This document shows positions 1 through 64,000 of a stretch of 64,000 bases of DNA, in pieces. The notes below the pieces were generated by a model that was not told where the DNA came from, searched no databases, and was given only the letters and a program-made list of their open reading frames with translations. Position 1 is the first letter of the stretch; each line of letters begins with the position of its first letter. A program made the translations under genes and the position numbers. The stretch is from Octopus bimaculoides (taxonomy: Eukaryota), in NCBI RefSeq assembly GCF_001194135.2, contig NC_068990.1, forward strand, positions 71,555,289 to 71,619,288. The letters run 5' to 3'.

Positions 1-259
1 ATATAGGAAAGTGGGTTATACATCTTTAGATTGTATACCTGACTTTCTACTATAAAATTAAACTTAGAATATATATAACGGAACGCTGAACTCCAGACTA
101 AACAACTTAAACAACACTTTATTTAGGTGGTAAACATATAAACACATCTTTAGTTCTTGTTGTGAGCGAGCTGTCGCGTGTAAGTCCGAAAGATGTAGAG
201 ACAGCTTTAAACACACGTCCATGCTCAATCGCTGGCCAGCGAGAAAGAGAATGAATTGA

Positions 260-312
260 GCGGGAAACGCTTGCTTGTTTAATTCTACGCATGCGTAAGA
301 CTACGCATGCGC
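260..312. promoter_or_regulatory. Promoter-like motif cluster (E2F site plus two NRF1-like palindromes)
   Basis: GCGGGAAA at 260-267 (reverse of E2F consensus TTTCCCGC); TACGCATGCGTA at 286-297 and ACGCATGCGC at 303-312 (NRF1 consensus GCGCATGCGC). Locally CpG-rich in an AT-rich window. Confidence 0.45.
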
Positions 313-1892
313 AGGCGTTACTACACATACATACATAAGAAAATGTCCTTAGTGCTATTTATATACATGTAGATTGACAAATTCATTCATTTCCCAAGAG
401 CACTGGTGATCATAAATTTAAAGCATGCGGTTTTGGCTCACTTACATGGTTATTCTTTACTTTCACCAGCTCGAAACTGTTGCTGTAACTATAAAGATTT
501 CCCCTTCAGTATAATATCCTACAAATTTTTAGTGGGGAAAAGGAAACATTTGTTCGGTTTTCGATTGTGTTAGCAGTATTTTTTTTCTCTCCCGGTTTCT
601 GTTATTGAAGTGCAACTAAACTGGGCACCGCCTTGAAAATTTTAATCCAGGTACTTCCAAACTGACAAAAACTAACAAGCCTCCCAACCACAAAAGTACG
701 TCCCTCTTCTTTATTGTTTTCTAAAATTGGCACGAGGCCAGAAAATTGAACAGAGGGGAATAATCAATTAGATTGACTCGGCGGCGGGATTTGAACTCAA
801 TGTTAAGAGCTGGAAAAATGCAGCCAGTGATATAGCGTGGGTTTTTTCCGCTCTGTGTGACAGCCAAATTGACCAATCCCTTCCTTAAACGTAATGCCAA
901 CCTCTTCCAAAATTTCCCACGACCTCCTCTCCCAAATAATCCTCTCTGTGCAGTCCACATTCCCTACGTCACACTACTGAATAATATCAGGTATTTTTTC
1001 AACGGTCTAATGATTTAGTCAATCAACCATCGTCAAAAAAGTTATAATTTTAACACTGCCTACGGGGGTCGAACACTGTGTCTGCTGTAAACCATGTAGT
1101 AGTGTTGACTAGTATACCAAATCAATACCATTGACCATTCATTGGCATTTTTTTCTTTGTTCTTTACGTTCTGGGTTCAAATCCCACTGATGCTAACTTA
1201 TCCTTCGGGATCAATAAAATAAAGTACCACAGTCAAGCACTGGAGTTGGAGGTATTGAATAACACGTGCTCTCAAAACTATTGGTCCCGTGCCTAAATTA
1301 GAAACCATTATTAATGAGAGGACAAAACAAAAGTTTACATCTACATAATTCTTCTTCTCTCTTCATAATCATCTTAATCTGCTTAATCTTCAATTAGCAA
1401 AGCTTCTGGTGAGTTTTGAATCATCACTCAGATTTTCCCAACTCCGGTCAACGACCTACCATATCGTCATAAACGGCAATATGTCGCCATAAAAGGCATT
1501 AACTCCTACGTCAATATGGCTCAACCAATCAACATTGTCATAAGTGATGCGACGAATTTCAAAGGAAGCGTGCGAGTTTTCATACCAAATAACTTCCTCG
1601 GTTATAAAACGATGGCGAGAGAGGGAGAGAGAAAGAGAGAGAGAGGGAGAGGGAGCTACAAACAATCCACAAAAAACTACGAACTAGTAAGCCACAAACA
1701 ATCTACACAAAACTGTCACTTTGGCCTTTCGCTTCCATCCACTTTTCTTACTTAACATTCCTATGTTTTCTTCAACAAAAAGCACCAACCTTTTGTGCAC
1801 GGTGCTTATATTGTCATTCTTGTCTTCACACGAAGCCTACTTAAAATTGTGAACTACATACAGAGACGTAATAATTTTAAAAGTGAATTGGC

Positions 1893-2175
1893 CCTAATAC
1901 TTATTTTTTTAAAGCCTGGTACTTATTCGTTCTGTCTCTTTTGCCGACAGCTAAATAACTGGGACGTAAAAATACCAACACCGGTTGTCAAGAGGTGGAG
2001 AGAAACACACATACACACACAGATATATATATATACAACGGACTCTTTCAGTTTCCGTTCACCAAACACATTCACAAAGCTTTGGTCGAGGCATAGCAGA
2101 AGACACCTACCCAAGATGCCACGCAGTGAGACTGAACCCGGAACCATGTGGCTGGGAAGCAAGCTTCTCACTATT
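1893..2175 (-). mobile_element. tRNA-derived SINE (family with 'cttgggcaagtgtcttctactatagcc' body)
   Basis: Reverse complement reads head 'aagcttgcttcccagccacatggttccgggttcagtctcac' plus a body shared with copies at 40720, 36165 and 61880. Confidence 0.75.
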
Positions 2176-3620
2176 GGGTTGTCCAGAAAGTTCGTGCCGA
2201 TTTTTAAAGGAAAGAAAAAGGTCAATAAATACTTGCCATTACATTTTTAATCAACCAAATATGAACCATTTTGTTGCACAATGCGTCTCCATCTTTGCTT
2301 TAACTTAAAAATACCCTCTTCCCAGAATTGAGGTGGTTTCATGGCAAATAAGTCGAAAGGTAAGCTACTATAAATCGACACGAACTTTCCGGACAACCCA
2401 ATACATAGCCAAATAAAATTCTACTGCACCTTCTAGATGTATAGAGTTCTTATGAACACACGCTATCTTTTTTTTTTTTTTTNNNNNNNNNNNNNNNNNN
2501 NNNNNNNNNNNNNNNNNNNNNNNNNNNNNNNNNNNNNNNNNNNNNNNNNNNNNNNNNNNNNNNNNNNNNNNNNNNNNNNNNNNNNNNNNNNNNNNNNNNN
2601 NNCTATGCCAGTGCTTTGCAGCAATTTGCTATTGATGGGTGACGGCAACATGGTAAAATTTAAAATTAAAATTGCTTGTCCATTTAAAATACTACCTATA
2701 ATATGTGCCAACAATTCCAACAACTCCATGTGCCAACAATTAGATCAGCTCTCGGAATCAAAATTTGCAAAAGAAAAAAAAATACAGTGGCGATGAAATG
2801 TCAGTCAAGGACAACCGAAAAGAGCTCAGTTATGGGCAAAGAGAAACGATAGCCGAGGTTGAAAAGAAATACTGCAAGCCGCTAAACATAGTAGGAAGGA
2901 ATTCCCAGTTTGAAATAGATCAAGGCAAGTTCTTGTCGTGTTCGAGTAATATTCACAAAGTTCAAGGAAATAAAATTACCCGAGGGTTTCATGTTCATTT
3001 CCCATTAAATGTGGCATTTCAAAAACAACTGGAGGACATCTAAGAGTCATGACGTAAGTGAACACAGGACCCTTAGAATGTCAGGAATTAAGGATCTGAG
3101 ACACTTGCTTGAAGTGTTTCTTCTGCTGTTCGCTCGCTCCGTAGCGCGTTTCCACTTACTATTTTAGAAGATTCAAACGCCATTTGGAACTTTTCAAAAA
3201 TTACCTCTCAATGCTTACATTGTGACAAACTCGGAGATAAATTTCCTAACTGTTTAGCTGTAACTTCTGGAGTTCAAGGCAGTGTGATTGAACCATCGAT
3301 TTATATGTAGACAAATGTGTAAAGTGTAAATTCCAGCATTTAAGGGTGAAGTTTTGAAAAAGCTGTCTTCGAAAAATTATACCTCATGGGAAAATAAAAA
3401 AACAGTTCGCTTTCGTTCATTTTTTGCCAGTAATTCTCGTTTCATGCATTTTCAAAAATTTCAATTTTTCACTTTTACCGACCACTTCTATATATTTTTT
3501 TTTTTTTGTATTTTACATGACATTTGGGGAAAGCGAAAGACAACTATTATAAAACTTCACGCTATTTATACTGGTAATATTAAAATACAAATAAATTATA
3601 ACATTTCAGATATAGCAAAA

Positions 3621-3836
3621 GCGGTGAGCTGCCAGAATCATTAGTACGCCGGGTAAAATGCCAAGCAGTATTTTGTCCGTCTTTACGTTCAGAGTTCAAA
3701 TACCGCCGTGGTCGACTTTCTCTTTCATCCTTTCAGAGTCGATAAAATAAGTAACAGTTGAGCACTGGGGCTGATGAAATCGATTTACCCACTTTCCCGA
3801 AATTGCTGGCCTTGTGCTAAAAAGTGAAACCAATAA
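3621..3836 (+). mobile_element. tRNA-derived SINE, AAT/ATT-tail family ('ggtgagctgccagaatc...gagttcaaat...gtcgactttctctttcatcc')
   Basis: Box-B-like GAGTTCAAAT; the same body recurs at ~12670, 24630, 28290, 29170, 41930, 47560, 49080, 50415, 52400, 53665. Confidence 0.8.
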
Positions 3837-5547
3837 TTCTCTCTTTCTCTCAACAAATGCGTTGCTACTGTTTTTTATTCTAAATCTTTTAAGCAACGCC
3901 ATTTCTCTTCAAATGATTCATTATCCTTGTGGAGAGCAGAATGAACTTGGGTGCTATTATTCATGCATGGTGTTTTAAAATTTATTAATCGTATTTCTAA
4001 CATCGTTAGTTAAGCATGAAGTCGTATGTATCTTTAAAGCCTTAAAAGAAAATAAAGAAATATTCAGTTTCTTAGCCACTCGTATAAAACATGTATTATG
4101 CTTTTTACTTCTTTTGAATATATTCTCTAGTTTCCATATCTAATTGGTATTATAGAATTAGTTGAAGAGTCCCAAAACGTTTCAGCAAACGCCTTCCCGG
4201 TTTTAAAAATCGTATCTATAAGCAACGTTTATAAAAATTAAATTTTCTCAAGTTGGAAACGGAACACGTCATAAATGACTTAACATTTGTGGATAAAATA
4301 TTACGCAACAAATTCGTCAGTTTCTAATAACGTGCTCCTGCAACTTATTCTCAAATACAAATTGGTAAATTCACTCCTACATACTAATTCTTATCGTTTC
4401 TTTAGCAACCATTGTCATGGAAATATAAGACTCTTTATATTTGGTTGACGAAGTCTGATAAAAGCAATTTTCCTGGATTTAAACATCCACTACAGACGAA
4501 TAAACCCAGTACTTTGTAATAGTAACTATGTTATTTTATAAACTTAAATATGCTAATCGTCTGAGTGTAACAGCTACTTAATGACTTTGGAAATACTTTA
4601 TACACTATTATTACATTTCCTGCTGTTTTATAATTTTGTATTGCTAATTTTTTAAAGAGCTATTTTGATTGAAACTTTAAACTTTGAATTCGTGTCTTTA
4701 ATGGCGTTGGCACAGACTGCTCGTTTAATTTTTCCGGTCTTTCGCTTATAACCGCTACAGTTTGCAATTCGGTAAATAAAATGTGAAAAACAAATTTCTT
4801 TAAAATTTGGGTCAAAAGTGCAAACAAATATCAGAAAAATGCATTGATGGTGGACCATCACGAAAATAGTTAACAACACCAGTGGTCCGAATACTTTATC
4901 CATCACAGCAACCTCAGGTTTTCGTCATATTGACTCGGTTTTATTTAGTTATAGAAGCAGATTGTTCCCAGTAGTGTAGTAAGAGCGGGGCTGCAGAGAC
5001 GATTACTCTGGACATAAAATTATTTGGGGTGCAAAATTTCGAAAGAAAAAGGGAAAATAAGGCNNNNNNNNNNNNNNNNNNNNNNNNNNNNNNNNNNNNN
5101 NNNNNNNNNNNNNNNNNNNNNNNNNNNNNNNNNNNNNNNNNNNNNNNNNNNNNNNNNNNNNNNNNNNNNNNNNNNNNNNNNNNNNNNNNNNNNNNNNNNN
5201 NNNNNNNNNNNNNNNNNNNNNNNNNNNNNNNNNNNNNNNNNGTAACGTATAAATTCCTTCCTGGATGGGATACCGGCTCGTCATAGGATTACTAATTTTT
5301 GCCAGATGAGTGGACTGGAACAACGTGAAACGAAGTGTTTTGCTCAAGACGACAACGCATCACCCGGTCCCAGGAACAAAACCGCAATCTTACGATCATG
5401 AGGGCAATACCCTAACCACTAAGCCACGTGCTTCTACATTGTAGTAAAGTACAAAGTAATAGTAAATTGAAAAAAAAAAAAAACAGCGTGCGGTCCTGAA
5501 AACCGATGGCGATGACTAGAGTTTTCTTTTTGGCGCGGTTTTCAATG

Positions 5548-5745
5548 GTACTCCGTCGGTTACAACGAGGGTTTCAGTTGATCCAATCGACGGAATAGCC
5601 TTCTCGTGAAATTAACTGAGCACTTCACAGACTCATGTACCTTTACGTAGTTCTCAGGGAGAATCAGCATGGCACCCAGAATATGACAAGGCTAGCCCTT
5701 TGAGATACAGGTACTATTCATTTTTGCCAGCTGAGTGAACTGGAG
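5548..5745 (-). mobile_element. 3' part of the same SINE family as the 18160-18530 copy
   Basis: Reverse complement aligns with 18355-18520 ('tactccgtcggttac...gagggtttcagttgatc...cgtgaaattaac...gtagttctc'). Confidence 0.75.
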
Positions 5746-7979
5746 CAACGTAAAATAAAGTGTCCTACTCTTCTTATCACCCTTGTTGTGTCCAAACTCC
5801 CCACTAATGACATTTGATCCCTTCTTCTTAGAACATTGGTCTTCTGGAAATCCCTCCTCCTCATATTTTCCCTGTAGTAGTTGTAGCTTTACAAATGTTA
5901 ATGGCATCAATGTCACCAATTTATGAGGGCATTCAAAAGAATCTTAGGCACTGTCCCTTCCTCCAGACCTAACAAGTAAAAAAAAATTCAAAGAAATCAG
6001 GAATAGGAGGCAAAATGGACCTAGAATCTCATGCCAGTTTATGATCTCTAAATATACTTCTTTGAATCAATTAGTAAGAATTTTCTTTTTAAAAGTCTGC
6101 AAGACAAAGGCATGTGATATAATTAACCTGAACTAAGTCTGAGGACAAACAAGCAAGTTGAAACTGCTTTTGATTCTCAGTGCTCTTAGCTTTCATTGAA
6201 ACACAGTTCAAACAAACTGAGTCTTCACAAAACTTAGTACACATAGTTGTATTTCTTTGAACTCACATCAACTTTAGTATCTCCTTGCAAAACAACACAA
6301 TTCTTTTTAAGCACTGTTTCCAGTTACAGACTTCTACCTTCTGGCAACCAGTTCACTTTCTTCTGAATATCTGCTTCCTATGACTTGCAAATATCAAAAC
6401 AATGATAAATCTTCAAAATGTGAAAAAAAAAGCTAAAAAAGCTATGTAGTTAATTGATTGACATCTTCAGAGTATTTTGGCTGGTTTGGAGCTAATTGCA
6501 TCAAATTTTTCAAATATTCAATTACATAGATATCTAATTCCATTTAACCTCTTTAAGTTGTCCATAAAATATAAACCAAATTCATCAGCATCAAAGTGTC
6601 TTGCTTAATTTAAAATGCACTTGTCCGACCCTTGCAAGCAAAGAAAATGTGAATGTTAAATGATGCTGTTGATGATGATAAAATAAAATGTTGGTATTCA
6701 AATGAGAAGGAATCATCGATTTGTTTAATAATCAATTCTAATGAGATGATAAGACACCAACTATTTTATGTAAAGTAGCTGTCTCCAAATTTTGGTATTT
6801 ATCTGCATGTCAGTCTGTATATTTCCATGGTTTGAGCATTGTTCTAGACATAACCATAATACAATGTGTAATTCATTTCACCAGATGGTAGGATTCCAGC
6901 AAGACAAAGATTGCGGTGCTTGAAGGGATATATATATATATATATATATGTAAAGGTTGAACAATGAGAGCACTTACACACAATAAACAATATGAAAACT
7001 TCTTTCCAAAATGTTTGTGACATTCTGTTTTTCAAAAATGATCTTTTTAAAATAGTTAGCTTTTATGAAAATCATTTTTTAAATATTGTGACTGTATCAA
7101 ATGGTTTAGTGGAGTTAAATTCAGTAAAGAATTGGAAATAGTCTGAATTCTAATCTGAAAGCATGTTTTCACTCAGTTACATTTTTTATATAACACTTTT
7201 GTAACAATGGTATTATTCTTATTATATTATGGAGGTTTGCCTAACATATATCTGAAATCAATTGTGCTATCTTCATGACAATGGAAGTTCTTGGTCATCT
7301 GTCTGATTCGTCTGTCCTGGGCCATCAGGCTGTAGAAATGTGCCCTGAATGGTTTTTATAGGGGACCAGAAGCCAAATTCTAGAATGTTAGAGAAAACCC
7401 TGTCCACATAGATTGGTTGGTTAATACACCAACAATGTGAAATTATGGTGGTTCGCTCGTAACATCCTATCATATATCCACGGATTCAGAATTGAATCAC
7501 CACTACAAAGGTATAAAATAATGTTAAGGGAAATTTCTTAAAAGAAAGGTACAGTGTCTGCTGGGCGAAGGTCTTCAGAGCATGATAGCTTCACCAGAAT
7601 ATGCAACTATAACTTCCAGAAATGAACTGAGAATCTCATGAAATGGCATTGACCCTTCAGCATTCAGATTAGTTTGCCACACTACTTTGAATTAAGCATT
7701 ATCTCATGACTATAAGATTTTGATGATGTGATTATTTATTTTTAGAATGACATGAAAAGATAGTGTCAGAGACTGAATCTGGTCAGTTTGAACATAAAAC
7801 AGGTAGATTATTTGGGCCGGATTTGTTTGGTTTAAATACTTGTTAAGCAAAGGTGTGTATCAGAACCACTGCTATTCAACTTCAAATTCTCCATGTTGCT
7901 GACAAAGTAATAAAAAAGATAAGTTTCATGAAAATAGTTTATTTACAAAATATACAAAAGTAAAATTATAGCAGAACCT

Positions 7980-8107
7980 TCAGTCTTTCCATCGATGTGC
8001 ACACTCTACATTACAGCATTTGTAAAATGTCGTCATAGGTTCATCAGCTGACCGAGTCTGAATCTGCATGAAATAGGCTCGTCCATGCTCACACTTGGGA
8101 CAAGTTT
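7980..8107 (-). CDS. POLR3K: POLR3K exon 3 (last coding exon): C-terminal TFIIS-like Zn ribbon [42 protein letters not shown]
   Basis: Acceptor ccatttgttag, phase 1 matching exon 2. Contains QTRSADEP with the acidic DE hairpin and CxxC...CxxxC. TGA at 7980-7982; AATAAA (minus) at 7938-7943. Confidence 0.97.
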
Positions 8108-8700
8108 CTAACAAATGGAAGATAAGAAAAAGGTAAATGAAACTGAAGAATATTATTGATTTATTACATGACAGAAAACAAAGAGGAAGATTACTGCAAA
8201 GTACACACACTACTTTTCAAGATACAAAAATAAACATGTTGCAACTGGAACTTGAAAATGGCTGAGAGTGGTCAATAGACTTTTTATAACTGGTGGTTCT
8301 CGTGTTTGTACACAAAAACATGCACACACTCACACGATTATACATACATTGCACACACACACACACATGTAAAGGTTGAACAGTCAGATCACTTAAAATA
8401 AACACAATATGAAAACTTCTCTCCAAAATGTGACATTGTTTTTTTCAAAAATGATCTTTTTAAAAATAGTTAACTTTTATGGAAATCTTTTTTTAAATAT
8501 TGTGACTGTATTGAGTATTTTTTGGCAAAAAACTTTTAAATACACACACATAATATGTATATATGTATGTGTATATAATCTCAGTGTTTGAATATTTCAT
8601 TTATATATTTTTACGCACCATGTGCTCTGATTTTGGCGTAAAACAAAACCAGTTGCACAATCAGAGACTAACATGAACAGTCACGGATTTAAACTGGTAG

Positions 8701-8756
8701 TCCACACTGACGAGGCTTAGAGTTAAATACCCAAAAGTCGAAACCTGGTTTGTGGA
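8701..8756 (+). ncRNA. Minimal type I hammerhead ribozyme (HHR-1)
   Basis: TCCACA-CTGACGA-[GGCTT..AAGTC stem II]-GAAAC-CTG-GTT-TGTGGA. Perfect 6-bp stem I, complete core, ACCTGGT near-palindromic stem III, GUU cleavage triplet. Confidence 0.85.
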
Positions 8757-8816
8757 TATCCCTAATTGCATAATATTTTTATTTGTGCTGTTAAATGTTT
8801 TAATTCTTTCTGTTTT

Positions 8817-9286
8817 CCTCGCATATTGTTTTTCTGTTATAATGGTGCGCTAAGGTGGATTAATTTAAGACTTAGCTCTTATTTCTAGCAGGTAGATGCT
8901 CATTAAGCATCATTACGCTTCGTGCAAATTTATAATTCATAGCTCTTTAAAGCTATTATAACTGCGTTCCACCCATGCCACTACTGGTGATATCATCAAA
9001 TTTAGAATTTATCCACAGATGATATGAACAGTAGTGACATCTAACTNNNNNNNNNNCCTCGCATATTGTTTTTCTGTTATAATGGTGCGCTAAGGTGGAT
9101 TAATTTAAGACTTAGCTCTTATTTCTAGCAGGTAGATGCTCATTAAGCATCATTACGCTTCGTGCAAATTTATAATTCATAGCTCTTTAAAGCTATTATA
9201 ACTGCGTTCCACCCATGCCACTACTGGTGATATCATCAAATTTAGAATTTATCCACAGATGATATGAACAGTAGTGACATCTAACT
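8817..9286. other. Probable assembly artefact: ~230 bp identical sequence duplicated either side of a 10-N gap
   Basis: 8817-9046 and 9057-9286 read identically and are separated by exactly 10 N. Confidence 0.85.
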
Positions 9287-10292
9287 TCAAATCTCAGTGT
9301 TTGAATGTTTCATTTATATATATATATATATATATAATGTACGTGTGCGTGTGTATATGCATATATATGTGTATGTGTATATATATTTTAATAGTAATTT
9401 GACTCGCTTCCATATGATAAAGTTTTGTAGGCACATAGGAAGAACCCATCTCATCAGATATTGGGAGATATCTGATTTCTGGTGAAATACGTTGTTCCAA
9501 CACACCAACAAAACTTCAAGTCATACAGAGTTGAATCAAACTATTTAAAAATATATGTACATTCTACCAAGTGTGCTGAGTACTACTTTTATCTGTCCAC
9601 TCACATATTATATATATATATACACATATATCTGTGAGGAATCTTGATATATGTTAACAAAATGATATAAATTATGATTTGTATGGCCCATTTTTCTATT
9701 AGTTGTTCCAATCATTGAACTGCAGGCATGTTGAAGTTCTATTTTTGAGTCAATTTAGATTATATAGTCTCCTCTACTTTGTCTAGTACCCAGTCATTGC
9801 TCTCCTAAGAAGGAAATACTTAGTCAACAATCAAATAGAGGAAGATTATTTATCTAAACTTAAATACCATTTCTCTAATATAGACATATGTGTGTGCGTG
9901 TGTGTGTGTGTATGTGATCATCATCATTTAACATCTGTTTTCCAAACTGGCAATGGTTGATCAGTTTGATAGGGGCTGATAAGCCAGAAGACTGCATCAA
10001 ATTCTATTGTAAGCTTTGAAAAGATCTCTATAGCAGGATGCCCTTCCTAACAGACACACACACATATATATATATATATATGAGAGATATTGGTATCCAG
10101 AAGACCCAAGATGGCAGGTAAGGCTATGTAAGTACTACAGACAAGAAGCATTTCTATACATTCTACACACCACTTTCCTTGGATAATGGAACTGCAACTG
10201 TAACATCCTACATATATCTTTATTCTCTTATTTCCCTTTCTACATCCTATATCCATGCTTTACTATTTCCCTCTAGTTAACTCCCTCATATC

Positions 10293-10340
10293 GTCTCTGA
10301 TGAAGAGATATTCTTAATATCCTAGAAACAGCTGTAAGAC
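10293..10340 (+). ncRNA. Minimal type I hammerhead ribozyme (HHR-2)
   Basis: GTCT-CTGATGA-[AGAGATATT-CTT-AATATCCT-A]-GAAAC-AGCT-GTA-AGAC. 4-bp stem I, GATATT/AATATC hairpin, palindromic ACAGCTGT stem III, GUA triplet. Confidence 0.8.
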
Positions 10341-10405
10341 TACTTTTCTCTTTATAAATGTCCTAATTTCCACACAACCTTGGCTTTGTTGCCTCATTTT
10401 ATTTA

Positions 10406-10440
<35 letters not shown>

Positions 10441-10576
10441 AACAAAAAACCAGGACGTATGAGAAGTGAATACATTTATTTAACTAAGAGGTAAATATAT
10501 TCTAGAAATCTTTCATTATTTGCATGTTCCTCTCATAGGAACAGCCGTGCTATAGTGGCAAAAAAACGTTACCGTG

Positions 10577-10608
<32 letters not shown>

Positions 10609-11099
10609 TACTTGGAAATGGATACGTTGTGTTCAATCAAATAATAAATAAAATATATATATATATATATATATACAAACAACAACAACAACATATATTG
10701 TTCAAAGGCTTTGAGGGCATACTTTTGACAGAAGTAAAGAAATTGGGGTGTGTTGAGATTATTTTCTTGTTCATAACATTCAAAATTTTTCACAAAATAT
10801 TCTGTTGAAGAAGAAAATTATATTAAGAATATTGTTCTAAGTCTGTTTAGCTTTGTATTGATCTTTTACAAAAAAACATGATACTGCAGTTCTGTTGCCA
10901 GGAGACAGAGTTGTGAAGTAGCACTGGTAAGGAGGTTGTTAAACAGATGTTGGTGAGAAAATCTACAAGTCCTGTATCTCAGCTATGTAGACATTAAATA
11001 CAAATATGTTAGTATAGGTTAAATATCACTGAATCAATTTCCAGGCATATGCCATTCCATCTTCATTGTGGATAAATGCCTACAAGATTTAGGTCTTGG

Positions 11100-11400
11100 A
11101 TAAGTGGTCAGTACTTCTGAAGGAATATTTACTGAGAGAGATATAACTCATTAAGCAACAATCTAATTGAAAAATATAGCAAATGTCATGGTTAAAATTG
11201 TTTAAAGGCTGTGGCAAATCTGAGAAAACTATGTTAAATATTGAGACCCAGGAAGACATGGGATGAAGTGGTAAGGACTGATCTCAGGAAGTTGGACCTC
11301 ACGGGGGAAATGACCATGGACTGAGATGTATGGCAATATGAAGTTCTTGACAAGACTCATCCACATCAATGAAACGGAGTTCTAGAAGCGCTGTGTGTCC
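11100..11400 (+). mobile_element. RTE-clade LINE 3' relic
   Basis: Degenerate translation 'RPRKTWDEVVRTDLRKLDLTGEMTMD..VWQY', typical of the RTE ORF C-terminus. Confidence 0.6.
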
Positions 11401-12239
11401 CACCCATACTTAACAAGAAAACTTCTCACACACTCTACTACAACAAACCAAACTATGTCTCTACATCCCTTCTATTCCTCACATTTCTGCTTCATGTACT
11501 ATGATTACCTCCCACTCCCCAATCTTGTACTCTTGGCCGGTGCCACTGTATCATTGCTCTCTGCTTGCCCCTGACCTGTGTGTTCTACCCACATGCCTTG
11601 TTTCACTATTATTGCCATCTGCTAGTCTCCGACCTGGGTGTTCCACCCACATGTAACAAGAGAACTTTTTCCTCACCCTACCCTAACCGATGTACATCTC
11701 TTTCTCACATTTCCTCCTTCATTCACTATGCTTAGCTCTCGCTCCCCAACCCTGTCCTTCTGTATTGTAGCTATACGGTAGCCCCTCCAACTCTATACTC
11801 AGGTCTTTTGCCACTTACTTGCACTCTTTAATCACACTCCCTTCGTAATATCCTATCACTTATATTATGGCATTTGAACCTCAAAAGTATGCCCTGGCAC
11901 TTGCCACTATCTATATCTCTCTCTTCCGTTACTCAACCATCTCATTTATAGTCTGATCCCTGTTCCTTGTGAGTATGCCCGGCATTTTGTCACCATCTCC
12001 ATCCTGTTGTCTCTCACTCTCTCTCTCTCCTTCTCCTGCACTTCCCTCAGGTTGGGCAACCATGTATTTTATTTGTGGTAGCACACCTGTTTCTGTCTTC
12101 ATTCCTGATATTTCTCTTTCCGGTTGGGTAACTTTGTACTTCCTCTACAACAAGGCACTTGTATCTGTCTCACTATAACCTTTTAATCGCCATCTCCTCC
12201 AATTCCTCCTCCCTTCTTAAAAGTTTTTGTCTTGCAAGT

Positions 12240-12578
12240 ACTTGGTGACCCTGTCAGTGCAGGTGCCACTTAAAAGCACCCAGTCCACACTGTAAAGTGG
12301 TTGGTGTTCGGAAGGGCATCCAGCTGTAAAAACCTTGCCAAAACTGACCTCGCCTGTGCTTGTGCCATATAAAAAGCACTACTGACTTCGCCTGTGCTTG
12401 TGCCACATAAAAATCACTCAGTCCACTGTTGAGTGGTTGGTGTTAGGAAGGGCATCCAACTATAAAAATCCTACCAAAACAGTCACAGAAGTCTGATGCA
12501 GGCTTCAGCCTGGCTGGCTCTTGTGGTACCGTCCTACCCATACTAGCATGGAACATGAATGTTAAATGATGATGATGA

Positions 12579-12582
<4 letters not shown>
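12240..12582 (+). mobile_element. SINE of (GAT)n-tail family ('gtggttggtgttaggaagggcatccagc') with internally repeated module
   Basis: The family core occurs twice, ending 'aatgttaaatgatgatgatgat'. Further copies at ~17770, 22935, 23410, 35440, 39300, 41650, 44290, 48670, 54320, 59105. Confidence 0.75.
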
Positions 12583-12615
<33 letters not shown>

Positions 12616-12817
12616 NNNNNNNNNNNNNNNNNNNNNNNNNNNNNNNNNNNNNNNNNNNNNNNNNNNNNNAAGGCGGTGAGCTGCCAGAATCATTAATATG
12701 CTGGGTAAAATACCTAGCAGTATTTTGTCTGTCTTTACGTTCAGAGTTCAAATCCTGCCGAGGTCGACTTTGTCTTTCATCCTTTCAGAGTCGATAAAAT
12801 AAATGATGATGATGATG

Positions 12818-12866
<49 letters not shown>

Positions 12867-13641
12867 GCAGAGCAGATATGGGTACAGGATGTCACCAACA
12901 GTGCAAATAACATGAAATACGTAAACAAATGAGGGGAAAAATGAGTGAAATACACAAGCACACAACACACTATGGCATATGTGATAAGCTTCTGCATAGT
13001 TTCTGTCTAGCAAACTATATTTCAAGACATTGTGAATACACAAGACACTTTGTTCAGTAGGATTGAACTTGTTAACCACACAGTCATACCTGCACCACAG
13101 TGTCTCAATAACTGGAGAAGAGAAGACAGGTGTATCTTTTATCAAATCTTTTATTTAGGTAGGAAGGCAGTGTCCATGATCTTTTATAGAGCCTCTGAGA
13201 CTGGTGAAAGGGAAGGTGTCCTCGCCCAAATGCTTGTAACTAAGTGGACTCCACTAAAGACATCCAAGGTGCAAGTATTAAACCAGGCAACAAACTAAGT
13301 CTACCATTTAAACAGGCCATAGGAAGATCTGAACTCTGAATACAAAAAACTGGAGCAAATGTTGCAAGGCATCCAGTCAGATGGTTTTTACAGTTCCACC
13401 TATCTACCATGCTAGCTTGGTACATTCTTTTTTGTAGATCTCAAATGGATGAAAGGCAAAGTTGACGTTGGTAGGATTTGAACTCAAAGCACAATGAATC
13501 AGAATAAATACTGTGATGCATTCTGTTCACTCTAGTGACTAGATCAAGTCACCGCTATCACCACCATAATGCTTAAAAGGTGTAAATGTGGGAAGTATCT
13601 AAGAATGCATAGGAAACAAAAATCAATAAAACTGAACCTAC

Positions 13642-13729
13642 CTTGAGTAGAGTCAACATTTTCCCAGGCTGAAGCACCTCCTAGCACATCATCTACTTCT
13701 TTGAGTTTTGGATATTTACGATATTTAAC
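13642..13729 (-). CDS. POLR3K: POLR3K exon 2: VKYRKYPKLKEVDDVLGGASAWENVDSTQ
   Basis: 88 nt, acceptor tgtctag, donor gtaggt, phases 0/1 fit the flanking exons; KLKEVDDVLGG..AWENVD motif of RPC10. Confidence 0.97.
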
Positions 13730-14259
13730 CTAGACAGACATTTGAAAATCATTTATGTTAGAGAATATCTAAGTTATTGTAGAAATGGATATTTCAAAAG
13801 TGGTACACTCTCAACATGCTTGCCACTTTCTTCCATCTTTTCTCATATATACTGAGTGACAAGCATCTCCCTCTCCAGCCTTGGCAGGTCAAAACCTACA
13901 TATACATCCTTGACATTTTTTCTCAGGATGACTAAACAATTTCCATGTTTGAATGCACATGTTGCCTGGAAACAAGCTGTTGATGGAAAAATGAAAAGGG
14001 CCAGGAGGTTAGCAACAAATACCACACAAGACAACCAGAGCACACAGCTGTTTTTGTGGATGAACAACAAAAGCCACAGTAGAAAAGTGTCCAAAGAAAT
14101 CAATGGGGTGGTGAGAAACAAAAACCACAAAAATTGAGAAACCGGATCTGATAAATTATACATGGTACAATTAGATAGTTATCATGCGGAGTGGGTTTAG
14201 CAAAGGCAGAAATGGTAGGGGTTTACTGTATGTGTGTGTGTGTGTGTGTGTGTGCATGA

Positions 14260-14299
<40 letters not shown>

Positions 14300-14579
14300 G
14301 CAAATAGACAGCTAGAAAGATAGTTAGGTAGAGAGAGGGAGGGAGGTGTAGAGAGAGGGAGGAGAGATCAAAAACAGACAGACAGACAAAAAGATAAATG
14401 AAAAGGTAGATAGACAAACAGACAAAAAGATATAGAGAGAGCTAATAGACAGACAAACAGACAGAAAAGGACGGAGAAAGTTCAGAGAGCTTTTACCTCT
14501 GTTGGCAACCAAGTATCTCTCTATCTCTATCTCAAGGAAGAGTGTATGATGCACATGTATGAACTGCAAGCTACATGGT

Positions 14580-15001
14580 AGTGAGACATGGGCCTTGAAT
14601 GTATAAGACATGTGAAGGCAGGAACGAAACTAGTAAGCTCCACTGGATGCACGATGCTAGTGTTCATGTGTGACAGAGCACTAGTGTAATGAGAGAAAAG
14701 TTAGGCATAAGGGGATTTTATGCAGTGTACAAGAAAGGAGACTGGCCTGGTTTGATTACATGATGTGGATCGACGAGGACAGTTGCATAAAGAAGTGTTG
14801 ACCACTTAACATGGAGGGGCATAGTGGAAGAGGAAGACAGGATGAAGTACTGAAGGCTGCTCTCAAAACACAGGGCCTTACGAAGAAGCTGGCAGAGGAC
14901 TGAGGTATGTGGTGCATTGCTGTACTCAAGAAGACCTGCCCACCACAAGAGAATTGAGATCCTAAAACCAAGGTACCACAAAAAAAAAAAAAAAAAAAAA
15001 A
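14580..15001 (+). mobile_element. RTE-clade LINE 3' end with poly(A) tail
   Basis: Degenerate 'ETWALN...REKLGIRG...ERRL.WF..M..D..SCIKKC...EG..GRGR'; A-run at ~14979-15001 before the gap. Confidence 0.7.
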
Positions 15002-16282
15002 NNNNNNNNNNNNNNNNNNNNNNNNNNNNNNNNNNNNNNNNNNNNNNNNNNNNNNNNNNNNNNNNNNNNNNNNNNNNNNNNNNNNNNNNNNNNNNNNNNN
15101 NNNNNNNNNNNNNNNNNNNNNNNNNNNNNNNNNNNNNNNNNNNNNNNNNNNNNNNNNNNNNNNNNNNNNNNNNNNNNNNNNNNNNNNNNNNNNNNNNNNN
15201 NNNNNNNNNNNNNNNNNNNNNNNNNNNNNNNNNNNNNNNNNNNNNNNNNNNNNNNNNNNNNNNNNNNNNNNNNNNNNNNNNNNNNNNNNNNNNNNNNNNN
15301 NNNNNNNNNNNNNNNNNNNNNNNNNNNNNNNNNNNNNNNNNNNNNNNNNNNNNNNNNNNNNNNNNNNNNNNNNNNNNNNNNNNNNNNNNNNNNNNNNNNN
15401 NNNNNNNNNNNNNNNNNNNNNNNNNNNNNNNNNNNNNNNNNNNNNNNNNNNNNNNNNNNNNNNNNNNNNNNNNNNNNNNNNNNNNNNNNNNNNNNNNNNN
15501 NNNNNNNNNNNNNNNNNNNNNNNNNNNNNNNNNNNNNNNNNNNNNNNNNNNNNNNNNNNNNNNNNNNNNNNNNNNNNNNNNNNNNNNNNNNNNNNNNNNN
15601 NNNNNNNNNNNNNNNNNNNNNNNNNNNNNNNNNNNNNNNNNNNNNNNNNNNNNNNNNNNNNNNNNNNNNNNNNNNNNNNNNNNNNNNNNNNNNNNNNNNN
15701 NNNNNNNNNNNNNNNNNNATATATAAGCCACAACATATTTGAAGTGTGTGAATGACTGTACGTACGTGAGAGTGACGGTAGCTATCAAGAGAATGAAAGT
15801 CGGTCTTGAACATCAAAGCGTGTGTGGTATATCAAAACAAAAAATAAATACATAAAACCTTTTTACGGATTTTACCGAACACGCCATCAAAACAGTTGGG
15901 AAAGAATGACAGATAAAATATCTATATCGAAAAAATGCCACAGTCATACATAAATCTGTTTTATGCCTATGTATATTCTTTTACTATTGTTATATACTGG
16001 CACGAGCGACTACGTAAAGGATCCCTCGTTTGTTCGTTGAAGTGTTTCTTCGACGTTGGTACTCAAATATGAGTATATTGTACATGATTCAGTTGTCGAT
16101 GTTTTTCATCTCATTACAAATGAATTCAATTTACCTGTCGCTATTTTCCTACTGCTCCCAATTATTAATATTGCTTAGGAAATATATCAAAAGATCGGTT
16201 TAACTAATTTTCAACGAATCATACTGTAAAACATAAGAAAGTAAATATATAACAAAAGATATAAATGAATCGTATAGTATAC

Positions 16283-16393
16283 CATTCGTGTAATGTTCTG
16301 TATGTAAGGGCATGTGTGACAACCAAACCGATAACAGTTGGGTCCTTCTTCCACGACTAAAACATTAGCACAGACAGGACAGAAAACAAGCAT
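16283..16393 (-). CDS. POLR3K: POLR3K exon 1: MLVFCPVCANVLVVEEGPNCYRFGCHTCPYIQNITRM
   Basis: ATG at 16393; N-terminal Zn ribbon FCPxCxN...CxTCPY; 111 nt, donor gtatac. The three exons total 108 aa. Confidence 0.97.
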
Positions 16394-16731
16394 GGTTTAC
16401 ACTGGATGTATACAAAGACCATCATAAAGGTTGCATGAAAATATTACACAGGAGAAATTAATAGCGTTTCGTTTTTAAGTGTATAGTATCGTTTCTCATA
16501 AAATACGGTAAATATATAAAATATAATGTTTAAAAAATTGGGTTCTTTTTAGAAATAAAATTTATATAAAGTATTAATTTAAGTAATTATTAGAAAGGAA
16601 AAAAAATGAGATAATTATAGCGCTACTCTATTAAGGCGAATCGAAAAAGATATCGCCAAACAAACACTTTTAATCAACCTTTGTTTTCTGATAATGTTGA
16701 TGAAATGAAAAACTCCGCAAGTGGCTGAAAG
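16394..16731. promoter_or_regulatory. Putative bidirectional promoter POLR3K/SNRNP25, with possible non-coding SNRNP25 exon ending at donor AAAG|gtgagc (16731/16732)
   Basis: Divergent ATGs are 973 bp apart. The SNRNP25 ATG exon is preceded by an acceptor (tatttcag, 17348), so a further 5'UTR exon is needed upstream. Confidence 0.5.
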
Positions 16732-17365
16732 GTGAGCAGTCTTCTTAAGTATTTTAATTTATAATAACAAATATAATAATATAAACAAAATAATCAATTT
16801 CAGGTCTATTATATCTACAGCATTTTTTATCTTTTTATCAGAGCGGCAAAAAGCTGTAGTTTAAGGTAATTTTACTCAGTTAAATAGCATATTTTATTGT
16901 AAATTAACTGTGAATTTAACTGTCTAAACTACAGATGTGCTTTTAAAGAAGCATCTCAAAGCTTTAACTTTTATGTACCAACTTCATTTGAAATTTCTGT
17001 GTGTCTATGTATATCTTTACAATTTCTAAACATTCATTTATTTTCTATAATGATCTTCAATGTGGCCAGTGCCGAAGAATGGAGATGAATTCTCGATGAA
17101 TTTACGTCGTAGCCGATTTTGATTCCTTGTTTTTGTCATTTTCGTTTTACATTTTCAATAAACGCCTATAATCCTCAAATTTTATTTTCAGCTCAACTCA
17201 TATCTCTTACTTACAAAGTTGACATCTTCACAAGTAGTAATCGTCAATATCTAAATCTTAAACTATGTATCTTGTACATCATCATCATATGTAAGCAATA
17301 TTATTATTCTGTATTATTTAATTGGCAATTAATGACCTTTTATTTCAGCTCAAATCTGAAAGAAT

Positions 17366-17488
17366 ATGACTTCTGTGGGTAATGAAAGTCCTTCTGATTC
17401 CGATTCCTCTGCCACACCATATGTTCAAGAACTTACTCATCAAGATGCCATGGCTAAAGCAAGGAAGGTTCTCTCAGAATTAATATGT
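17366..17488 (+). CDS. SNRNP25: SNRNP25 first coding exon: MTSVGNESPSDSDSSATPYVQELTHQDAMAKARKVLSELIC
   Basis: ATG 18 nt after the acceptor at 17348; donor gtgagt; phase 0 matches the next exon. Confidence 0.85.
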
Positions 17489-18159
17489 GTGAGTGAAGTT
17501 TATAAATGTTTTGTATAGTATTTTTATATTTTTCTATTGCTGAAAAGTTTTACATACAATCTCATAACAATTAAAATAACAGAAACATTAAGATATTACC
17601 ATTTTGATTGTTCTCTATATTTTGAACTTACATTAATCAGGTAATATTAAATCTCAAGCAGTAGTTAATTTTTATTATCTTTTAATTATCATTTTACATA
17701 AGTATTGGCATGGTCAGCAGAATTGTTAATGATCCCCTCCCAGTTGAAGGGGCTTTTGCCTTGCAAGAGCATCCATGCTGGGCCATGAGAAAAGCACTTG
17801 TGCCAGGCCACGTAAAAAGCACCCAACACACTCTATAAAGTGGTTGGTGTTAGGAAGAGCATCCAGCCAAATCAGACTGGAACCTGCTGCTGTTCTCCAG
17901 TTTACCAGCTCTGGTCAAACCATCCAATCCATACCAGCATGGAAAATGGACGTTAAATGATGATGATTTTACATCTATTTTTCAATGGTGACATGGGCAG
18001 GATGTTTTTATGGCTTCATTACTTTTCAATGGCTAATGGTTCAACTGTAGAATATTAGTACAACTTGTTTTTGTCAGTCAAGCCAGTTGTAACAGAGTTG
18101 TGTACCTTGCTCAGTAACATCCATAATGGCTGCAGTAAGATTTAGCTTTATGATCAGGT

Positions 18160-18530
18160 TGTGGAGGCGCAATGGTCCAGTGGTTAGGGTAGCGGACTCG
18201 CAGTCATAGGATTGCGGTTTCGATTCCCAGACCGGGCATTGTGAGTGTTTATTGACCGAAAACACCTAAAACTCCACGAGGCTCTGGCAGGGGATGGTGG
18301 CGAACCCTGCTGTACTCTCTCACTCTTGCTTCCTGTTTCTGTTGTGCCTGTAATTCAAAGAGTCAGCCTTGTCACACTGTGTCACGCTGAATATCCCCGA
18401 GAACTACGTTAAGGGTACACGTGTTTGTGGAGTGCTTAGCCACTTGCACGTTAATTTCACGAGCAGGCTGTTCTGTTGATCAGATCAACTGGAACCCTCG
18501 AAGTCGTAAGCGACGGAGTGCCAACAACAA
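18160..18530 (+). mobile_element. Full-length tRNA-derived SINE with (AAC)n tail and 10-bp TSD (ATGATCAGGT)
   Basis: Box A TGGTCCAGTGG, box B GTTTCGATTCC, tail gtgccaacaacaa; TSD at 18150-18159 and 18531-18540. Resembles the octopus OR-type SINEs. Confidence 0.9.
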
Positions 18531-18772
18531 ATGATCAGGTGATACAACTTACTTTCACATTCATTGGGTTTACATATTTACTATTTGTAAATAGCATGGA
18601 AAAATAACAGATGTATCTTTGTGAGTTAAACTTGTAATCAAGGACTCTCTAAATTACTCCGAATGTCACACTTTCTCATTCCTCACTCCCTTGCAAATCT
18701 GGAACCCAGAGAATAGTTATTTGCAAGTAGAGACTATATAATATTTTTATTTCTTTCTGTTTTTAATTCCAG

Positions 18773-18896
18773 ACAGACCCACTTCTTGAAGATCTTCCCT
18801 CAGAGGTTACACCTGAAGAGGTCAAGTCCCAGATAGCTCTTGAATATGGGCAGGCCATGTTAATAAACGTCTGTCGAGCTGATGGAGAGGTTATGC
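18773..18896 (+). CDS. SNRNP25: SNRNP25 coding exon 2: TDPLLEDLPSEVTPEEVKSQIALEYGQAMLINVCRADGEVM
   Basis: DPLLxDLPxxVTxEEV.SQIALEYGQAM motif of SNRNP25; acceptor ttttaattccag, donor gtaagt. Confidence 0.97.
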
Positions 18897-19111
18897 GTAA
18901 GTTCTAAGCTTTCTGTTGATCAAAAGACATTACAGTATTGTATGGTACAGTACATATAATTCTTGTTTGGAATGGTGAAGCTCAAAGCAAATAAAGCTAG
19001 CTGCATGTAAATGTTGGATTAAAAATCCTTTTGGATAGAAAAGTTAAAATCAGCCCATGGGACTCAAACCCACATCTTCTGCGAACATGACAGGCATCAA
19101 CAATATATTTT

Positions 19112-19173
<62 letters not shown>

Positions 19174-21513
19174 CACACATGTGCATGCATACTTACTCAT
19201 ACATTCATGCATGTATGCATACATACAGATGTACATGCCTGGAGCAAAGTATGGCTGAACTTGGGATCATGGGGAGACAATGCAAATTTTAATTCATATG
19301 CTACAAATGATCACAATATCTGGAGCTGTAAAAATGTGCAAGACCTTCTAAAAATTTAAAGGATAATGGTTAAAACAAGATACTTTCTTTCACAACCTTA
19401 CTACCAAGTAGGTGGTTGGTCAAAATTTACTCAAAAATTAAAAGAAGAAAGAGAACATACATACATGCATACATACTTGTGTGTATGTGTTTCTACAGCA
19501 CGAAGGTTCAAAGCATTTAAGTAACTGTCTGTTTCATCAGTAAAAACATCATAAATAGTAATTTATTCATTATTTCATAAACCGAAAGTACATCAGAAGT
19601 TTGCTTGTATATTGGCAGTATGGACTGTCTCCATTTCTTAGAATTGTGCCTGTTCCAGTTGTCACACATTTTGTATTTAAAAAAAAAATATGGTATATTT
19701 GATAGGTTTTTTAAATGCAGATTTATTCTTTGGATTCCGTAAATTGTACAAAGAAGGCATCATTTGTTCAGTAAAAAATTGTTATCCTCTGCACAACAAC
19801 ACACACACACTCTTGTACATGTGAAAGCAGCATCCACCTATATGCACATGCAAATGGGTACAGAGGATGCAATCACTTAAATTACCATTATACATATACT
19901 GCACGCAGACATCATGAATATAATATGCACACATGCTCAAACACAAGTATATACATATATATATTTACATTCATACACATTAGCAATACCTATGGACATT
20001 CCACGGTAAATACAAAATTTTTTAGATTGCTGGAAGTTTATATAGAACCATAAAAATTAGTGTTTCTTTTGAAATTATATATTCTGCATTATTTTCATTT
20101 AAAAGCACCTTTTACTTCTGGATAAGGCTGTAATTGAGGGAGCATGACTTTCCCATTCTCTCAGCAATTCAAACCTTCATTTATAAATCTAAAAGCTTCA
20201 CAATGATTACCAAGAATATTCATGTCAACAGTGTTCTATCTGTTAACCATATGTTAGGTTCCTTTTGATGTTCTCTTTCATTTTCATTTTCTATTCTTTC
20301 TTGAACATGTTCTCTTACCTGTTGTAGACACTCACTGTATTCTCTTTGATTCCTATTTTCCCTTCTATGCTGCTGCTCCTGTGTTTGTTCTAGTGATTTG
20401 ATCCTCTGTTGCTCTTTCATTTATTAATAAGTTAGTCCGCATTACTCTGTAAGAAGCATAGGGATGTGACCATTTCATACCAATGGATGTGATCTTGGGC
20501 TACCTCTTTGATTTCAGATCAAGAGAGACTGATTGCTTTTGCTTTGTTCTCCATGCATCCTTTCATTTATTAAGGCCTTTCCTATAATAATTCTGCTTGT
20601 CATTGTGTTACTTAGCCCATTGGTAACACTTTCATGTGATTAGAGGAAAAGAAGAAGAGAAAAGTGTCCATGATGTGAGGTAGAGAGAATGTAATTTGTA
20701 GGATTAGATGATTGGAAAGAGTGGAGAGAGAAAAAGAGGATACGGGGAAGAGGAAGAAGGAAAAAGAAAGAGAAGATCCATGACGTGAGGTAGGGAGAAC
20801 ATAATATTTATTACATGGTCAAAAAAGTTAATTGAAGGTAGAGGAGGAGAGTTAAGAATATAATTTTAGCAGAGGGGCGATGTTCTGATGGTGAGGTTAA
20901 AGAAAGGGAGAGGGAGAGATGATGATGATGGTGGTGGTGTTGGTGGCGGTGATTGGATAGTGAAAAGTGCATTTTTTAAAAATTGAACTAAGTATTTTTT
21001 ATATCACCTATCGCTTAACGCATGTGCATAAGAAAAATAAGGGTGAATATTTATTTTACGAGTGCTGTGTATTAAGTATATAAAGTGCATTAAGTAATCA
21101 TTGTATTCTTTCACTTTTCAATGAGTAGCAGATGAGCGACTATCTTTCCATACAAACACAACACAGGCTATGCTTTCAGGTTTTTGGATAAAGTTTTCAG
21201 AAATAACCCAGTAGATTTACCATTAATTCTATGAAATATTCCTGGATCCCACTAGTTTGATATAGTTTTGTTTAAGAATATACAAGAGTTAAGGCTATTC
21301 TTAATTTTCATAATATTTACTGATGTCAACTATACTTCTCACATAGGATATAAAACGTAGATTTGTACATCATGAAAAAAAGCCTTTGTTTAAATTTGTA
21401 TGCACACCATGTTTTTTAAGGATAACATCAAAAGGTTAAGTATTTCACAAATACCACAGATTACTTGTTGCCTAAAATTTAGTTTTGTATCTGTTTATAA
21501 TTTCTTCTGTTAG

Positions 21514-21619
21514 GTGTTGTGGTTGTACAAGATGCCACAGTGTTAGATTTGAAACATGCCATCAAAAGATATGTACAACTGAAGCAAGCAAGACAGAATG
21601 GCCCTGAACACATCAGCTG
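21514..21619 (+). CDS. SNRNP25: SNRNP25 coding exon 3: (R)VVVVQDATVLDLKHAIKRYVQLKQARQNGPEHIS(W)
   Basis: Ubiquitin-like fold motif VVVxxxATVLDLKxAI; acceptor ttctgttag, donor gtaagt; phases 1/2 consistent. Confidence 0.97.
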
Positions 21620-23865
21620 GTAAGTGGACTGGATCCTTGTAAATGTAATTATATAACTATATAACATTAGCTGGTCTGCAGACTAGTGTTTGGGCTTGTA
21701 ATTGGCTTTTTTACTAGTTTGGTTTATACAGTTTCTTTGAGACTGTGGAAACTGATGCCTTTAAAATTCCACTTATACTGTTGCAAATTGATGACTGTAA
21801 GAAAGACACCTACAAGGAGAGAATTCCATAAAATTAACATTCTGGGAAGAAGAGGTTAGGCATGGTGTTGGTGGTGGGGAGTGTGGATATTATGTGTAAT
21901 GAGAGGCAAGATGAGAGAGTTCAGAGTACCTGGATGAATGTGGTTTGAAACCAGACAATTTCAAGGAGCAGAGGCCTTTATAGTAATGGTAGAAAAGGTA
22001 GAGAGAGGAGACAGTGCACAGATTACACAGTATTAGCAGATCACAAGGTTGTTGTTTATATCTATGTGATTATATAATATTAGGTAGGTTAAAGATTACC
22101 TTCTTGTGTCATGCTGAATCATAAGGGCCAGTTTTTCGGTTTCCATAGTGTATAAGTTCAACACCCGGACAGGATACTGGTCCATTGCTAGATTACTCAC
22201 TTTTGCCAGCTGAGTGGACTGGAGCAACGTGAAATGATGTGTTTTGCTCAAGAACATAACATATTGTTTGGTCCAGGAATCGAAATCACAAACTTACAAT
22301 CATGAGTCCAACACCCTAACCACTAAGCCACAAGCCTCCACATATTAGGTAAGTATTCAACCTTACTAAGATGGCTTTCTGTAGGCTTAGATGGTGAGTA
22401 TTTTGACAATGACATCTCACTGATTGGCATGGAGTTGCTCACCAACACACTCCGACATCTGACTTGTAGACGTACTGTCTCTTTACTCTTCCTTGCTTCC
22501 TGCTATTCCTTTTACTTCTGCTCCGTGTGTCACCTCTACCCAGCCTCACCTGACTCCTCCCTCCTTCTCTTGTCACCCATATCCCCTCCCTGCCAATGAT
22601 TTTTCCTGCAATTATCAACATGAAGTTGTTTAAGAACATTAGCTATATGAATCTCACCTCTCTTGGAGGGCTTGCACATAGCCCTTTCCTTCAGACCAAA
22701 CCATTAAAAAAATAATAGATACATATCCCTCCTAGATAAACGAAATGTATTACAGAAAATGAAAACAAATACACACACACATGTATATGTATTGATAACT
22801 GGTGGTCTTGTAACCTGTCTAAAAGGGCACTAGCTTAGAATAAGAACTGGCTTGGAGTGTGACAACCTGCCCAACACTTGCCAACATGGAAAATTTACAT
22901 AAATTAAAATTATGATTTTATAGATATATATATCATCATTATTTAATATACTTTTTTCCATGCTGGCATGGGTTGGACAGTTTGACAAGTACAGACAAGC
23001 TAGAGGGCTCCACCAGGTTCTATGTCTGTTTTGGCATGGTTTCTATAGCTGGATGCACTTCAAAAAGCCAGCCACTTAAGTCTGTAGTGGGTGTTTTTTA
23101 CATGGTATCAGCACCAGTGAGGTCACCTAGTACCCACAAAATAAGACTGAGCAGGGTACTGGCTGGAGGAATAAGAAACTATGGTAGAGGGAGGGGAGCA
23201 GGTGTCTTGCTGAAGAGGTAAATACATAGCTTGCCCACCTGGAAAATGAGAAAGAGAAAGGAAGAGCTGCGAGGTCCAGGTACAATGTGAATAGGAGACA
23301 GAATAGGATAAAAGAGGGGGAAAAGGTGGATGTGTAGGTAAGTGTACTGAGTGAAAATAGTATGACCAATGATTAAAAATAGGAAGTGTATTATATTATA
23401 TATATCATTATTATCATTTAACATTTGCCTTCCATGCTGGCATAGGTTGGATGATTTGACAGGAGCTGGTCAGGCAGGAGCCTGCACCAAACTTCTGTGT
23501 CTGTTTTGACATAGTTTTTACAGCTAGATGCCCTTCCTAACACCAACCACCCAGCAGAGTGGACATACATATGTACATACACACACACACACATACAGAG
23601 ATCTCCAGCAATTTCCGGTGATCATATTCCATTCACAAGGTATTGTTCAATCTCTGAAGTTATGGAAGAAGATATTGCCTAAGTCACTGCACAGTGGTAC
23701 CAACCAAAGAAGCACATGATTACAAAGTCAACTTCTTGAACATATAACTAAGCCTGCACTCTTCTATCAATTTTTATACCTCATCTTGTTAGCTTATGGA
23801 TTGTATTTTGAAATACATGACTTGTATTGATGTTATATCTGGATTACCTTTTTTAACTTATGCAG

Positions 23866-23940
23866 GCGATACATTTGGAAAAGATATTGGCTGTATTTTG
23901 ATGGACAGAAATTGTCAGATGACAGTAAACCTTTGAAAGA
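23866..23940 (+). CDS. SNRNP25: SNRNP25 coding exon 4: RYIWKRYWLYFDGQKLSDDSKPLK(E)
   Basis: 75 nt, acceptor ttatgcag, donor gtaagt; W.Y.W..Y.L...G.KL motif. Confidence 0.96.
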
Positions 23941-25631
23941 GTAAGTTGTCATTATTTCATTTTGAAGTATATGTGTAATGTTGTGTGGCAGTGAAATACA
24001 GACAGTAAAAATAGGGAACTTATAGTAATTGAAAGGGAAAAGTTGGTTATGATGTATCAGAATCAAACTTGTAGTAGTGAGACACATATACTGAAAATGA
24101 GGTGTGACTGCATACAGTTTATGACGATGTATTGCAGGGATCAGCATAATATTCTTGAAAGCTGGCCAGATTGGAAATGTTTCTAATTTGTGTCACAAAG
24201 GTTACATATATGTATATGTTTGTCCTCCCACTATTGCTTGACAACTGATCTTGGTGTGTTTACGTCCCTGTAACTTAGCAGCTTGGCAAAAGAGACCGAT
24301 AGAATAAGTCCTGGGGTCGGTTTGTTCAGCTAAAGGTGGTGCTCCAGCATGGCCACAGTCAAATGACTGAAATAAATAAAAGAATACAAAGTTATAGAAG
24401 CAGCTTGTTTCTTTTTCTTTTTAATTTTTAGATTTTCTTTAATTTTAAAATTAATGTACTGTGTATGACATGGTGTGCAGTGGACATTTTAATTTGTATG
24501 AATTGGAACAGTTGTAGCTTTGGGATAAATGAATTGTCAACCAATTGACCTACCCTTCTCAAAGCATAAGTAAATATTTCTGTCAGTCTCTCCTTTTGTA
24601 GGATTGATTATTCATATAAACTATATTGGTTTCAAATTTTGGCACCAGGCCAGCAATTTTGGGGTTGAGAGTAAGTCAACTACATCAACCCCAGTGCTCA
24701 AGTGGTCCTTATTTTATCGACGCTGTCCTTACAATCTGAACTCAGAACATGAGGAGAGATGAAATGCCACTAAGCATTTTGCCTAGTGTGCTAACAATTC
24801 TGCCGGCTCATCCACCTTACATTCATGTAAACTATATTGAGATAGTATATGAAATGCTGTTTGTCTCTGTTGCTCCGTACAGTTGAGATGAAAACACTGT
24901 ACCCTGGGGAAATGTTAATTTTTTATGAAGTGAAGTAATCTTATTTGGTTGAGAGAAACTACATAGAATCTTGTGGTTCTTTATCTTTTACACGTTTCAG
25001 TCATTAGACTGCGGTCATGCTGGGGCACTATCTTGAAGAGTTTTTAGCCAAATAAATCGACCCCAGTACTTTTTCCGTTTTCTCTTTTTCAAGCATGCGT
25101 ACGAACAACCATGCTACATGGCAGTGAAACATGGGCTGTAACTGNNNNNNNNNNCCCAGTACTTTTTCCGTTTTCTCTTTTTCAAGCCTGGTACTTATTC
25201 TATCGGTCTCTTTTTACCAAACTGCTAAGTTATGGAGATCTAAACAAGCTAACACTAGTTGTCAAGCAGTAGTGGGACATACATGTGATGGGTTTCTTTC
25301 AGTTTCCATCTCCCAAATCCATTCACAAAACCTTGGTAGGCCTGAGGCTATAGTAGATGACACTTGCTCAAGGTGCCATGCAGTGGGACTGAACCTGGGA
25401 CCACACAGCCAGGTCCATGCCTGGTTTGAAGATTACTTCCATCCTTCTGTTAGTCACTAAACTCAACAAACATGGCAAGGGTTAGGTGTGCTGTCATTCA
25501 TCCTCCAGCTAAACTGTAAGAAGAAAAATAATACAAAAACAAACAAATTTATAATTGCTCCATGTAGGGTTTCTTGTAGAATTATGGGAATGCTAACTTT
25601 TATTGTTATTATAATGTTCTTTATTTTGTAG

Positions 25632-25698
25632 GTATGGTATCAGGAACAAAGCAGATGTTACCTTCAAACACAGATTAAAACAGCAAGGAACAGTTTAG
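25632..25698 (+). CDS. SNRNP25: SNRNP25 last coding exon: YGIRNKADVTFKHRLKQQGTV*
   Basis: Acceptor ttattttgtag; YGIRN..V.F..(R/K)L motif; TAG at 25696-25698. Total 164 aa. Confidence 0.95.
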
Positions 25699-28600
25699 GA
25701 CACCATTCTTCATCTTTGTATATAAAGATATTTTTTAGAAACAATTCTCTAATTTGTTTTTCTTATGTGTGGTATATAATTTACCTCACAAAACACCTAC
25801 AGAATAATTCTGTAATTTATTTTTTTTTACTTGTTTCAGTCATTGGACTGCAGCCATACTGGGGCACTGCTTTAAAAGATTTAGTTGATTGAATTGATCA
25901 CAGTACTTATTTTTACATCCGCTACTTATTCTCATGGTTTCTTTTTTGTCAAATCACTAAGTTACAAAGATATGAACAAACCAACACTGGCTGTCAAGTA
26001 GTTAGAGACAAATACAAACATGGTTGGACACACACACACACATCTTCACAGGCTTCATCTAACAGATTCACTCACAAGGCAATGGTCATCCCAGTTCTGT
26101 TGTAGAAATTTGCTCAAGATGCTGTGCCATGGGGCTGAACATGAAACTATGTCTGTAATAAGGTTTTCTTTACTTATAATTTCATCACCATCGGTTAACA
26201 TCTGTTTTCCATGTTGGATGGTTTGACAGGAGCTGCTCAGTCAGGGAGCTGTCCAGACTCCATTAGTCTGTTGTGACTTGGTTTCTACAGCTGAATGCCC
26301 TTCTTAATGCCAAGCACTTTACAGATTGTACTGGGTGCTTCTTATGTATCACCAGCAGTAGAATGTGGATGCAGGATGGCCAAATGGTTAAGAAGTTCTT
26401 TTCACAACCACAAGATCCTAGGTTCAATCCATCTGTGTGGTATTAATAAAGAAACTATTCAAGCATATCCCTTTGTTGAACTACATCATAAAACCAAAGT
26501 CTTCAATCTTCCCTCAAGAAGATAAATACTAAATAAGGTATAACACAGTAAAGGTGTGAAATGCTTGATTTAAAAAAAAAAGAAGTTATAAATAAAAAAA
26601 ATATGAAGCAGATATAAGATATTTGAAACTATCAATTTATTTTTCATAACAAAACATTTCATAAACAAAACATAATTAAAGAGAGAAAATATGAAAAGTT
26701 GAATAAGGAAAGAAAAAAGGAAAAAGAAAACAACAACAAACATGGCAATTAATACAAATGTTCAAATGTGAATCCATCGAGATCAAACTATGAAAATGAT
26801 ACTTTAATAAATGACAGATATACAGGGTTAACATTTAAAATTTGAATTAAAAAATAAAAAACCAAGTTGTAGTTTTGAACTAACATTAAATGCGTGTTGA
26901 TTGGAGTTCAGATTTTTAAAATTTTTTTATGGAAGTGAAGAAAATATTTAAAAATTTAACCAAATACAGAAGGACACAAGAAGTAAATTTTATATCAGAT
27001 TATATCTGATCAGTATGTTAATAAATGTATAAGAAATTAATTCTCTGGCTGAAAAATATTGAGTACATTTTATATTTTCTGTTAAAACCCATAAAAGCTG
27101 AGTGGATACAAGATTAAGGCACTGAAATATTAATCACAAAGTAATAAGCTTAAACTTTGCTATAAGCATTGTATTCTAAAATAAGGCAAAATATTTAACA
27201 TTATTTACCTATGTTTTCCAAATTGGAAAAAAAAAAAGGAAGTATTGTGGCTAAGTGGTTAGGAATAGATAAGGCATTGGATAGTAAAAACATCACCTTC
27301 AATTTATATGGAAACAAACAAAGAAGCTTCGCAATAATCACTCAATCTTTTTCATGTAGCAAAATCTCCCACAAAAAAATATCTTTTGTTGTCCTTAAAA
27401 ACACCCTGGTGAGAAGGGCATATATTATGAGTCCTAAATTTAAATGGAATATGTCTCACAATATAGATGGAATAATAGATCACCTGACTTTGTATTGTAA
27501 GCCTGTTCAAACAAAAATAATTAAAAGCAATAGCTTTAATATGGAAATTTTTTAATTTGTAAAACTATACCATTCATAAGAAAATTCAAAAGTGATTTTG
27601 TAAAACGTAAACTAAAATAATGTAGGTTTTGCATTTCATAAATAGACCAAAAGATTAGTTATTCAAATAATAATACTTGTTTAATGATAGGGTTTGCTGG
27701 AAACTGACTACAGTCTTCAGGTAATGTTCTCAAAGTAAAGAAAAAATTTGGCCATACGGTTGACAAATGGTACCCGATGACTTCCATGTCAAGTACATAG
27801 TATTTGTCATAGAAATTTCCTGGAAGATACGAAAGTAGTTTCTCGTCTTTTTTTTTTTTTAACTAGATGTCATCTTGTCAATTGTTGTTAGTTCTAAGAG
27901 TGAAAGAGAGAGAGAGAAGAAATGAATTGATCCTTATATTTTAACCAGTGCTTTATTTACCAACCCTAAAAAGATGACTAGCAAAGTTGACCTTGGCAGG
28001 ATTTGAACTCAAAGCACAAAGAGCCAGAATAAATATTGCTAAGTATCCCAGAAAACTTTGATGACTGCCAATTTGTCTCCTTATGTTCTCAAAGATTCTT
28101 CACTAACCACTAAGATTCTTCACTAATGTGACTAGCATTAAGATGAAACAGCTTATGAAAACAATAATTTTTTACATAAATAAAAGTTATGGTTAACATA
28201 ATTCCATATTCTAGGTATTTCTGTAATGTCATCAATAATTTATTTTAAGTTACATCTTAATCATTAAAAATGAAAAATAACAAGAATAATAATAATCCTT
28301 TTTACTATAGGCACAAGGCCTGAAATTTTGAGGGAAGGAACTAGTCAGTTACATTGACCCCAAAAGGATGAAAGCAAAGTCGACCTCAGTAGAATTTGAA
28401 CTCAGAACATAAAGATGGACAAAATGCTGCTAAGCGTTTTGTCTGGCATGCTAATGATTCTGCCTTAATAATAATAATTGCAAAAATTCACTATTGCACA
28501 TATTTCTATTGATGAATACTAATTAGCCAAAGGGCTCTGCCCCAAAATGATCACAATACATAGCTTCCACTATGCTTTAGATCTGATGAAAAACATTTTT

Positions 28601-30169
28601 TCTTTAATGCTAACTAACCTCATACTCTTTGATTTTTGCACAAAGAAATTTAACTGAATTCTTTTGTATCTTTTTATCACTAAGGTGTCAGAGATAAAGG
28701 ATATAGTTGACAAAAAAACAAACAAACAAAACAAAAACAAGAACTCTGTAAGACTGAATCAGTCCCAAGCCTGAGTATTCGTTCATATATATGATGACTG
28801 GAAATTAAAAACAAAAAAACAAAAAAAAAATCAAGAGAGCATCAGTATTTATTATAGACAACCAAGAATGCTTTATTTCTTGTAATTCCTCAATTCCACA
28901 CTAACATGCTATTTTGAGATAGTAGGGAGATACTTATGAACATACATTCCACAATTATCAATGTACCTATAACCCTGGTGACTTTTCATTATAACCATAA
29001 CACTTTCAGAGGTTACCTTAAAAACTCCTAGAGTAGTTCATACAACATAACTGAACAAAGCAAATCTCAGAGGAAATTAATAGATTCTGACAGGAATGCA
29101 GAAATGAATTGGAAGATCTAGACTTTGATCATGTTACAATAATAATAATTAATGATGATGATGATGATGATAATGGTTCTAATTTAGACACAAGGCCAGC
29201 AGCTTTAAAAGGAAGGGGCTGGTCAACTCATCAATCCTAGCACTTTATTTTATTGAGCCTGGAGGGGTAATAGACAAAGTCGACTTCGGTAAGTTTTAAA
29301 CTCAGAGCATAAAAAATACTGCAGGGCATTTCCCTCTGGCGCTCTAATGATTCTGCCAGCTTGCCCCTTTTGTAATAATAATGACAACAGTAACAATTAA
29401 TAACAAAGGCACAAAGCCACATTTACTGGCACTTTTATGTTATTGCTTCCAAAGTGATGGAAGGTGGAGTCAACCCTAAAGGAATTTTAAGTGTGAAGGG
29501 AAAGAAATGTAATTAAATTCTGCAAAACATTTAGTCTGGCACTCTACCATTGTCTTCCACCTAATAAAAAAATAGAGATTTTTCTGATATTGCCACAAGA
29601 TCAATAGGAGATAAGAGCGACCCTTGTACTTGGCTGGTATTTAATTTCATCAACACTCAGAAGGATGAAAGGTAAAGTTGACATAGGTGGGGTTTGAACT
29701 AAGAATGTATAGAGTTGGAACAAATATTGCAAGGCACTTTTTTTGTCAATGCTCTAATGATTCTGCCAATCTGTTTATGGAAGAGAAGGCTTTAGTTTAA
29801 TTAAACCAAGCCCTGTACTTGACTGGTACTTTATCTTATTGACACTGGAAAGGTGAAAAGCAAAGAGGAAAAAAAAAAAGATCAATTGTAACCATTTTGA
29901 GTCACAGATCCAACAGTATAAGGCACAAAGATATAACAAGCAGAACACAATGTAATAGCTCTTCCCTTCTGATCAACCTCATGTGATTTCATCATCTGTG
30001 TGACCACATTGCTTAACTCTGATGTGATCATTACAAAAAAAAAAAAAAACATTAATCCTACATGCCCTCTCTTCAACAATACTGTCCAACACGTGTTCTT
30101 ATATGCATGTGGGACATGGGCTACTACAAAGAGGGAGGAATATTGATTGGTTATGATATACAGAACCAT

Positions 30170-30420
30170 GGAAACATCCATGCAAAGAATATCATTGCAA
30201 GAGGATATCTGAAATGAGATAATTCAAGAAAAGATTGGAGTAAATGTTGTGATCACAGAATACCAAGAGCACAAGTTCTGTTGGGCTAGACAACAACTGG
30301 ACCTATGCAGTTGCCAGGTGGTATCTAAGAGATCAGGAGATGTCACTTGGAAGCCCTCCACAATGATAGGAAGACGATTCAGTTAAATGATTTGGGCCAA
30401 GATGGGAAAGAAGGCCACAA
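30170..30420 (+). mobile_element. RTE-clade LINE 3' relic
   Basis: Degenerate 'DNNWTYAVARWYLRDQEMSLGSPP', like the RTE 'DNRWT..V..WYPR..KRPLGRPP'. Confidence 0.6.
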
Positions 30421-30494
30421 TCAAGAAAGAATTGGAAGTGCATTGTGACCAGTGGTGTGTAACAACATCCAATAGCCTGGTCAATACAGGTAAT

Positions 30495-30529
<35 letters not shown>

Positions 30530-32769
30530 NNNNNNNNNNNNNNNNNNNNNNNNNNNNNNNNNNNNNNNNNNNNNNNNNNNNNNNNNNNNNNNNNNNNNNN
30601 NNNNNNNNNNNNNNNNNNNNNNNNNNNNNNNNNNNNNNNNNNNNNNNNNNNNNNNNNNNNNNNNNNNNNNNNNNNNNNNNNNNNNNNNNNNNNNNNNNNN
30701 NNNNNNNNNNNNNNNNNNNNNNNNNNNNNNNNNNNNNNNNNNNNNNNNNNNNNNNNNNNNNNNNNNNNNNNNNNNNNNNNNNNNNNNNNNNNNNNNNNNN
30801 NNNNNNNNNNNNNNNNNNNNNNNNNNNNNNNNNNNNNNNNNNNNNNNNNNNNNNNNNNNNNNNNNNNATATATATAGATAGATAGATAGAGAGAGAGAGG
30901 GATTGATAGAAAATAAAAACTTGTGAGAGTATGCATGGGCAAGAGCTATTCCAGACTAACCAATATATTTTGTGTACTAAATCTTGAATTGTATGTATGT
31001 CTATCACTGAACTACTCCAGACGTCACAGGAACTACTCAACAAGAACAAGAACAACAACACCAATAATAACGATTTAGTCCCTTTCCATCAACTAAGGGT
31101 GAAACAAAGAAATAATAGTAATAATAAAAATACACACAGACATCTAAATCATTGCCCTTAAATCCTGTGTTCACAATAATACTAAATACAAGTTAAAAAA
31201 ACAAAAAAAGCCTCCTACTACAAACTATCTCAACTGTTCAGAATAAATAAACAAAAAAAATATAACAATTGTAAGGAAATGGAATTTTTTTCCTTTTTAT
31301 TCTTCATTAAGGCACTTTTTGATGCTACACTGCAGTAAATTCTAATCCACTGTTTGAGAAGACATTTTAAAAATGTAGCAATCATCTTTCATTAATGGTT
31401 CGTAGGTTTGTTTCCAGCTCAAAAGCTGAGCAACCACAATGAACAAAATGCTGTCAGTCCACCTACTGAAGGATCAATGGGGTTTTATTTGTTTATTTAC
31501 TTATTTAAAAATTTTCATATCCCATTACTAACACTGGACTGAGTTTATGACCAAGGCACTTAAAATTATCTCAGTCCATTAAGATGTAAGTAGACAACAT
31601 TAGGAGTGCATTGTCCATGGTGATGACCTTTCCGTTTCCTTTACAGAACCTCTAAGGTTGGTGAGAACAAAGAGGGAGAAGACATTGATATCGTCAGACT
31701 AGAGACCTCTTCTGAATGCTTGCTTGGGAGTGGACACCTGCCAGGTACTCAAGGGCCATTTGATAATGTTAGATTAAGTCTATCACTCAATAACATGTAC
31801 AGTTACCTGATAGGTTTCTGTGTACCAAGTTTCATTCATAAGGCATGCATGGATACCATGATTAAATATAAATACCATGTGAATGTTTCTTGAACTCCAA
31901 GGAGCATTTAAGAGTAGATGAGTGATAAAACTCCCCTTGAATAGCATGTGACCAGAGGTGTACATTCTGAAATGGTCTAGCTACCACATGTTCCCCAACA
32001 AACAAATAATCTGAAACAATGTAGAATTAAGTGCACTGCTCAAATATATAACGTACATAAAGTGGATTTGATTGCACTACTAGTGAACCATCAATACAAA
32101 CTGTATCTGGCTAGTGACTTTGCTTCTGTATGTATTGAAAGGTTATGGTGGTGAATTCATATTCTGGGTATGTATAAAAGTCATGATAGAGGCACTCATA
32201 TGAATGAATTTCAACTTATGTGCCTAAAATCCAATGTAAGATAGCACCAACATTATAATGATAGCGATAAATGCGAATACATTTCCATGAAATATAAATT
32301 TAAATGGAAACTTTTTGGTAACACACACACACACATATATATATATATAAAGTAAACCAATAATTGAGAACAACAATATCATATTGTATTTAAAATCTGT
32401 CACAGTAATTAAAAATTTACAAAGGACATAAAAATTCTACAAGAGTTTGTACCCTATGTAGGTCTAGTAAAATACATTCTCAACTATTTCAAATGAGATG
32501 AAACAAATCTAAGACATGGAAAAAAAAATCATAAGGCAAAAATGAATTATTTTGACTAGTTGCAAGGGCTTTTTATAATAATAAAAAAAAAAACAGAGTG
32601 TTGTCAATGAATTAACGCTCCATATATTATTGGCACATATTTTATATCTACTGTTAGAGAAATGAAAGGTAAAACTGTCCTAGTCATGACCTGAACAGAG
32701 AATAGCATGACAAAACTTTTGCAGTTATGAAATACACAGTACAAGTTCTCTACCCCTTGACTAACATTG

Positions 32770-32805
<36 letters not shown>

Positions 32806-33790
32806 TACTAAATAATGATATTAATGAACTGATATTGAAAGGATTTTACTTTATGGCGTTTTATAATTGAAATTTTACCAATCTCATTATTTATTGAAAA
32901 AAAAAAAAAAAGAGAATTTGGGAAATTCTAATGCAGAATTTCAAATTGAAGTAAAAGAAAAGGATACATTGCTAAAATACAAATAGAATTTAAAAAAGAA
33001 AAAGTAAAAATAAAAACCCATAACCAAAATGTTACACATTGATGTGATCTGTGAGAAGATAGATTCATCAGTATGTTTGCTTTAAGTGAAATCGAATTGC
33101 AAAGAAATGTGAACAAGAAGCTGTTAACCATTAGTGTTTTGGCTTATATACATATAACTGCCAACTGAAAATACTACATTTTAAATGTATTACACAGCTG
33201 ATTGCTTAAAAATATAATTCAAAAGCTTAAATTGAAACGAAATTTAATTAGGGACTTAGTTTATTAACAGCTGTGTGTGGCATAATAATCATTAGGATAT
33301 GAAAGGTCACAAAAAAAAACAAAACAATGAAGCTAAAAGTTAATAATAAGCTTGTACTATAAGTTAACACCAAATATTCATTCATGTAAAATTAGTCAGA
33401 TAGGAAAGAATAATTTTTTTTTTTGGGGGGGGGGATATTTTTCAAAACATGTAAAGGACAAAGAAAAAATATAATGAAAAAATAAAACTAAAAATCAAAT
33501 TCTTACTAACATTTTAGCAAGCAGTTAGAATTTTCCTTGAAAATGTTTTATATATTTACAGATGAAAGTTTGTTAAGATTACACTTAATAAAAATTTACA
33601 TAATTTAGAATCATTTTTAGAGATGGTGTTACATATTTGCCAATAACATAATATATAACTACTTCTAAACACTACATCTGGTATTCAGTACTATCAGTTC
33701 CCCTTCTTGTTCACATATATTTTCATGTTTTTTTCATTTTACATATATATATATTATCCAAAGTGTACAGTATTATATATCCATTATGGT

Positions 33791-33878
33791 TGATCTTACC
33801 AATTGGTTTCATGCTAAGGGTACGACAGAGTGTTAGGTGATAATCCGATTATATAACCTTATGCTCGTCAGAGGTAGC
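33791..33878 (-). ncRNA. Hammerhead ribozyme (HHR-3), left arm of the inverted pair
   Basis: Minus strand: GCTACCT-CTGACGA-GCATAAGG...CCCTTAGCAT-GAAAC-CAATTG-GTA-AGATCA. Confidence 0.8.
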
Positions 33879-33896
33879 AGATATGGAATGAAATTG

Positions 33897-33987
33897 GCTA
33901 CCTCTGATGAGCATAGGGTTATATAATCGAGTTATTACCTTAACACTCCGTTGTACCCCTAGCGCGAAACCAATTGGTAAGATCAGC
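33897..33987 (+). ncRNA. Hammerhead ribozyme (HHR-4), right arm of the inverted pair
   Basis: GCTACCT-CTGATGA-GCATAGGG...CCCCTAGCGC-GAAAC-CAATTG-GTA-AGATCAGC. Canonical G-C closure of stem II, palindromic ACCAATTGGT stem III, GUA triplet. Confidence 0.88.
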
Positions 33988-34082
33988 CATGTTGGATATA
34001 CAATACTGTACACTTCGGATAATATACCCACTCTACTGATAGTGCATCTTTTTCCTGACTTATGGACTTTTAGATGACTATG

Positions 34083-34116
<34 letters not shown>

Positions 34117-34124
34117 GCATATTA

Positions 34125-34692
34125 CAAATAAAAGGGTAAAGGATTATCAATTTATTAATTTATTAACAAATTAATAATTAATAATTTTTACCAAGCCCTT
34201 CAGTATGTAAACACCATTATCGGTGAAGAACTTATTTAAAAGTTTTTATACATTTATAAATATAATTAAAGGATCAGCAACAGTTGCTTCACCACATACC
34301 GAAGTTCAGAAATAGCAGCTAAAATGCTGAAGCTCCAACAGATAGCAATACTTGTAACTCACAAAGGCAAAACAAGAAGAAAAAATAACGAACTTAACCA
34401 GTCTTAGTTAATCATAGACGTGTTTCTGGCTTAGAAAGGTAAAAACTTTTCATTTCCTCATCAGTATGATATTCCAGTTGCAAATTCGACGATGCTGGCA
34501 ATTGTGCATGCACGACCGAGCGACATCGTGCATCAGCACAATATGAAACCATCTCCGAACCTACATAGGCCAGCCAGTTCTTATCCCTCCTCAAGAATTA
34601 CCATGTGCGTCACAAGCAATGCCGCAGAAAATCTGTGGTTTACTATCAAGGAGTGAAGCAACTGTTGCTGATCCCTTAATTATGTTTATATG
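34125..34692 (-). mobile_element. Non-autonomous Penelope-like/retrozyme-like element with internal inverted segment, HHR and 11-bp TSD
   Basis: TSD CATGCATATTA at 34114-34124 and 34693-34703; inverted repeat ~34255-34293 vs 34653-34690; hammerhead at 34411-34470. Confidence 0.7.
34411..34470 (-). ncRNA. Minimal type I hammerhead ribozyme (HHR-5)
   Basis: Minus strand: ATCATA-CTGATGA-[GG...CC-A]-GAAAC-AC-GTC-TATGAT. Perfect 6-bp stem I, GUC triplet. Confidence 0.8.
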
Positions 34693-36524
34693 CATGCATA
34701 TTATATATATCAGGTTTGTCTATGTCAGGTAAACAGAATTACATGTCTGGGCTGAAAGACTGAATGCATTCAACCTTATGGTTGACTTTATTCATTAAAA
34801 GATTTAGGTCCAGACGTGTAAACTTGTTTACCTTAAATATGACAAACATATCTAAGACTCTACATACTTCTAGCATAAGTGTGTACTAAGCACACTTTGG
34901 TATTCGTACCACAAAAATAAACACTTGACACATTTTTCTGTAAACCACAAGGAATCTGAAAGCCAGTGGCCGTGCACTAGAAATTATTTTTTGCATTAAA
35001 TATTCTGTAAAATGATTATATAAGCTCGCACACACAATCGCTCACACACCAAACATGCATACAAAAGGTATGGAATTCTGAGAGTTTTGAGAAAGGTAGC
35101 AGTCTAGAGAAGAATATCAACCAAAATGCCAACATTAACTACTGAAAGGCATACTTTTCGAGTTACAAACATGAGTGATAAACAAAGAATTAAATGTTAA
35201 AGGGGAATAACTCTTCCACCAAACTACCAATAATTGAAAGAATCTACTATATATATAGCACAAGAAGCTGTGCGTATTGACTATAGAAATAAAGAAATTA
35301 ACAACAATAGCATGATGTGGTTGTTTAGCCTCAAGTCAGCTCTTTCAGATAAGAACTTACGATCAAAAGCATTTCAGTTGAGAATTTCATATTTTTTTTA
35401 GGGTCATGCTTAAGACTACATAATCCAACATATTGTTTAACGTCCACTTTTCCTTGCTGACACGTGTTGGACGGTTTGACATGGAGCTGTCCAGACTCAA
35501 ACTGTCTGTTGTGGCATGGTTTCTGTGGCTGGATGCCCTTCCTAACTCCAACCACTTAACAGAGTGTGCTGGGTGCTTTTTACGTGCCACCGGCACAGGT
35601 GCTTTTTAAGTGGCACTGGCACCTGAAAGGACAAGCCTTCCTTATTTAAGATGGTAGGGATCATTTGGTTGCAACTTCTATGAAATTAAGGGACTACATA
35701 AAGGGCCTCTCATGAGATCCTTGGCACATATCATATCAGCAATATTGCACTGTTTTTTTGCAAGATCAGACGACTCTTAATGATCCAATGATCCAGTTAA
35801 CTTAGCTGATGATAGGTATCAGAAAGAAGTATAGTTTGAAATGCCTGTATGAAGTGATCATATTACGGTACTAAAAATACTACGAGTTCTGTATTTATGG
35901 ACTGAAATCCTCTTAGATCTTAAAAATCAACAGGGAAAATCCACTTCAATGTATGACATAACATTCCACCTCACAAAATCTTAGGCAGTTCCTCAACAAG
36001 TTGCAAGACATTTTTATTCAACTATTCATCGTATATTATCTAGACAATGTGTTTCATATACTCTTATATATAAATATATATAAATGTACACAAAAAGAGA
36101 AAGTGAGAAAGAGAGAGATACATATATACGTAAATATACATATACATATTTGCTTCCCGACCACGTTTCGGGTTCACTTCCATGGTGTGACACCTAGGGC
36201 AAGTGTCTTCAACAATAGACTCAGGCCAACCAAAGCCTTGTCAGTAGATCTGATAGACAGAGATTGAAAGAAGCTTGTCATATGTACATCTAGGTGTGTA
36301 TGTTTTTGTGTCTGTGTTTGTTCCCCGCCACTGCTTGACAACTTGTGTTTGTGTAATTATGTCCCAGTAACTTAGCTGTTCAGTGGAATAAGTACCAGGC
36401 TTTAAAAAAAAAAAAACTACTGGAGTCGATTCATTCAATTAAAAATTCATCAAGGCAGGGCTCTAGCATAGCTGCAGTCTAATGACTGAAACAAGTAAAA
36501 GATAAAAAATAAAATGTAGATATA

Positions 36525-36858
36525 TGGCTCAGTGGTGAGAGCATCGGGCTCAAAATCATGAGGTAATGAGTTTGATTTCCAGACCAGGCTGTGTGTTGTG
36601 TTCTTGAGCAAGTCAATTTATTTTCACATTGCTCCAGTTCACTCAGCTGTAGAAATAAGCTGTGATGTCACGGATGCCAAGCTGTATCAACCTTTGTCTT
36701 TCCCTTGGATAACATTGGAGGCATGGAGAGGGGAGGCTGGTATGCATGGGATGACTACTGGTCTTCCATAAACAACTTTACCCAGAATTGTGCCTCAGAG
36801 GGGAACTTTCTAGGTGCAATCCCATGGTCATTCATGACCAAAGGGGATCTTCACCTTT
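36525..36858 (+). mobile_element. tRNA-derived SINE with CORE-like body ('ttgagcaag...ttcacattgctccagttcactcagctg')
   Basis: Box A TGGCTCAGTGG, degenerate box B; minus-strand relatives at ~5300-5430 and ~22100-22345. Confidence 0.7.
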
Positions 36859-36990
36859 TATATGTGTGTGTGAAATCTTGAATGTCACTTTCAATTAAAT
36901 GTTGAAAAATATCTGTTTAATGGTTTAGCTCTGTGATACATCAAGCTGTTGAGTCCACCAACACACAAACAAGTTTAATTTTCATGAAGT

Positions 36991-37063
<73 letters not shown>

Positions 37064-38207
37064 ATCAAAGCATACAATATTATAGATCCGTTTCAACCAA
37101 TATCACCAATCCGTTTGGTACTGAGTATTAAATAACTGGATATCAGCTAATAATACAGAGTTAAGAAACATCCACATGGTGCTCAGAAATGGCAGGTATG
37201 GAAAAAATATATGGCTAAACTTGAACTAATAAAATATGTATGTGTGTGTGTGAATGACATATCATGTACACACACACACACACATACTTAAGTTGCACTT
37301 CATTAATGGTCATACTACATTCTAGAAAATGTAATCACTTAAAAGCTGAACCACTGATTATGAAAAATAAATTGATATCTAATTAAGCAAAGAAATAGAA
37401 AATATTTCTACACACAAATATCTGTAAATGGAAAAATATTAATAATAATCCCCCAAAAGAACAAGTAAAAACAAAGAAATGTTTCTTAAATATAATGATT
37501 AACAAAAACGAAGATTTTAAACATTTAGAATTAATGAATAAAGATGGGTAGAAGACATATCTGAAAATTTTTCAATGTTGTACTGGGTTGAATGGATGTA
37601 TAAAAAGATGATTTTAAAACAGTCACCACAAAGACCATATCTGATATTTGGCAGTTGACATTTTCCTGTAAAGCTGGATACATGTACGAAGCATTTTTTT
37701 CATTTACATAACACATCCATAAATAAAAAAATGAAGTATAATGAACCACAGGATTTTAAGTTCCATTCTCTTAGGAATATTTTGTACTAGATTTTTTNNN
37801 NNNNNNNNNNNNNNNNNNNNNNNNNNNNNNNNNNNNNNNNNNNNNNNNNNNNNNNNNNNNNNNNNNNNNNNNNNNNNNNNNNNNNNNNNNNNNNNNNNNN
37901 NNNNNNNNNNNNNNNNNNNNNNNNNNNNNNNNNNNNNNNNNNNNNNNNNNNNNNNNNNNNNNNNNNNNNNNNNNNNNNNNNNNNNNNNNNNNNNNNNNNN
38001 NNNNNNNNNNNNNNNNNNNNNNNNNNNNNNNNNNNNNNNNNNNNNNNNNNNNNNNNNNNNNNNNNNNNNNNNNNNNNNNNNNNNNNNNNNNNNNNNNNNN
38101 NNNNNNNNNNNNNNNNNNNNNNNNNNNNNNNNNNNNNNNNNNNNNNNNNNNNNNNNNNNNNNNNNNNNNNNNNNNNNNNNNNNNNNNNNNNNNNNNNNNN
38201 NNNNNNN

Positions 38208-38240
<33 letters not shown>

Positions 38241-39989
38241 ATTTTAAATTTAAAAAAAAGTTTGAAGATTTCTAATGGTCAGTTAGTTTTCTTCTTAATT
38301 ACTTTTATTCAATTTAGCTTCCTGTCATCCATCATTCATAAATACAGCCCTGAGATACTTAAACTACTCCACTTGTCTCAGTGATGTCCCACTAACATAC
38401 AGAATGCATTGGGAGGACATTCTTGAGAGAGCCAATGCCTCAGCCTTTGCAACACTTACTCTTATCTCTGCCTTGCATACTGGAGATCACCTTCTGATGA
38501 GCCAAGTAACACTATGTTGCCAGCAAATATCATCTGACTCTTCTTGCACCCACCAATTGTGATACCACTTCCACAATAGCTTCACAAGTCAATCGAGCTC
38601 ATAAAATTTATGGAAAGCAGAGATTACATTTGGATGCTAGAATTTCAAGCTCCAATATTTGATCCTTAGAAGAGGAGAAGTTGGCAAAAAAAGGTCAAAG
38701 CTTTAATTTGGTTTCTGTATCTTTGTCTATGGTTATGAATGTTATATAATGAGTGAAAAAAATACAAGCAGCCAAAATGAGGTTCCTCTGAAGAATCTCT
38801 AGAATAATATTATTCAACAGGGTGCATAGTTTGGGGATCAGGGGGTTTCTCAAGATCAAGCCACAACTTCTCCACATTGAGAGGTCACAGCTCTGGTACT
38901 ACGGTCATGAGATTAGAATGTCACAAGAAAGAATCACAAGATAGATTCTTCAGACAACTAGCAGATACATGAATTTCATTTAGCTGGTTGTGATTATTTC
39001 AAAATTCCAGTGTTTTTACAAATTTCGTGTACCCTGCAATTTTTCTTGCATAATCTTGAAGTGTGTGTACCCTAGTTTGAAAACCCTGATCTATATGGAT
39101 CATTTAGGAGACAAAAATGTTAAAAAAACTGTTTATAATTAAATAAGAGTTAAAGGACTTTAGATGGCTGCGTGGTTAAGAAGTTTGATCCCACAACATA
39201 GTACCCTGAGTATCTTCTAATATAACTGTGGGTTGACCAAAACCTTACTCTGCAACATAGTGCTGTGAGTAATCTCTTTTGCACTACAGGGTACAAGGTA
39301 ATATTACCAGTGCTGGCGCCATGATAGGACACACCTAACACACTCTGTAAAGTCGTTGATGTTAGGAAGAACCAGTGTCCAGTAGCAAAAACCGTACCAA
39401 AAGAAAATTTGCAAGTGTGGGGGGGGGGACTGGTCAATGACCACATTACTAGTAGTAACTTTGACTTAGACTGTGATGATCTGTCCAATCCATTTCCAGC
39501 ATAGAAAGTGGATGTAAAATGATGATGATGATGATGAGGAGGAGGAGGAGGAGACACAAACACACATGCAAATATATTTTTATATGGAATATGTATCTTT
39601 TGCCAATGTATAACAGGAAAAAAATACAAACTTAGGAGAGGAATAAAAAATTTAAAAAAACCCATGGTGTTTCAAAGTTCTTGATGGCATTTGTTTTGCA
39701 ACAAGTTACAGACATTCCCTTATCACTTGCCATTGGAAAGACACTGAACCAGTGGTTTGGCCAGTTGAAAATTTGTAACCAATGATACTATTGTTTACGA
39801 ACTGTGATACAATATAAATAAATAAATAAAAAGAGGTGCAGGGTAGAGAAGCTAACATATATCTGGAATATTCTTTATGATATCTGATGATATATTGCTT
39901 GGCATCTAATACAGCAGCTAAAAGGAGATATAATGATGGATTAAACAAGGGAACTTCATATTAACAAAAAAATATATATATTCACTTAC

Positions 39990-40158
39990 TTCAGTGATAG
40001 TGAAAGACATTTGGCAATGTGTTTACGTAATTTACCAACAGACTGGACAACATGAAGTCTTTCAGAGAAGATTTCTAAACCATTGTAGATGAAAATGATG
40101 TTGGCCCATCTTTGATATCGGGCACCAAGATCAATGTCTACCAGTGGCTTCAATTTCC
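39990..40158 (-). CDS. TBCEL: TBCEL exon: GKLKPLVDIDLGARYQRWANIIFIYNGLEIFSERLHVVQSVGKLRKHIAKCLSLSL(K), start of the ubiquitin-like domain
   Basis: Acceptor ttgtttcag, donor gtaagt, 169 nt, phase 1/2; GKLxPL.d.DL matches the TBCEL Ubl entry. Confidence 0.9.
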
Positions 40159-40719
40159 CTGAAACAAAACAACAATTATAATTCATTTTTACATCAGTCT
40201 ATTCATCCTGGTGGGAAAAGTTTCATCAAATATATGTTGTTGTTTGGCTCCCAATTTTAGCTCCTGATTGAGTAAATCTATGATCAAAAATATGCCAAAC
40301 ATGACCATCACAATCTTTTTAAGTAGTAGCATATCTTGGATCATATTATACAATGAGTTCTTTTACTGATATGGTAGCATGTAATTTGAGGGAAATTTTG
40401 CTGCTATCTCAACCATTTCAAGCAACCACTTAGAGTAGGCATGGGCAACCTTTTCTGAGCAGCAGTCTGCATGAGACATGACTGATCACCAGGTGAGCCA
40501 CACTCTACTTCCAAAATTCAAGATAGTTTTGCGTTAGGTGTGCCATTCAGAAAATCCTGTGAGCAGCGGGTTGCCCATGGCTGGCTTGGAGGCTTGCTCA
40601 TTGAGTTGATGTGTCTATTTATAATCTTCTGTCTTCAACCCCTTCATGACTATATTTCTAATGAGTACACTATGGTTATGTATCAATAACTTTTCAACAT
40701 AATCGAGATGTTGTGGAAG

Positions 40720-41095
40720 TTTCAGCTGTGTGGTAAGAAATTTACTTCCCAACCACATGGTTCTAGGTTCAGTCCCACTGCATGGCACCTTGGGCCAGTG
40801 TCTTCTACTATAGTCTTGGGCTGACCAAAGCCTTGTGACTGGATTTAGTAGACAGAAACTGAAAGAAGCCCATCATATGTGTGTGTGTGTGTGTGCATGC
40901 ATCTTTGTGTCTGTTTGTCCCCCACCACCATTTAACAATCAGTACTGGTGTGCTTAGCGGTTCAACAAAAGAGACTGACTGAATAAGTACTGAGCTTAAA
41001 AAAAATATGTACTGGATTCGATTCATCCAATCAAAAGAAAAGTCATCAAGGTGGTTCTCCAATATGGCTGCAGTCAAATGACTGAAACAAGTAAA
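40720..41095 (+). mobile_element. Near full-length tRNA-derived SINE
   Basis: Head 'gctgtgtggtaagaaatttacttcccaaccacatggttctaggttcagtcccactg', internal (TG)n, 3' end 'gactgaaacaagtaaaaga'. Confidence 0.85.
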
Positions 41096-41340
41096 AGAGA
41101 ACAGATAATCAAAATGTTAGTAATATAGGCACATTTATGGCTGTGGGGCTAAGAAGCTCACTTTACAATCATGTGGCTTCAGGTTCAGTTCCACTGTGCA
41201 GCACCTTGGGCAAGTGTCTTCTACTGCCAATCAATGCCTTGTGAGGGTATTTGATTTTTTTTTTTTTTATCAACTACATGACTTTATGACAGAGTTGTCA
41301 GTTTGCTACAGAGAACAATATGCAAAACAAAAATATTTAC

Positions 41341-41477
41341 CATGCTTAGCTTCCAGTTCACAAAACCAAATAGGTTTATCAATCTTCTCACAATAATATC
41401 GCAAAAATTGTCGTTCGGCTTTTTCTTTTTCTGTTAAGGTCACTTCACTGCCATTGAGGCATGAAATATTTGGCAAA
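41341..41477 (-). CDS. TBCEL: TBCEL exon: LPNISCLNGSEVTLTEKEKAERQFLRYYCEKIDKPIWFCELEAKH
   Basis: LPxxxxLNGSxV...ERxFxRYY LRR-cap motif; 137 nt, phases 2/1 fit the neighbours. Confidence 0.95.
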
Positions 41478-41649
41478 CTTAAAAAGACGAAAAACAAAAA
41501 ATATATATATATGCGTATATATTTACAATATACTTATATAATAACAAACTTATAAAAATAAAACCCAGTTACTGAAGTAGCAAATTAATAAATAAAATAA
41601 GAATGCAGAAAATCATATTATATCAGTTAAACAATTTGACTTCATTGCC

Positions 41650-41917
41650 AGTGCTGCTGGACTGGCTCCTGTGCAGGTGACACATAAAAACACCATTTTG
41701 AGTGTGGCTGTTACCAGTACTGCCTGACTGGCCCTCGTGTCAGTGGCACGTAAAAGCACCCACTACACTCTCGGAGTGGTTGGCGTTAGGAAGGGCATCC
41801 AGCTGTAGAAACTCTGCCAGATCAGATTGGAGCCTGGTGCAGCCATCTGGCTCACCAGTCCCCAGTGAAACCGTCCAACCCATGGCAGCATGGAAAGTGG
41901 ATGTTAAACGATGATGA
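41650..41917 (+). mobile_element. SINE of (GAT)n-tail family, well-preserved copy
   Basis: 'aaagcacccactacactctcggagtggttggcgttaggaagggcatccagctgtag...gttaaacgatgatga'; nearly the same as 54320-54540. Confidence 0.85.
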
Positions 41918-43184
41918 ATTAAGGCAGAGAGCAGGCAAAATCATTAGTATATCGGACAAAAAGCTTAGCAGCATCTCTTCTGGCTTAGCCTTCTGAGTTC
42001 AAATTTTTCAAAGTCACCTTTGCCTTTCATCCTTTTGGGGTTGATAAAATAAATACCAGTCAAGCACTGAAGTTGATGTAACTGACTTAGCGCCCTCCTC
42101 CAAAATTTCAAGCCTTGTGTCACACCCTTCTTCTCTCTCTCAACAACAACTTCTCCCCTTCTACATATATGTTGTGATGGACAGACAGACAGGGGATCAG
42201 TTTGACTTTTATAATATAAGATTTCAATATTTCAATGGTAAAAGATTTTATCTTCATAGCCCCTTCACAGTTATATATGACTAATAGGTTGGGGACTGCT
42301 GCTCTATGAGGTTACTCAGCCTGCCACAAAAAGCAGCTAGATTTCCCTCAGACCACATCTTGCTGTCTTAAAAAAGTATAAAAAGTTCATCATATGATGA
42401 TAATGAACGACAACATTTTTTTGAGCTTGAAGTCATACATAATAAGCTTGTACGAAATGGATAAATTTCAAGGGTAGGCAGTTCCAGCAATTTGGCAGAG
42501 TCATTAGAGAATGGGGCAAAATGCTTTGTAGCATTTGTTCAGGATAAATACTCTCTGCGTTCAAATGCTAACAAGATCAATTTTGCCTTTCTTTCATTCT
42601 TTGAAGGTTGGTAAAAGGAAGTACAAGGTCAAGCTAGCAGATTGATATCATTACAGTCATATGAAATGCTTTATAAAATTTTGATTCTTTGTATTCTGAA
42701 TTCTTGGGTAGCAGACTTAATCTGTACCCAGTCGAACACCACCAGCTGGTCCTTGGAAGCTTCTTATGTTGCAAATGTTTGAATTAAATCTCTGGAGTAC
42801 ACTTAACATCCTACATTTTATATTTTACTTAGTGAAATATAACTTGATTTTTGTTTGCAGTAAATGTTGTGTTGTGGCCTTCGTGTATGCCTATGGCTTA
42901 CTGTATAACATATTCATGAATACTTTACATTTTATCAAATACTAGGCTGCTAACAATTGCTATGCTGCAGGTGAAAAATATTTGTTAAAGTCTATTTTTG
43001 AAGTCTAAGTTGTAATGTGTTGACAGACTTGCACTTAAAATTCCCACATTTTAAATCAAAACTTGTTATTATGGTGACAACACTACCTATCTATCTATCT
43101 ACCTCTCTCTCTCAATGTATTTCACTCTCAACAACAATATCTTTATCTCCTTCCCTTCTTCCCTCCTACATATGTCTTATGATA

Positions 43185-43408
43185 CAAGAATAAGGGCAGG
43201 GAATCGTCAATTAATAATAGAATTAATAATTAACAATTTTGCCAAGTAGTTCAGTATGAAAAAACCTTTATCGGTAAAACCATTTATCATCATAAATATA
43301 CAGGGATTAGCATTGAGTTGCTTCTCCAACATACTGAAAATTTTTTGACTGCTATTTCTAAATTTTCAGTATGTTGGAGAAGCAACTCAATGCTAATCCC
43401 TGTATATT
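43185..43408. mobile_element. Short fold-back member of the same family as 34125-34692, 14-bp TSD
   Basis: TSD TATGTCTTATGATA at 43171-43184 and 43409-43422; perfect 53-bp inverted arms 43291-43343 and 43360-43412. Confidence 0.75.
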
Positions 43409-43610
43409 TATGTCTTATGATAGATAGACAAACACAGATCAGCTTGCATTCTATAAGATTTCAATGGTAAAAGATTTTATCTTCATGCTTCTCTGAAGAC
43501 CGTCTACTGTTCAGCTCTCTCTAGAGTTTCTTACTATCATTCCTAATACCTCACTTCACAATTTAAGAACTAAAAAAAAAAAACATTAAAATATTTAACA
43601 ATCCTCTTAC

Positions 43611-43669
43611 CTGGCAATGTAAAGTTTTCTTCGTTCTTCAGATGAAATGTCCAATAAAAATGGAATATC
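43611..43669 (-). CDS. TBCEL: TBCEL exon: DIPFLLDISSEERRKLYIA(S)
   Basis: 59 nt, acceptor taatcag, donor gtaaga; matches TBCEL 'GIPLL....EERRKL.IA'. Confidence 0.93.
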
Positions 43670-44289
43670 CTGATTATTAGAAAAGAAAAGGCGTTAGAAG
43701 CAATGAAATAATGGAAAACCTATCTGATAGATAAAAGCTTGTTGTATGAAGCCTAAGATTTTCTCAGGTTGGGATTTTCATACAAGCCTAAGATTTTCCC
43801 AGGCTGGCACCATACACTCAGTGTCACTTTGAAAGGGGATAACCATAGTATAGGTGGTGGTTCCTTTCCCCCATGTTGGGTTGCAATTCAAATCTTTGAA
43901 TAAGCAGTGATATATAATTCCACTGCCTTTCAAGACAGATAAATGCCAGAGAAAGATTGAAACTCTTGCAGGTGTGGTGTAAATGTAAATCAATGTATTG
44001 TGAAATTTGCTGTCTGATCTTAGTTGCAAGTTCCTTTAAAATCCAACTAAAAGTCCCCAAGGATTTTAGGACCATAAAAAGTACATTACCGAAATTATTC
44101 TAAGCCATTGTAAATTCTTTAAAAAAAAGAATTTTGATATTTATAAAAGACTGAAGAACTTATAGAAAGAAATAAATTGCTTAAAAGTATAAGATACTAT
44201 ATGAGGAATGTAGAACAAAATAACAATGCCACCAATGACAACGGCAATGATTATCATAATGATTATAATATATATATTTATTTTATAAG

Positions 44290-44640
44290 CTGGCACCAAT
44301 GTAAAAAGCACCCAGTTCATTCAGTAAAGTGGCTGGCATTAGGAAGGGCATCCAGCCATAAAAACCATGCCGAAACAGACCTCGCTGGTGCTGGTGCCAT
44401 TCGAAAAGCACCCAGTCCACCTTGTAAAGTGGATGGTGTTAGGAGGAATATCCAGCCATGAAAACCATGCCAAAACAGATGTCACTGGTGCTGGTGGGGT
44501 ATAAAAAGCATCAAGTCTTCTCTGTAAAGTGGTTGGCATTAGGAAGGGCATCCAGCTGTAAAAACCATACCAAAACTAAAAGCAGTCCAACTCATACCAG
44601 CGTGGAAGACTGATGTTAAATGATATTGATGATGATGATA
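44290..44640 (+). mobile_element. (GAT)n-tail SINE with three tandem ~100-bp core modules
   Basis: 'aaaagca..cagt...gtaaagtgg.tgg..ttagga.g...atccagc..t.aaaaccat.cc.aaac' occurs at ~44305, ~44404 and ~44504. Confidence 0.75.
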
Positions 44641-44688
44641 AACGTATATTGTATGTCTCAATAAATGGAAAATATGGTCTGAACTTAC

Positions 44689-45388
44689 CATCAAGCGAAT
44701 AGATTTTAATGCAGGGAATTTTCTAAGTTGTGCTACTTGATCCCATCCGTTAACTGATGTTTTACTAAGACACAAAGTGTGTAATTTCTCAAAGGGTCTT
44801 CCTAATACTTTTTGGTCACATAAATAGTCCTCTTCATTTATGATAAAACTGGAAGAAATACTGCTACCACAACCAGAATCATTGAACCGTGGACTTTCAC
44901 AACTGGAAACTTCTAATGTTTCTTCAATCTCCTGTTTAGAAGAACTATTGCTTGAATCAGAATAAATCACATTTTTGTAGTTGATATCAATAGGCTCAGA
45001 TTCCATCTGATTTTCTTCACAGTCTTGTTTCATTTCAACATCCTGAAGACAGTCAGAATCTGACCAGGTTTTGCAGCTGATAACTGTGAATTCTTCATTC
45101 TGGGATCTAGAATGACACTTCTCAGTAATATCATTAAATACACCAAGATACTGCCCACAAGATACAGAATTGTCCATGAGAAGTTTTCTACGAACATTGG
45201 AAGATTTCAATTTGGTTTCACGCGGAGAACTTGCTTCGGAGAATACCTCCTGCTTCTCAGGAGTTTCAAAGGAATAACTAGTTTCTTCTAATTGTTCAAA
45301 ATGATAAAACAATTCATCCACAGGATTTCCTGATAAAACAAGAGATTTCAAATTTGGCAGATAGCGCAACTTCCATATCTCGAACCAA
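44689..45388 (-). CDS. TBCEL: TBCEL large exon (700 nt): LRR WFEIWKLRYLPNLKSLVLSGNPV, ~160-aa acidic/Ser-rich insert, then LRR FEKLHTLCLSKTSVNGWDQVAQLRKFPALKSIRLM
   Basis: Open frame of 233 codons, acceptor ctcctttccag, donor gtaagt; phases 2/0 consistent. Confidence 0.95.
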
Positions 45389-45999
45389 CTGGAAAGGAGA
45401 AGAAAAATTATATTAGGAGTACTGCATTCATAAAAGATTTTTCATATATAACAGTTTCACAAACTGAATTTATCTTAACAAGGTGAAAATATATAGAGAA
45501 TTAAAAATTTTTTTTTTAATATATATATATTTTAATAACTCCCCTGGAAGAATACAAATCCAGAAGATGCTCTCGTCTAAATTTGCTAGCTCGTGGTATG
45601 CCCACCTTCCCACCCCCTCCACCTGTACCGAAGTTCCTATTCTCTGTCATCCTTTGATTGTCTCCCATGAACACTTCTAAAAGCTTAATGTCATCCCCAA
45701 CTCCTACCTAGGGTTTATCGATCATATAGTGCATAAAAATGATGGTGTAGTGTATGCAGGTTGAAGGCTATTGTTTGTTCATGCATTCTGCCAAATGTGA
45801 GCTTTCCTTTTAGGTACATGACGCTGCTGTCCCCCATCCCAGGGTCTCACGGGCCCACATCTCTCACACCCTCAGAGTTGGTACACTGAAAGGTAGGTCT
45901 GGTAAGATGCTTGAATGAAGATGTGTCGATTTGTGCTGCCTCCAAGAAATAAGGTGGAGAGGAGGTTCCTCTAGGTTCTTCACAGACAAAGAACACAGG

Positions 46000-46175
46000 T
46001 ACAAGATTTTTCTAGGCAGGGAACACTGATGGGGTCAGGGGTATGGGTATACTTCTTGCGGAGAAATGGGTTGATAAGGTAATCGAGGTAGTCAGAGTAT
46101 GCGATAGAATACTTAAGATTAGATTAGTGGTACATCATGGGTTAGCAACCATTATCTCGGCCTATGCCCCTCAGC
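46000..46175 (+). mobile_element. RTE LINE APE-endonuclease relic
   Basis: 'GNTDGVRGMGILLAEKWVDKVIEVVRVCDRILKIRLVVHHGLATIISAYAPQ' contains the APE-type GVGIL...RI..L...ISAYAPQ signature. Confidence 0.8.
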
Positions 46176-47346
46176 TTTTTATCAGAGACATCTGCTTCAA
46201 TTTGACCAACCTGTTTATATATTCAACAAAAAGTTCCTACACAATTTCTATCTACCAAATTCACTCATTAGTTGACCTGGGTCTATAGCAGAAGACATTT
46301 GCCCAAGGTGTCACACAATGGAACTGAACCTAAAATCATGTGGTTGCAAAGCAAATTTCTTAACCACACAGTCATGCCTGCACCTATATAAGCAAAAATT
46401 AAATGAATCATGACACAAAAGACTATCTAAAAGTCACCGACTACTCAATAGACCATAAATACATTAGAATGTAAAAGTGTCTTTCAGAAACAGTCTGAGG
46501 TCCCTAGTAACCAACTTAGAGGCTAATATGTTGCCAATCCCTGGTGTAATGGCACACAATTTTGATAAAACTAAATACAACAGTGAAGTAATTTTGTTTG
46601 ATGGCACTGATTTTTGCACACCCAATATTCACACAGACACACACATAAAAGTCATAACTTGGTAAATTGGAACACAATGAGATAACATACTGATTTACTG
46701 AGTGGGGATGAGGAATTAGAATATGTGATGCTCCTGCCTTTTTAAGGTGGTTAGCATCAGAAATTCAATTGTCAATCATAACTGGGCCTCAGATTCAGCA
46801 TGGCAGGAAGAGGCTTTTTAATTTATTACTTTAGAAGAGTGATGAGTAAAATAAATAAATAAATAAATATAATATATAGAAGTAGGATGTAAATAAACAA
46901 GCAATAGTCTGTGTCGGCAATTCATTTTATCGTTAATTTTGTGTTTTTGCAAAAATGCTGGAGGTCTCCAGTGCCACAGGCTCAACCACAAATCAGTCAA
47001 AATAAAGTGGCTGATATTTTGGCATTTTGCCCCTCTCGGATTGACAAGCAGCAAAGGCTGGACTGGCAGCCAAACACATCAGGTCACAAGGTTTTCTGTG
47101 AGGATAAGGACGAGAAAATATTTACTATATCAGCCAGAACCTTTCACTAGAAAGTGATGTTTGCTAATGGTTTGGAATACATATACTGGAGATAGAATGA
47201 GAGGGAGAGAGAAAATAGTGAAGAATAAAAATTGAGCAGGTAACAAAATGACACTTGTTGAAAAGCAATCACAGTAGAAAGATATTCATTAAGAGTGCCA
47301 GCATATTTGAAAAATGAAGAAAGGAGAGTCAGTAAGTGTTTTATAC

Positions 47347-47428
47347 CTGTTTATATAGTTATCATTCATCCATATAGATTGCACCCGCTGTATTTTGTCC
47401 AGATGCGTACAATCCAATACCGTGTAAC
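47347..47428 (-). CDS. TBCEL: TBCEL exon: (G)YTVLDCTHLDKIQRVQSIWMNDNYIN(S)
   Basis: 82 nt, acceptor tttgtctttcattcgactag, donor gtataa. Phases 1/2 bridge the 51064 and 45388 exons exactly and complete an LRR. Not in the ORF track in this frame. Confidence 0.9.
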
Positions 47429-49308
47429 CTAGTCGAATGAAAGACAAAAAGCATTAGAGTTAATGTGAAGCATCGTGTAACAGTAATAGTGATTAAGAAA
47501 ACTGCTTCAAGGCAAGTTTGAAAATAAAGTATAATAAGAATGATGATAAGAATAATGATTTCAAATTTTTGCCAAAAGGGCAAGTTGGGGGAGGGTATTA
47601 AGTCGATTACATTGACTCCAGTGTGTAACTGGTACTTTTTGGGGCATGGAGCTAGTCAAGTACATCGAACCACAGTACATGACTGATATTTATTTCATTG
47701 ACCTCGAAAGGATGAAATACAAAATTGACCTTAGCAGACTTTGAACTCAATAATAATAATAATAATAATCCTTTCTCCCCAAAAGGACAAGGTCTGAAAT
47801 CTTTAGGGGAGGAAGGCTAGTTGATAACATCAACCTCAGTGTTCAAACTAACACTTTATCAAACCCTTCAAAAGATGAAATTCATCACTTTGATGATGAT
47901 AATAGTTGTCATTGTTTAATATCCACTTTCCCATAGTTGCAATGGATGGACAGAGTTTATCAAGGCAGATTACCTATGGCCAGATGCTCTTGCTGTCATC
48001 AACCCTTACCTGTCTCCAAGCAAGATAATGTTTCACTTTGCCAAACAAGTTTGCCGCCTTGACATCTTTACATATTAGTAATCATTATTATTGGCAATGT
48101 TACGTAACACCATATAACATGGTTAAAATTCTTTCTATTAATGTCTGATAACCTGTTCTAACTCCAGATTTTACTTCACCCTTTTGTGTCTGTATTTCTA
48201 GTGAAAAACTACTCTGTGTTTTATTTAATTTTGAAAATAATCAAGAATATAAAAATATTTAGTGACATAACTAATCTTTTTCATTATTAAGCTGGTGTTT
48301 AGAACTTAATACAATGGATTTACATAAAATTATGACAAATCATTTTAATTTATGCATAGTCTCACATAGATTGGTGCCAAAAGAGTTAAACTACAGTCAG
48401 GCTTCTCAGAATTTAATCCTTTGACTGTCCAAAGCATTTTTATAAGTTTGTCCTTTAGGACATCCATGCTTGTTTTCAGCCTTTTAGTTAGCCCTTGTTT
48501 CATACTTTCCATATATAAAGCATTCCTTTTATAAGTCCTTGCAGTTGAATAAATTAAAAATATGTATCACACATGATGCATGGATGCCAGGGAAATATGT
48601 CCCGTGTATCACATGTGAGACACAGGACAGACAGAAGGTTAAAGAAGACAAAATCAAAAGCAAATTTTACTCTACTGGGAGTCCACTCTGCTAGGTGGTT
48701 GGTGTTATGAAAGGCATCCAACTATTAAAATCCTGCCAAGACAGTCACAGAAGTCTGGTGCAGGCTTCTGCCTGGCTGGCTCTAACTGTCCCACCCATGT
48801 CAGCAGGGAAGGTGGATGTTAAACGATGATGATGAATATAATTAAGAATCTGTGGAACATAAATATCAAACACCTCAGCCATTCAAGCCCTACAAATATA
48901 ATAAAATGACTTAATTCCAATAAAATGATATCATTTAAACTATATTTGAATTTTAAGGTTCTTTTATATCATTCACATATTCTGTATTCTAATTTTGTAG
49001 GCACAATCTCATCAATGTGTAAGTCTGATAATTGAGGAATGTGGTAGATTTCTCATTTGAATCTTGTCATCCCAAATAATCCTTTCCTATATAGTCACAA
49101 GACCTGAAATTGTTATGGGAGCCGGTAATTGATTACTATGACCTCCCACCCCTAATAACTGGCTGGTACTTATTTATCAACCCCTAAAGGATGATAATCA
49201 AAGTTAACCTCAATGGGAATTGAACTCAGAATGTAAAACCAGGTGAAATGTTGTTCAGCATTTTGTCTAATGTGTTAACGATTCTGCCATCTAGCAGATC
49301 AAGGAAAA

Positions 49309-49360
49309 CTCCTGCTTGGGGAATTGAACCCCAGTCTCCCATGTGACAGGTGGGTGTTAT
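49309..49360 (-). pseudogene. tRNA-Asp(GTC) pseudogene fragment (3' two-thirds, CpG-decayed)
   Basis: Minus strand 'acacccacctgtcacatgggagactggggttcaattccccaagcaggag' vs tRNA-Asp 'atccccgcctgtcacgcgggagaccggggttcgattccccgacggggag'; the 5' acceptor/D arm is missing. Confidence 0.7.
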
Positions 49361-50239
49361 TAAATAAAACATTCTAAGAACAAACCTATCCTGAAGGCAC
49401 TGTGCTGTGACTTCAAACAGAATCAATTATTTGACTAGCTCTAGTCAACTTAGATGTAGTTGATACTTCTAGTTTACAAGAGTGAGAAGGTTTAAACAAG
49501 TGCTCCCAGCTGTAAAACAACAGCTCAAATACTTCATTCAGTTCCTCATAATACATCAACAAGAAACTGAAGTTATTACACATCAACATAACAGTCAGAA
49601 AAAAAATCTTTCAAACTGATGAAAAATCATTAGATAATAAGCTAGATAAAATATGGTTTCATTGCTAGACTGTACTGATTATAACATACACAAACCCACG
49701 AGAACATTAATATGAGCCCAACAAGGGAGCTTTTATGATTTCCATGACTTGCAAGAAATAGCAGCCATATATTTTCTAAATTACACTCTTTCATCTTTAA
49801 AAGAAACAGAAAAACAAACGAGAGAGAGACACATGGGATAATGCTGTCCTAGATACATTATATCTGAAAACAAAAAGATTATGTAGTTAATGACTGGTTA
49901 TGGCCTTTGATCATACGTCCCCTCAATCAGAGTTGACCTTGAACTGAACAACAACAACTGGTACACTGCAATACTGTACATATACCAACAGTCATTATTT
50001 ACTAATACTGCTGTCATTATGCTACAATTCACAAGCATACATTGATAATGAGATATGAAAGATCAGTCCTTTTGTTGGCAGGATGTCAACTAACTGATTG
50101 CGTCAACTCTGATTTTCAAATATTACTAACCTTGAACAATATACTCATAACTATAATTATTTAAAACTTATTATGTAAACAAGATAAATATAACTATTAA
50201 TTTTGTTAAAGCAAAATAATAATAATAATAATAATAATA

Positions 50240-50280
<41 letters not shown>

Positions 50281-50317
50281 AATAATAATAATAACAATAA
50301 TGATAATGATGATGATG

Positions 50318-50349
<32 letters not shown>

Positions 50350-63879: not shown

Positions 63880-64000
63880 AATTTGCCATGCTTGGTCAAA
63901 GTGTTTTGGTTGTTACCACTAAGCAAGATCTTGCTCTTTTCTAGGCTGATCTCCATCCTGTATGCTCCTGATACTCTTTTGAGTCTGGTGGTGAGGTCAT
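63880..64000 (-). mobile_element. LINE RT relic, runs off the window edge
   Basis: Minus-strand 'YRMEISLEKSKIL', a GM.IS..KSK motif downstream of the RT YADD box. Confidence 0.5.

What the first reader, a model, noticed from the sequence alone, without database searches (positions are those of the whole stretch)
33751..34024. Back-to-back pair of hammerhead ribozymes forming a ~130-bp-arm fold-back
Seen: a long inverted repeat in which each arm is a complete hammerhead core facing away from the 18-nt centre. Plus arm: CTGATGA 33904-33910, GAAAC 33966-33970, predicted cleavage after GTA 33979. Minus arm: CTGACGA 33871-33865, GAAAC 33810-33806, cleavage after 33797. The arms differ at about 15 sites, yet the core, the palindromic stem III (ACCAATTGGT) and the cleavage triplet are intact. 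Stem II shows a compensatory change (UAGGG/CCCUA vs UAAGG/CCUUA), and stem II is unusually long (~55 nt). Established: Penelope-like elements carry hammerheads in their pLTRs and can have inverted pLTR segments. Inference: a transcript from either strand would contain one self-cleaving ribozyme competing with a long hairpin that sequesters it, a possible RNA switch or a source of dsRNA. The minus arm has lost canonical stem II closure (GCAT vs GCGC) and may be weaker.
Basis: partly seen in the sequence, partly recalled or inferred. Interest (0 to 1): 0.9.

Follow-up and report, generated by a model that had tools for sequence, protein, structure and literature searches.

The report
Decayed inverted hammerhead retroelement pair
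The inverted repeat and its two hammerhead-ribozyme motifs are real, but they look like the old, neutrally decaying scar of a Penelope-type retroelement insertion in an octopus genome, a known kind of structure and not a working RNA switch.

Summary
Arms 33750-33878 (-) and 33897-34026 (+) are 88% alike around an 18-nt centre, and each carries a type-I hammerhead core with a palindromic helix III and a 55-nt helix II. A motif this good is not expected by chance (under 0.01 per shuffled window), although no Rfam hammerhead model detects it.

The window is Octopus bimaculoides. The same fold-back sits at the orthologous, unannotated intergenic site in O. sinensis and O. vulgaris. It changes at the same rate as its flanks (5-6%), shows no covariation, and has a G.U at 10.1-11.1 in five of six arms. 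All three minus arms also carry a mismatch at the base of helix II.

The 18-nt centre continues the minus copy. The unit ends abut (TA)n, one side has a 59-bp extra 'tail', and a third diverged solo copy abuts (AT)34 at about 37.1 kb. This anatomy matches published Penelope-like-element insertions: inverted 5'-truncated copies, AT-rich targets, a one-sided tail and hammerheads on opposite strands. No RT/GIY-YIG ORF lies in the window, so family membership is inferred, not shown.

Verdict: a new member of a known kind, of low to moderate interest. The RNA-switch reading is not supported.

The parts
33740..33754 (.). Left (TA)n tract abutting the 3' end of the minus copy; probably a remnant of the microsatellite target
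   Evidence: longer in O. sinensis and O. vulgaris, where it replaces the outer ~18 nt of the arm
33750..33896 (-). Minus copy of the unit (147 nt, read 33896->33750). Hammerhead-like motif: CUGACGA 33871-33865, GAAAC 33810-33806, helix III 33807-33798, H17 33797. The base of helix II is broken (G.U then C.A)
   Evidence: the hammerhead fold scores +10.7 kcal/mol against an MFE of -19.3
33879..33896 (-). The '18-nt centre': the 5' continuation of the minus copy, not a neutral spacer. The junction of the two copies is 33896/33897
   Evidence: It aligns collinearly with the third copy at 37.2 kb
33897..34026 (+). Plus copy (130 nt, shorter by 18 nt at its 5' end) with a complete type-I hammerhead. 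Helix I 5' strand 33897-33903, core 33904-33910, helix II 33911-33965, GAAA 33966-33969, palindromic helix III 33969-33978, cleavage predicted after A33979, helix I 3' strand 33980-33988
   Evidence: a trimmed 98-nt RNA has a hammerhead-like three-way junction as its MFE, -22.3; the homodimer scores -55.8 with a 10-bp intermolecular helix III
34027..34085 (+). 59-bp unique segment between the end of the plus copy and the right (TA)n, present in all three species; candidate PLE-type one-sided 'tail'
   Evidence: (no similarity to the arms). The tail concept comes from PMC8557442 and PMC11167929. Inference
34086..34113 (.). Right (TA)14 tract, the other half of the presumed microsatellite target
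37058..37207 (-). Third, diverged solo copy of the same unit (about 60% identity). Its 3' end abuts (AT)34 and a short TATATA lies at its 5' side. Its hammerhead core is destroyed (CTGAGCA, CAAAC)
   Evidence: nhmmer E = 4e-4 with the TA-rich end removed
36994..37061 (.). (AT)34 microsatellite at the 3' end of the third copy

Best explanation
The fold-back is the scar of an old retrotransposition event. Two copies of the 3'-terminal ~130-147 nt of a short hammerhead-bearing retroelement were joined head to head inside a (TA)n microsatellite. The element was either a Penelope-like element or a non-autonomous unit mobilised by one. The most likely mechanism is inferred from published PLE biochemistry. 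The GIY-YIG endonuclease cuts both strands of an AT-rich target. Both 3'-OH ends prime reverse transcription near the 3' end of the element RNA. The two cDNAs stop early, after 147 and 130 nt, and are ligated 5' to 5' at 33896/33897. One side starts at a more distal site, which leaves the 59-bp 'tail'. The hammerhead travels along only because it lies about 50 nt upstream of the reverse-transcription start. The insertion predates the split of O. bimaculoides from O. vulgaris and O. sinensis and has decayed neutrally since, largely by CpG transitions. Today only the O. bimaculoides plus arm keeps a fully canonical hammerhead. Its weak palindromic helix III would need a second copy on the same strand to act as a dimer, and there is none. 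Any transcript spanning both arms would instead form a ~130-bp imperfect hairpin that sequesters the core. The locus therefore most likely has no ribozyme function now.
For: Shown here:
- The inverted repeat and motifs are real, and the motif is far better than chance.
- The centre is homologous to the continuation of the unit in a third copy, so the structure is two unequal copies joined at 33896/33897.
- The minus copy abuts (TA)n, the third copy abuts (AT)34, and the plus copy is followed by 59 bp and then (TA)14.
- The window is O. bimaculoides CM046610.1.
- The fold-back is present at the orthologous site in O. sinensis and O. vulgaris, and no gene is called over it there.
- Substitution in the element is 5.2-6.0%, against 4.6-6.0% in the flanks.
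- There is no covariation signal.
- The fixed arm-specific differences are shared by all species, so the duplication is older than the speciation.
- A second, canonical minimal type-I hammerhead sits in a separate O. bimaculoides-specific insertion in the same window. This shows that hammerhead-bearing mobile elements were active in this lineage.

From the literature:
- PLE insertions are 5'-truncated, often have an adjacent inverted 5'-truncated copy and a one-sided 30-40-bp tail, and some clades (shown for Naiads) favour (TA)n targets (PMC8557442).
- PLE hammerheads have a small palindromic helix III and a long helix II. They occur as truncated solo copies or as pairs 100-700 bp apart on opposite strands (PMC4209133).
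- A purified PLE protein cleaves and extends both DNA strands at AT-rich sites and starts reverse transcription internally at two sites that delimit the tail. It does not need hammerhead cleavage for insertion (PMC11167929).
Against: - No reverse transcriptase or GIY-YIG ORF was found among 129 ORFs of 70 aa or more in the window, and I could retrieve no other genomic copy, so the link to PLEs rests on anatomy alone.
- The tail is 59 bp, not the published 30-40 bp, and I could not show that it belongs to the element.
- No target-site duplication can be read in a microsatellite.
- The third copy is a weak match (E = 4e-4).
- Rfam hammerhead models do not score either arm.
- The 55-nt helix II is atypical for PLE hammerheads.
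- The 12% arm divergence could also mean two separate events or two different templates.
Confidence: 0.62

Rival explanations
1. A selected RNA device. Transcripts from either strand carry one self-cleaving hammerhead that competes with a long hairpin, acting as a conformational switch or a regulated source of dsRNA.
For: The core nucleotides are intact in all six arms. There is one stepwise compensatory pair, 33-76: G-C, G.U, A-U. The structure has been retained in three species. The trimmed plus arm folds as a hammerhead-like junction and dimerises through helix III in silico. The hairpin is very stable.
Against: The substitution rate equals that of the flanks. Covariation is at shuffle level, 245/500. 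The 10.1-11.1 pair is G.U in five of six arms, and 10.2-11.2 is mismatched in all three minus arms. The outer left arm is missing in two species. No gene is annotated over it. There is no partner hammerhead on the same strand for dimer activity. An intact 11-nt core at about 12% divergence is expected roughly one time in four by chance (my estimate).
Confidence: 0.05
2. A fold-back or MITE-type DNA transposon with ~130-bp terminal inverted repeats and a TA target-site duplication, whose arms happen to derive from a hammerhead-bearing sequence.
For: A near full-length inverted repeat with a short centre, flanked by TA. It is short (277 bp), and the window has other MITE-like inserts.
Against: The centre is a collinear continuation of one arm, not a unique loop. 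A related solo copy has only one arm and the same 3' end against (AT)34. The two outer ends are asymmetric: the right has a 59-bp extra segment before (TA)n and the left has none. The termini do not look like the Tc1/mariner or Stowaway termini I know, which is recalled from memory and not tested.
Confidence: 0.12
3. A single retroposed copy (PLE-, SINE- or retrozyme-derived) was later, or during its integration, duplicated in inverted orientation. The cause would be snap-back self-priming or template switching in replication or repair, not priming on both target strands.
For: The geometry fits equally well: one arm continues into the loop and the other starts exactly where complementarity resumes. 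Solo copies of the family exist.
Against: Snap-back copying should also duplicate the flank of the first arm, but the right side carries a 59-bp unrelated segment. Priming on both strands has direct biochemical support for a PLE (PMC11167929), and inverted 5'-truncated neighbours are a recurrent PLE signature (PMC8557442).
Confidence: 0.15
4. A chance hammerhead look-alike inside an ordinary inverted duplication, with no ribozyme ancestry.
For: No Rfam hammerhead hit. The relaxed descriptor fires 0.18 times per shuffled window. The third copy has no core. No cleavage data exist.
Against: With G10.1-C11.1 the expectation falls to 0.01 per window, with helices this good to 0.006, and with a palindromic helix III to 0 in 1000. 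About 110 kb of other octopod DNA gave no other hit. The palindromic helix III, the long helix II and the context are the published hallmarks of retroelement hammerheads (PMC4209133).
Confidence: 0.05

Closest known systems
Truncated or inverted Penelope-like element (PLE) insertions carrying pseudo-LTR hammerheads (Cervera & de la Pena 2014, PMC4209133; Craig et al. 2021, PMC8557442; Frangieh et al. 2024, PMC11167929)
   Same: Type-I hammerhead with a small palindromic helix III and a longer-than-usual helix II. Copies are truncated at the 5' end. An inverted copy adjoins head to head. Pairs of hammerheads lie on opposite strands about 100-700 bp apart. The target is AT-rich or (TA)n, with an extra tail at one end only. 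The hammerhead lies a few tens of nt upstream of the 3' end of the insertion.
   Different: No RT/GIY-YIG ORF or longer pseudo-LTR is at hand. Helix II is 55 nt, not 6-8 bp. There is no unpaired base between A9 and 10.1. The tail is 59 bp, not 30-40 bp. The unit may be a ~150-nt non-autonomous element and not a truncated full PLE.
Animal non-LTR retrozymes (Cervera & de la Pena 2020, PMC7229834; Li et al. 2026 preprint, doi 10.64898/2026.07.22.740005)
   Same: A short, AT-rich, non-coding unit with a type-I hammerhead whose helix III favours dimers. Retrozymes are proposed to derive from PLE pseudo-LTRs.
   Different: Retrozymes are head-to-tail tandem arrays, so two same-strand hammerheads can excise a 170-400-nt RNA. 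Here the copies are inverted, so no unit-length RNA can be released and no same-strand partner exists.
Hairpin-RNA (hpRNA) loci and inverted-repeat transposon pairs that yield dsRNA
   Same: A ~130-bp imperfect inverted repeat with a short loop. The predicted hairpin is -192 kcal/mol.
   Different: There is no evidence of transcription, processing or conservation beyond neutrality. No Rfam miRNA or hairpin family matches the arms.

Membership tests
Hammerhead ribozyme (type I) | Conserved core C3 U4 G5 A6 N7 G8 A9 / G12 A13 A14 / A15.1-U16.1 / H17 | tested here: met
   Present in both O. bimaculoides arms and in all four orthologous arms
Hammerhead ribozyme (type I) | G10.1-C11.1 pair closing helix II next to the core | tested here: inconclusive
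   G-C only in the O. bimaculoides plus arm, G.U in the other five arms. 10.2-11.2 is C.A in all three minus arms. The C-G12 step is a CpG and the third copy has C at this position, so an ancestral C is plausible
Hammerhead ribozyme (type I) | Three helices around the core, with helix I open | tested here: met
   Plus arm: helix I 2+5 bp, helix II 2+5 bp plus a distal hairpin, helix III 3 bp with an AAUU loop. The minus arm does not meet this
Hammerhead ribozyme (type I) | Match to the curated Rfam hammerhead covariance models (clan CL00010) | tested here: not met
   No hit at gathering score or at E<=10. A control minimal hammerhead at 8692-8749 scores only 19 bits (Hammerhead_3, gathering score 48.5), so the models are weak for this class
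Hammerhead ribozyme (type I) | Covariation supporting the helices | tested here: not met
   Six arms: one pair changed on both sides; 245 of 500 shuffles reach the observed score
Hammerhead ribozyme (type I) | Site-specific Mg2+-dependent self-cleavage | not testable with these tools
   Needs in vitro transcription of 33890-33995 as a monomer, as a dimer and with an extended helix III
Penelope-like element insertion | ORF with telomerase-like RT plus GIY-YIG endonuclease in the copy or its family | tested here: not met
   Pfam scan of 129 ORFs of 70 aa or more across the window: no RVT or GIY-YIG hit. The family-level link could not be tested because no octopus genome-wide DNA search was available
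Penelope-like element insertion | Hammerhead motif in the terminal repeat region near the 3' end of the insertion | tested here: met
   The cleavage site lies 47 nt from the shared 3' end of the arms
Penelope-like element insertion | 5'-truncated copies with an adjacent inverted 5'-truncated copy | tested here: met
   Two copies of 147 and 130 nt are joined 5' to 5' at 33896/33897, and the centre is homologous to the unit
Penelope-like element insertion | Optional short tail at one end only | tested here: inconclusive
   A 59-bp unique segment on the right side only, between the arm end and (TA)14, present in three species. I could not show that it belongs to the element
Penelope-like element insertion | AT-rich or microsatellite target | tested here: met
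   (TA)n lies on both sides of the fold-back and (AT)34 at the third copy
Non-LTR retrozyme | Head-to-tail tandem repeats, each with a hammerhead on the same strand | tested here: not met
   No tandem array at the locus apart from (TA)14; the two motifs are on opposite strands
MITE / fold-back DNA transposon | Both terminal inverted repeats in every copy, with a fixed target-site duplication | tested here: inconclusive
   A TA duplication cannot be read in (TA)n. The one other copy in the window is single-armed. Genome-wide copies are needed

The most novel reading that the evidence does not exclude
The unit could be a previously undescribed short (~150-nt) non-autonomous hammerhead element of octopods. 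In this reading its unusually long, hairpin-forming helix II is a functional handle, for example for the mobilising PLE protein. Its head-to-head integrations would create hairpin RNAs that feed small-RNA or ADAR pathways, so the O. bimaculoides plus-arm ribozyme and the hairpin would still interact in transcripts.
Probability: 0.06. Interest if true: 0.6.

Novelty: new member of a known kind. Interest (0 to 1): 0.25.

Why it matters
It adds a cephalopod example to the catalogue of retroelement-borne hammerheads, with an unusually long helix II. It is also a clean, dated case: present in three Octopus species, and decaying neutrally with CpG-driven loss of the G10.1-C11.1 pair. This shows what such motifs look like once they are no longer under selection. 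It illustrates the head-to-head geometry expected if a PLE enzyme primes on both target strands, as shown in vitro in 2024. It does not open a new mechanism. For genome scans the practical lesson is that an intact hammerhead core inside an inverted repeat is not evidence of function.

Tried and rejected
- Rfam at gathering score over the whole window and at E<=10 on 601-nt and 116-nt stretches gave no hammerhead hit for the arms, only TA-repeat 'miRNA' noise.
- An exact 20-mer (GAAACCAATTGGTAAGATCA) was scanned in two collections. Viral contigs gave 0 hits. Metagenome contigs gave 3 hits, all chance matches in coding DNA with no CUGANGA upstream. These collections do not hold octopus DNA.
- A protein search with the 56-aa ATG ORF that starts inside CUGAUGA found nothing. 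I then considered that this ATG might be a PLE ORF start, as in the anole element. I rejected the idea because the ORF exists only through a 1-nt insertion private to the O. bimaculoides plus arm; in the other five arms the frame stops after 11 codons.
- Full-text searches for the helix III and flank sequence found no papers, and no supplements were held for PMC8557442.
- The Argonauta hians ortholog locus (L009) was too diverged to align, so no empty site could be shown.
- Searching all fetched loci with an arm profile and with the hammerhead descriptor found no further copies.
- The helix II insert folds better than mononucleotide shuffles in the plus arm (z = -2.9) and in the third copy (z = -2.3), but with different structures, so it gives no usable covariation.

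Full report
**1.

The sequence at 33750-34026 is a long inverted repeat. The repeat finder reports arms 33750-33835/33941-34026 and 33835-33878/33897-33940, offset by one base because of a 1-nt indel, around an 18-nt centre at 33879-33896. Aligned to each other the arms are 87.7% identical over 130 nt.

- Plus arm: CTGATGA 33904-33910, a 55-nt helix II at 33911-33965, GAAAC 33966-33970, the palindrome ACCAATTGGT at 33969-33978, and H17 = A33979.
- Minus arm: CTGACGA 33871-33865, GAAAC 33810-33806, and H17 at 33797.

As one RNA the unit folds into a single hairpin of -192 kcal/mol (z = -25 against shuffles).

**2. Is the hammerhead more than chance?**

No Rfam hammerhead model matches either arm. 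This holds at gathering score and at E<=10 in 601-nt or 116-nt searches. The models are weak for this class, however. A compact, canonical minimal type-I hammerhead that I found elsewhere in the window (8692-8749) reaches only 19 bits for Hammerhead_3, whose gathering score is 48.5.

I therefore wrote a descriptor: CUGANGA, helix II with at least 2 closing pairs and at least 5 pairs in all, GAAA, helix III closed by A15.1-U16.1, H17, and helix I of at least 5 pairs.
- In the window it finds exactly two sites, 8707 (+) and the plus arm at 33904.
- In 1000 dinucleotide shuffles it fires 0.18 times per window. That falls to 0.01 with G10.1-C11.1, to 0.006 with helices as long as observed, and to zero with a perfectly palindromic helix III.
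- About 110 kb of other octopod DNA gave no hit apart from the ortholog of the plus arm.

The minus arm fails the descriptor because the base of helix II is G.U followed by a C.A mismatch.

Folding agrees with this. A 98-nt trimmed plus-arm RNA has a hammerhead-like three-way junction as its MFE (-22.3 kcal/mol). Two copies gain about 11 kcal/mol by forming a 10-bp intermolecular helix III. The minus arm scores +10.7 kcal/mol in the hammerhead fold, against an MFE of -19.3.

The plus arm is therefore a credible dimer-type type-I hammerhead by sequence. The minus arm is a damaged copy.

**3. Where the window comes from, and the orthologs**

An exon at 8091-8207 (-) encodes the C-terminus of RNA polymerase III subunit RPC10 and is 100% identical to the Octopus protein. 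The fetched O. bimaculoides locus (GCA_001194135.2, CM046610.1) matches the window at 100%. Window position w corresponds to record position 71,555,288 + w.

Through the neighbouring SNRNP25 gene I fetched the orthologous regions of O. sinensis (L007) and O. vulgaris (L008). Window 32335-34104 aligns to both without a break, so the fold-back is present in all three species at the same site. No gene is called over it in either annotation. This excludes an assembly artefact and dates the structure to before the species split.

**4. The element is not under selection**

Mismatch rates between O. bimaculoides and the other two species are 5.2-6.0% in the element and 4.6-6.0% in 1.4-kb flanks on each side. 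Between the close pair O. sinensis and O. vulgaris the element is actually more diverged (4.8% against 1.2-1.9%). About half of those differences are CpG transitions.

I counted the hammerhead structure on the six arms (two arms in each of three species).
- 89% of cells pair, but covariation equals the shuffled control (245/500).
- One pair has changes on both sides (33-76: G-C in three arms, G.U in two, A-U in one).
- Several pairs are broken in three to five arms.
- The 10.1-11.1 pair is G.U in five of six arms; only the O. bimaculoides plus arm has G-C. The C11.1-G12 step is a CpG and the diverged third copy has C at this position, so loss by CpG decay is plausible.
- O. sinensis and O. vulgaris lack the outer ~18 nt of the left arm, where their (TA)n tract directly abuts the remainder.

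With about 12% arm divergence, an untouched 11-nt core is expected about one time in four by chance (my estimate). The intact cores are therefore not evidence of constraint.

Differences that separate plus from minus arms are shared by all three species, so the duplication is older than the speciation.

**5. Anatomy of the insertion**

A sensitive search of the window found a third, diverged copy on the minus strand at about 37207-37058. It is roughly 60% identical and collinear over positions 9-130 of the unit (nhmmer E = 4e-4 with the TA-rich end removed). Its 3' end abuts (AT)34 at 36994-37061, a short TATATA lies at its 5' side, and its hammerhead boxes are destroyed.

This copy aligns through the '18-nt centre'. 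The centre is therefore the 5' continuation of the minus copy. The fold-back consists of two copies of unequal length (147 and 130 nt) joined 5' to 5' at 33896/33897.

The 3' end of the minus copy runs into (TA)n at 33740-33754. The plus copy ends at 34026 and is followed by a 59-bp unique segment and then (TA)14 at 34086-34113. That arrangement is kept in all three species.

The simplest reading is an insertion into a (TA)n microsatellite with an extra 'tail' on one side only.

**6. Comparison with what is known**

- Cervera and de la Pena (PMC4209133) showed that metazoan PLEs carry minimal type-I hammerheads in their pseudo-LTRs. These have a larger helix II, palindromic 15.2-16.2 positions and loop 3, and low, dimer-dependent activity. 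Most genomic motifs are solo remnants of truncated PLEs, and some occur as pairs 100-700 bp apart on opposite strands.
- Craig et al. (PMC8557442) describe PLE insertions as heavily 5'-truncated. They often have an inverted 5'-truncated copy immediately adjacent and a 30-40-bp tail at one end, and some clades (Naiads) favour (TA)n targets.
- Frangieh et al. (PMC11167929) showed that a purified PLE protein cuts and extends both strands of an AT-rich target. It starts reverse transcription at two internal sites that delimit the tail. It does not need hammerhead cleavage for insertion, and the hammerhead itself is protein-assisted.

The octopus fold-back fits this picture point by point. That is why I favour a PLE-type integration product.

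What is missing is the defining link. No RT/GIY-YIG ORF is in the window, and I could not search the octopus genomes for longer copies. Membership in the PLE family is therefore inferred and not shown.

It is not a retrozyme in the working sense, because the copies are inverted and not tandem. A fold-back or MITE DNA transposon is not excluded. It is disfavoured by the single-armed third copy, the asymmetry of the outer ends, and the centre being part of one arm.

**7. Mechanism and present state**

Shown here:
- two unequal inverted copies;
- TA-repeat flanks;
- a one-sided extra segment;
- an age greater than the species split;
- neutral decay.

Inferred:
- priming on both strands of a nicked (TA)n target;
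- early termination and 5'-5' joining;
- a distal reverse-transcription start on one side, which would produce the tail.

A snap-back or template-switch duplication of a single copy is a live alternative.

If the locus is transcribed today, the hairpin should dominate, and the only canonical ribozyme (the O. bimaculoides plus arm) has no same-strand partner for its weak helix III. A role as a switch or a regulated dsRNA source is not supported by any evidence here.

**8. Verdict**

The feature is a new member of a known kind, with an unusually long helix II as its only distinctive trait. Interest is low to moderate.

Noticed in passing
window 8578-9321 (hammerhead: core 8707-8713, GAAA 8740-8743, cleavage after T8750, + strand): A second, unrelated hammerhead-bearing insertion. 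It has a compact type-I hammerhead (helix I 7-10 bp, helix II 5 bp, very short helix III; Rfam Hammerhead_3 19 bits, E = 0.095). The element is bounded by a 32-nt direct repeat (8578-8609 and 9290-9321). It contains a 240-bp internal tandem duplication interrupted by a run of N at 9047-9057. It is absent from O. vulgaris and O. sinensis, which carry a different SINE-like insert at the same TA-rich spot, so it is a younger, O. bimaculoides-lineage insertion. It probably lies in an intron of POLR3K.
   Followed up: partly
window 8091-8207 (-) and about 17.4-25.7 kb (+): The last coding exon of POLR3K (RPC10) and the neighbouring, divergently transcribed SNRNP25 gene. POLR3K and SNRNP25 are also adjacent in the human genome (recalled from memory, not tested here). 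The pair identifies the window as Octopus bimaculoides CM046610.1 from about position 71,555,289.
   Followed up: yes
window about 34114-34697: A ~590-bp segment next to the right (TA)14 that is present only in O. bimaculoides. It has internal 38-nt inverted repeats (34255-34292 / 34653-34690, 95%) and similar sequence at both edges (CATGCATATTA), so it looks like a lineage-specific transposon insertion into the same microsatellite.
   Followed up: no
window 33775-34026 against L007 and L008: Between the closely related O. sinensis and O. vulgaris the fold-back is about 3 times more diverged (4.8%) than its flanks (1.2-1.9%). About half of the differences are at CpG sites, and some sites (N7 of the core, alignment column 46) show the same base in both arms of one species. 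This may reflect CpG hypermutability of a methylated repeat or occasional arm-to-arm conversion.
   Followed up: partly
window 44304-44576, 12343-12418, 35572-35622: Repeats with the motif GGTGCCA...AAAAAGCACC, typical of an abundant octopus SINE-like family, including a 100-bp unit repeated 2.7 times. An ORF with leucine-rich repeats lies next to it at 44542-45441 (-).
   Followed up: no
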